Shown one piece after another: positions 1 to 64,000 of a DNA stretch of 64,000 bases. The notes below the pieces were generated by a model. The model did no database searches and had not been told where the DNA came from. It saw only the letters and a list, made by a program, of their open reading frames with translations. The DNA comes from Bigelowiella natans CCMP2755 (Eukaryota > Protista > Cercozoa). The position numbers were made by a program, and so were the translations under genes. Location of the stretch: assembly GCA_000320545.1 (NCBI GenBank), contig ADNK01001509.1, positions 1 through 64,000 of the forward strand, in the 5' to 3' direction. The first letter of the stretch is position 1. The number at the start of each line of letters is the position of its first letter.

Positions 1-495
1 CCTGCTTCCTACTAACCAAACATTATTTGAAAATCGATCAGTGTCACGGACATTCTGGAAGTTGTTCTCAATATCAAGCAGCCACTTTTCGTCCATAGAT
101 GTCGCTCCTCCGAGGCCCCTCTGATTGTGTGTGTGTAGGGGGGGGGGGGAGGGTAACTATGCGATCATGTATTAGAGTGTTGTGGCACACAACAGGACAA
201 CCTTCATGAGCTCAACAACTGGATCCTTTGACCTGGAGAATGAAGAGCAAATCAGATAAAAATATTGACGGGTTTGGGGTGGGCCAGCTTTTGGAGAGTT
301 CTTTTAAAGGGAGGGACGTACTTTGCAATCAAATCCACTTCTGGATTGAGGCCTTCCGATACGCCAAGCTGTAGGCATTCCTTAAGGTGCCTTAAAATGT
401 TGCGCAAAATAGAATGTATTGTTGTGTTCTTCCTCTCTATGTCTTTCTCTCCCTCTCTCTCCCTCCCTCTTTCTCTCTCCGCTTGTGAGTGTGAT

Positions 496-535
<40 letters not shown>

Positions 536-865
536 CGCATGTAATTGCATGTGACATACGAATCGTCGTCCTCCAAAACGCAGTTCTCTCCTCTTCTGAG
601 CCTAATGATACATAGCATTATTTCCTCCGACTCGCCAATTAGAGGATGGTGGAGCTTAACACGATTACAATTCTGGGAATGTGCTGGCTCTGGTTCTGGA
701 GGTCCTCTCTCTGGGAGGTTCGGATCCATGTATGAATGCCTCCATTGCCCGCCTCGAAACCTCAGGACACCTTTGGGAAGAATTGGTCATCAATTTTAGT
801 TTCTGCAAGAAGCACCAAAAGCAAATAGCGATGGTAGCTGAGAGCATTCGTTTGGTGGAAAACAT
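1..865 (-). CDS. Hypothetical multi-exon protein with hydrophobic N-terminus; 3' end runs off the window
   Basis: Phase-consistent GT-AG chain: MFSTKRMLSATIAICFWCFLQ...STFPEL|LRRGENCVLEDDDS|HLKECLQLGVSEGLNPEVDLIAK|SKDPVVELMK|RGLGGATSMDEKWLLDIENNFQ. No domain recognised; start ATG at 865 is tentative. Confidence 0.55.
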
Positions 866-1094
866 TTCGGAAACTGTTAGCGCTGATCGTTTGAGCTGTC
901 GGTCTGTGGCGTGTGCTGTTGCATTGCGGGTTTTGAGGAGCAACGAGAACGAAATTTGCTCCGAGCGAATTTTTCATCAACTTTTGAGGATGAAATATAT
1001 GAGATGTTTCATGGATAAATTAGTTGCGAATTTTCCGAAGAATCTTCTAGAAATCGATACTGAGGAAAATCATTTAGTCAGAATGGGCAGGTTA

Positions 1095-1925
1095 TTCTCG
1101 GCTTGTTTTCTGTTCTTTCCTGACAATTCGTTTCTTGGAAGTCAAAACGCACCCGTTCTGGTTGCTCTTGTTGTGACAGCAGCTAGCTGGTGCTGGGTGT
1201 GCTGGCACTGGGTGGCCTGGTGCGAAGTGCGTGGAGCAGTGCACACCTGCGTTTGACGATGCAACTGGCTTACTTTCACCCGCAATGGGGAAGCATGGCG
1301 GTTTTTGGGTCACAATTTCTCGTTCGCACGTCGGACCCCAAACAAGCTAGCAAGGTCAACCAACAACGCCAGAACGTTGAGACGATTGAGACGTCACCAA
1401 GTGCAAAATGACTCGTGTTTGGAACCAAAACGAGGCATGGTGGTTCCATCAACGCGAGTGCAAGGCGAGGTTGTGTGGTTGTTGATCATGATCGTGTCGC
1501 CAGTGCTTGCACGCGTGTCCCAAGCAGCGATGCCAGCACGTTGGTCAGTTGGGAAGCGCGACAACCGCATCGGGCAACCTAGCAACCAAGCTGGCAAACA
1601 CAGCAGCGACACCATGTGACTGCTGCGCAACTGCACGCATTTGCATTGGGCTGCATCAGCTTGCTAGTTTGTTTGCACAGTTCCAGAGTTGTGTGCACTC
1701 AGTGCTAGAGTGGCACAGTTGGTGAATTCAGTTCGATGCCCGCCAATGATCGAGACGCCAAATTGCCGCACGTCGCACGTGCATCGACGCAAGAATTTGG
1801 ATGAAGGCAATTTGTCATGACGGCCAACTAGCTGGCAACGAAATGATCACCACAGCTAGACAGTTCCCACATCGAGGTCACTGTTTGTTGCTGTTGCAGC
1901 TGCCCAGCCTAGCAGTCCGCAGCCA
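1095..1925. other. TpA-depleted, CTAG-retaining intergenic island 1
   Basis: Hand count: 9 TA in ~830 bp, 8 of them in CTAG (1183, 1347, 1579, 1664, 1705, 1828, 1856, 1909); the only exception is TTAC at ~1270. CpG is common and no CCGG was seen. Confidence 0.9.
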
Positions 1926-2221
1926 CTAAGCCATGGTGCGCATCACATCACACGTACATGCACAATGCAAAGGCGCAAGCAACACTTGCTCAACGTCGCT
2001 GCTTGCATGCCTGATTAAATGTAGCGGATAGACTACATTTAAGGGACGTCAAAACCCAGCAATCATCAAGCATGCGATAATGAACATGAGAAGTAGCAAT
2101 GTCGCTATGACGTACCGGATTGCTAGCAAGTAAATGCCTACTACAAGATCATCGGATGACGATCGACAAGGTAGCCCATGTCATGAGCGCAACATCCAAA
2201 GAACAGATGATATAACGGAGA

Positions 2222-2558
2222 CTATGGGGGTGGAGAGTGTTGTCTCGCGGGGGTATCAGATGGTTTGCTGGAGAAGAACGAAGAAGATGACGTATGGGAC
2301 GGATGAATTGTCGATCCTACCAAAGGCGAGATATCGGCTGCGGAAGTGGAAAAGGAGGAACTCGAAGAGAAAGTCATAGTGTCCAACAAGGGCGGGATCG
2401 TCTCCGAGAGAAAGCTTAAAACTTCATCTATATGCCTTCGTCTCACCCGTGGAATCTCCCAAAATCGGCTTGATTCCGCGCCTCGACGCCGTAATGCATG
2501 TTCGGAAACTCGCAGCACGCAAGTCCTGAGCCTTTATAGTACACACACACACACACAC

Positions 2559-2597
<39 letters not shown>

Positions 2598-3389
2598 CGT
2601 GTGTGTGTGTTTGTGTGTGTGTGTGGTATAAACTGATCCATTCTTGAATCGATAATGATTTTTGGCCCTTCAGAAAGTACGACCAAACAACCGTCTACAT
2701 CCCATGCAACTACTTTCTTCAGCCTTGTGAAATAGATCGGGAAGATCCCTCAGCATTCGTTTCCTATGATGATTGAAGCATAATGAATTACCACCCTGGC
2801 CGTGAGCACTTATTTAAAAGTAATCTCAATATGGTTGAGTATGACTTGCAGCACCCATCCCGCACTCCCCCCCCCACCCCACCCCGCCATAAACTAGCCA
2901 CATTGGTAACGACGTGAATACAAATGAGAATAGCGATGTATTGAAAGTGAGTAAGAATATGCGCATTCTGCTATTACAATCGGCTCCGACGATAGAAGAA
3001 GCCTTGTCTTTCCGAGATGTACTTAAGTATTATCAAGTGTGCCTGCAACAGCAGCATCGATGGGGTGATCAAGGATGATATCGACACAGTCAAAGCGTAC
3101 ATAAGGACAAGATTAACAACTGCGAGAAAGATTCCTCGTGGAAAGCAGCACGTTTTAGTTTAAGGTCATAATAATTGAATGGATAATATATTTTCGAATG
3201 ACCAGGAGGCGCTGCGCCCGGCTCACAACACTAGTCGCCCTTTGCACGGCTGACTGTGACGGTTAAGAAGGGTGGGGGGGGAGAGGAGAAAGTACGGAGG
3301 TGAAGGTTACTCACTACCGGCGAGAAGAAAATAGCGTTTGAAGCTTAAAACTAGACCCGCCTTCCTCCTCCTCCTCCTCCTCACCGTAT

Positions 3390-3423
<34 letters not shown>

Positions 3424-3820
3424 GCCCTTCTTTCTTCCACACCTCTCTTGCCAGTCCCTTCAAGTCTTCGATTAGCTCAGACTGCTCGGACACCACAACG
3501 TTCTCATTCCATCGAGAAGGCGACGATGACGAATATGACGATGATAATGACGATGAGGGCCGCGGCGATGGGCTACATTCTTGTGTAGATTGTGTTGGTG
3601 GAAGCTGCCCGTTTCTCGTAGTTTGAGCACTATTTGCAACGTTTTCTTCTTAAACAGAAACAGTATGAGAAGATAATATTGAGTAGATCAGGGGGGGGGT
3701 TTGCATACATCAGCAACTGCGCAACATAGGTAACATATTCGTCCTCAGGATTTCTTCGCTGCTAAGACCTTTGGAAGCCAATGTGAATTTGGAAAGAGAG
3801 AGATAAAGAGAGAGAGAGAT

Positions 3821-3859
<39 letters not shown>

Positions 3860-4134
3860 AGGGAAAATGCTGATGTAGATTTGTCATATTAGTAGGAGGT
3901 GGAGGGGGGGAGATCATTGCACTTATTACGGTTTCCTCGAGACCCATAGGCTCCGAATGAGGTCATGTATGCACGCGGCGGGTTAATGCCTAAGAACGTC
4001 ATGCATTGTGACTAATCGCTGACGACGTACTATACCAATAGAGTATCCGTGTGCTTAATTTAGGTTCGAATGTGAATATGTTCATGAATAATTATTAGCA
4101 GGTAGGCACACACTCCCACACACACACACACACA

Positions 4135-4175
<41 letters not shown>

Positions 4176-7100
4176 TAATATATTATATTTATGTATTACG
4201 TTTACATATGAGCGTGTCTTTGGATATACAAGTTGCAACCAGACGCGCCACACATACTACTACCTCCCAGCACTTTCGAGAGGCTCCAGTGTAGCCTTGC
4301 AGAAGCTCGAAGAAGATCGCTCGGGGGCAGAAGATCCACTTTATTAAGCAATATCTACGATCGCACACAGATATGGAGAGAATTACATGTATACTAGAGA
4401 GGGAGGGAGCAATTCGTATAAAGATAATCTTGGGATGATTGCCTGAATAAAATCTAGTCTCTGATAGCAATCCGAAACCATTAAATATACTTTTCGTCGG
4501 GCACGGCTACATGGAATGCATTTGTGCCCGAAAACATCGATAACAGTTTTCTAGGACGTGGTTTGCACGAATACCCGTAGTTTCTCCCTTTGGGTTCTCA
4601 GCTTGTCCAACACGTGGCCTGCTAGGCTGTCCATCAGCTATGACGAACAGATACAATCGTGAGAATGATGGAGATAACGGTATTGACGATGATGAAGATG
4701 ATGATGAATATGATGATGAATATGATGATGATAATGATGATGATGATGATGATAATGATGGTGATGATGGTGATAAAAGTGGTGGCATGAAGTAGTAGTG
4801 TTGAAATCAGACGCAGAAAGATTCGTTTCATCCTGCAAGCCTGTGCATGTTTGGTTCAGTCAAGCAAGAGGAAATGACGACGACCTCGAGTCGGTCTCCA
4901 TCCAGCATGAACAAGACGCAATCGCACCTATTCGCCGCGAGAAACCATATAAAAAATAATGGTAGTTGTGCCAGATAATACTATGCTTGTGCACGCGTCT
5001 GGGTAGCTAAATATCCCCATCGCGTCGTGGAGCCACAAACACAGTCATGTTATGAGTTGCTGTTCCAGTCTCCTTAGCGTCTCTCGTAGCTGCATAAGCT
5101 AGCAAAGTATTGCTCGATAGAACCCGTACTACCTTGCAGCAAACCATTCGCAAATACGGTCGTACGCAACAACAGAGCCGTCTCTATCGATGATGAAGAA
5201 GAGCACAACGGAGGAGAGGGAGGAGGGCAGGAAAAAAGATAACGAGCACGGCAGGAAAGGCTCTCGTGAGAACACATGGTACTGCTTGCATGTATGACCA
5301 TTGCTGCTGATACACACTGCTACTACTGCTATTGCTATTAGCAATAAGGCTGGTCCCTGCTAACAAATATATACTACAACGATGATTACTCAATCGCACG
5401 GCGTTTGAGGGAATCTTCGTTGCTGTTGCTGGAGCTGGACGAAGAAGATGGCGAAGATTCGTCCTTAGGCCTTCCACCACGAATATCTGTGTTCTTAGTA
5501 GCAGCAGCAGTAGTGGCTGGTAGCAGTGAGGATGCGCTGCTCATCTTCATCATGCTGTTGGCGCCTCTTCGGCGGCTACTGAGGCGACGATCATCCACTA
5601 ATCTTGAACAAAGACCCTGTGGAAGAAATAGGCAGAGGGGCACACAAAGGGCTGGATCACACACAGGAGATGATTTACTATAAAGCTACATGAACGGAGA
5701 AAACGCAAAAGGTTATAAGCTAGATATTAAGGCTATGGCGCAGGAGAAGAGGCCCATCATCATGAAATCATCATCGTATCTCGGAAAAAGAATAGCCTAT
5801 AGCATCAAGTTGACCGGGCTGTCGATTAGCGTACAGTGCTGCAGCACCCCTGCCACGCGCTCTGGGACCTGCACGGTCTCGAAGAATCTCCCTAATGCCA
5901 ACGAAAGATATGTGGGGCTGGCCGACCGCAGTTGTGTCGTGCAGTAACGACGAATATGAAAAAGATTCCATGGTTCCTTTCCCTAGTTACCCACCATCCA
6001 CGAGCTTGCATGAGCCTATCACCATTATCTATCTCTATCTATCAAAGCCCACCTACGAATGCCGTGCCATAGCTCTCGATCAAGTCCACAGCCAGAGGAT
6101 CTTTGCAGTAGACGTTGTCGTCGAGGTAGCAGCCGCTGCCGGCGAGATGACTAGGATAGCTGCTGTGCAATAGACCTGAGCAACCTGACGGCCTGCTGTC
6201 GCCGCTGCGAAATCGACGAAACTTGGAAGTCGTAGGGGTGAATCCTGCACACAGTGAGAGCGTTTGTAAACCAGAAATCACTGATGGTTGACCGCCCTTC
6301 CCCTCACCATCTTCCTGATTCATCTCATAACAATACCTGTGGCGAGGGCATAAGAAGGTACACCGCATTCTCTCTCTTGGTACGATGACGATAGGTTGTT
6401 GTTTGAATGTTGAAAGGACGACGTTATTTGTTTTGAGCCAGGATCATACGTCGAGTTGCCTCCTTCTCTCTTCATTGTGATGTTCAGTAAGGAGCGTATT
6501 GCTGTAGTTTTCCCAACGGAATATGGCCCAAGCAGTAGCACAAGCGGCTGATATGCAATTATTGCAATTATTGGGATGGTCAGATTAGCTGTTGAACGAT
6601 GAGAGGAGAGAGGTTCTAATCTGAATATTTATGAGGATTTTGACAGCTACTATAGTGCCATATATCATATGTTGGTTGATGATTGTACTGCTGATGCAAG
6701 ATACCTTTGTGTGGAACGACGGTGGAGGCTGTGCGGGGTCCTCGAAGTCGTCGAAGCGAAATAATGCTTCCAGTGGCCTTAGCTGTTGTCACCGTAGTGT
6801 TGCCGCCAAGAAGGCCATGCGTATAGAAAAGTGGTAACAATATAAGAAATATGAGCCGAAAGTCACGAGTGTCAATCCACGATGCGCTTCCTCCCCTCCC
6901 CCACTCACCCACAGAGTACAGGTAAGTGTGTGATGGATGTGCGCAAATCGACACCTTACGTATATACGCCAACTGTAGCTGCTTCATTACATCTTCTATC
7001 CCCATTGGCCGAGCAATGATTTTCGAATGATGATTATAAGGACCTTGTTCCACCGGCTCTTCTAATCTTAAACATCGGAATGAAGGATATGTTAGTCACA

Positions 7101-7530
7101 ACAACTCTTTACTGCTGCTCTGGAGTTAGTTAGCAAATTACTCGTTTCTTTTCCTACGCGAAGAACCCAAGCAATTGAAGGATGGAAATGGTAGTGAACA
7201 CGATACTTTTTCGTGCTCATCAGCAGAATCACTTATTCCACGACTGCTGCTCCCCGCCCCCTTCTCTACCTCATTAGAGACCGTGGCATCCGTTGGTATG
7301 TGTTTAGATTCGATCTCCCCGTCGTCTGAGCTAACACCAACGCTGAGAAGTCCTCTATCGACTTCATCTCGTTCCAAAGAGTTGGGAGATGTCTTCTCAA
7401 TTTTGAGAAGGAGGCCCCCCCGGTTGGGCAACCCCGCTGGCCGCAAAAGGGCAAGGTGGAAGTGAAGTAACAGGCCAAAGAGCGCTAACAATATGAGAAA
7501 TCGGGACACGAGCTTTCTTTGAACCTACCA
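2222..7530 (-). CDS. EHD/sarcalumenin-like dynamin-family NTPase, many exons, N-terminal hydrophobic segment, no EH domain seen
   Basis: Exons follow the EHD G-domain in order: YIRK|LRPLEALFRFDDF, PLVLLLGPYSVGKTT (P-loop), GFTPTTSKF, LIDSPG, YDRICEWFAAR, CDCVLFMLDGDRLE, ILLNKVD...LHWSLSKVLG, PPRAYMTSF, ELIEDLKGL, AHLIIL, last exon FWEIPRVRRRHIDEVLSFLSETIPPLL ending at 2222. The 5' end is uncertain (at or above 7530). Confidence 0.85.
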
Positions 7531-8386
7531 GTAAGGTGTTAGTAGATACTGTGAATTGATTTTCCTTCAGACATGGATGATTTATCTCCAATACGTTGGC
7601 CGATGCAAACATCCCACATTTCCTTCTCCCGAACCGGATAAAAATTCCAACTCTCTCTCCCTAAAACTAAACGCATTCTCTGGCACGATGAGGGCGTTAG
7701 GCAAAAGCCAGAATTATCTGTGACGCATATATTAACCAACTGAGACGAAATTCCGCCGTACCACTGTCAGCGGGCGCGGGAGGGGCATGTTGGGAAGAGG
7801 CATCGCTCCGGATTTCCTGAGTAAATGTGCGACAATGCCAAAACAGCTTTCAGCCTTGAATATCCCCTGCATTCCGGTGGAAAAACAGGAACTGGAATCT
7901 GCTTCATTTTGGGACAAAAGACAGATCGTCTCAACAAGAACACGAACAAAATCTATGATCATGCCAATTCTTTTCTCCCCGAAAGTGGACGACAAAATCG
8001 CCTAAAACGAACATCTCCAAAACTCTCACGCAATGTAGCAACCCAGTGTTTGAAAGGCGGTTTTGCTGGTAGTCTCCCATGCAAGAAGAGTCTCTAGGAT
8101 CGCAACGAAGGCCGTTTTTAACGAATAAATATCGGCGACAACAAAGTAACATCCATCAAGTTTCCGGAACGTTTCAATTGCGGAGGCAGCCGTAGATCTA
8201 TCCTCTCACACAGATCAGACGTAGGTGCAAGTAGTGTGTGGAGGGATGAGGAGCGCAAAGATGTTTTTATTGCAGCCTACTAATGAAACAAACTCCGTGA
8301 AAATCAGGTTTGGGGCACACCGTACAAATATGCAAGCGTGCGCTTGTTTTCAACCTTGAGAAGGAAAGCTACTCGTCTCCTGTGGA

Positions 8387-11300
8387 ATGTTTATTTTAAC
8401 AATCCTCGGCTTGGCCGTCTGCCACGTTCATGGATACATGTTTGCTTCTGGGAGTCAGCACTCAAAGTGCCAGAAGTATTGTTCAAAAGCCCTTTCTGTG
8501 TGTCCAGGGGAAACTTTGGAGTTTCGAAACTTCACGCAGTGTATGTCACAGTGCTCTGTAGCTCTGAAAGCGACGAACGGTACTTCAACCTTCAAAAATA
8601 GCTATTTGTAGGTTTGCAACAACGGCTGGTTTTGTATTTCTATCCGATTTGCGAGTGTTGTACTAAAATTCGATCGGCTTTCTTCAGCGACTGGGTGGAG
8701 CGCTATTTACGAGGATAGCATTGAATGTAGAACATACCACTTGGACCTTGCACATCAAACTGGGGTGCGCTTTACTTTATCATTGGATTTGATGGCATCA
8801 ACGTAAAGAATGTTACTTCTTGCACAAACAGGCCTTACGGACGCATTGTAGATTTGCTAGAATTGACGCCAATGTGATATCGGGAAGGTATTGTCGAAGT
8901 GACAACTTTTTGTGGGGACGTAGGGGGAATACTAAGAGAGCGCCATGAATCTTGCTAAGAGTATCATTTTGTTTATTTTTCGGTAAAGTTGTCCTCTAGG
9001 ATGTCCCTGCACGCGAAATTGCAGCTCCTCTTCAAGAACATACGCTCAATGTGTTGCCGGAAACCGTACCAATACGACTGACGGAGCAAACTTTCTCCTG
9101 CTTCTGGCCAAACACAAGACCGGTGTAAACGGATCTCTTTTTGACTCTTCCACACAGGTATAATCATCATGCGGATTTCGTACACAATCATTAGCACGCA
9201 CATCCTGACAAATGAGTCAGTATTGTTCTCGGCGTTGAGAAAGTAAACTCTAGAGACTCATGTATAAAAATATGTGGATCTCTTTTAACAAAACGTCTCT
9301 CCCCTCTCTCCTTCCCTCTTTCTCACGATTATGCTTGTGGCGTCACATGGAAGAACTCTCTTGACGTGTTCGCCGAAAGTCTATCCAGCGGAAGACATGG
9401 TGGGTGCGACGCAATCGTACAGTATAACCGTATCGGAAGCTATTGCGACATCGTAAGCTCTAGTTATCTCTCGAGCGTATTTGGTAATCAAGGCGTCGGA
9501 GCAAATGAAGCACTAGGCTACGCTCCGAAACTCTGCAAGCTCAACGAATCGTTTGCCACCTGCCCAGAGGTTGGTCATCGGTCAACTACAATCGCCAACG
9601 TGGCAATTGACGAGTGTTGGAATGCGTTGGAGAGTGCTGAAGTGTGCCAGCTTGAAGATGGGATGAGCAATCGAGCAAGCTGTTGTGCGGCTATCATGCA
9701 CCTGGACTCTTTGGGCTGCTTCTGCGACTCGGTTCTGTATTCGATGAGTAAGATCAATCCACATGGTCTGATATTAAATCTCAGGGCAATCGCCCTCCCC
9801 ACATGTGTGCCATTGTCGTCCCAGTACAACCAGACCTCCAGTGGTGGAGGATGCCCAACTTTTCCTGAATACGACTCACAAGAGGCGGTTTTGGCGTGTA
9901 CGGCATCAGCAGGGACTCCCTATAACCGCTCGCAACTAAATGTGATTCTAGGTGACAGAGTCAACACCATTATGCAACTGGAGCGAATCTTAGATTCTCA
10001 CACCAATGCCCCGTCCGCCACCACCAATAGCAGCAGCAGCAGTTTCGACTACGAATTGCTAGTAGAAGATATCTCCCCCTATGTGAATGCGGAGGCAGTG
10101 TTGCATGTAACAGAAGCAGGCAGCTACGTTGGCGTTGAGGGGTTCGTGACCTATTTCTCCCAATTCATGCCGGCAGCCAACAACGCCCTCTGGGAGCGCA
10201 GCACCATTCGTTTGTACGACTGGACGGTGAGAAATAGCAGCAGAATCGGTGTGCGAGTGCTCGAAGAGCACGTTCTCTTTGGAGGCGACCTCACAAGGAC
10301 GATCGAGAAGGTCCAGGAGTTTGAATTCCAACATTGCTCCTCCATGATATGGAGAGTCGTAGAGTCGTACCCCAACAACGAGCTCGTATCGCTTTTCCAG
10401 CGAGCCGTTTCCCACCCACGCTACGGGCCTGATGCCTATTGTAAGTCTATCTTCGACTACTGCATCGGGGACCTACAGGAGTTTGCGACGGTGGATGGGT
10501 GTATTTCATACCAAAATTCATTGCCAAAGGCCCAGTGCGGGAAGGGGCATCTGCTGCAGGGTAGCATATCGCCATGTAAGCTTCGCCATGCGCTTGCCAT
10601 TCCTTTCCGGCCTGACCACCACTGCCCACATGCTGGTTTTGGGAATAAAACCGATCGCGACGGAAATCGCTTCTGTGCCTCGAGCGAATGCTACACAACA
10701 GCAACGAAGCTTCAGCTGATGCCTGAAAATTCAACGGCAGCATTCACCAAGTTCTCCTCCAGTGAAACGTGCACATTGACAGAAAAGAGCCCACTTCTCA
10801 TCAAGGTGAGCGTTGCCGCTGCGAGTCCGTGCACTCCCTTTGCCCCCGCTGTCGCAGAGCTTGCTCTGAGGCCCATCACCAACGAATCATCGCTATACCT
10901 CCAGTCATTCTGCCGGCCCGCCTGGAACACTGGCGAGAGGGAAAACTACGACAATCGGCTCAATCAGTGCGATCTGAACGCCTTCTTTCCTGCATCATCC
11001 TCCTTTCACAACCGTGCATGCTCCCGTATCCGCCGCGGGGTGCGATTCGAAAGCTTGAAGTTTTCCTACCTCTGCGGGAGATATCCAAGGAGGGGTTCCA
11101 CCCTGGGCTCCGTCGGGGCACTGCTTCAGGCTGCCTCTCGGATCAGCGCCTTTGAAGATCTGGTGTGCTCCGCGGTGGAGGGCACAGCTGCGACTCACGT
11201 ATGTGAGGCCTGCAGCATGTCCGATATTAACAGCATCGTGGCTTGGGCGGACCTTGCAAATAACGACACGGAAATGTTTGTGGAGGACAACACACCTGTC

Positions 11301-11462
11301 TACTCCTCCGCGGCGCCCTCACGGTTCTGTGCAGAGATTCTTCACTATGCGTGTTCTAATGCTTACGGTAGTAGTAGTAGTAGTATTAGTAGTAGTGTAG
11401 TAGGTGTTGTTCTTGTTGTTATGGGGGTGTTGGGATGTTTATGTAAACGGCTGTTACTATGA
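8387..11462 (+). CDS. Secreted Cys-rich protein (~867 aa) with signal peptide, two Cys/His-rich modules, LTP-like CC/CxC segment, NTF2/SnoaL-like region and C-terminal hydrophobic anchor
   Basis: Proposed exons 8387-8579, 8688-8764, 8832-8887, 8989-9157, 9354-11462 (2604 nt, phases consistent). Signal MFILTILGLAVCHVHG. Module 1: CQKYCSKALSVCPG..F..FTQC...SIECRTYHL..A...HC. Module 2: YCKSIFDYCIG..EF..VDGC...SPCKLRHA....P.HHCPHAG. Ends with a poly-Ser spacer and VVGVVLVVMGVLGCL. Confidence 0.8.
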
Positions 11463-11507
11463 TCCTCCCCCCCCCTCATTTGTATCATCGACATCTGCAA
11501 GGTCGAA

Positions 11508-11549
<42 letters not shown>

Positions 11550-11720
11550 GTATATAATATTTAGATGCTTCTCTCAGGGTTTCGTCCTTCGTTTTGCAAA
11601 GCCTGCTTCCCGTCGCTTCCGCTGGGAGAGCTCGATCCAACGTCCACGCTGCCTATATGTCAAGGGGCGCTCACAGCGTTTTTCTCTTCCAATTGCACAG
11701 GTTATACGTGAGTTGAAGGC

Positions 11721-13023
11721 ATGGTTTCCGCCAATAACTTGATTAGCATTTTTGGTACATCCCTCATCTTCCTAGGAAGCAGCTCAGGCGCGTGGTACGA
11801 GAATGATGCAGCCCCATACGCTGACCCGTATATCACGGAGGGCCTTCCCGCCTATAAAGATACAACTAGCGATGCAGGCGCTCGGAAGGAGTTTGATTAC
11901 ATCATCGTTGGCGCCGGCACTGCGGGCTGCGTTGTCGCCCGACGACTCTCCGACGCAGGGCACTCGGTGCTAGTGCTTGACCAGGGGGAGGACTGGCAGC
12001 AAACCGAAGACTGGTGGAAAGCAACACGAGCGCCCCGAAATTCTAGGGAGCCGCATGATGCGAGTCCATTGCTACAGCGATTCGACTCCGAGTCCAACCC
12101 TGCTTTGTTTGGCCGCCAAGTGCCCGTAGTCTTAGGGGCCACGCTAGGGGGCACATCGTCAATCAACAACGGCTACTATTGGCGTCCAGAGGACAGAGAC
12201 TTCGATATGCATTGGGGGGAGGGGTGGAGTTCCGCTGAGGTCGCATCCTTCTTCTCAGCTGCGGAAGAACAAATGAAGCTACAGAACGGCAGTGGCGAGA
12301 CGCTAGGAGGCGCGTGGATGGCCGCTGCCAATGCGGCCGGTGTTCCATCTCTGCCAGGATCTGCACTTACCATGCAAGGAAACGCATCGGGGATTTTCCT
12401 CCCGAAAACGGTGTTCGTGAACAGCAGGCGCATGGACGCCTTCAAAGCCTACCTGCGCCCTATCATGCCTCGCAAAGGGCTGGAGGTGCGCACCAGAGCA
12501 TCCATCGCAAAGCTCATAATCGTGCAAGATTCAGACGTCAAGCGGGCAATTGGAGCTGTGTATATGCTCGCGGGGCAGCGGCGGGTCTCTGTTTACGCGA
12601 AGCGTGAGGTGATCCTAGCAGCTGGTTGGCTTGGATCTCCCAAAGTTCTGATGATGTCTGGAATCGGCCCCGCGGCTAGTCTGCGGAGTGTGGGTGTCAC
12701 CTCGATTATTGACGTACCAGGTCAGGGTGAAGTGGAAGCATAGCTGAGTGGTAAAGGGGGGGGGGGTGGGCATCAAGTAGTAACTACAACACCAATGTTC
12801 GCACCTGCATGCAACGATGTCGAAAGCACACAGCGTCACGTACACTCATCCACACCTCTAAAAATAAGGCGTTGGGAAGCAGTTGAAAGGAATAGCGAAG
12901 GTTAGGGTAGAGTCTGAGGGCCAGATTATTGGACCGGAGAAGCTCTCAAGAGTCGTTTATGCGTCGGATGCTCTCAGGGCGTGGTATCAAGAATACAATA
13001 TATACATATGTGTGTGCGTATAT

Positions 13024-13066
<43 letters not shown>

Positions 13067-16000
13067 CATGTGCATGTGCGTGTGCGTGTGCGTGTGTGAG
13101 ATTGTGCGCACGCCCTACATCACAATGTTGTTTGCCTCTCGATCTCCAGGTCTGTGAATGCCACTAGCGGTCAACCAACAGCATATGTAGGCGTAGTTGG
13201 AAGGTGGAGCTCAGGACTCTATGGCTCTACCGCATGCGACTATCGCCTGGAATTTACCGGAATTGATCGCAGCTGGGGAACTAGCAGCAGAGAGCAGGGA
13301 GGAGGGGGGGGGGGAGGCGGAGGTAGTAGCGGCGGTGGTAAGTCGGGCCTTCAACGGCTAGTGTCGGAGTGCTCATTGTGCAGTCCATACAGTAGTGGTG
13401 GGGGCGTTTCATTGCAATCTCCCAACCCCTCTGCAAATCCCAAGGTCTACTTTGGCTTGCTCAGTGACGACAGAGACGTGGACATCCTGCTCAGCTGTGT
13501 GAAGCAGCAGATTCGCATCCTGAACCAGCTCAAACATCGTGGACGCGATCTCTCTAGCGTCTCGCGCATGAGTGATGAGCAGCTGCAGACCTACATCCGC
13601 GCTCGCGCCACTTCGGTGATGAGGCGTACGGATCATGCAGGAAGGGTACGGGCAGCGACGACGTGGTGGGCCAAAACCTGCGTGTGCGTGGCTTCTCAAA
13701 CCTGCGAGTTGCCGACGGTTCCATCATTCCCCATGGCCTTTGCGCCGGTAGCATGGCCACCGTTCTCATGATCGGTGAGAAGGCCGCGGACCTGATCCTT
13801 TCTAACCCTCAAAGTGAATACTATGCTGGCCGGCACGTCATCGATCGCATTGAGGAGGCCATGTTGACAGGGGGGGGCGTGCTGCTTGTCGTTTTTTCGA
13901 TCACCGTCACGCTTTTTATCTGCGTTTGCATACGCTATTGGCCTACGAGGGAAGAATATCTCACCACAAGGCGGAAGCAAAAGGAGGAGGAGAGAAAGGC
14001 GCTGGAGGACCAATGCTGCCGGGACACACGCATGAAACTGAAGGGCATCACAAAGGTGCAAATGTCGGAGGTCGAGCTAAAGAAACTCACCAAAAGAATA
14101 GAAGTTCAGAAGGAGCGGCGGGCATCTCAACGGAGGGCCTCATCTCAAAGAAGGGCATCTGGCGATAAGAGAAGATCACGTCTTCGTGCATCGATTAATA
14201 AGTCCCTCCACACTCCGAATCCAATGGGAAGAGGTTCCATTATTACTAAATGCAGATCAAACACCAGGCTATCTGTGAGGAAATCATCTCCCACTACCAA
14301 ATCCACCCCACAGGAGCCGTCTCCTTCGAAGTTATTAAGCAAATCTGCCAGTGCATTTCTGACCCCACCGCAGAGACTAAAAGAAGGTAAGGACTTGCAA
14401 AATCCGGTAAAAAATGTAGCATCTTCTCTATCGCCAGCAGTAGAGCGGAAGTCAACCATAAGTGAAAGGGTATCGGGTATTCCCGGAGCGATTTACTCTC
14501 CAAGAGACCAAGAAAAGTCGCTGGTAAAGAAAATGCTTGTACGTCCACTGGAGGACCGTGACAGCTCGGTTAACACAGCAGAAATCGCGATTGAGATGAA
14601 GAGAAGGCCAGCGGAAAGAGATAAAGATCTCGACAACAACAACGAAGTTAGAGCGCATGAATTCCCCCGAAAGGTGAGCGGTACGTCTCAATTCATGGCC
14701 GGACTGCACAAAACGGAAACAATGAAGATTCAACAAAACGCCCTCGAAATACACTTCGCGAATCTCACCTACACAGCGAAGCGGACGCCGCTGTTACCGT
14801 GCAGCCGAGCGGAAGAGTTTAAGATCCTGAAGAACTGCACAGGGCATGTTGCTAGCGGCGAGCTTCTACTCATCATGGGCTCCAGTGGGTCCGGAAAGAC
14901 GACTCTCCTCAAGACGCTATCCCAGCGCTTTGTCGATGCAACTGTCGAAGGAGCGCTCTTCTACCAAATTGACGACGACGTGGTCGGCGCCGCAAATCCT
15001 GGAGTAGGAGACTACATACGGCGAAATATCGCGTTCGTGAGGCAGGAGACCGAGTTGATAGCCGGGCTGACGGCGTATGAAACAATGGTGTACTACTACA
15101 CCCTCATGGTGGCGCCGCAGACGAAGACGGAGCGGGAGAACTTAGACATGATCATGGGAACTCTCAAGTTCATTGGCCTGAACAACCACGCTCACAAATT
15201 CGTTGACGAGATGTCTGGTGGGCAGCAGCGGCGGCTCCAGATCGGCACACGTCTGCTTGACACGCCCAACGCGTTGTTCCTTGACGAACCCACGGCCGGG
15301 TTAGACGGTACAACGTCATTAAAGATCATGTACGTGTTGCAAAGCATCACAGAAATCTACGATATCCCCGTAGTAGCCTCAATCCATAGGCCTCGCCAGG
15401 AGGTGGTTCGAATCTCAGATCAAGTGTACTTGATGAACAATGGGGTCGGGATCTACCAAGGCCCTCTCATGTCTCTGGAAACTCTGATCTTAACGCTTCC
15501 GAAACACCGAAATCGCGCGGAGTTTACGCCGGGTGCATGTGCGGTGAGCTATTGCTTCGACTACGAATACGATCAGGATGTTCGTAAAGCGCTCACGCAG
15601 TACCATCGAGAAAGGCAAAACGCGAAGACAGTCGAAAGGGTGCAGATCTTTGTTGATCTCATTGATCCGAAGGAACCCTTTTACACCGACAACGGGCTGC
15701 GCATTGGCAATTGGCTTCTCGCAACAACTAGTTTCTTCAGCGTCTTCATTAACATGGTCGGCGTTCCGAAGAGCTGGAAGTACATCCTGCAGGACTTTGC
15801 CGTCGTCCACACCGCAGGGCTAACTTTCATTGGCGTGTCTTTGGTCTTCATCGTCTTTGTGCCTGGCTTCATGCCCGTAGAAGATACCGAGGACTTTACC
15901 ACGTTGCTGGGGGTGTTTTTGGTGTGGGGATCAACACACTTGGCCGTGTTCCAAGTCTCCGTTGCGCAGGTGCAGGTCGAAACCGACTACAAAAACTTCA

Positions 16001-17094
16001 AATTCTTCCTTGCAGACATGCTGATCACACCGCTGCAGGTCTGCATCTTTTGGGTCACCACGACGTTCGTTGTCTCTGCCTTTGCGATGATGTCCTTCTA
16101 CTTTTTCTACTTTGGCAACGGGTTCGTAGCAGAGCATGCTCTCTCCAGTGGCCTGTGTTGGTTTCTCTACTTGATGCAGGCTTGCATGGCTGTGACACTG
16201 TTCCAGGTGACATTCGGCAATAAGATAGCTCCGGGTGTTTATGGACTTTGGTGTACCGTGCAGACCGTCTTTAACGGATGTGGCATTCCACTCACCGCCA
16301 TTCCCTATCACTGGCGGTGGTTGCGCTGGATTAACCCACTTTACTACGTCTTCAGCACCCAGCTCTCTCTCCAACTAGGAGTTGGCAACACTCTGACATG
16401 TGGTGAAGGCTGCAACCAAGTTCTCGATAATCTAGGGTACCAAGATGCGGACATATTCACCACGGTGCTGGTCTTATGCGCGTTCTTCATCGGACAAGTC
16501 ATGCTGTTGTACTTCTCAGTATCTAGGGCCGACGCAAGGATGCGCAATTCTGGCGTGATCCATCCAATGAAAAAGAAGGATAAATACGATCTCCGGATTG
16601 AAGCGGGGGAGCTCCTCGAGACGACGAAAACCGCTTATTTTGCCCGGGTGGACATAAGAAAAGCCATGGAGACAAAGCTTAACTCCTTCAAGACGCGCGA
16701 CGCCAAAAGCATGGAACTGGGTGTGGGTTCAGATGATCCGTTTGCGGCGGATTCGAGATCGTATAGCCGAGCCAGGGCACAAACCAACAGAACAAAAATC
16801 ATTACTGAGAGCTTTGGTAACTTTCAAAACAGAAGCAGATCTGGCCGCAAAGCTCTACATGAGGAACCGCCTCGACATGTGTCAAAGTCGTGTCTATCTG
16901 ATAAATCTGGCACCGCTTTCGGTGACGATTGCGGCCGCGCCAACAGCATTCCCATAGATAGGTCTGAATCAAGTGCCACACCGCCATTAAATGAAAGAGT
17001 CGATCCTTCTAAACAATCAAAATCCGGTCATGTGAGAACAACTGAACCGAGAATTGCCATTCGCAAAGTCAATACAGCTTCAAATAGAGTGTGA
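11721..17094 (+). CDS. GMC oxidoreductase - single TM - ABCG (NBD-TMD) half-transporter fusion, ~1686 aa, with one apparent 1-nt frameshift near 13616
   Basis: Exons 11721-12720, 12869-12983, 13150-17094. Signal peptide; FDYIIVGAGTAG (FAD binding); GATLGGTSSIN; GSPKVLMMSGIG; PG|VGKQL; GSCRKG..VVGQNLRVRGFSNLRVADGSIIP...MIGEKAADLIL. The same ORF continues into a TM helix, Walker A GSSGSGKT, Q-loop, MSGGQ signature, Walker B LFLDEPTAGLD, SIHRP and a TMD with PYHWRWLRWINPLYY. Confidence 0.9.
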
Positions 17095-17545
17095 TTTAAA
17101 ATTGAATTTATTATCAATGGAAGTGTAGAAGACTATTGACACAGTTTATGAGACGGGCGTAATGGACTATTTTTTTTTTTAATTGTCATCCTAATGCAGC
17201 TTTGCAAAGCTACGGCTATGACGACACAGTTGACATAATATGCCTAACATGTATCCTGTAAACGTTCAGTTGATATGATGTTCATATATGTGTCCTCTAA
17301 GCGTTACACAGACCTCACAGATGCATTCTAGATTTGTTAAAATTGACGCGAATCACTGACTTACATTCATGAATATATCAGAAAGTCTCAAATGATGATA
17401 ATGGTGTTAGCTGGTGGCGGAAAACTCCATGCAATTCGCACACTAGTAAAGATGTAAATGCAATTGTGTACTTAGGCCCCTATCGGAGCTCAGAGCTAGT
17501 TGGGCTCCATGAATGGCTACACATGAACACATAGTAGACTGCCCA

Positions 17546-17579
<34 letters not shown>

Positions 17580-18025
17580 TAGGACGAGTGCAGCGCGTTA
17601 AACATGCCAAAGGCAGCACAACTTTTGCTGACAACTTTGGTCACATCATGCAAACAATGGCAACGCACACGGGGTGATTATTGCATGCCGCGTGCATGGC
17701 GAATGAGTTTAACTTGTTGCGCCGTACAGCGTCTACTTGACGAATGTTGCGCACCTTTTGCTAGGCTCGCTAGCTTGCCATTCACACGCACAGCAGCCAA
17801 AATACAATTGCACCATTCAGTAGTGGACTGGGAGTATTAGCTCTTAATTTTCAATAATTGAAACATTGACAAAGGCTTTTAATACACTGTTTCGCATCTT
17901 TATCGATACAACCTGCAGTCTGCTCCGAGAGCATATCTTTATTGCCGCCTCGTATCTTTTCATTGTCATGCAAATTCCTTTTTCGAGCTTTGGAACCGAA
18001 AAAAAGGCGAAGATGCATAGCGAGA

Positions 18026-20298
18026 TCATGATCCATCAGCATGTCTTTGGAGCCTTTCGATTAGCGCGGCTTTGTTGCCAGAAACCTTTAAACCTTTCTC
18101 CTGGAGGATGCTTTTTAGTTCGGCAACCTTCATCCCGGAATAATCCTTGGTCGGATCTATTATTTTGCTATTGCCTTCCTCAGCTGTCGGATTTGCTGCG
18201 ACAGAGGTAGAGTCCCCATCTCCCTCTTCTTCAGTTATGGATTGTCGCGCTATTATTTTTTGTGAATGCCCAAGACTATCAACTGCATTCATGTTAAATG
18301 GGGCCTCCTCTACAAAGGAATCCCTGATATCCGAAAAGCTGTCTTCTCTACTGCCCATGCCAGGTGACGATGAAAGCGGTGATATTGTGATCGGAGGCTG
18401 GTATTCTTCTTCCATCAGGCCTTTCTCTATAGCTGCCAAGTCGATTCCGTGGCTTACACCGTCCTCAACACTATCAGCATATGTTGCGCAGTTTTAGTTG
18501 CCATACACATGAACAGACGGAAACATGCGAGAAAAACTGTTCTAAAGCCACTTCAACCGCAATACAAACACATGCGCGCCTAATGTGAAGGATCATCACA
18601 AACTTACGTATTATCGAGCAGCGAGTCATCCTCGAAAAAATCGAATTGACCCTAGGAGTAAGAAAATGCCGGGAAAAACATGTGAATTAGAGTATTTTGA
18701 AACAGGATTGCATGATATGCTGAGAAATCACCTCACTCCCCTCCCCCCCCCCCCCCCCCCCCCTCTCCACTTCAATACCAAAATATCGTCATCAGCAGTT
18801 TCTCCAACAAATAATGGGTCCTCTTCCAGATCATCTTCGTAGAAAAGGAGATGATTATAGTCATCAACCTTTGCCGGGGGGGTATGATCAGAGGGGGAGG
18901 CAGAGCTTGCTACAGCGGCATCTGCATCATCTTCTCTGCGAGAGAGGTGCCCTCCCATGAATAAAGTATCGACTTCATCATCTGCTGGGCCGGCAGTTAG
19001 ATCATCGGGCAAGAACAACTCGTGCTCGTTCAACACATCCTTGTCACCATCCTCCCTCTCCCTAATGTCCCGATCCTCTTGTAAAGACTTTGATGAGCCG
19101 GGACTCAGGCGCTGGTGACGACGATATTCTTCTCCCTCATCTTCTTCTTCTTCCTCTTCGTCTTCATCATCATCTCCTCCTCTAGAATGTTTTAGATCGT
19201 TCCATGCTGTAAGCTCTGAATCAGACATGTTGTCGATTGCAGCATCATGTTCAATAGGTTCTCTTAATCCTCTTCCTTCCTCCTTCTCCTCCCCCTCCTC
19301 CTCCCCAATTTCTCCAAAATCTAGTGTTAGCTGAGAAAAGTCTCGGAAAAGCCCCGCAACTCTCCCGCTCCCCTGATAAAATAAGACATCAAAGGAAGCA
19401 ACGAGGAGGAGGAAGAGGAAGAGGGGGAGGGAGCGGGAAAGTGGGTGTTAGGTGGATATATAGTAGTATAAGATAGAGAGCCTTCAGAAATAAAATATGC
19501 GGAGCACTGCAGCGCCGATGGTGACTTTCTGTTGTATCTTCTTGTTCTCCATCCCACCCCCCTCCTCCACACACACACACACATTACACAAAAACATACA
19601 TGCATATATATACGACTGACTGTTACCTCTTCTTCACGCACTGAACTTCCTTGGCCTTCTCCTTCAATATAGAAGTAACATCACCACACGAACAACCAAA
19701 CACAAATTCTAAGGTGTACCCGAAACGCGAGAGAGGGGGAGAGAGGGAAGAAGAATAATAGAGAAGGCCATAGATTATATCGGTGGAGGAAATAGAGAGA
19801 GAGGGATAGAGAGGAGGGGAGGGGGGGCTGTCTCCTTACTTTGCTCTTCATCACCAATTTCACTGCTATGAGCACTGTTTTCCTTGAGAGCTATGAGGAA
19901 AGCATATTCGTCGACGTGATCGTCAAACATATCGAATTTGTCCTGATAGGGATAATATCAACGCCGTCATCATCATCAACAACCGCAACAACGATGAAGA
20001 CGATGATGACGGTGGTGATCCCCGTCACAATTTGAACAATTGGGCAGAGACACGCACACGCTCAGGTATGTGTGAGTACATTCGCTCACATAGCTGTGGT
20101 TGGGTATGAGGGATAGAATGGCCGATGAAGTCTTTCTTCAGCAGCATGCGCTCTATCTCTACTACTGCTGCTGCTACTATTGCTACTACTACTGCTCGTA
20201 TTACTACAACTACTACAACAACTACAACTACTACTACTGCTTCTCCCTGGGCAGGGAGGGTAGATTCAATTCCTTACATATAAATTATATATGTATGC

Positions 20299-20343
<45 letters not shown>

Positions 20344-21953
20344 TATATGCATATATGCTATGATCCTCCCTCTTAAAACCCACTACACTAACAACTACAC
20401 CAACAACTCAACTGAAAATCGGATGCAAAGCTTTCGAAGTCCGCCGTACAAACTTCGCACATCGGAGAGCTGCAGCAGGCAGGCCACCAACAAACACATT
20501 TGCTTTGTAAGTAACGATAAACTAGAAGAGTGTGAGTAGCGGCTATAACTCTCCATCTCCCTTCTTACTCCTTACCATATTGTGGTGCTTTAGTATACGG
20601 CCCATATCTCGCGACGACATCTGTTGTGGAATAACTTAAAGTCGTGGACATCCTCGATAGATTTTGAAAATAAGCCCTTGTAAGCCTAACCCCCTCCCCA
20701 ATAGCCCCTTATTTTGAATGTACAACACTGTGGCGCTGTCCGCAATGCTACCAGTTTTGACGTAGGAAAACTACAAGCTTTACATTGGTATAAAGGAAGG
20801 TGGTACTCTTGGTTTGAGATTTCGTGATTGGTTCCCGCCCCCCTCCCCCATTCCCTTACATTTCATTGCGGGTATTATTATAGGTGGAGTACCTGCCCTG
20901 AGGACTTCTCGAGATAGTGAGTGATGGTCCCAGCGATCTCGAGCTCCCTCTCTTGATTCTCTATGTTGTTGATATTTTCCCCTATCGAAGTATGTTGTGT
21001 GTGTTACAAATGCTGCGAATCATCGGTCTGTGCTATGGTGAGACAGGACGAGAATTGCCCATCTTTCTCCCTGTAGCAGCGTAACGATTTATCTTACAAT
21101 ATACCGGGGAGGGAACATAGCCCAGGTGGGGTTCTGTGTTGTTTAATAAACTAGTAGTGCAGTTATTACTCGGTTCCATCAGGTCGGGGAGAATATCCTC
21201 GATCCAAATGTACAAAAAATCGGAAACCTGACTCTCCTGCAGCCTACAGATGGGAGGGGGGGGGGGGGGGGGGGAGGGGGGGGTCCGATTAACATTGTAA
21301 AGACAGCGATTAAATACAATGACAAAGAAGGGCGAGATAAGAGGTTACTTTCTCGAGCAGCTGTTCTTAACAGAGGCCATGCACACACGTTTTCCCTTCA
21401 AACGGGTGCGGCAAAGTGCAGGCGCGAAGTCCTCATCTCCCAGCACCGTGACTGCGATGTCAAATCCGTGCGGCTCTGTAGCATAGTGGAGCAACTCCAC
21501 CGCCAAGGCGATATCGACCTATTTCGTACGCGCGCGCGTGTGTGCTATGTGTGTACGTGGCAAGAAGGAGGACACTTCATATTAGTGATGGAGAGTCAGA
21601 AAGATAGGTTGTGTTTCTGAAAGGGATCAGTTGGAGAGAGTGTAGTATTGCTGCCTATTGAGGCGACTGTTGTGATATGAATAATACCCGTCTAATAGAG
21701 CAGCCAATCCAATGCAAGCATCATCGTAGAGGGGGGATGAGGAGCAAACACATAGTGAAAGAGAAGATAGCAGGAAAGAGTTGATGTTTATCCGAGACAA
21801 AAACAGGAAGACCGAGAAAAGAGAATCATGGAAAATTGTATATTCTATTTTTAGTCAAATTTCTACTGGTAAACTGCGGAATAGCACCCACACAAAGAGA
21901 GGAAAACAAAATCGACAGAGATGTGTCTTAGATGCGTCTTATATATATATATT

Positions 21954-22008
<55 letters not shown>

Positions 22009-23752
22009 ATGCATTTAATAGCGTGGCTTTGAATTTTTCAATTTACACATACTTCTCCTGAAGTTTTCGCGATTGAAACATCGTCATCTAAGAAAGAAGA
22101 GACTTTAGTTATCAACAAAATGCGTTTTATGTATCATGCGATGAGTGTTCCCCATCGTGCCCCCCTGGAAAAAAGGCTAGCCAGGGAACGGAAACGCTTA
22201 ACTAGATTTGAAACCTGAAAGTTTTGCGACTGAAGATCGTTGAAGAAACGTGTTCTTTGGGCATCGGTGTCGCTCAAGCTTCCAAACACGAAAACACGCT
22301 CTACGTCGACCTGCACCAACAATAGCAGCCGCGGGATTGCCACCATCGCAAGTGAGATACCGTAGAATATGCGAGTATTATTTCACAAAAGAGTAATAGG
22401 GAAGCAAAGCTTTGAAAATAATACATGAAAAGTACGATCTCATGATGGAATTTTTGACGCTGTAGAAACACTCTTAAAAAAAACATAGCGTTCTGTGTTG
22501 TGGCTATGTTCATCTATCACGAAGCACTCAAAATCATCGGACTACATATATGGGTGGATAATCACAGCAGTAAACGAAAGCAAAAAGCACCCTTTCCTAC
22601 CGATCTTGCACTTGAGGTAGCAATCCGGGCCTGAAGGCGCGTAGCAATGGCACGTGGCAGTAGAGACCAGTTGATGACGAAGTTGTTCTCCCAGTCTATA
22701 CCATATTGCTAAGGCAACAAAGGAGGAGAATTACAGTAAGACAAGACGATGAGGAGGAGGATAATCAATAGGTTCTTGGGTTTTTTTTTTTTTTATGTTA
22801 TTCATCAGGTCTTTGTCATATAATGTAGGCATCACAGGAATAAAAATTTCCGGCTTGCATCCCCGAACTCCGAAATGAATGTTATGTCGATCCCGATGAA
22901 AGAGTAATACAAACTACTAGCTAGCAGGTTTCTACCTCTGGAAGAAATCTCTTGATTAATGAGTAGTACAACCAGGTACCGTCGATGAAAACGAAGCAGC
23001 GAAGAGGCACCGATGACGTCCAGAGCTAAGAGATATGTGACGTACAATGTATCCCGGATGATGATGATAATGATGACTATGAAGGGTCCACAATCTATGA
23101 AAGTATAACTTATAGGTAGCTAATTTATGATTGCTTACAGCGTAGCAAAACTGTCAAAAAGTAGGACAGAACGGAGGAAATAAACACCCTTCCTGCAGTC
23201 CAACACCGCCCAAAATAAAAGATTCACATCTCTCGCCCCTCACCTGAGGCTCTAATACGTCGGTGTTATCATTTGGCTTTTGGGTCTTCCTCTGGGGATT
23301 TCTATCGCTTGAGTTATAAGAGCGTCTATCTGGGGCTCTGTTCCCTCCTCGCCTTGGCGACCAATACCTTCTCCCCGTATCAAAGCTGCTTCGGGCGGAA
23401 TTTGCTCGAAGAATTGGAGGGTGCCCGGGGGAGAGCCCCGATGATGAGAATGAAAGGTGGCGAGATAGCCCTCTTCTCGCGATTGGATAACACTTGTCTT
23501 GAATAAGTGTAGGGCAAAGCGAGGAGGCGAGGCTTCTCTCGGCAGTTCTGCCGGAGAGTGAGAAATCATGTAGCCGTTGCCTTGTCTGACTCTGTTCGTT
23601 TTCCCACCAGTGGTATAACAACACTGGGAAAGCTGGAATAAGAGACAAATGTACGCAAAAAGTTCAGTGAAAGCTGAAAGATCAATGCAAGTGATCGCGA
23701 GTAACCTGCAACTAGCAACAGAATAGAGCACATTCTTCTCTCTCGACGCCAT
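18026..23752 (-). CDS. NYN (LabA/DUF88, PIN-like) domain protein with acidic linker and C-terminal SAP domain
   Basis: Exons LRCFVFIDGTWLYYS (~22950-23000), VDVERVFVFGS, QEK.|VDIALAVELLHYATEPHGFDIAVTVLGDEDFAPALCRTRLKGKRV (~21390-21520); last exon DYSGMKVAELKSILQEKGLKVSGNKAALIERL (SAP). Continuity of the middle exons was only partly traced; ATG 23752 is tentative. Confidence 0.75.
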
Positions 23753-24314
23753 GATGATGGCAGCCCCAGCTGCGCACCACAAATCATCGCAACAGCGGCC
23801 TATATGCACCGCTGCACGATGCAGGGAGGCGAGGGGGGGTGCAGCTCAGAGTTGCCCAGCCGAAGGGATAAAGCAAAAGAGGGGTACTTGAAGGGGAGGG
23901 CAAACTAGAACATCAGTGAATCATTCTCTGCGACAAGATGATTTCGATGTCGCAGCTTTTGAATCTTCGGCATTCTTATCTGTTCTCTACCGGAGAGCTC
24001 TCAGCCTAAAATGACCCAAGTTTCTTGCCCAGCAAAGCTATACGTGTAAGCTACGCTCGTAGCGCGATGGACGCTCCAGCTGTCGCCGAGCTTCGCAAGT
24101 CTGTTACGATAGGAATCCGGAATGTGTTTTCCCACTGCGACAACTCCTGATTGATCGACTTAGACTTCGAAGAAACATAGGGGAACTAGAGATCTGCGAC
24201 ATCATTTGTGCTCGTAGAACGCTAGAAACGCATGAGACCTACTTTCTCTAGTAACTGCCCACGTCCACGTTCCGAGCCGTCTAGCCGTCTGAGGCGGCGA
24301 AGAACTTCGTGGGA

Positions 24315-26027
24315 ATGAAGCTCCCAGGAGCGGTGGACTCTCCGTCGGGCGAATCTAATTCAATAGATATCAGTACCCCGACCCCGAAAACTGAAGAAAA
24401 CGTAGACTCCACCCACAGCTTTTTCGATCTGAACGAAGATGGAGAGCTGGACTACCTGGACCTCCTCTATGCTCCAGTTTTGTGCTTTTCCTGCATGGAA
24501 CTGGTCGTTGGGGTTGGTTTTAAATCTATTCCCCTCGGAGCACTACTGGGGGCGGTACTAATTATCATAGCTCTCAACATAAACTTGGCCGGTATCGTTC
24601 AGTTACATAATGGACTCAAGAGGTTCAGCGTTGACCTCTCTGAAATAATCGTGTGGACAACTCTAGGGTATACCAGCTGCATAGTTCTAGACTTCCTCGT
24701 TGTAGGTCATGGCCTCCTTGTATCTCTCAAAACCGTAGAGAACGACTACTGTGGTCGTGGGAGAGGCCGCTGTTGTCCTTTCAAAGTGAACGAGTGTTTT
24801 GTTCGATGCTCGGAGTGCATGAGTTGCTGCCTAAGGGCCACTTTCCAAGTGATATTAGCGATCCTAGGCACAATTTTACTCTGGTCAACATTTTTTATAT
24901 TCTTATCCGAAACGATAGCAGGAGTGCTTCTCACGGCTGCTTTCATCGGGATTGAAGAAACATGTGAAGCTGCAATTCCGATTGCGAGGAATGCTGTGAA
25001 TAGCACCGCCCTTGATATTATTGATTACTACGACACCTCTGGACTAAAAACTGCTGCTCAATCAGTATCAAGTCCACCTTTTAGTTTAGGAATTGCAAGC
25101 AATGTTGAACAAACTGTGGCAGATATTTCCAACCAAGCCAACTCCTATGTGGACGCTGTGGAAAGGCTGTGCGCATTGTTCGATGGGATGGCTGCCGCTT
25201 CGCAGAGAATAGCTTTTGGAGCTGTGCTAGCCATCACTGCACAAGTGATAGTTTTAATTTATCACGTCACATACTTTACTCTGTGGTGGCATGAGAACAA
25301 AAGGACACAGGAAAAGGCTAAGCGGCACATAGATCCATCGGAACCGGGTTATACTCACCCTGCGATACAGCGCGCTATTGACAACGCTGAAGCAACTAAA
25401 AAGGAGAGGATTCTAGCGAAGCTAGAAAAAATAAGAACGAAAACTGATATGATTAGGGAGTTTAATGAAATCCAGATTTCAAGATCGAACTCGCAGCTGG
25501 TGAGAAGAAGGGGGAGAAGAAAAGAGAGAAAAGCATGCCTGGAGGTTAAAATGACTGACAGTAAAAGTAGCACATGGGCATCAAGTAGATGTACAGACGG
25601 ACAAATGACTAAGATGAAGCCTGTCAATGCTAAGCCATCTCAGATTTGCAATGGAAACAAAAACTGCAGCGGTAATACAGACTCGGGGCAGAAAATAATA
25701 CCTGGAGGGGAAAACGGGAACCTTCGGTCATCAAAACCATTAGAAATAGAAGGCAATGCAACGGAAACAATTAATCATATAAACAAGGCTGAAACGATGC
25801 GCGGGGCAACTGATTCCGGAATATTGAAGGAAGATGAGGACAACAAAAAGCAAATCCAACCTCAACAAGATGGCCAGAATTCCTTACAAGAACAAACTAC
25901 AATAGAAAAGGGGAAAGGGGAAACAGCAGAGGTTACAGAGTCTAAGAAAAGGGCGGCTGTGGCCTTACTTGCGCAAAAAGGTGTGGCAGCCAACGCTGAT
26001 GACGACGACCTCTCTGAGCTTGCGTGA
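24315..26027 (+). CDS. Intronless 4-TM membrane protein with N-terminal EF-hand-like loop and long charged C-tail; myelin PLP/M6-like topology
   Basis: 570-aa ORF from ATG 24315; DLNEDGELDYLD loop; four hydrophobic segments; Cys-rich loop between TM2 and TM3; a Cys at each end of the TM3-TM4 loop. Confidence 0.8.
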   Translation: MKLPGAVDSPSGESNSIDISTPTPKTEENVDSTHSFFDLNEDGELDYLDLLYAPVLCFSCMELVVGVGFKSIPLGALLGAVLIIIALNINLAGIVQLHNGLKRFSVDLSEIIVWTTLGYTSCIVLDFLVVGHGLLVSLKTVENDYCGRGRGRCCPFKVNECFVRCSECMSCCLRATFQVILAILGTILLWSTFFIFLSETIAGVLLTAAFIGIEETCEAAIPIARNAVNSTALDIIDYYDTSGLKTAAQSVSSPPFSLGIASNVEQTVADISNQANSYVDAVERLCALFDGMAAASQRIAFGAVLAITAQVIVLIYHVTYFTLWWHENKRTQEKAKRHIDPSEPGYTHPAIQRAIDNAEATKKERILAKLEKIRTKTDMIREFNEIQISRSNSQLVRRRGRRKERKACLEVKMTDSKSSTWASSRCTDGQMTKMKPVNAKPSQICNGNKNCSGNTDSGQKIIPGGENGNLRSSKPLEIEGNATETINHINKAETMRGATDSGILKEDEDNKKQIQPQQDGQNSLQEQTTIEKGKGETAEVTESKKRAAVALLAQKGVAANADDDDLSELA

Positions 26028-27009
26028 CCATCCGCATGTATAAGAAAGAGTATTAGTATGTCTTTGTGCAACAATCATCAGATGGGCATAGATGCAACAA
26101 TGGGTATTATCATGAATGCATTGACGAGTACTCACGATGCACGCACACAAACGTTCACCTGCGCACTGCCATAGTAATGTTGGGGCGCACTAATAGACGA
26201 CTAGTGATAGAACATGTTCTCGCAGTGACAACACTAGGAATTTATGAACTAGCTAGGATTGAAGCTAGGTCATCCTTGTTTACAACTAGCGAGATAAAAA
26301 ATGCAACGCTTCCAGAATATCATGTGCGGGGGAGGTACGTAAGCAATGCTAGCAATGCTGGAATGCATCGTCGGCGACCTACAAATGTCTATGTTTCGCA
26401 TTTGTTACTTTTGCCACATCATGCACCCACATCTTCATTCAAAATGTTACACACATCATAGTATTGTCTAGATCTGTATGTCCCACGTTATAACGTGTAC
26501 ACAAGATTGGGATGATCATTGGAAAAATTCAATTCAATCATTACTCCTGTCTAATACTACATACATAAGAGTTGTTCTGTTGCGACTGGAGCGGTTGATC
26601 TCTTCACCATTCACCATTATAGCTTGAGCTACTTCGGGCACATCGCTAGACATGTCAACAGTACTAATATGACACATTACAGCTAGTTGCTTTATTTAAT
26701 GCTATAATAAAATACTTACGTCGTGTGCTATAGTTGAAGCACATCTATACATGCTAGGATACGCGCATGCTACACATACGATGCATACGATTCTGATATA
26801 CATGAGCAGTAGTTGTATGATAGCATTAGGACATACAATCATGCAACATATATATGAGTGGTACATCGACGTTCCATGCAAACATGTGTAATACAAGGTT
26901 TCTGCTGGAAAAATGTTATTACTTTTTTGGATCAATAGTTGTCTCCGTGTTTTTATCATATTCCTCACTGCTTTTACTATCGACTGCTGAAGAGGGGCGA
27001 TGTACATCT

Positions 27010-28853
27010 TCATTGGAATCCTGCCAAATTCTATCGTCAGAAGGAGAAAATCATTAATTAAATAATACGAGTATACCTTCGACTGTAACCAATCTCCGTT
27101 CGGAAACGCCGTGCACTTTTCCTTTTGCTCCTGTGACTTTTCCTGAGTTATCCAACAATATGTTTTTTTTCAATTTCTTCATGGGAATCAATCGTCAAAA
27201 CGACAGGCCAGCAATCAGAAGGGCAGTACCTGGAAATAGATATACGCCATAATAGTCTCCGGATTTTCTTCGGTGGGACGTGAGCTTTGGGATTGGTTTC
27301 CATCTTCCGCAACGACCGTTGCCTCTACTACCGCACGTTTATACAGCCCATGTTTCCTCCCTGGTTCATATCCTTCTATTCTGCAGTTGTGTTGTTATGA
27401 GACTGTTGATTCAATTCCTATCTGTGTCTCTAAAATCATTGAACGCTGTTCGAAACCGAGAATGTTTGTGAGAATTTACCGGTTGCACATTTGCAGTTTC
27501 TTTGCAAACAGATGGTCTTCAGGCCACGTCAGCAAGGTCCCAAACACCTATAATCCATCGCGTATCCTTAGAGGGGGGGGGGGGGGGGCGGAGTGCATAA
27601 ACTTCTGAGGCGACACCTTAGCCTCCTTTTTCTCAGTTGTGGAGCAGAAAGGGTAGAAAAGCTTTGGCTCCTGGAACAGCTAAAAGAGATGCATCAAGCT
27701 AGGATTGTTGAGCTGCGCTACAAGGACGTTCAAGTAATCTGTTCTTATGAACAACGAGGAAGAAGCGCTAAGTATGGAGCGAAGAGAAGGAAGAACTGCA
27801 CACCTCGTAGCCGGTGACAGAAGCCCTTTTCCATTTACACGAGGAATCCACGACCTTCCACTTGTCTCCTTTATTGATTAGAATTACCTGTGGAGTCATA
27901 TCAGTAGCTTACTAGTCGGGAAACTCTGACCTTCTTTTGAGTAATCCGCTCGAAGGGTTCCGTAGCTGAAAATAGCACGGACCTGAGACGTGCAAGATCA
28001 TAAGGTTTTGGACAGCAGCGCTTCTTCGATTATTGGCCTATGAATATTCGGTGTTGATTCGAGCATGAAGCACTACCGGACGGGCAAGAATATCTTTCTC
28101 CGGTTCGTTCACAGGCTGTGCAAGGGCAGTGAGTCTTCCTAAATAACATGGGCGATCATGATGACTTGCGACAAATGCCACGTTCTTATGTCGACCTATA
28201 ATCTCCATGCTTGTTTCTTGCGGAATTTGGGAGATTTCCTTGCCATAGGAATCTGCAGGATTACTTAGCATTACTTATAACCAGTTATCTCTGTTCTCCG
28301 AAGACGACTATCTGACCTCGATAGTCGTAGATGACCTCCCTCACATCTTCTCTTTCGAACGATAACGATAAGAGCGACTAAGTAGGGATAGCTCATAATC
28401 AGGTCGATCACGGCTAATTAGAAAAAGAGAAGGTGGTGCAGGGCAAGAAAGAGACGGACTGTACTTTCGCTAGCTTGGAATCCATTATCTCCAAGCTCTG
28501 TGTTCCCGAAGAATGGGCTCATTTTTAAGACTACGACAACAAAATTTGGCTGTAGGCAACGGATTGTCGATGTAAAAAGAATATTATTTTCGTATTGTTG
28601 TTTATGTTGTAGCAATGATATCATTCCGAAACAAATCTTATGTTGCAATCGGGATATGGTCTGACGCTCTCCGTCGGCACGAGAAGGAGCAATAATATTC
28701 GGCTTCCTTTCCTCGGAGAAGAATCTGTACGAGGTTTCTTTCCCTGCGACAACTAAATTGAGATATAATCCCTGTAGAAACGGAAGGCAATTTTGTCAAA
28801 AGGCGGGGGGCCTGATGCGGAGGGATCCCCGACAGCGAAAATCCACGGTTCAT
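27010..28853 (-). CDS. Gamma-glutamylcyclotransferase (GGCT/AIG2-like) family protein with N-terminal extension, multi-exon
   Basis: Exons YGTLRADYSKE (~27930-27965), VFGTLLTWPED, EGYEPGRKHGLYKRAVVE, ETIMAYIYFQ, FPNGDWLQ reproduce the family motif order (YGTL...EGY...Y.R...AY.Y...GDW). 5' exons and start are uncertain. Confidence 0.65.
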
Positions 28854-28864
28854 AAATCACAATA

Positions 28865-29873
28865 ATGGATCCCGTCTTTCTGCTCTGGAATGATAAAACT
28901 ATAATCCCCGACAAATGCCTACACGACAGTGGACACTATCGACAGGTATGATGTACATTGGATGGGCTAAACAGCATCCACTCACTCCGATTTCTGCTGA
29001 AGTTTGTGCAGCGATACTTGGGGGTGGACGTTGACGAGTTAGGGAAGCTGCTTTCTTCTTCCGATCTTCCTTGTATACCCCGGGATGCAAAGGAGGTGCT
29101 TTATCGAGGAAGACAGATCAGTCGGACAAATTTCTTTTTGTATGACGACTCGGACGGGAAAGGAATGCCAGTGTATTGCTACACAGGGTTCCAGGTGAAA
29201 CAAACAACTGACATGGAAAAAAATGGGTGCTGCCATGAATGCTAACGAATGTCAACATTAGTGGGCTTCGACGAAGTTCTACCAACCCGTAGAACGATTC
29301 CCAGCTGTGCATGCGATACTCAAAAAGCTCAACGCATCCATGAGGTTTTCTTCAAAACAAATCGAGTATCAGAAAGATAATCGAGAGGGGCCCAACAACA
29401 ACCCAGAACTGAGGACAGTTGGCTTCAATCACGTGGTCGGTACAAAATATGCCGATGGGAAAGATGGAATTGGATACCACATGGATAAGACCCGGTCGTT
29501 TCATGAAGGGTCGCCGATTGTGTTGCTCTCATTCGGAGTTGACAGAGAATTTCACGTGAAATGCAACCAAACAGACAAAGTTGATAGATTCGTCATGCAA
29601 AAAGGAGACATGTTCATTCTGGGATGGAACACTAACAAGATGTTTAAGCATGCACTCGTTCCTGTGAGCCAAGAGTCGGAGATTGTACGCGAACCTGAAC
29701 GTGGTTCTGACATTGGTGTCCGGACGTCTCTTTGCTTCAGAAGTATCAAGCAAAGAGAGACTAGTCATTCTCGAAAGCGAAAAATTGAAAAATCTAACGA
29801 AAAACGAATTGCTGAAGAGAAAAAAAAAAATGCAAGGAATATACGGATTGGAAGCAAGCCAAAAGGAAACTAG
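28865..29873 (+). CDS. AlkB-family (ALKBH2/3-like) 2-oxoglutarate/Fe(II) dioxygenase
   Basis: FNHVVGTKYADGKDGIGYHMD (HxD), LSFG, FKHALVP (distal His), RTSLCFR (RxxxxxR). Intron 29195-29261 joins YTGFQ|WAST in frame; probable first intron near 28946-29002. Confidence 0.88.
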
Positions 29874-30486
29874 ATCATTAAGACTATGCAGCCGGCTCTA
29901 CATATTGCATCTGCTGCGCTTGTGCGGGTAAACAAGTAAACGCCACAAGCTCTCATGAAATTAAATATGATTGCGCATTCCTTCATGCAATTAAATGTAA
30001 TAAAGAGTAAATAACAATATTGATCCATTGGCACATCTAGATCTGCAGCTTAAATTACGCAAGTATACTTAGAAAAGGGTATTTGCTTCACAAAGCTATG
30101 GCGCACGCATGCATACAAAAACTCACCGCTAAATCATTTCAAAGCTTTCGCGATAATAAAAATGCGGAATACGCGAGCTCTGAACTGATGCGCTATGCTT
30201 CCGCAGTATACATGTAACGCTACCATTTCTTTTATTCAGCAAATACGAAATCACCGCAGTAACCACTGGTGATGGCTGGCCTGTCTCCTGTCAATCGTAG
30301 GGAATATTTCATGCACGACAGAAAACAATTTATGCAACTCTACCAATTTCTGTTGAGATTTAATAAACTTCTAATCGTAGCAAGCTTTCTGAGGACATAA
30401 AATTTATCATCGTGCAATAACGCGAATACCCTTTGCTGCTGTACATTAACAGAGATGCATATCGTCGATCGATTCTCGGTTGCCTC

Positions 30487-32272
30487 TCATTGGCAACGTA
30501 AGCGTGCATAGATGTAGAAATTTGAAGATAACGATGACCCGGAGGCCGACGATGACACCGTATCTTTGTCTTGACATACTCTAAAGTCGTAGCGATTGTT
30601 TGCCAGCATCCTGATAGGATAAACGTCCATCAGATGAAGATTACATTCATCTAATGGCGTATCTTTCATGATTGGACTAAAATTGTGTATCTAATCCCCC
30701 CCCCCCCCCGTTCAAATGCTGTAGTAGGAATAGCGTACTACTTTGTAATTCTTCCGATTCTTCCGGAAACATTGTGCGTCTCAATGACAAAGGCCTGGAT
30801 CTTTCCCCAGTCCTCTTTGCTCTCAATGCTCCGAAGAACATCTTCCTCAGCACCTATGGCCGATGCAGTCCCCGAATTAAAGAAAGAAAAATGGGGAGAA
30901 ATGACACATATGTGCGCGAGTGCTTTTATTCGTGATTGTGGGCATGAGTGTGCTTTTGTATGTGTGCTTTTGTGTGTGTGTGTTTGTGTGTGTGTGTGTA
31001 AAAATATATTCGTTAACTCACCTTCAACGTCGATCTTCACAAGATCGATTCTCTTAAGATCCAATCGTCTGATTACCTCCGAAAGAGTGATAACAGGACA
31101 TAACTGCGTACGAGCACATGCAGTGTAGCATGCGCGCTTGAGCGGGCCCATCTTGCTGATCTGTTGGATGGAATCAATCATTTCTCTTCGTTTGTGCGTT
31201 TTTGGTCATTGCAACCGCGCTGTATGTTGCTAACGGTGGGTGATGATAATTTTGAGAATGACGACAATCAGATAACAATCATTACCAAGCACTCTTCCTT
31301 CTCTTTCGGATGCAACGTGGAATTGCCGGTCATATTCGGATATACAGTGATTTCCATTCTTTTTCTTCGTGCCTTGGTGCCATCCCCCCCCCCCTTTTCC
31401 TTATCTGTCTTATGCCCATTCTTCTCTAAGCCGGTAGCGGCAACGGCCGCCCTGTAGGCAAATATTTGCAGCCCATTCTGTGCAAACGACGATGACGATG
31501 GCATTGTTCCATCAATCCTTTTTGGCCTCTTTTGATTTGGCATTGTCACTGCCGCGGCCATCGTCGTTGGTAACATTCTGTTCGCCTTCTCCTCCGCCCC
31601 CTCGCCCCCTTCCTCTGCTTCTTCTATGGCTACCTCCTGGGCAGCTGGCAGACCATTTGCTCGAAGATTGGCCTTGATCAAAGAGAAATTCTCGATGACG
31701 GGCTCGATCATGATAATGCGCGAGAGCGACGGTGAGTGCGATGATGATGATGATGATGATGATAACAATGGACATTCCTTCTCCTCTTCTCCCTTATCTG
31801 CCTCATCCCCCTCCCTCCCTCCTCCTCCCCCTCCTGCTGCTGCTGCAGCTGAAATACACATCTTTCGGCCTGTGTAGAGGGAGAAGAGACCCACGTGTGC
31901 GCCCACATCAATCACCTTGAAAGACAAGCACAAAGAGGACAATATCAACATCAATTGTCCCGTGCTACTCCTTACTACATACTAGCATGTTCCATGCTGC
32001 ATTGAGCAGGTGAGGGGAGGTTACCGTTGCCCCCACAGCATGATGCTGTAATCGTTGGCGTGCTAATGAAGATACAGTTGCGTCGTCTTGGGTTATACCC
32101 GTCAACCAGAAGCGATCGTAGAGCTTTTTTTGGAAGATCTCCGAGTAGATGAATGCCCCTTCTTCAGGACTGTTCAGGTCTTGCAAGGGGGGGGGAGGGT
32201 GAGGGGGTTAGATATAGATATAATGCGTCCATAGATCGTGCGCGAATATTTTACGGCAAGTATAATATATAT

Positions 32273-32308
<36 letters not shown>

Positions 32309-32583
32309 GTATACAGCTTGTGTGCACTATTAGTGATAGGAGGTTGTAGGTGTGTATTCAGTAATACTGCGCACGTTTTTTTGGTTTTAAATGCAGCAAT
32401 GGGTGAAGTCGCACATAGCTTGAGGTCCCCGCACACTGGATCTCGGACTTGGACGATTTGCGGTGGTGGTAGGGGCACTGCGTGCGGATGGGCATAAGCT
32501 GTCGGTTCCGAGCTGGGTCGTTGTCTTTCAATTTTTGAGTTTGTTGTGAGTAAATGCGAGAATCGAAGTTGTTATGCTAGCGT

Positions 32584-32625
<42 letters not shown>

Positions 32626-32746
32626 AAGAATGAAAACGAGAGGAAATTGATATACACTATAAATATGTGTTTTTCGCTCCTGCTAGTTGATATACTCCTT
32701 ACTTATCCCTTTGCAGCATTCTCTCATCGGCGGAAGACATCGCCAT
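30487..32746 (-). CDS. FkbM-family SAM-dependent methyltransferase (possibly the C-terminal domain of the upstream glycosyltransferase)
   Basis: EEGAFIYSEIF, VIDVGAHVGLFSLY, IIMIEPV..NF..IKANL, YPNMTGNST, VITLSEVIRR..LKRIDLVKIDVEG|AEEDVL, ETHNVSGR; last exon ends YIYARLRCQ* at 30487. Confidence 0.88.
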
Positions 32747-32829
32747 GATAACCACCACTACCCCCACCACCACCACCACCACCACCACCACCATATCACC
32801 AGCATCAGCACAAACAAAGAAGCAAATAG

Positions 32830-33372
32830 CAAAAACTCCACCGAATAGCTTCATCAAGGCCAGATAAAATGCGAGAGACGGCCTCCTTCACCTGGGGAGG
32901 ATGGGGGTCGGGGGGGGATAGAGAGAAGTTTACTAACTAATCTGATGGTAGTATAGCACCTCGACCAAAGTCTTACATAGATGTGAGATAGATGTCACAT
33001 CGTCGTTTCTTGTTCACATATCTCGCATTACCCCATCCTCCATGGAGAGCTTCTTCGCAACTCGCATTGCCTGAAGAAGGAAAAAGGAGGGGAGGGGGGG
33101 GGGGGGAGGTAGGGGCACAGCGACAATATATGATGGATAAATACACGTTTGCTACATGGTATCTACAATGAGAGAGGGGCAAGCTCAATAAAAGAGAACA
33201 TGCTTCTTTTAACATTTAGACGCCAAATTTTCCATCGCTTTGCAATATCGACGCGTAATCTGGCTATTGTTTTGGTTGCTGTTGTTGTTGCCGGCTACTT
33301 GTTCTTTAAGCTTAGGATTGAAGACGGTCCCCCTTAAGATTTCGACCTGTTTTTGTCGCAGCAGTTTGTTCT

Positions 33373-33406
<34 letters not shown>

Positions 33407-33670
33407 TACAATACATATATAAATCTTATGTTGTTGATGATAAATGGTGCGGGGCGTCCAAGATACTCTTTGACCGGAGTGTGGGAGAACAAACATGCAG
33501 CAAGACTACTACTGTGCATGTGGTGGTAGAAATCGCCTGATAGCATCTTACATGAAGCAGCTAGTTGACATTTCTCCCTACCCCCTCCCCCCCTCCCCCT
33601 TCCTTTAAATTCTATGACCATCGTCGATGCGCTAATTTTCGCCGAGATGGGTCGAGATGATGCTGAGTAA

Positions 33671-33717
<47 letters not shown>

Positions 33718-33908
33718 CATAAAAGCAAATGTCTTCAAGCAGCAGGAGAAATAGTTGTCCCCATTAGGAAACAAATACTCCCGTTGAAGGAGCAGAATAT
33801 GATCTTCGTTTCTTCTCTCGAAATGACACGACTCGTCTCACTGATAATCGCAAAGTCGTACGTGCAAACACTACCTGCAACTCCAAGATGCAGAGTCTTT
33901 TCCCCCTA

Positions 33909-33945
<37 letters not shown>

Positions 33946-35348
33946 CGAATTCATGCGCACACACGCACAGAAGAATTATATAACTATCAGCAAAAACAAA
34001 CACCCCAGCCTTCTTCTCTCACTACAGAGTCTTTCCAAAAGGTAGCACTTTACTCGAATGTTGCATGAAATAGCAGCTAGTTCCCAACATATCACCATCG
34101 TAGAAGAAAATCCCGTGATTTCAATGCATATTCTACCAATGTTTTCTGTGAAGCAAACTCACATCCTCCCACCAAAAATGACGCTATTCGGAATACAAAC
34201 TCCACAGACTATCGTCTACTCTCAATTCATCGATGCGAACATCCTTCGCAACTTAAATATTCAAACGTCCATTGCGGTAGTTCTCTTTCGATATGTGTCT
34301 AACATCATATGACCCAGAAGTGCTGATCTCTCACAACTTTCTCTGAGAAGTAAAAAATAGCTTGGGGAACACCAGCCTTTAAGGCGTTGCCTAAACAAAA
34401 GAATAATATAAATGTAAATATAAACATTTCTATATATACATATATAATATTACGTGTTGATTCATGGCGAAATAGACAAACCAGCATCATCTCTCGACTC
34501 TCAAACATCGATAGGATCAATGGCGCTGAGAAAGACTATATGCCAGAAAACGTAGTACTCGATGTTTGCGATCCTCCATGATGAAGAACAGCACTCAGAC
34601 GGGGAAAGAGCACATCGTGCGGCACGTCGTAATCGCACTTGTAAATCCTATGGTAGCAAAGAAACGAGGTTGCGTGTAACACTGGAAAGATCATCTAGTA
34701 GTGAAACACGCTCGCTGGGGACTTCTTCTTCGCATAACATGATCGAGGGGGGGGAATCAGGAGGGTTTTATAAAGTGCGACCAAGGAGAGACAGAGGGAG
34801 GGAGAGCGCGAGAGAGACATGAAATGGATTATCGCAACAGAACGATGTGGGGTTATTCATCAATTCTGCACAACACTAAAGCAGCAGCTTTTGCCTTCTC
34901 TCTTTGAGCGCTTCATGCCATATAGAGCCCCATTTTTGGCCTCCACGCCTTATCGCAGCTTCAGCATCAGCAGCCACCATTGAAAAGGAAGAAGAAGAAG
35001 AAGAAGAAGAAGAAGAAGAAGAAATAGGCCTCCTTAAAGCAGCCTGCCGACTATTATGACGACGAGAATGGCTACTGCTATGATTATGCGAGTCGTCTCC
35101 ATCTTTATCGCCACCACCGGGGGCAAAGTTCGGGTGAGATTGTGAGAGGAAAGCTGATAAAAGTGGCTGCAAGAACTCTTGTTTTTCATGGCGATTGCTA
35201 TCACCGACGCCGCAATCGTTGACTTCGTCGTCGTAGCCGTCGCAGCAGTGCGTTTTCCTAGCAGCTCTGATGTGACATCAATCAAGGAATCAATCGGTTG
35301 TCAGTAGGGTAAAAAATACCGCACTACTGCTCGGTATTCTTCCTTCTA

Positions 35349-35387
<39 letters not shown>

Positions 35388-35389
35388 TG

Positions 35390-35423
<34 letters not shown>

Positions 35424-36373
35424 GTGAGAGCGAGAAGGAAGACTAGGGAGGAGCGAAGAGTTGTTGCGAGATTACACGCGAGCGAGTGATAGAAGAAGAA
35501 GAAGAAGAAGAGAGAGAGAGAGAGAGAGAGCGATTAGGGGGGGGGGGGGGGGGGGGTTCCAGCAGCCACGCTAAAGGGTTGCCATCATCTCTTTTCCTCT
35601 TCATCCTTTTCCTTAGCTTTCCGTCTCCCTCCTTCTCTCTCTGGCGGCGTCGCCTGATGTCATTCTGCCCAATATCGAGCGGCGTGTCGCAGGGTCTGAA
35701 CGACCTCACATCGATGATCGCGCGCAGGTTTAGATGCCGGAGCGCTACGATCTGGCGAAAATAGCAACAAGAAGGAGGAGGGGCTGGTGTATTCGTTTGC
35801 AAACATCCTACTCTTAGGAATGAGTAGAGGAATAAAACATAGGCAGGCTCTCTCTCCAGAAGACGGCTGTCCTGCGTCAATCGGAAATACTCATCTTTTT
35901 CCTTTGTTCATATTAGGAGCATTCATTGTCCCTCCTCCCCCCCCCTCCTCCTCTTTTTAACTGACTCTGAAGAGGCAAGGTACTCTAACAATTTTTGTAA
36001 TAATGCTTTATAACCCCCCCCCTGCTATTACTAGTAAGAATACTACTACCAGGCTACAAGCCAGTCTTATGGCGTGGGTTTGGGAGAGAAGGCCTGAGGA
36101 TTGAAAAACGAAGAAGATGTAGAGGATAATGGAGGAGAGGGAGAGGAAGAAGGGGAAGAGGGACAGGGAGGAGGATGAAGAGATAGAGTAATATCGTTAT
36201 TATTGTTTTTTCCTTTGTAGTGGCGGTCATGATTGTCGAAGTAGCAAATGCCCGACAACATCAAAACACACCTTTTGCTCCAAGCGATCCAAATCCAATA
36301 TACCTGCACAGGCATCGAGGATGGAGGAGGAGGAGAGGGGGTATGAGACATGTCGATATATTAGATGTGTGTA

Positions 36374-36437
<64 letters not shown>

Positions 36438-36440
36438 ATA

Positions 36441-36484
<44 letters not shown>

Positions 36485-37085
36485 GCGCATCACACGAAAC
36501 ATGAAACATGAAGACACTAAGGCCATGGTAGAGGGTGGAGAGTTATACAGAGGCTTGGCTGAAGATCCAGTAACATCATCATCGTGTCGCAAGAAATCCT
36601 CCAAAGCTTTAGGAAGCACCGTCTTTTCCCTCGTATCCATTGACAATGACGACGACGATGAAGGAGAAGGTTGTGACGGCAAGCACCAAAAACCAGTGTG
36701 CAAAATGGAGGGAGGGTAATAGCCTGGGATAGGAAAGATGGAAGGGCTCACTCCAATCCTGCAATAACAACAACAACAACACACATCAATACCCAGCAGA
36801 AGAGGAAGATGGACGACGATAACCTATGCTAAATCATCACACAAGTGACCCCCCCCCCCCCCTCCCTTTCACTTATCATCTGCTTCTCGTGCTTCTTACA
36901 TACAGTAGAGGGGTTGGTCTTGGCAGGTGTTGTGGGGCTCTGTGGGTTGCTTTATCTAGTAATGGAATCGGAGGCAGTAGTAACCACTTCGTTCTTGCCG
37001 TCTCATGGCTGAGGGAGAGAAAGAGAAAGAGGGGAGGGAGGGGGGGGAGAGGGAGATGCATCAGAAGTAAGTTTATGAAAATTGT

Positions 37086-37140
<55 letters not shown>

Positions 37141-37215
37141 CACACACTAAGATTTCATGTGTGATATTTCACTTTGATACGTTTGTCTTCGTTAAAATGA
37201 ACCCAAAGCACGATT

Positions 37216-37273
<58 letters not shown>

Positions 37274-39018
37274 TGTGTGTGTCCTTGACAGTCTGCTACC
37301 TAGAAGTGAACAATGGCCACCTGATAATACCAAATACTAATTTCAACTCAAATGGCTCACATTTCCTTTGCATTGGGGGAGGAAACACCGTAAATCGCTC
37401 AGATCACGCCCTTGGGGGAAAAACAATGAATGAAGATCGCAGGAAATGATACGTCGTATTACATCCACTCTTCAATCTCCCGAAAGCCCACGGTGTCATT
37501 CTCGCCGCCCATCTTCAACGCTGCTGCCTCGCTGCTAAGTCCTCGTCCTGCTTCTTTAGAGTCCGAGAGGGAAGAGGGGGTATTGAGCGGGGAGGAGGTG
37601 GAAGAAGCGCGGGAGGAGGAGCAATGAAGTTTTTCAAACAGATCTGGAAAATCTCTGCGAAGCTCAGCTTTCAATCTGGAGGGCATGCATGAGGGGAGGA
37701 GGTATCCGTTTACGCCAATGCCTATTATTTAGTGTTTCATCACACACAGTCAGCGTAGATCTTGTAAGCTCACCGCAGCCACGATTATAAGAATTATGGT
37801 AAATGATGGATTTTGCTAAATATAATATTTGTAGTGCTGCGGTGAGGGCAAGAGGGTAAGGAGGCATCATCCTTTGCCAACACATACTTTTTATCAATGA
37901 AAAAGGAAGTGTATTTTTTGCTTGAAGTAATCCTCCAGACAAAGGCATGCGAATCTTGGAAAACACTCAAAATTAAAGAGAAAACTACGAAAACTTTTCT
38001 GTTCCGGGAATGCATGTTTAGGGTTTAAATAAGTTATCTTTATTTTGTATCGATCTAGATTTTCTTGAAGCATTCCTGTCGCACTACATGGAATGCTGAG
38101 ATGCTCAGCAATGTGATATCCATCCAGGCAAAACAAATTGAAGACTAGCAAATGAGCCCCTGTTCGTTATTGCAATAAATCAGTCATCACAGGTGCCAAC
38201 ATTACAAAGAGGCCTATTTAAGAATAGGAGATGCATGAAAAAAATTGGAATAATAGCGATGTCAATGGGAGCCAGGACGTGATAAGATATCGATGTTAAT
38301 ATGACAGAGGTGGGTAATTCTCCTTCAATATTCAGACATGGAGGGAGACTCAAAGCACAATAAATCTTATAGCTAACCTCGGGAAGCCTCAAGGCAGTCG
38401 ATAATCTCTCGGTATCTCGTAAGTTGTTCCCTTTCCCCTACCCTGCTTTCTGGTCCAACAGCCACTTCGGACTGTTGTTGTTGTCCTGTCCTTGGAGAAC
38501 CTTGCTTCTCCTCTCTCTCCGCGGAGCCCTCCACGTCGCTCGGGAGAACTCGTCTTCGAAAGACATTGGAACGGATACCTGAGAAATTAGTGCATGTAAA
38601 CTTCATTTTTTTTTTTAAATAGTTAGCCCTTTCATCTTGTCCGCAGGAGGTCTTCTCGCCAATTCTAACAATACTATAACGTACCCTTGATTGCAAAACG
38701 GGTTGTTCTTGTTGTTGATGATGATGGTGGTGGTAAATGGAGCTCAACAAGACGCCGAACGAGCGGGAGAAGCTCCTCATGCGTTGCGAAGGTGATTCTA
38801 AGTTATAAGCAACCATTACGTAGGCAAGCATCTCTGCACCCTCGGGTGAGATCCATGTGTTGCGAAAAACTCCATTATTCATCCTGTTACTACCTTACAG
38901 CCTTTCCCCTGGCCTGCTTTAAGGATATCGCCAGTGAAAGAACTGGTTGGACATCTCCCCGCGACCCACATGCGAGGAAGCACACGTGACCGGAGGCTCC
39001 ATCCCCTGTGCTCTTCAT
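32830..39018 (-). CDS. GT1/GT28-type UDP-glycosyltransferase (sterol glucosyltransferase-like), many exons
   Basis: MKSTGDGASGHVCFLACGSRGDVQP, RITFATH, FNLFCLDGYHIAEHL, EEWM|WPLF, PTPLLY|GVSPSIFPIPGYYP..HTGFW, YIGFGS, HDVLFPRLSAVLHHGGS, ALKAGVPQ, AMRVAKKLSMEDG|VKEAV. Confidence 0.85.
36376..36483. repeat. Compound intronic microsatellite (CT)n(CA)n(TA)n, representative of dozens of simple repeats in the window
   Basis: Directly visible. Similar tracts at e.g. 498-532, 2541-2624, 3797-3853, 20290-20340, 21943-22005, 35351-35412, 37087-37138, 56952-56990, nearly all intronic or intergenic. Confidence 0.95.
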
Positions 39019-39094
39019 CTCCTCTCCCACGCAAGCGCAGAGCTCCAGCAGTTTTCTGGGAGAACATCTGGCAACTCTTTGCAGCCGTTTTTAC

Positions 39095-39915
39095 CCAAAA
39101 AAACCACACACGCAGATGTTCCAGTCTGAAATGCAGGCGATTTCCTGTGGTGGTCGGCAAGACTTGTGTGCACAGAGCAGCACAGATGCATGAACGCACT
39201 GATGCACACGGACGCTGACGACATGCACATGCTGCACTGCAGCATGAGCATTGAAAGGCGCAATGCATGTGCGTCATGCTAGCATGGAGCAGCCTGCCAA
39301 TGTGGTGCGTTCGATCCTTGCAATGGGCACAGCTAGACAGTGATGGAATGCACATTCCACGCATGTTGCATTGCATGCGAGATTGCATCGCACGTCTGAG
39401 GGATGCTCATCACACGGACGTGCAAAAGACACAATGCACATGGAACGTGCATTCCATTGCTGTTTCTGTTTCAATCGACGATCAAGTGACAACATGCACG
39501 TCAGGAATGCCAGAGTGAATCATCAATTCCAAAACTTGTGGCAATGCGGCGGAGATCGACGCGTGCGACGCGCGAAACGATGAGAGACCTGGTGCACAAC
39601 TGTGACATCTAGAAGTGACAATTGTGAACAATGCTAGAATGTGGTCTGACATGGCTAGCTACTTAGGTTCACATGGTGTCTGGACATGCTGCAGCAAGCA
39701 CGTCTTGCTAGATGTGCCTGGATGCTAGCATGCAACTAGGCAAGCACACCGCACGTCACGTGGCGTCGATGTATGAGCGACATGTCTAGATGTGCCCGCG
39801 CTAGCGCGAGCTTGATCGCGACCACCACAGCGCTTGAACTGCATGCAGCTAGCAAAGTCCGCACATGCAACATGTGCATGCATCGCATGCAATGGGCATT
39901 GTGACTGAACGATTC
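39095..39915. other. TpA-depleted, CTAG-retaining intergenic island 2
   Basis: Hand count: 14 TA in ~820 bp, 11 in CTAG; exceptions at ~39660, 39664 and 39772. Very rich in CATG/TGCA/CACA/TGTG; CpG retained. Confidence 0.9.
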
Positions 39916-40165
39916 AATACAACTTGAATTGGTCAGAGCACGATTGCTGGCGCGCGTACGCTGGTCATCTCGCGATGTGCGTTGCGATTATTTCACGTTC
40001 AGACATGGTACGGCACGTACAGCATGCATGTACCATTGTCTTTCAAAAAGTCGCACAGCAATGAATGACATGACTTTTGATGACATAGTCATAAACTGAT
40101 ATTCCTACCAAACATAATTATGCTTTGTAAAAATATGTCGTACATCTACACATAGATTCAGGCAA

Positions 40166-40999
40166 TCATGTGATACCTGAAGTATTCAGTGACGACTCTG
40201 TCATGTTACTGCTATTATTTGCGGTGGTAGCGGCCTTCATTTTCTTCAAATATCCCGGCTTTAAAAGTCTACGAACCATCGTGTACAAAGTATGCCAGCA
40301 ATGAAGAACAAAGTGTTAATCACATGTGTGACGGATAAAATACAATACGAAGATCTGTCTCATGAATTACAAATGAACACCTGCTTCTAAAGATACTATT
40401 CAGGATTTATACTTTACAATAAAGTAATCTTGAAAATTTATGTAATGTACGTACTCTTCTGGGGGAATCTTCCAGGGGACCGGCTCGTTCTTGGAAGATA
40501 AAATGAGAAATTATTTTCATCTTGAATCAACAAACACAAAACTGATCTTAGATACCAATGACGGCACGGGGGGTTCTCTTGAAAACTTCGGAGCTCCAGT
40601 GATAATCTCGTCCGAGTTCACACTCGAAAATATATTTTCCGACTCACTGGGTCGATTGGCTGTGCGCAGCTTCGTGTGGACAAAGCGACACCTACTTCCC
40701 CAGCTGCATCTCCTGATAAGAAGACATGAGGAGGCCCATCACAAATTACCCAAACGATTTTTAAAAGAATTAAGACCCTTGGAGAAAGTCTCTGCATAAA
40801 GGTGCATCGTCGCGAGGTAGGAGCAGCTAATGCAGCATGACAAAGAATGAGGCGGATTAAAGACGATAAAAGAACTTTATCTACCCACCTTGTTCCGAGG
40901 CCGATCGTGAAACTTGCTTAAAAACCCAGTACAAACAACTGTTGCAATGACAGCTAAGCCTACCACAGCGTTGCATGCCCACCCGCCCCACCCGGGCAT
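40166..40999 (-). CDS. Small CCCH zinc-finger protein with N-terminal hydrophobic segment
   Basis: MPGWGGWACNAVVGLAVIATVVCTGF...NK|LLLPRDDAPLCRDFLQG|RCSWGSRCRFVH (C-x7-C-x5-C-x3-H across an intron). 3' exons are tentative. Confidence 0.7.
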
Positions 41000-41793
41000 A
41001 CTGTCGGATGGGGAGGTGCACTAGTTCTCGTGCGAGGCTGTCGACAAATTATCCAGAGATAAGCAGTGACATCTAGGACAGAAATACACCGAAATACATG
41101 TGAATTAGGATTCGCGACTTGCCATTATGGGCAATGAATTAAGAAAATGTAAAAATACGAGTATTGTTGTGCCACGATCTCCTCCCCGGACAAACCGGAT
41201 GAGAATTCCTCCTACAAACTTCCTAAAAGTATATGTCTAGAAAGCCTTATCAAGGTTTGATCTAAGAAAGAAACGCATAATCGAACATACGCGAAGAATA
41301 ATTGATAATATTAGATATTTACTCGATAAAATAAATTCTACATGTAAGAACAGCAAACTCGATCGGTGATCCAAAAGATTGCCAGACACAAGCACGACTT
41401 ATCAGAGCGAACTCACGTGCCCCCTGCAGTGCACGCCGATTTGAAGAATGCGGCGTCTTCACGTCTGTACATATATGCACACACAAGAGAGGGAGTGACA
41501 ATATTGGAAAATTGTGCACGAACATAACATATTTACCGAAAAAGTGGCGCGATCATTCTAACAAAACAGAACGATGATGACGGAGATGCGATGTTTAAAA
41601 ATGAGTGCTCTTAGCTTCACCTCATCTGCCATAATTTCTCTTTTTCCCATACTATTAGCTTCTGAGGAGACACCCGCGGCTGTGGATTTCACGAGCTTTG
41701 GTGTTAGCCTCGAAAGGAGGTCTGGGTGCGGCTGCAGGTCTTAGTGCAACTGCCTGCTTCGTATCAGTCGGATTCTATCCTTTTCACTCTTCT

Positions 41794-42756
41794 ATGGCTT
41801 CCCCTCTACCCCCCTCAACGCCTTCATCTTGTACCACAACCTCTTCAACAACGACCCCCCTGTCTTCGGCCTCTCCTCCACGTCAGCACCAGTCTCCCCC
41901 ATTTCTTTTAATATCTGAAAACGAGTCTCTTGTCGAAGGGGTTCGTGTGCGCATGCTCTCACAGGGTGACGTCACATCACATCCCCATCGTGTCGGTGGC
42001 CATCCGATATTTATGTACGAGGAAAGTGGAGATCAGCTCGAAGAGAGCAGGGAGGGACATGAATCAGCGCCATCAATAAAACGGAGGCGGCGGCGGCGTA
42101 TCTTGAAGCCTCTGATACGGGGTGTGAGGGGAGAGCGAGAACTTCAATTCTACAAGGACGTGCGGCATTCACCTATCCTTAGAGGTAAAATAATACGGAA
42201 ACACCCAAAATGTGTTTATAGTCTAACCGGAAGGTCGATATCCATAATATGTTATGACACACACACACACACATACACAGACATATAAAATATAAATACA
42301 CGCAACATATCAGTGCATCATTCCTTTCCCGTAGCCATTACAGCCTACACCGCAGTATGCAAGCCCTTGAATGGCCCTCTTGAACCCAACAGCTTTAGCA
42401 CTCCTTTCTGAACATAAATATGGTGGCATCAATCAGACATTGTCCCCGAGTTCCACGGTATTGCTACTATCGATGGAAAGGTGAGGACCCCGTTATGAAG
42501 CACCTAATTATCAACATTATCCCGATCATTATCACATCATCGTAGATGTTCCTGGAATTAGAGGACTTGACTGCAGGCTTTGTTCTGCCCTGCATCATCG
42601 ACATCAAAATAGGCCGGTCGGATCCAAACGCGTTTTCAATTTTGGGTCGTTTGCTCCATGTCTCGCATGGGCGCGTACAATGCGAACAATCGAGGAGGGA
42701 GGGGGGGGGAGAAGGGTGCCTGACGATGTTGAAATCGGGAAAATATTCCTAATTTT

Positions 42757-42796
<40 letters not shown>

Positions 42797-44116
42797 TGCT
42801 TCTATGTAGCCGAACGTGGGGTCCTGATGCTTCAGCGGCCAAGATCAGATCTGCTTTGCAAAAGTAGAAGTCACACCGAGACGAAACAATAATTACCACG
42901 AATATAGCCGTCCGTCCCCGAACACATGGCTCCAACCCTTCCGATACGATTCGAGCTCATACAAACCCCTCCATCAGCCGTTTCCTCAGCACCATGACCA
43001 CTGCCCTGCTGACCCGTCCTGTTTAGGTATCGTTATCAATCACACGTCGGCTTTCGTATCGTTGGGATCAGACGACCTGAGAAGAGCGCAATAGAGCCTT
43101 CTCTCTCCCCAGCCGAAGCATCGGTGCCAATGGCAGCCGCAGCAACGCCGCTCCCGTCGTATCATTACGTGGTATATCCGAAAAAGTTTGGCAGGAAGCT
43201 GACCCCGGAGAACGTGGGCAGCGTCGGGTTGTCCAGCTTCATCCCAATGCCGTCTTGTGACGGGGACGAGAACAGCGACAGGAGCGCATCGTCAAAGGCG
43301 GTGATAGCGCAGGCCATTGACAAACTCAGAGAGTAATAATACGATCGATACGAACGGGGGGGATAGGCGTGACGCACGTGTGATGACAGTGATAATGGGT
43401 GCCAACGATGATAATGATGATGACGACGACGATGGTGATGACGATATGGAAAGTGTAATCAAACGACGTGGCACATTAACACTAGCCTCCTTCACGAGGA
43501 GTAGAGCTCCTTTGTACGTGGTGAAGTCCCGGAAGGAGATATAAATATAATATATAAATATATACATATATATATATATATTTTACATTATAACTCCTCG
43601 TCCTCATTAATCAGTATGTCGGCGCGACTCGAGATCGGTGGAGGCAAACACCGCCTTTACTCATCCTCGGTATTCTACCACAACCATGTTCTTCCCGCGT
43701 TTTAAGAAGTGTTGCTATATTTGAGTTCCATTTCTTTTTTTCTCGAGAAAACGATTTTAATGGTGGTGAGATTCAAGCTGAGCACATACAGCATGACATG
43801 ATGCTTGTCATCCATTGAAAAAGATGAAATTGTTGTTTCTGTTCCTACGTGTAATAAGGTGCTGATAGTGTACGAGGGATATCGGCCGGACGATCAGAAA
43901 ACAAAGAGCAGCACAGACAACGACAACTCCACTACCCTATCTCGGAAACCATTATCAGAACCACTGCCGCCGCCTCGTGTTGAAGTCAAATTGATAGATT
44001 TTGCGCACGCACACCCACCGACAGACGGGTCGCCACGAGATGATGATTTCCTTTTTGGACTACATTCACTCATTTCCCACATGTCTAGTCTTCTGGAGTC
44101 CGGGGATAGAAAGTGA
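41794..44116 (+). CDS. IPMK: Inositol polyphosphate multikinase (IPK superfamily, IPMK/Ipk2-like)
   Basis: VGGH, LKP..RGERELQFY, VPEFHG, LELEDLT..F..PCIIDIKIG (PxxxDxKxG), GFRIVG, KKFGRKLT, YSSS|VLIVYEG, VKLIDFAH, DDDFLFGL. Start is tentative. Confidence 0.9.
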
Positions 44117-44738
44117 TCGGAGTAGAGCACGATGATGCACGCACAGAATTTCGGGACGAATAATAAATCCATTCCCTAGTCCTTTGTAACATTTCCTGCT
44201 GTCACGATACACTAGATGCCGTACAGCTAGGACACCATCATCGTCTTCGTAGCGTCAGTCTCGCGTTATTGCGCGGTGCAATTAATCTAATGAATATCTG
44301 GAGATGTATAGCTACGGCGAAATCACAACTGATGGACATGCGGAGCTTTCTCACGATGTATAATACTAATTTGCTTCGAGCGCTACCTATTTAAGATCAA
44401 AGCTTATTAATTGTGCCATAGCAATACCAAATCTACCTCCCCGTGCATGTGCCGCCCGCCATTCGAAAATGAATAACGCGACAGGCGTATTTATAACATA
44501 AGCAATTTTTGAATCGAAGTACGACAAAAGCGCGATATAAATACATGTAGCAGCTGTATTAACAGTGGTACTAATAATGCCTCACTTTTCAAGCATCAGG
44601 TATACAGGGCACTATACTGAACAATGCTAACAGAAGAACCCATTGTGTGCTCTCTACTTGTACATAATCGCACCTCTTTGCACGGTGCTTGCAACAGCTG
44701 CTTGGAGGAGCAGACAACGTTTGGCCTACAACTCACCG

Positions 44739-46309
44739 CTACATATTCCGACCACCGTTATCCAGAAACTCATGTCTCGCAGAAACATCACTGGCATGCT
44801 GTAGCTCTCTGCTGCTGATGTTATTTCCTTCCTTCAGAATAGTGAGGGAGGACATCAATCCAGTGGTAACACGACCAAACTGCAAAGGAGGTGTGCCGCT
44901 TCTGAACGCAGCACTCTTCTGGTCTCCTTCTACATCGTCCTTGCTCTCATCAATAGCACTGTCGTATTGTTTAGCCTTGCGACTATCCGCACCACTTGTC
45001 TGTCCTCCTCCTTCTCTCCCCCCTCCCCCAGCAGCCACCACCCCACTTGACGCCATTGGAACGCCGCTCCTTTTACTCTTACTTAGGGTACTGAGTGTTG
45101 CCGTCACGGCCGATGAAATTACCTGGTTTATATTGCAAAGTGGATTCAAGCATTCTTCAGTTCTCATGGAGGAGAAGACACTTTTGTATCATACGGAATG
45201 CGAGAAGCATGCTTAAATATCAAAAGCAAACTGACCTCGTAGTAAAACTTAAAAGGCCAGCTAAGGATCACCATCGTGCAGTTAATTCCCACATCTATGC
45301 ATGCCAGCTGAGGGATATGATTAACGTGTTACTATGTGCTAAAGAGAAGGGATTTTAGAGAGTAACAGATGATGGTTATACTCGACAGCGAGGTCTACAA
45401 GAAAAGCAGATTCGAATTCAAATGCAAATTCGCATTTCAGCAGAAAATGGGGTCTTTCCTGTATCATTCCACCTACCTTTGACATAACGGTTACGAGAAG
45501 GAAATCTGCCTTCCGGGGTCCTCTATATGTAGGATAGGTTCATTTTGTGTTGTCAATGTCGCTACAACAGTGTATTTATAACCGTTTGCTACCCATTTCT
45601 ACCTTGGAGCAAGGATGGCGTACAAGAACCTATTATTGATACGAACAAGAAGAATATACATCTCGGTTTCGTATTGTTATTGTCTTTTTCATCATAGTGA
45701 GAGATTTGCGTTGCTTTAAATTATTTGTATAAAAAACAACCAATGACCTGCCCCCCCCCCCCCCCCCCCCAACCCATTTTTAATTTGGTTTCTTACAACA
45801 GAAAGGTGCTGATGATAGCTACGGCCATGCAAATGCTATTGCGGACTACAGCGCCCTTGATGGACCTATGAGCATGGAACGTATCTAAGTTTTAAGAGGG
45901 ATGGATGCTTGCACTATATGCAACATGCAGAGGCACTGTAAATCATCGGCACCTGTGCTTTTCCATTCAAAGTACAAATACCGATCGAAAGCTAATAATG
46001 ATTCTCATTAACATCACCATGATCCCACTCCACTACCCCCCTCCTCCCCTTAATAATCATAATCATCGTTGTGATATCTTATCATACGCGAGGGCTTTGA
46101 ACATGAACAACGGCGCTGCCAAAATTACTACACAATTTATGCTAAAATATGCGGGGTGGAGAGGAGGAAGAACAAAGCGAAATTTGAACATGAAACTTCA
46201 GTACGAGACGTGTTTTATTAGAGGGTGACGGACATATCCAAAAGAGGAAAAATTCGTAAGAAGAAATATAGAAAGAGAATTAGCTCTACCGCATTCATAT
46301 GTGCGCTTG

Positions 46310-46349
<40 letters not shown>

Positions 46350-47237
46350 TAGCCAGAGAGACACGATGAGAGAGTGGGATTGAGGTGAGGTAGAATCATG
46401 CAGCAATATCCACCTGATGGTAGTGTCGAGAATCAAAAATGCAAACACCGCAACACCCCATTGGAATCTGGTGTAAATGCGAACAAAAATGTTGTCAAGA
46501 GCTAAAGATTTTTCCAAATCAAGCAACAAACAATGGCAATACTTCCCCAAAATGACCCCCTCCCCACCCAATACCATCTCTCTCATCAATTTATCTGACT
46601 CGACGCAGTGGGGTGTCCCTTCGACGTTGAGAAATTCCCTGAGTTGGTGGAATTGAAAAAAATGAAGAGAGGAGATATGGTAGGAAATGTTTGGCCACAA
46701 TGAGGGGCATGCGTAGCGTGCTGTTACCTTGAAAACACACTTGCTACGACAACGACGTAAAGTGTTACCGGAAGGTATATAAAATGGATCAAAATTCCTG
46801 TCAAGCATCTACATCATGATTTGGCCACGTATCGTAGTTTATACTCTGGCGTATTTCATAATAGCATTTAATAGAATATTTTCATACATTATATACTGGT
46901 CGGGGATAGTTATTACTCGTAAAGTAAGCCAATTTTTTCATCTGTAGCATTGGATCATAGCTTTTCCGTCGCGATTTAGATGACACAAAGACATGGGCAA
47001 CAAATCAACGATTTCACTTCAAAGAAGTATCATCCAAACCACGAAAGAGTTATGATGTGAAGAAAATTTAGAGATTTTCAGGATTACTGAATGCACATAG
47101 GTGTTGTTAGTTGTTGGGGGATAATACAGTGTGGCCTTGGCGACAAGAAGTCGATAGAGCAGAAAGTTCGTAACGTATAAAACGCTTATCCCAAGCGCAT
47201 ATACAAAATTGCAGGTGCTAAGGGAACTTATGGGATA

Positions 47238-47287
<50 letters not shown>

Positions 47288-47935
47288 AGGGCGTGAGGGG
47301 GGAGCAAATACATACTACTAAATTTTGCAAGCTTCCATGCGAATTACAAATTTTCAAATGGATCATACAAACGGATTCCCGTTGGTATAATAAATGGTGA
47401 AGTAGGACATTGGTTGTGAGGTGTTGTATCATCGATTCTATACACCTGTCCGGATCATACAATAGTATACATATAGTGGCTGGCAGCCCCACTGTGACAA
47501 GGAATCCGAAGAAACTTGGTTTTATCGCAAATGCCCAGAGTGGGATAAGTGATATGAAAGAAAAATGGTATGAGGACAGGAGTGAGGTAGAGGTAAGATG
47601 AACGAATAGCACTGACATCATTGAGTCAATCTGGACCCTCTTCACCGAATCCTGATAAAAACACACGTTGCATTCTGTTTGGGTAAAAGGAAAGTATTCG
47701 TGAAGCTGAAGACCGTACCAGCGTGCGGCTAGACCAGTTAAGACGCACAAGGGCCACCAAGTGCTACATACATGAAAGGATTGACTTTTATCCGCAACCG
47801 ATGCACGATTCGTTAGTCTGATGTTACCAGGATCGCAGAGACGATGACCTCGATGATAAGGAAAATGATTAAGATCCTTGCCGAGAGATTGAAACTCCTC
47901 GAGGTCAAGTCATCATAGAAGAGGTAGCCAGCCAT
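44739..47935 (-). CDS. 7TM GPCR-like membrane protein, multi-exon
   Basis: MAGYLFYDDLTSRSFNLSA (sequon) followed by TM-like exons ILIIFLIIEVIVSAIL, FFGFLVTVGLPATICILL, CNFVYALGISVLYVTNFLLYRLL (Cys at TM3 start), WGVAVFAFLILDTTI, RNSICMAVAIISTFL, IDVGINCTMVILSW, and a polar last exon 44739-45167. TM4 was not cleanly traced. Confidence 0.65.
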
Positions 47936-48277
47936 TGTCAGTGGAAATTGGGAATCTGAGGCAAGGATGAAGAGGGATTTGTGTTGCGACAATGATTTGT
48001 ATGTGTCGCCGGTATTAAAAAGGGCATTATTAATTTAGAACCATTTTTAACCGGAGAACTATCGTACAAAAGAAGACAGAATTGGAACAAGAGAAAAAGT
48101 GTCGGGTCTTCTTCCCGCCGCCGGGGTCATAAACAACGTTCTTTTGCCGAATAAATATCCATTTTCAAAACATGCAAGTAGGGTAGCTCGAGGAGTCCTT
48201 TAACTAACAAACTTGTCCAAACTACGAAGTCGTAGGGGCAAAAAACCATCCGATTGAGATGATCGATCTCACATGGT

Positions 48278-49745
48278 ATGGACTACAACAGAAACAACAT
48301 TCAACCAGCCTCGCCACCCGAACCCCCTCTTCCGCGTTTTTGGCATCGTAATATGCTGCGGGGGTTGGCGCGAGGCCGGAATGGGAATAGATCGATGTAG
48401 TATTTTACTTATGGCACGGAGGTGTTCATTCAGTGCTATATCCTGATTGAGAAACTGTGTTTTCCTTAGCACCGAGGAGATGCTGAAGCGTATGCGATTG
48501 TCCAACTCGGTTGAAAGTCGTATTGGTGCTCTCGAGGTTTGTTTTCCGTATACATCTTTTTTGGCTGAAGAAAATGCTCAGCATATGCTTGTGTAGCATG
48601 TGAGGAGAAGAATGCGTGGCGCTCGTTTGGCTGACTGGGCTGACCTCGGAGGATTGAAACTGGTGGAGGAGTGGGTCGTATGGGCCTTGAAACTGGACGA
48701 ACGTGCAAAAATGTAATAGATAAAGCGTATTATCTTCATCAAGATACACCATGAACTTGGTTATTCATTGTACACAGCAAAAAGATCTTACGGAACGCCT
48801 ACATAATCGCCAAGAATGCCAGTCTGGTCGATAGAGCGCTGAATCCCGAAGGAAAGGATGATTTTAAGCGGCTGTGGCAATTGTACGACACATGTTTTGA
48901 GAAAACCATTTTTATTCTTTCCATTCTTCCGCTGAATTTGTTTTTCTTGGCTGCCGCGTTCACCTTTCACGCAGATTTCGGAGAGATGATCTTCCAGAGG
49001 ATGAAGCTCCGGGGGTAGAGGTGGCTCGGCGTTGTTGTCTTTGCCGGAAGAAAGCGCCTAATGTCGAGGTGAAGAAAAATCATGCTGCTGCTGCGACTAA
49101 GGAAAAAGTACCTAGCAATACTGCTATGAGTACACCGCAGCTACAATCCAAATCAACTCAAGGTAGTGAGTATTCTATATTGTGTGTGAGTGTGAGAGAG
49201 AGAGAGAGCGAGAGAGAGAGGGGGGGGGGGGAGTAAATATTTGGATGTCTAACATTTGGCGTTGTGCACGATGAAGTGCATGGCACATTCATTTTATTTA
49301 ATACCGTCGTTTGAACCTCAGGGTCAACCAAACCTACCAAGGAAAAGACGACGATGAACGCGACAACTACCGAAGACGAAAAACGTATATTCTTGTTATT
49401 CTCCCTCCCCCCCCTTCCCCCCCCCCCCTCTCTTTTTGTACCCTCCAAAGTGTTGTACATTTAGACTATCTTTCCTACTTCCACCTTCATCAACCCTAGT
49501 GCCGTGTTATTCATCTTTATCACTTCATCGTTGTCGCCGTTGTCACATGCCTTCAGCCTCCGACAGCACTGATCTGGATGTGCTTTCATGGCTGTCTTCG
49601 AGACCTGCTGTTCGGAATAAAAAGACCAGCACGAAGAGACCGTATCTCCACCAGTCCTCAGTGGTATCTGTTCTGCCATGTATCTAAGCTAGCCCGCAGC
49701 AGCTCATGATGATGTTTTTGTTGTTGTTGTTGTTGTTGTTGTTGT

Positions 49746-49779
<34 letters not shown>

Positions 49780-50340
49780 CATGTTCCGGTTTATCTTTAC
49801 CATGGAGGCTGTCGCTGTTGGAGGGGTTTGAAATGCAATGCCACCAAATATTACATTAATACTTGAAGCAATAATTAAGTAGAATTTGTCATACCTGTGT
49901 CGTTTTCTTGACTTTCAAGATAATAAAGAAAAAGGGTCCTGCGGTGAATAGAACCAACGTCAAGAAAGGTAATCATAAAAATGATAACCCACAGAAAGAA
50001 GTTGATTTAGGGAGAAGACAACATAAAGGGATGTGGATACCCGTTGTGATTTGTGGCGTGAGCCTGCTGTAGCTAGGCAGAATCGCAATGTGGATTACGT
50101 GTGTGAGTGTGCGTGTGATTGTGAGTGTGACTCTCTTTTGTGTTAGCCCACCCTTGAAATACGAGTTGTTTGTAAATTGTAAGCCGTCGAAGTATCATGC
50201 ATCATTATCATGACAATTATAGGTGTACGCCTTCGTTCATTTTCTTAATTTTATGCTGTAACGATAGGCCTTCCGAAGATACCACCATCAACAACTTCGG
50301 CAGCATCATTACGCGGTGCTGGATCTTCCATATCTATTTC

Positions 50341-50377
<37 letters not shown>

Positions 50378-52548
50378 GCTCCTACAACTGCTCCTACGGC
50401 TTCTTCTACCACTGGCACTGCTGCGAAAGCGAAGAAGGACAAAGGACAGCGGGGAACGAATATAGGAGACCCTAGTCCCTCGTTGCCCCCTTCCAACAAT
50501 CACGCTCCTTCTATTCGCAGGGAAGGATCCTCGAGGCCATCGCCATCATTGCCGAGGAAGGTTACAATAACACGTATTGCTCCTCATTATCAATGGTAGC
50601 GGTCTATATTTGAGTGCAGCATGATCTGGGTATTTATCGCCCTTCCCTCCCTGTCCTCCTCTTACGTCATTTATTCTCCTCCCCCTCCTCTTCCTTACAG
50701 ATCGTGATACCTAGGAAGAGAGACAAGCCTCGTCAGCTGAAGAGGAACAAGGTAAAAGTTGCTAGAACGACAATACCAATCAAGATGATGAAAGCATATC
50801 ACCGGAGCGACGATGATTTGGCAAGCAGCAGCAGCAGAAGTAGTTCAAACAGTAGCAGCAGCGATGACGAGAGGCCGTTAAACCCTTTCGCAAAGAAAAA
50901 AAATGTGATAAGGACCAATAACAGGGAGAGCCGCAGCGGTAGCAGCGCCACTCTAAAAAGAAAGTCGCAGAGTCATGCTGAACATCGTTCTCGCGCCGCA
51001 ACTGCTTCTTTAAAGAGGAGCAAACGTCCAAAACCTCGCATACCTTCAGTCACTAGTGTTGCAGCTCCGCTTAAGAGAAAGAGTACTGGCAGCAATGGTG
51101 CGGCATCGCTCTCCTCCCATCCACCCGTGGCCAAACGGGCGAATACGACAACTACTGCGACTACTGAGCTAGTTCAGAGGCCTGGCAGTAACAGAGCCAA
51201 AGACAGCAACCTTGCTACCAAGCGGAAAGAAGGAAACAAGAGCGTCAGTGTTTCTCGCAATGGAATGAAACTCAGGCTTTCCTTCCGCTCGACTTCAAGA
51301 AAGACCACTACCACCCCTAAGGATACCACCACGACAGCTACAACCACCATAGGTGATGCTGCTGCTCCTGCATTAAACGCGACGCTGGCATCGAATAAAG
51401 GGGCGGAAGTTGGAGCAGCAACGGAATTACTGGTATTATCATCATCGTTATCACAATAATAATGGCAGCGAAGGCGGTCATCCTTGTCATGACGTTTTAC
51501 TCTAATACCTCAGAATAATTCCCCAGCAGATGGTATGCCACTCCCACCCACTACGTCTTCTAACCCGGTATGTAGTCAATCAATATAACAGAGAAGCTGG
51601 CTCAATTCTCATATTGTCGTGATCTTCCTATTAATCAATAATCAGAGAATAGACCTCACCCTCGGAGCCAATTCCAAGGAAGAAGCGCGACAAAATAAAG
51701 TGGAGGCGCAGAATTGCAAGGAAACATCGACAGAACCCAGGGAAGGAGGCGGTACAGAGAATCAAGATGAGAAGGACATCGTATCTCTCCTCGTCTTTCA
51801 CTTGGTTCCCAGAATCGGACTAACGTTCGAAAAGGTGTTTCCTGGGTATGGCAAAAGGGCTTTTTTGGGCAAGATTGTTCATGTATCGAAGCAGAAGGGA
51901 AATAAGAAGCCCAAGAAAAAAAAGACAAAAGTTGGGTTGAAGTGGGATGTACGATTTGATGACAACACCATTGTCGAGTTTACGCATTTAAGAATTAAGG
52001 CCGAGTTGAAGAAAAAAGCGAGGCAAATCGCGAAAGACAGAGGGTATAAGGGGCGTGACTTGAAACAGCTCATGGACAACGCGCTAAAGCAAGCTGAGTT
52101 GGAAGAAGCAGGATATGATCCAATGAACCAAGCAAAAAATGCGGTAACAACCACTTTCAATTACTTTTTAATGCTCCTAACTTTAAGGCTCCTGTAGGTG
52201 AAGCAGTGGGTGCAATGCGATAAGTGCGAGAAATGGAGAGAAGTCGCAATTCTACCGCAGGACGACGAGAAGTATGAAAGCATTTTTAGCCTTGACAAAC
52301 ACTACTTTACGAATTGATTGTGGTGTTTGTGTGTGTGTAATGCCATAAGGTGGGAGTGCTCGTTACTACCGGACATGTCCTGTAGTGTTCCTGAAGATAG
52401 CAGTCATTTGGTAATATACTTATTTTCCCAATATTCTTTTGACAAAAAGTTCGAATTTCAAAACCAATTATGCTGAAGTTCTATAAATTGGAATTGTTTA
52501 CAGTTGCCCGGTCTATTTGTGGTGGAGAGCAAGGCGGCTTTAGAATAA
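48278..52548 (+). CDS. Low-complexity nuclear protein with C-terminal CW-type zinc finger and a possible helical TFIIS-N-like N-terminus
   Basis: QWVQCDKCEKWREV...|WECSLLPDMSCSVPED (zf-CW); basic Ser/Thr-rich exons 50701-51459; Tudor-like KVFPGYG...FLGKIV...WDVRFDD segment; 5' exons MDYNRNN...TEEMLKRM...DLGGLKLVEEWV are phase-consistent. Confidence 0.75.
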
Positions 52549-53449
52549 CATTTTCAGTCGTATCAATTCCACAATTTCGCATTGTCCACCCTACTCCATG
52601 AGAAATCACATGAAGGCGATAAAATTTGTTCAGTCATTCCGAAACATTTTCATGGCTCTTGTGCTTGCATGCTAGCATGGAGATGATGGCAACATTTGAA
52701 CTGTTAACATCGTGCACGTGCATGTACCTCGTTCAATGAAGTCGCTCATGATGTCTAGATGTGTGCTGTAGCTCGCTGCTAAGCTAGTAAGTGATTTTGT
52801 TCATTGCTTACTAGCTTGCATCATTGCATCATTGCACACTGCAAGGAGCGCATGAATTGCATTCATCAATCAAAACACAGGCTGAGTGTGCGGGCCTGAT
52901 GTGTCAATGTGATTTTGATTTTGTTGAGCGCTAGATCGAGCTGACAATGCCTAAACATGTTCTAGCGTGGTTTTTGACATGCTAGCATGCTAATGCTAGC
53001 ATGCATTGAACGACACCTGGAGGGCCCGGCTAGCCTGGCAGCTAAATCACAGACTAGCAACACTAGAATGCTTCGTTCTAGTTGTTCTTGAAATGTGAAC
53101 AACTCCAGTACTAAGTTCTGCTACCTAGCTACGGCACTGAATCCGCTTCATCTGATCATCATGTGCTACTCGGACTTGCATCGCAAATTACTCACTAGGA
53201 AATGATGACCCTAAATCTAGTAAATGACTTCTAGACGACTCACGTCAGCGCAAACAGAACGCTGGCCAGTATTTCGTCTGCCCAAGTGTTGAACGGCGAG
53301 CGATAAAGCGGTAACATGGTGTTGCGTGTGCTGATTAATTCAATTGTCGTGGATGCAAAGTCGGAATAATACGATTTTGTATTATTAGTTTTACATTGTT
53401 TGCGATTTATATGTTGTAATTATGTGAGAGGCAACTTTTAGCTAGCATT

Positions 53450-54268
53450 TTATGACAATCCAACAAGTTGTTTCGCAGCTGATTCCTCGCAGTCTGAGGC
53501 AGTAGATGGATATAGGAATTCAGGAAAAAAAAGGAAACCAAAATCTGGTCGGAAATAGCCAAATTTGAATCACTAGAACAGCATTGCACCTGATGGAGTT
53601 GAAGCATGAATATGTTTATCAATTCCCAGTTTTGACTTGATAGTGTTCGTAGTCGAGCCGTGAAGCATCTTTACACGGACACCGCAATCGTCTGGACACC
53701 AAGAAACGAGCACCAATTTGTTGAGTATGGACCCATCAGACTTCTTTGCCTGCACAACATAAATTAATCATTTCAGCAATGTATCGAAATTATGTTAGTG
53801 TTTTTACTTTATCCATACTTTCAACAACTTTAAAATATTTTTTTAGCACATCAAATGGTTTAGTTTTTACATCAAATATTTCTTGTTTTAATCGTGCAAG
53901 AGTATTTCTTTCCTCGTCTGTTTTTACTCTCTTACAGATTTTAAGAGTGATTTGATTAGGGAACATATCATGCATGTACCTCATAGTCAATTACTCCCCA
54001 CCCAGCATGTTTATCAACGCAGAGAGCTTTGATGAAATCATCATAAGTTGCATCAGGATTCTCTTTCTTGTCCCCTGACTTTTCGTCCATAATTACAACC
54101 TATGCAAATATTTATTCGTTACTTTGAAAGGATGGAATAGACATTGAAAATATTTTGTATGCGTACTTTTTCTTTCTTGATTTCGAAGAGCAGAAATTTG
54201 TGAGTGCGATTCTTTTTCATGGCTTCGAAGGTTTTGATGGCTGATGGAGTAACTTTGATTCCACTCAT
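53450..54268 (-). CDS. ADF: Actin depolymerizing factor / cofilin
   Basis: Four exons: MSGIKVTPSAIKTFEAMKKNRTHKFLLFEIKKEK|VVIMDEKSG...ATYDDFIKAL...WGVIDYE|AKKSDGSILNKLVLVSWCPDDCGVRVKMLHGST...HASTPS|DCEESAAKQLVGLS*. Confidence 0.95.
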
Positions 54269-54744
54269 GTTGCTTGATCTTCAAAGAATCTAAAAAAGCA
54301 TATCTCTTTCATTCTTTAAGAAAATACACATGATTCCAAAAGTCACGTGCATTGCTCAACTCATGAGATCAAGGAATGCAAACCAGGAGGGAGCCTGCCT
54401 TGTTGCTTTCAGATTTCTGCAATGAGTGGTGTAAGAATAATAACTCAATTTGCGATCCATTAGAACAAAAAAACGTAGGCCAATTTATCCAGAATTCTCC
54501 CACAAATTTGATGAATGTCATCAAATGTCGGTTCGCACGGAATATCTCGCAACCAAAGACATTTTGTTGCCGAATTATTTGTAGCATTTTGCGGAGAGTG
54601 ATTTCAATTTTTCGGAATGGAAAAATTGAGCTGCATTTCTCACCAAACCCGGGACCATTTGTCAGTCCTGTGCGACATGTTTGACGTTCGTTATTGTCAA
54701 ACTACAATGCAACTTGAAGTTACGTCATCAAAATACAAAAAGTA

Positions 54745-55642
54745 AACGGGCATTGTGACACTCATCAGCACAGTTGAAACATGAAATGCAGGCTGATTTG
54801 GAAGTGTGAAAATGCCTCAAAAGGATGACGTCGTCGTCGTGTGCCCGCCCGTGGTGATCATTTGACTTGTGTCGCACGAAGGTGTGGCAAGGATTTGTGC
54901 TGCATCATCAACCAACGACAAATGCAAGGAATCGTGGAATTTGCACAGCCTTCAATTGTTCTTCGGAGACCTCATTGACTGGGCAGACAAATCATTGTGC
55001 ACAGCGATCGTTTCAACTGTGAACTCTGTTGGAAATGCTTCGTGTGTCCGCTCATTGACACTCAATCAATCAATTTCCATCCAGTGCTGGCATTGAAAAA
55101 GCGTTGACACTTCCAGACTTTCACGTTTCACACATCGCAGCGAGCTCGCCAGCTCGTTCTCGCATTGACAATGTTCACAGACAGGTGACCTCTGGACCTT
55201 GCCCTCGCCCAGCCACAAAGCCAGACGCCGCCAGCTAGCCAGCCAAGGCCACTGGTGCTCGTGCCAGTGCTTCACGATGATCACGCTTGCACTTGCGCAC
55301 GTGAAACTGCCACACACAACTGCACCATCGCCGCTGCTCTGCCACACTCTGGCACTGCTAGCTGGCGAGCTAGCTAGCTGGACTGGCACGCTAGCACGTC
55401 TGGACGTGGACGTCCAGACGTCATTGCTCTCACATCCAACCGACAATGCTGGAATGACCCACGCAATGGAAGAGAATTGATCGAGACACAAACTGCATTC
55501 GTGGCAGAACGCTGTTCCAGACAACAAAATTTGATCATTTTGCGTCATTCGACGCTGCGCCATGCTAGCATGGACATCACACAAACTAGCAAGCATTGAG
55601 GGCCATCAATTCCGCAGCAATTTTGAACAAACTTGCCAAGGT
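54745..55642. other. TpA-depleted, CTAG-retaining intergenic island 3 (weaker tail to ~56090)
   Basis: Hand count: 7 TA in ~900 bp, all 7 within CTAG; the first ~490 bp contain no TA at all. No CCGG seen; CCAG, CTGG and CpG are frequent. Confidence 0.92.
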
Positions 55643-55989
55643 CTAAGAGGTCACTCTCTTTTCACAGGTTGAACGATCGATTTCGATGTTCAAATCTTGA
55701 AATGCTAGAATGCTTACAACACCAATGGATCATCTGGACATTGGCTTGAACAGTCCAGATGGTGCAAAGATTCATGTGAAAAGGAGTGTCTTTCAAAGAG
55801 GGGAACCGTCTGCAAGTCTTTGATGACAGTTAGTACAAATGTCGAAGTTGCAGCCTCTGCTCGGACACTGAACACATCAGCCATTGAATCACATGGAAAA
55901 CAAATGTTGTCATGACGTGTTCCCCGCAATTGCAAAAACCAGTCACATCTTGACAAATGCTCATGGTCATGAATGCAAATGTGAGCACA

Positions 55990-56037
<48 letters not shown>

Positions 56038-56759
56038 CGAAAGAAACTATTTTCACTCTCATGAGACAAATAAAGACAGTGTGATGACTAGAAAGATGTT
56101 CAGGCATAGCTAAATAAAGATGAAAGTAACCCTGAATGAGCATTCTCCACTTCCACAACCATCACAAAAATGGCCATACAAATTATCTGGAAACGGACTC
56201 TGCGTGTGTAGAACGTATGAACATATACACGTTCCATTATATGTAGTATGCAATTGATATATCAAGGAGAATGTGCCAACAGTCAAACACCACATGCGGA
56301 GCTTCGCACATATGACACAACAATGACAGCTTAGTTTAGCAGTTCATGAGACTCTCAACTGGAAATTTCAGAAAAGTCTTGCGTCATTAAAGTTTAATCA
56401 CTTAGTACGGGCTAATTACCAATTTCCCACCGCACGTGTTGCATTTCACAGCCTTGCTTTCAACCTGATAAAGAAAATATCATAGTGCACAATTCAAAAT
56501 CAGTGGGTGTGCGTTACGCGCGAATGGTGAAGATGAGAAGAAATAAATATGTGAAATTGAAAACCTTGGATTTATCGACTTCTCCATTGGTAATGCGCTG
56601 CATTAGATTGCGGATTCTGCCCACGGTCTTTCCGATCACAGGGGTCTCTAAGGTGATATATCACATGTTTGTAGTCTTAACTAAATACACATCCAAATAA
56701 ATATCTCTATTTATTGCTAGGTCCAAGATCTTCGAACATTATACAAATATTACATGTTC

Positions 56760-56950
56760 ATATAATTGTACGTACTATTTTTATGTATGCCAAAATTTTA
56801 AATAATGTTTTAAGGATATTGCCTCTCATCATATCTGCCTCCGACGCAAGACCGATCTGGTTGTGTTGATGGCGAGAGAAATACGGTAATAAATTATGTG
56901 TGAGTTCAGCGCTCAACGTGCTGCATTAGTACAATAGTTAATTATTCCAA

Positions 56951-56992
<42 letters not shown>

Positions 56993-59974
56993 TGAAGGGG
57001 ATCTAAAGGAGATAGATATGGAGAAAACTGATATCGGAGAAGTATACAATTTGTTTATTGACTTTTGTTAATCCATATATAACCTCAGGTCTGCTGAGGA
57101 GGAGGAGCGTTACTCGGGCGTCCTTGACTGCTCTCTCGCGCTCCTTTCAAAATATGCGAATGTAATCTTTACTAGAAATAGAGATGCTATGGTGTTGGTA
57201 AATGGTGGTTTTTTTTATTATGGTAGTGATACGAATCGAGTATAAACAAAGTGAAAAAGCTCAGGACTCATCTCCAAAAATAAACAATGAAAGAAACCTG
57301 CTGATCTTCCTCATCGTCGGTGTCTCTCCTGAGCTCCCTGTTATTCATTAGATTAGTGATTACTGCACGAGAAAATGGAAAAAACTTGGCTATCCAGCCA
57401 GACAGAGAGAGGGGCAAGAGAGAGGAGGCGGAGGAAGAGATGGAGGAAGTGAGAGCACCGTTTTAGCACCCGTTCCTGCTCGTTCAGTGTCTTTCGAAGC
57501 TTTAGCCGTTTCGTCACTCGCAGCTATAAATAAAAATATTGAAATTGCCACAAACATTGCATCATCGCCAAATCGTGTTCCGTTCCGAACGAATGCCGTA
57601 TGATTACATCCTAAGAACATGAGAATCTCCCTACCAATACACTCGTATGGGTGTAATGTAATGTATTAATGCTGCTACCTTGTGGATAAAGTCTCTAAGA
57701 ATGGCTTCATCCGAGCAAACTTTGTAGTCCTATGCACCAGTCGTCAATACACAACATCGATGTGATATTGGCAAAGTTTATCATCGTTGACTAAAAGTGC
57801 TTGCCTTACTATCAACACCCTATATTCTTCTCTCAACGCTTGCATCATCCTCGAAAACGACGGCATTGTTTTGTGTAATTCTATTATTGTCACTCAGTTC
57901 TCATTTAGAGGCTGCTTTTAGCAATTGTTCTGGATAAACCACCGATGATTTTGGCCCTATGGCGATCTTCAGCCATGCCGTGGGGCCAATATCACAGCAG
58001 GGTTATGCTTCATTTTTTTTTCTTTATATTGAACTATTATCATGTAATTATGTAGTAATTGGGATATATTAAAATACTGTCATCATCATCGTCATGATGG
58101 TCATCATGGCCATCATGGTCATCATCACGACACGGCTACGAATACCCTCACCCTCTGTATCCTTGGGTCCATAAGCAGCCCTGATGATGGTGTAATGGAC
58201 ATGCATTTATTTATAGAGTAAATATGTGTATGGGTGTATGATCGGGGCCATGTCTCTTATTCCTCTGAAAACAGATACTTTTCTTCTTTAAATCTACTAA
58301 TAAGCTTCCGTGGTGCAGAGCTCTCCCCCCTCTCCCTTCCTTCCCTCTAGACCGTCTTCACTAGAAGAGACATCACCTTTTATTTCGCACCAGTTGAGGG
58401 GGCATCTCCATTGACCGTTTTCAATGCATTCGTTTGAGTCGAACAGGCTGTGTGATGATGGAGAAGGGGGGGGAGGGGGGGGTAGGATACTAAGGAAGAA
58501 AGTATACACATAGGTGCATACACGTATACATTACCTTTATGTGCAGATCGAACCTATATTTTGTGTGTGTGTACTTACATGATGACAATTAGGATGCTTT
58601 TGTTTTTCAATTTAGATGCTGCTTTGTCCGATATTCTACTGCTTCTGATAATGCTGTAATACCTTTTAAGAGTAGAGACAAATCCCTCCGCAGCTCCATC
58701 TATTTCACTCTGATTTAGTAATGATGTATTCGTTGTTGTTGTAAGTGGCAATGGCGATGATATTCACAACCAAAACAACAACAACAATGATGATGATGAT
58801 GATGACGACGACGATGGATGTGGAAGAAATGAACGTTCGCACAAGAATTAGCACCTTTTGTGAGTCTCCGACAAGATGATGCTTCTTTGCTTTGTTCTGT
58901 TTCCTCTCAATACTGTTGCAATGCTGCTGACGTTGAGTCATATTCTTCCCTTGCTGCTGGTAGTGCATCTGCTGTTGTCCAAGCACAACGGATGATGCTG
59001 TGATGGCGCTCCCTACTTTATGCGCAAATGTAGGAATCATTTCAAGTTTAGGCTTATTAGAAATCATATGGAACGTGTGTGTGTTTGTGTGTGTGTGTGT
59101 GAGTGAACATGTGCGTGTGTTGATTCTAAGAAATCGACACCGTCGTTAGATCTTGCCGCCCCCGTAGAATCATCTTCTTCTGGCGCAAACATGCGAAGGA
59201 AATACCTGACAACAGCGAGGACCGCACACAACTTTGGACAAAAGCCAAGGAAACAAACACCAAGCGCACATGATAACGCAGGAGATACATCATGTACATA
59301 TGCGTGATTTGCTGTGTGTGAATCGCGTCTTGGTACGTACATTTCGCACATGAAGTTGATATTTGTGTAAATGTTTCGTATTTAAAGCTCTTCGGTTGAT
59401 TGCGACCTCTTGAGCTGCTGCTCCGAAGGCCTTCCAAATCGAGCCGAGAGTGACACTCGCCCCGGACGCAACAGCGCGTCCACACTAAAAAGATTAGTCC
59501 GCACGAGGGGGAGGGGTGAGGTTGGTTTTGTACTGTTCTTTCACCGTCAATATAATCATCATCGTCGTCGTCGTCTGTTAAAGTCATCATAGAAAGCATT
59601 TCTTCCATCTTTCATGCAAGGGATGTTGACAACATTGTATGTCATTCGAGCTTTGATAGTCGCATTGATGGAATATATGCAGGAAAGCAGGTTTAGCTTT
59701 CCGTCGGGTGTTAACGTTGACTCCCCGAAGGAGATGCAAGGAGCCAGATGAGGAGAGGAAGAAGCTCCTTTTTACGAATGGTATAGCAGTCAAAACTCAA
59801 ACCTTTTCTTATCTTGACGGAGGCGTCGGTAGCGATTCGTCGTAAGTATCATCAGAACTCTGCGTATGTAGAATCCAGCAGCGATTGTATCGCCGTCGAT
59901 GCATCCATTTAAGTGTTTTTCCAACACAGATTGTGCTTGTGTGCGAATATCAAATAACTAATATGTGTGCTCTT

Positions 59975-60014
<40 letters not shown>

Positions 60015-60208
60015 AACAAATGTGTCATTCATCAATCCCCCCCTCCTCCTCTCTCACCGTCTTAATGAAATATCGCTACCGTCGTTACCGACCCCTTATT
60101 ATGGGCTAATGCTCCATCAATCACGTTCAGAAGGCCTTTTGAGCAGCGTTGGCAGCGGAGTAGTATGCATCGTCAAAAACGTATCATGAACAAGAGCAGG
60201 AGTTAGTG

Positions 60209-60244
<36 letters not shown>

Positions 60245-60605
60245 AATGACTCAATTGGCCAACAACAAAGTCGGTTCCTACCACTAAAGGTTAAGTCCTT
60301 GTTCACGTTGGCCATTGATCTACCACGAAGAAAGCACAAAACAATCATTGAGCTGTCCTACCTCCCCCAGAGACAACATGGCGAGGAGGAAATCGCCAAG
60401 CGAAGTAGTATGTGAGAGGTTAGCAGTCAGTCACCGATTTGCCACGAAACGGTCGATATTTTTCAGTATGACTATGCTCTTCGGCGGCACGCTCTGCCCG
60501 TATAATATGCATATCAATGATGATTAGCCGTGCCAAGATTTGAGAGATGTGAACATTCATCCATGATTCCTTCCGAGCCATACCTCCCCACCATGTGCAA
60601 AAAGC

Positions 60606-60642
<37 letters not shown>

Positions 60643-60741
60643 TAGGGGTGTGTGTGCCCCCATTCGTCCAAACCCATACATACACCGAGGGAGGGAGGGA
60701 GAAAGGGGAGAAGAGAGAGAAAGAACAGAAAAGAGAAATGG

Positions 60742-60772
<31 letters not shown>

Positions 60773-61353
60773 TCCAAGCCCCGCCTCCTGCCTCCCTCCC
60801 TTCCCCCTTCTCCATTTTTGCTTGTTTGTATATCCTATTCCGCACCAGCAAATATGCAGGGAGGCGTTCATTCGTCATGAACCCTGCCGAAGGAGAGGGG
60901 CGGCGTGGTGATAGAGATAATTCCAGCAGCACAATCAAACAGATAAATCAATAGGGCCCCAGAACATATGGGTCCTGCCTATATTCAAGACACACTAACG
61001 GGGGAAAAGGGGGGGGGGGGGGGGGGGGGGGGTGATCCGACCGGAATTCGAAATATCAAGCACATATATCGGCACCTGATGAAGCATATACAGTCATTGA
61101 AAAATCTATATTAAGGTCTAGCAATCACGATGTCATAGCCGCATAGCAAATTTAATATCAAAAACAACAACAACAACAACAACGACAACGACAACGATTG
61201 TTGTGACTTCGAGAATCGATAGAGCTATAAATCTAGGATAGTGCACGAAAACTGGCGCGTCTTGTTACAGAATAATCGGATGGTAGATTTAGAATTACTT
61301 ACAAGAACACGACACTCACTAGCACTCAGAAACGAAAAGAAGAAATCTTCTTT

Positions 61354-61385
<32 letters not shown>

Positions 61386-62136
61386 ATTTGGCTGGCTGCT
61401 ACACGCGCTCGTACCCCGATAACTCCGGCTAGCAGTCTGGTAAAGAACCTGCAGTACCGTTCAATAGTAGTAGTAGTAGTAGTAGTAGAGAAAGATAAGA
61501 GAAAAAAAAGGAGGGGAATTCGAAGCAATAAGAGCAATAACAATGGCAAATATCGTGATTTTGTGTCTCGTCCGCTGGCTATTTTCCTTGGTCAGTGAAC
61601 ATTCTCTCCATCTCTTATTCGTTTTATCGGTTCCATCGTTAAATATTTGCCGCTCTCCTCACGTTTTTCCGCAGGATGGTTCTCCGTGAAGAAGGTAGCC
61701 CCTTCTGTAAGGAATGCCTCTTTGCCGGTACCTGATGCATATGTATTTAGATTTTTCACTGGTTGTTCTGGTGCTGATCAACAGCAGGCTGCGGCAGCAA
61801 ACGCTGCGGCATCAGAGAGGGGGGGGAGGACAACAAACATTTACCATTGTCGCGAGTTGAAGAACTCCGTCGCGTCCTCTAGCATATACCGCATCTGAGC
61901 GGCCTCCTGTTTGATGTCATCCTTTGCAGAGAGGGGTGAGGAGGGTCATTAGGCACACACACACACACACATAGGCACACACACATACACAAATCAGGGG
62001 TTCATAGGAAGGAAATAACACAGATAGTGGAGGGCATTTAAACCGAAAGAAATTAATAAAAATGAGTAGAGAAAGGGAAATGAAGAAGTGCAACAAGGCA
62101 GCAGAGAGTATCATATTTATGATTCGGTCTCTTTAT

Positions 62137-62174
<38 letters not shown>

Positions 62175-63202
62175 GGGAAAATGAAGTTGTGCTTCTGCAA
62201 GCGGTGGGGGACAGGAACATCTTTCACCCAATCTGTAGTAGAGCATGTGACAACAAGCAGTAGTCGCAAGTATAGAAGAAATAAAAAGAGCAAAAGAAGA
62301 AGAAGAAGAAGAAGCAATCAACAACACACTATTCATTGGCTAGATTATCACGACACACCATGCAATGAAAGCCTGATATGGTGATGATTGTCCCCCTCCC
62401 AAGACAAACGACATTTAAGGCCATAAAGATGGGCAGAGGAATCGAGATGAGTACACCGCTGATAGTAGAAAGTAGTAGCAGTTGTAGTGATAGTAACACC
62501 AGATAATTACTTTTCTCTATCTGACACAGCCGAAGAGTATCCGTCTCCTGTCGTCGCTTCTGGCAGTATTCTTTAAAGCACAAGTGCGTGTGGGAGAGCA
62601 GAATTGACATATGATGATGGGATGAGAGTGAATGAATGCGAGCGATATAATGATTTCCATAACCACCTTTCTACCATATTTTCCCTTCGCATTGATCACT
62701 CTCACGGATATGATGTGGTAATCTAAATAACTGAATGCTCTAATGTACCCTCGCGAGCATGAGCCAGGAGGTCTCGTAGGCATTCACCTGGTGAGGTAAA
62801 AGATGCTGATCATCATGATCATCATCATTAACATTATTATTATTATCATCAATATTATTATGGTTTTTTGTTATCTTCTGATGGAGTCTCCGGACCATCA
62901 TGATGATGAGCTTTTATGCCGTATATATCTAGCAAAAGTGTGCTGATACGCACACAGACGCATCTACACACGCACAATTTCTAAATCTTCACCGGCGGGT
63001 CGGCAGCCAAATGGGTGATAGTAAGAACCAGCGTATGTGTGTAGAATCACCTAGACAATAACATCAAAAACAACAACAACAACAACAACAACAAAAACAA
63101 CAACAGTTGAATTATTGGATTCGTGCGATTTTGCCATAGAGTTCTCTTGTTTTCTCCCTGTCCTTTCTTCTCTCCGTGGGGTGTGCGTGCGTTTTGTCGT
63201 TA

Positions 63203-63235
<33 letters not shown>

Positions 63236-64000
63236 ATGGATATATAGCTTGCTACTACTACTACCTCCACCACTCGGTTGTGTTGTGTGACCCAACTGCA
63301 AGAAGGAGTATCACCAACAACAAGAACCGCAAATGAGATCCAACCAAACATAATTGTCTACGCACACATACTACATATTTATAATATATACCTCAACACA
63401 TGTGTGGATATTAAATTCATGCAACAACGCTGTTTGATATGCTGCTTCAAACGATTTTTTAGAAGGTACTATTACACGTGGAAAGCTGTGTGGGATTTCT
63501 GGCTCTCCCCTCGGAACAACTCATGTGAGAAAGAGGAGCTTTTGCTGGACCTATCATGTACTCCCTTTTCATCGTCCCTATTGTTTTCAGTGATAATAAC
63601 ACACAACAGAATAGCAATGTCGTCAGTGCAAACCATAGGCTAGACCTGAAACACAGAACTCTCCTTGCAGTTTTTCCATGGTACGTATTAGTAAGTTTCA
63701 TGGATGAAAACAGTAAAATTTTAGATAAAAATAAGGTGAGAAATGCTGCTGCCTTTTCATCATTATCCTCGATGCACATTCCGCACCATTATCATCACCT
63801 CTTTTTACGCGTCTTCTCCGGGTCGAAGTAAAGCTTGTACTGCAATAATAAGCACTCATCAGGAGCAGCACTATCACAAATACGTGCGCTATGATAAACA
63901 TGCATACATTCATACACACATTCAATGCAAACAAAAGCATCTTGATATGATACTACGCTTGCCCGACCTGCACGCCATCGTCAAGTTGCGGCTCTAACGG
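56760..64000 (-). CDS. BCS1-like AAA+ ATPase, many short exons; 5' end probably beyond the window, 3' end approximate
   Basis: [11 protein letters not shown]|[23 protein letters not shown]|[43 protein letters not shown]|[27 protein letters not shown]. Confidence 0.88.

Follow-up and report, generated by a model that had tools for sequence, protein, structure and literature searches.

The window analysed here is a stretch of 64,000 nucleotides from Bigelowiella natans CCMP2755 (contig ADNK01001509.1), and positions 8387–17094 of its plus strand are occupied by one gene, whose mRNA, after removal of 8 introns, is predicted to encode a product of ~2,533 aa. From the N-terminus this product consists of a signal peptide, a Cys-rich ectodomain, a GMC domain, a TM helix, a linker, an NBD, a TMD and a tail (Table 1). 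That the Cys-rich ectodomain, GMC, TM and ABCG parts belong together in one B. natans gene we consider highly probable; the architecture is real, conserved and apparently undescribed, and the function given for it below is a proposal. Public annotation divides the locus between at least two models, of 855 and 229 aa, and the 340-aa product of an ORF within the window makes the third piece. Four upstream introns were taken from the JGI model and four from RNA; homology and fold searches were queried with single exons separately.

Table 1. Features of the fusion gene (positions in the window)
Feature	Position	Strand	Basis
Exon 1: start codon, signal peptide (MFILTILGLAVCHVHG...), first Cys-rich stretch	8387–8579	+	JGI model Bigna1 136355 (P0274)
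Three small ectodomain exons (8688–8764, 8832–8887, 9025–9157) with introns	8688–9157	+	JGI model only
Large exon: Cys-rich ectodomain, donor GT at 11368	9354–11367	+	ORF, homology to relatives
Intron, 210 nt, GT..AG, with (TA)n run	11368–11577	+	X8 contig, 5' contig starts
Exon continuing the ectodomain, 123 nt (FRPSFCKACF...)	11578–11700	+	RNA contigs X1, X3, X8
Intron, 75 nt, with in-frame TGA (11709–11711) and ATG 11721	11701–11775	+	X1 joint 11698>11774 (cut +2)
Exon: GMC_oxred_N, FAD-binding motif DYIIVGAGTAGC	11776–12720	+	Pfam E 2.6e-28, motif alignment
Mini-exon, 115 nt, GMC domain; junction rebuilds motif PGVGKQL	12869–12983	+	RNA joints
Last exon, first part: substrate-domain remainder, poly-Gly insert, then GMC_oxred_C	13150–13875	+	Pfam
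Single TM anchor helix (GVLLVVFSITVTLFICVCI) joining ecto to cytosolic part	13876–13932	+	Kyte-Doolittle 2.84
Basic Ser-rich linker, ~290 aa (K+R 22%, S 11%)	13933–14811	+	Composition
ABC NBD	14827–15400	+	Pfam ABC_tran E 7e-22 (aa 389–545 of ORF 13663–17094)
NBD motifs: Walker A; Q-loop; SGGQ; Walker B; H-loop	14878–14904; 15037–15045; 15214–15225; 15274–15291; 15379–15393	+	Motif scan
ABCG-type TMD, six hydrophobic segments, last behind Cys-containing outer loop	15694–16509	+	Hydropathy
Basic Ser-rich C-terminal tail and stop	16510–17094	+	ORF end

The upstream part of the gene is annotated as JGI Bigna1 136355 (P0274), which starts at 8387 with a hydrophobic N-terminus and maps exactly onto the window, its sequence being exactly reproduced by the exon chain from this position. 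It is put in frame with the GMC part by the RNA splices 11367|11578, 11700|11776, 12720|12869 and 12983|13150. Spliced RNA contigs with GT..AG joints were obtained from three studies; all joints are in frame, and the exon 11578–11700 is in frame on both sides. The joints of the mini-exon (12718>12867 and 12982>13149) were seen in X1, X3 and X8, and the single intron supposed for the GMC part in the earlier note, a reading of the letters alone, is really two introns flanking this exon. The same note started the gene at ATG 11721 with a signal peptide; both lie inside the 75-nt intron spliced out in X1, and the protein begins ~860 aa further upstream, where a different signal peptide leads into a large Cys-rich ectodomain.

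One X3 contig (11577–11803, unspliced) retains the stop-bearing 75-nt intron, and other isoforms therefore exist. One might suppose that the locus gives several products with the giant fusion as a minor isoform, which we regard as unlikely. The N-domain alone would then come from an mRNA keeping intron 11368–11577 and would end in a hydrophobic, Ser-rich tail that serves as GPI signal or as membrane anchor, while translation from ATG 11721, on intron-retaining or internally started transcripts, would yield GMC-ABCG with a separate signal peptide. This is consistent with the JGI model, where the unspliced intron gives the C-terminus ...SSSVVGVVLVVMGVLGCLCKRLLL (ending ...KRLLL) and a stop at 11460–11462, with the X3 contig, where ATG 11721 and a hydrophobic stretch follow 10 nt after the stop, and with RNA depth, which is 2–3 times higher on the ABCG part than on the 5' exons. 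However, a rise in depth toward the 3' end is normal for long poly(A)-selected mRNAs, and reinitiation past a frame of ~870 codons would be inefficient. Every 5' contig of the three studies starts at acceptor 11577, and in X8 the upstream exon is joined to it, the loose end before 11577 being 11337–11366. Furthermore, the motif C[SA]N..RP.FC..CF spans the 11367/11578 junction exactly as in the uninterrupted single ORFs of relatives, and in all of these the N-domain and GMC share one frame.

Inside GMC_oxred_C the genome is short of one C after position 13610, which shifts the reading from frame 2 to frame 1; this break is absent from transcripts. The extra C is present in X1 and X3 contigs (two RNA studies), where it restores the GMC frame, and also in the fragment copy C1200, which keeps ACCTTCGG. 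The match of the exon piece before the break ends at residue 1092 of P0124, and that of the piece after it starts at residue 1094. Three more differences between RNA and genome are found within 75 nt (13535, 13540 and 13543), the rest of the 3.7-kb contig being identical. A tiny intron near 13610 was considered as the cause of the frame change; the sole GT..AG candidate, 25 nt long, does not lead into the right frame. The genome sequence bears a 1-nt error or polymorphism in the fusion gene. Should the break be real in the strain, the gene would be decaying, its GMC part no longer functional and its ABCG part alone of importance, as could be argued from the missing C, the three neighbouring differences and the loss of catalytic residues. 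We give very little credit to this possibility: transcripts of two studies, as well as the C1200 copy, carry the C and transcripts keep the frame open, the remainder of the contig matches the genome, the GMC domain is 33–44% identical to that of relatives with its motifs kept, and three studies show expression of the gene.

Downstream of this point the fusion stands as the earlier note described it: the ORF 13663–17094 (+, 1143 aa) holds the end of GMC, the TM helix and, after a basic linker rich in Ser, an entire ABCG half-transporter. Since RNA contigs are continuous over 13505–17364 in X1 with no joint (overlapping pieces occur in X3 and X8) and beyond 13611 match the genome throughout, the joining of GMC to ABCG is no product of misassembly, which that note had named as a danger. 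The linker, a disordered stretch, is likewise covered by RNA contigs without joints, and the 3'UTR extends to at least 17364. No RNA contig lies on 13288–13482 and none bridges 13288–13504, therefore the 5' GMC exons are linked to the ABCG exon only through the open frame and homology. An intron 13288–13482 was rejected as the origin of this hole, as contigs end there raggedly (13257, 13278 and 13287) with no loose ends, and the stretch is open and aligns to P0124 961–1092 together with the start of GMC_oxred_C. The hole is probably technical, at least in part, through a G-run at ~13296–13340 and words shared with the C1200 fragment. The raw-read run X20, with only 13 matching reads, was uninformative.

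The ectodomain comprises ~860 aa and is disulfide-rich. Its large exon shows colinear homology to the first 560 aa of P0271 (E 3e-55), and to those of P0123, P0144 and P0272; ~22 Cys are invariant across relatives, and the exon includes a C..C..CC..CFC..C..C stretch. The precomputed Pfam tag of this exon is PF28386 BfoA_C, on which a literature search found nothing relevant. Structure prediction for the whole N-domain gave pLDDT 34.5, too low for use in a fold search; the conserved C..C..CC..CxC..C..C pattern was modelled as four helices with pLDDT 73.7. An LTP-like (8-Cys-motif) fold was not supported by Pfam (no match to the LTP family for B. natans, E 0.35 for P0271), by the N-domain profile run against PDB, where no LTP was found, by Foldseek (best E 1.4) or by VIA (best Z 5.1, to an unrelated protein). 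Pfam scans of the N-terminal ORFs contained no EGF families, and the N-domain alignment, run against JGI metagenome contigs, confirmed nothing.

The GMC domain spans ~528 aa over four exons, GMC_oxred_N being followed by GMC_oxred_C and the GxGxxG FAD fold being N-terminal. GMC_oxred_N (PF00732) falls in ORF 11721–12743, and the exon that carries it is 44% identical to P0271 601–914. GMC_oxred_C (PF05199) was recognised in two pieces, profile positions 1–84 at 13385–13615 (frame 2) and 103–139 of 139 in ORF 13663–17094 (aa 2–38). Among standalone GMCs it is choline-dehydrogenase-like enzymes of bacteria that come closest, and not HOTHEAD of plants. Alignment to 2jbv puts Glu and Gly in place of the canonical catalytic pair (choline oxidase H466 and N510). 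When the family was aligned with bacterial GMCs, the first catalytic position varied (E/H/D/H/S/G), the second was G or A throughout, and an invariant Cys stood two residues ahead of the latter; GxGxxG is kept in five of six clusters. Because the canonical pair is not kept, plain alcohol oxidation is doubtful, and the earlier suggestion that the exported substrate becomes oxidised is weakened. A classical FAD oxidase, converting an exported alcohol to aldehyde and H2O2, has in its favour the complete GMC_N and GMC_C with the FAD motif, the catalytic His kept in two of the six clusters (P0271 and P0128) and the precedent of a secreted leaf-beetle GMC, salicyl alcohol oxidase (reference 37 of PMC4041752), but the Glu at the His position in B. 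natans, the Gly at the Asn/His position and the loss of this second residue in every family member make it quite improbable.

Fatty acid photodecarboxylase (CvFAP) was the best PDB match of exon 11776–12720 (E 4e-28), the FAD-binding half, and of the GMC domain of P0271. FAP also departs from the canonical His, having Ala at the aligned position; over the full length, however, its score is about the same as those of alcohol oxidase and of an oxidoreductase that inactivates chloramphenicol. The FAP-specific active-site Cys and Arg (C432 and R451 in CvFAP) belong to a stretch outside the alignment. FAP is a soluble plastid enzyme, unlike the membrane-tethered fusion of B. natans.

The TM anchor is the most hydrophobic helix of the protein. 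In the NBD the motifs GSSGSGKTT, VRQ, SGGQ, LFLDEP and SIHRP follow in order and all are intact, and the best solved matches (Cdr1, Pdr5, ABCG1 and ABCG8) are all of ABCG type. The NBD precedes one 6-TM ABC-2 type domain, which is the reverse-order ABCG layout, and alignment to ABCG1 (7fdv) extends over NBD and TMD (query 19–614, chain 72–670). In the B. natans ORF ABC2_membrane (PF01061) gave no match at E<=0.01; the relatives do match. As compared with animal ABCG1, ABCG2 and ABCG5-G8 and fungal Cdr1/Pdr5, the order of NBD and TMD and all ATPase motifs are shared, whereas the N-terminus of those proteins is cytosolic, they lack an ectodomain, and identity to them is only ~25–33%.

GMC and ABCG are combined in seven clusters (50% identity), most of which stem from meta-omic assemblies such as those of Tara Oceans, and several members are single uninterrupted ORFs of 1,650–2,640 aa. 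The same domain order in a single ORF was found in P0123/P0269 (2,154–2,157 aa, genomic scaffolds), P0271 (1,939 aa, contig of JGI sample 3300018948), P0272 (2,643 aa), P0144 (2,078 aa) and P0396 (1,654 aa). The upstream ORF of B. natans has homology to the N-domains of these relatives. All B. natans exon pieces are colinear with relatives by BLAST except for two short exons: 11578–11700 was placed by alignment to relatives, and the mini-exon fits the unmatched stretch 915–960 of P0271. A TM helix comes straight after the GMC domain in every relative (P0271, P0123, P0128, P0144 and P0272 among them), the linker varying in length (~105–190 aa), and the topology predicted earlier, with GMC outside, one TM, a cytosolic linker, NBD and TMD, recurs in all of them. 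Elsewhere in the B. natans genome there is no paralogous GMC-ABCG fusion, the nearest ABCG being 33% identical (NBD) and the nearest GMC 32%. A literature search found no paper describing an enzyme-ABCG fusion of this kind, in agreement with the earlier note, which knew of none characterised. P0205 is an independent fusion of FAR, ABCG and GMC_C.

ABCG transporters export lipids, sterols, waxes and drugs, and to our knowledge the fate of a substrate at their outer face is mostly unknown. Judging from topology rules and general knowledge of ABCGs, the Cys-rich and GMC domains should be exposed to the outside or to a lumen; the NBD would be cytosolic and the protein would act as a homodimer, like other ABCG half-transporters. 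The ABCG part may export a hydrophobic, probably lipid-like compound, which the tethered flavoprotein ectodomain would receive at the outer face and modify or hold. As FAD motifs are kept and the His/Asn pair is not, we expect flavin chemistry at an active site of non-canonical type, or perhaps no more than binding in the case of B. natans, instead of textbook alcohol oxidation. We infer that export is coupled to surface chemistry, and offer such processing at the surface tentatively, at somewhat less than even odds. Taken as a whole, the fusion gene together with this proposed mechanism of modifying or holding the exported compound is the best explanation, with a probability of roughly 0.55. 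It is conceivable, though rather doubtful, that the protein founds an undescribed marine-protist class of "export-and-process" proteins, in which an ABCG pump is tethered to its own extracellular flavoenzyme and a disulfide-rich docking domain, and a lipid-like compound is modified or polymerised on leaving the membrane. If true, this natural fusion would speak independently for a sharing of substrates between ABCG exporters and GMC flavoproteins, which for plant cuticle and pollen-wall formation is, as far as we know, inferred from genetics only. A conserved ABCG-flavoprotein fusion also offers a system for studying the hand-over from pump to enzyme or acceptor within one polypeptide, and it suggests that picoplankton have a surface-lipid pathway, one not known to have been studied.

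Among known ABCGs, yeast Adp1 carries a lumenal or extracellular module with EGF-like repeats, followed by an extra TM helix. It is likewise an ABCG half-transporter with an added N-terminal module; only this general layout is common, since the extra module of B. natans (~1,400 aa) is a new Cys-rich domain with a whole GMC flavoprotein and no EGF by Pfam, and the fusion shows no particular sequence closeness to Adp1-like proteins. The toolkit of plant cutin and sporopollenin formation includes ABCG exporters (e.g. OsABCG15/26), HOTHEAD-type GMC oxidoreductases, fatty acyl reductases and LTPs (PMC12309059). This toolkit also pairs an ABCG exporter with a GMC flavoprotein, which in plants works on extracellular long-chain lipids, and P0205 adds a fatty acyl reductase domain; in plants, however, these are separate proteins, and the B. 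natans GMC is not nearest to theirs. A lipid substrate is plausible because both P0205 and the plant literature place GMC and ABCG in lipid-polymer formation. In leaf-beetle defence an ABC pump, of ABCC type in sequestration, moves a precursor across the membrane, beyond which it is converted by a GMC enzyme. The two beetle proteins, in contrast to the B. natans fusion, are unrelated and work in an animal gland. ABC transporters of sequestering leaf-beetle larvae were profiled in PMC4041752, among whose references is the secreted GMC salicyl alcohol oxidase contained in leaf-beetle defensive secretions.

The earlier note proposed that the end of a GMC oxidoreductase and an ABCG half-transporter share a single ORF, and this core observation was borne out by the frame itself, by Pfam, by the intervening TM helix and by the ordered NBD motifs (see the table). 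Among solved structures, too, the best matches to the transporter part are without exception of ABCG type (Cdr1, Pdr5, ABCG1, ABCG8 and plant ABCG16/25), with the alignment to ABCG1 spanning both NBD and TMD. The junction also proved to be transcribed as one. RNA-derived contigs were available from three runs of three studies (X1, X3 and X8), and they come from spliced RNA, since GT..AG joints are present in them. A single X1 contig is unbroken over 13505-17364, and therefore the GMC end, TM helix, linker and ABCG lie on one RNA.

Features of the fusion gene and their positions in the window
Feature	Position	Strand	Evidence and remarks
Exons of model jgi/Bigna1/136355	8387-8579, 8688-8764, 8832-8887, 9025-9157, 9354-11462	+	exact mapping onto the window
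Joint closing the 75-nt intron	11700/11776	+	X1 only, intron kept in X3; position after cut shifts
Joint	12720/12869	+	X1, X3 and X8; position after cut shifts
Joint	12983/13150	+	X1, X3 and X8; position after cut shifts
GMC_oxred_N	in ORF 11721-12743	+	Pfam
GMC_oxred_C, first 84 positions	13385-13615	+	Pfam; different frame from ORF 13663-17094
1143-codon ORF	13663-17094	+	ORF search
GMC_oxred_C, last 37 positions	aa 2-38 of ORF 13663-17094	+	Pfam
TM helix behind GMC end, highest hydrophobicity in the protein	13876-13932	+	hydropathy
Linker after TM helix, 290 aa		+	composition: Lys+Arg 22%, Ser 11%
ABC_tran, full domain	aa 389-545 of ORF 13663-17094	+	Pfam
NBD after linker: Walker A, Q-loop, SGGQ, Walker B, H-loop, in this order		+	motif scan
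Six hydrophobic segments after NBD	15694-16509	+	hydropathy
Basic tail after the six segments		+	translation

The start of the protein had to be moved. It had been placed at ATG 11721, followed by a hydrophobic "signal peptide", and both turned out to lie inside the 75-nt intron 11701-11775. Every 5' contig of X1, X3 and X8 starts at 11577, and the letters that X8 carries ahead of this point are those of 11337-11366, which implies a further intron, 11368-11577. All four junctions have GT/AG borders and preserve a single reading frame that continues the upstream ORF 9366-11462, which is 100% identical to the EukProt entry jgi/Bigna1/136355, an 855-aa B. natans model. By our estimate, the 123-nt exon 11578-11700 (E2) would be open and in phase on both sides by chance in about 1 case in 20. 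The joint between the third (E3, 11776-12720) and fourth (E4, 12869-12983) exon pieces restores PGVGKQL, that is, the GMC motif PGVGxNL. The joint of the large upstream exon (E1, ending at 11367) with E2 reads ACSNAY-G-FRPSFCKACF and has counterparts, VCSN-TNRVPAFCDTCF and ACANIASERPLLCDACF, within the uninterrupted ORFs of related proteins. The upstream "gene" and the GMC-ABCG part are one gene, with a predicted product of 2,533 residues as the arithmetic sum of exon lengths. A second public model, P0121, is 229 aa long and represents part of the NBD, and a 340-aa protein (P0275), equal to ORF 11721-12743, is listed as encoded in the window; the locus is therefore split in public annotation. 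No second copy of the fusion was found within the B. natans genome.

Two features of the spliced-out segments deserve mention. Intron 11701-11775, retained in one X3 contig, contains a stop (if it is kept, the upstream frame is ended by an in-frame TGA at 11709) and then, in the GMC frame, the ATG with its signal-peptide-like hydrophobic stretch, which may be either an alternative start or a coincidence. If 11368-11462 is read through, as in the JGI model, the N-terminal domain acquires a Ser-rich stretch and a hydrophobic tail resembling a GPI signal or membrane anchor, so that an alternative anchored isoform may be produced.

RNA coverage has one gap. No contig of the three runs covers 13288-13482, although this stretch is conserved coding sequence; it opens with a long G-run encoding poly-Gly. 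The 5' GMC exons are therefore linked to the ABCG exon only via the open frame and homology. Somewhat downstream, near 13610, the genomic GMC_C domain shifts from frame 2 to frame 1, dividing the last exon into pieces E5a and E5b. A dead gene was considered as the reading of this break and rejected, since X1 and X3 contigs contain one additional C after 13610, giving ...RARATFGDEAYGSCRKG... in a single frame, a 160-nt fragment copy on another contig of the same genome (C1200), residing within a much more abundant transcript, likewise reads ACCTTCGG, and related proteins span both pieces free of gaps (in P0124 residue 1092 corresponds to the end of E5a and residue 1094 to the start of E5b). Across 3.7 kb the same X1 and X3 contigs otherwise differ from the genome only at 13535, 13540 and 13543, where the genomic base is that of the C1200 copy. 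These three bases and the missing C, by which the genome departs from transcripts of two studies, all fall within 75 nt. In our reading the frame break comes from a misassembly confined to this place, from strain polymorphism or from gene conversion; the bases shared with C1200 suggest either gene conversion or mixed reads in the assembly. The copy itself (G000:C1200:61000-61215, equal to L006 1501-1716) matches window 13483-13644 over about 160 nt, with 95% identity in the first 81 nt followed by a 39-nt insert, and in the RNA assemblies the abundance of its host transcript is higher by a factor of 3-4. Words shared with this copy explain why the fusion-gene contigs are broken at 13505-13534.

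When 1.84 billion cluster representatives were scanned in full by HMMER, with the 1143-aa ORF as query, a small set of long proteins ranked above the bulk of ordinary ABCGs. According to Pfam, P0123 (2,157 aa), P0124/P0271 (1,798/1,939 aa), P0128/P0272 (2,031/2,643 aa) and P0144 from EukProt (2,078 aa) have the full order: about 600 aa, GMC_oxred_N, GMC_oxred_C, ABC_tran and ABC2_membrane. In P0125/P0396 (901/1,654 aa) about 310 aa precede GMC_oxred_N, GMC_oxred_C and ABC_tran, with no ABC2_membrane match, and P0122, a 609-aa partial with 40% identity, covers the ABCG part only. They come from a 126-kb metagenome scaffold, an NCBI assembly, a contig of JGI sample 3300018948 and Tara metagenomes (one Tara cluster member from the 0.22-3 µm fraction), and on these records the entire protein is a single uninterrupted ORF. 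Judging by their GC content, which varies between 40 and 60%, they belong to several organisms. BLAST placed E1 on residues 48-561 of P0271 (E 3e-55), E3 on 601-914 (44% identity), E5a on 961-1092 and E5b on 1094-1195 and 1268-1909, all colinear. This colinearity, together with the signal-like N-terminus and the strong TM helix right after the GMC domain in every relative, argues that the three-part layout, upstream "gene" included, is an old, conserved architecture. P0123 is adjoined by a gene of 4,015 aa that encodes L-type lectin and filamin domains (L021 1-2596, minus strand) and, on its other side, by a PIF1 helicase gene; the same neighbours occur in record L020.

The GMC domain is complete (about 528 aa, FAD fold motif DYIIVGAGTAGC). 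Its nearest standalone proteins are bacterial choline/4-pyridoxate-dehydrogenase-like GMCs (35-38% identity); for the FAD half the best solved match is the algal fatty acid photodecarboxylase (FAP), and over full length other GMCs score similarly. Aligned with choline oxidase, it has Glu at the position of catalytic His466 and Gly at that of Asn510. When the family was aligned with bacterial GMCs as reference, six clusters had E, H, D, H, S and G at the first catalytic position and, without exception, Gly or Ala at the second; an invariant Cys lies two residues before the latter. Textbook alcohol oxidation therefore cannot be assumed from such residues. FAP has Ala at the first position, so GMC folds devoid of the canonical pair can be enzymes.

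About 22 Cys residues of the ectodomain do not vary across the five sequences compared, which would fit a secreted, disulfide-bonded domain. It bears the precomputed family tag PF28386 BfoA_C. Residues 84-163 of E1 have the Cys spacing of the plant 8-Cys motif and were modelled as four helices (pLDDT 73.7); neither profile searches nor Foldseek nor VIA-align gave a significant match of this segment to LTP or 2S albumin. The structure model of the whole ectodomain was unusable.

NBDs of ABC proteins are cytosolic, and ABCG half-transporters work as dimers, mostly moving lipids and other hydrophobic compounds. The cytosolic position of the NBD, the signal peptide and the single TM helix would together place the Cys-rich and GMC domains on the outer or lumenal side, with linker, NBD and tail on the inner side. 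The most economical reading of the sequence would be an exporter to which an acceptor or enzyme of its own is tethered. Two observations hint at a lipid-like substrate. Protein P0205, a 2,340-aa ORF of a 7-kb transcript (L024 452-7474, Logan contig of SRR22388123), combines a fatty acyl reductase domain (NAD_binding_4), a full-size ABCG with two NBDs and two TMDs, and a C-terminal GMC_oxred_C, being a second GMC-ABCG fusion with differently ordered parts. In plants, ABCG exporters and HOTHEAD-type GMC proteins have a role in cutin and sporopollenin formation (PMC12309059).

Half-size ABCGs with added N-terminal sequence are known, yeast Adp1 for instance, an EGF domain being the commonest addition (PMC9426558), and the B. 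natans protein resembles Adp1 as an ABCG half-transporter with an extra N-terminal part. No GMC-ABCG fusion was found in the literature searches, which gave only papers on separate plant or insect proteins, in line with the earlier note, which knew of no characterised enzyme-ABCG fusion of this kind. We rate the protein as an ABCG half-transporter whose enzyme-bearing ectodomain is apparently undescribed and whose architecture is conserved in marine protists. Further along the window, at 18026-18439 on the minus strand, the end of a 137-aa ORF resembles a SAP DNA-binding motif (KVAELKSILQEKGLKVSGNKAALIERLQ).
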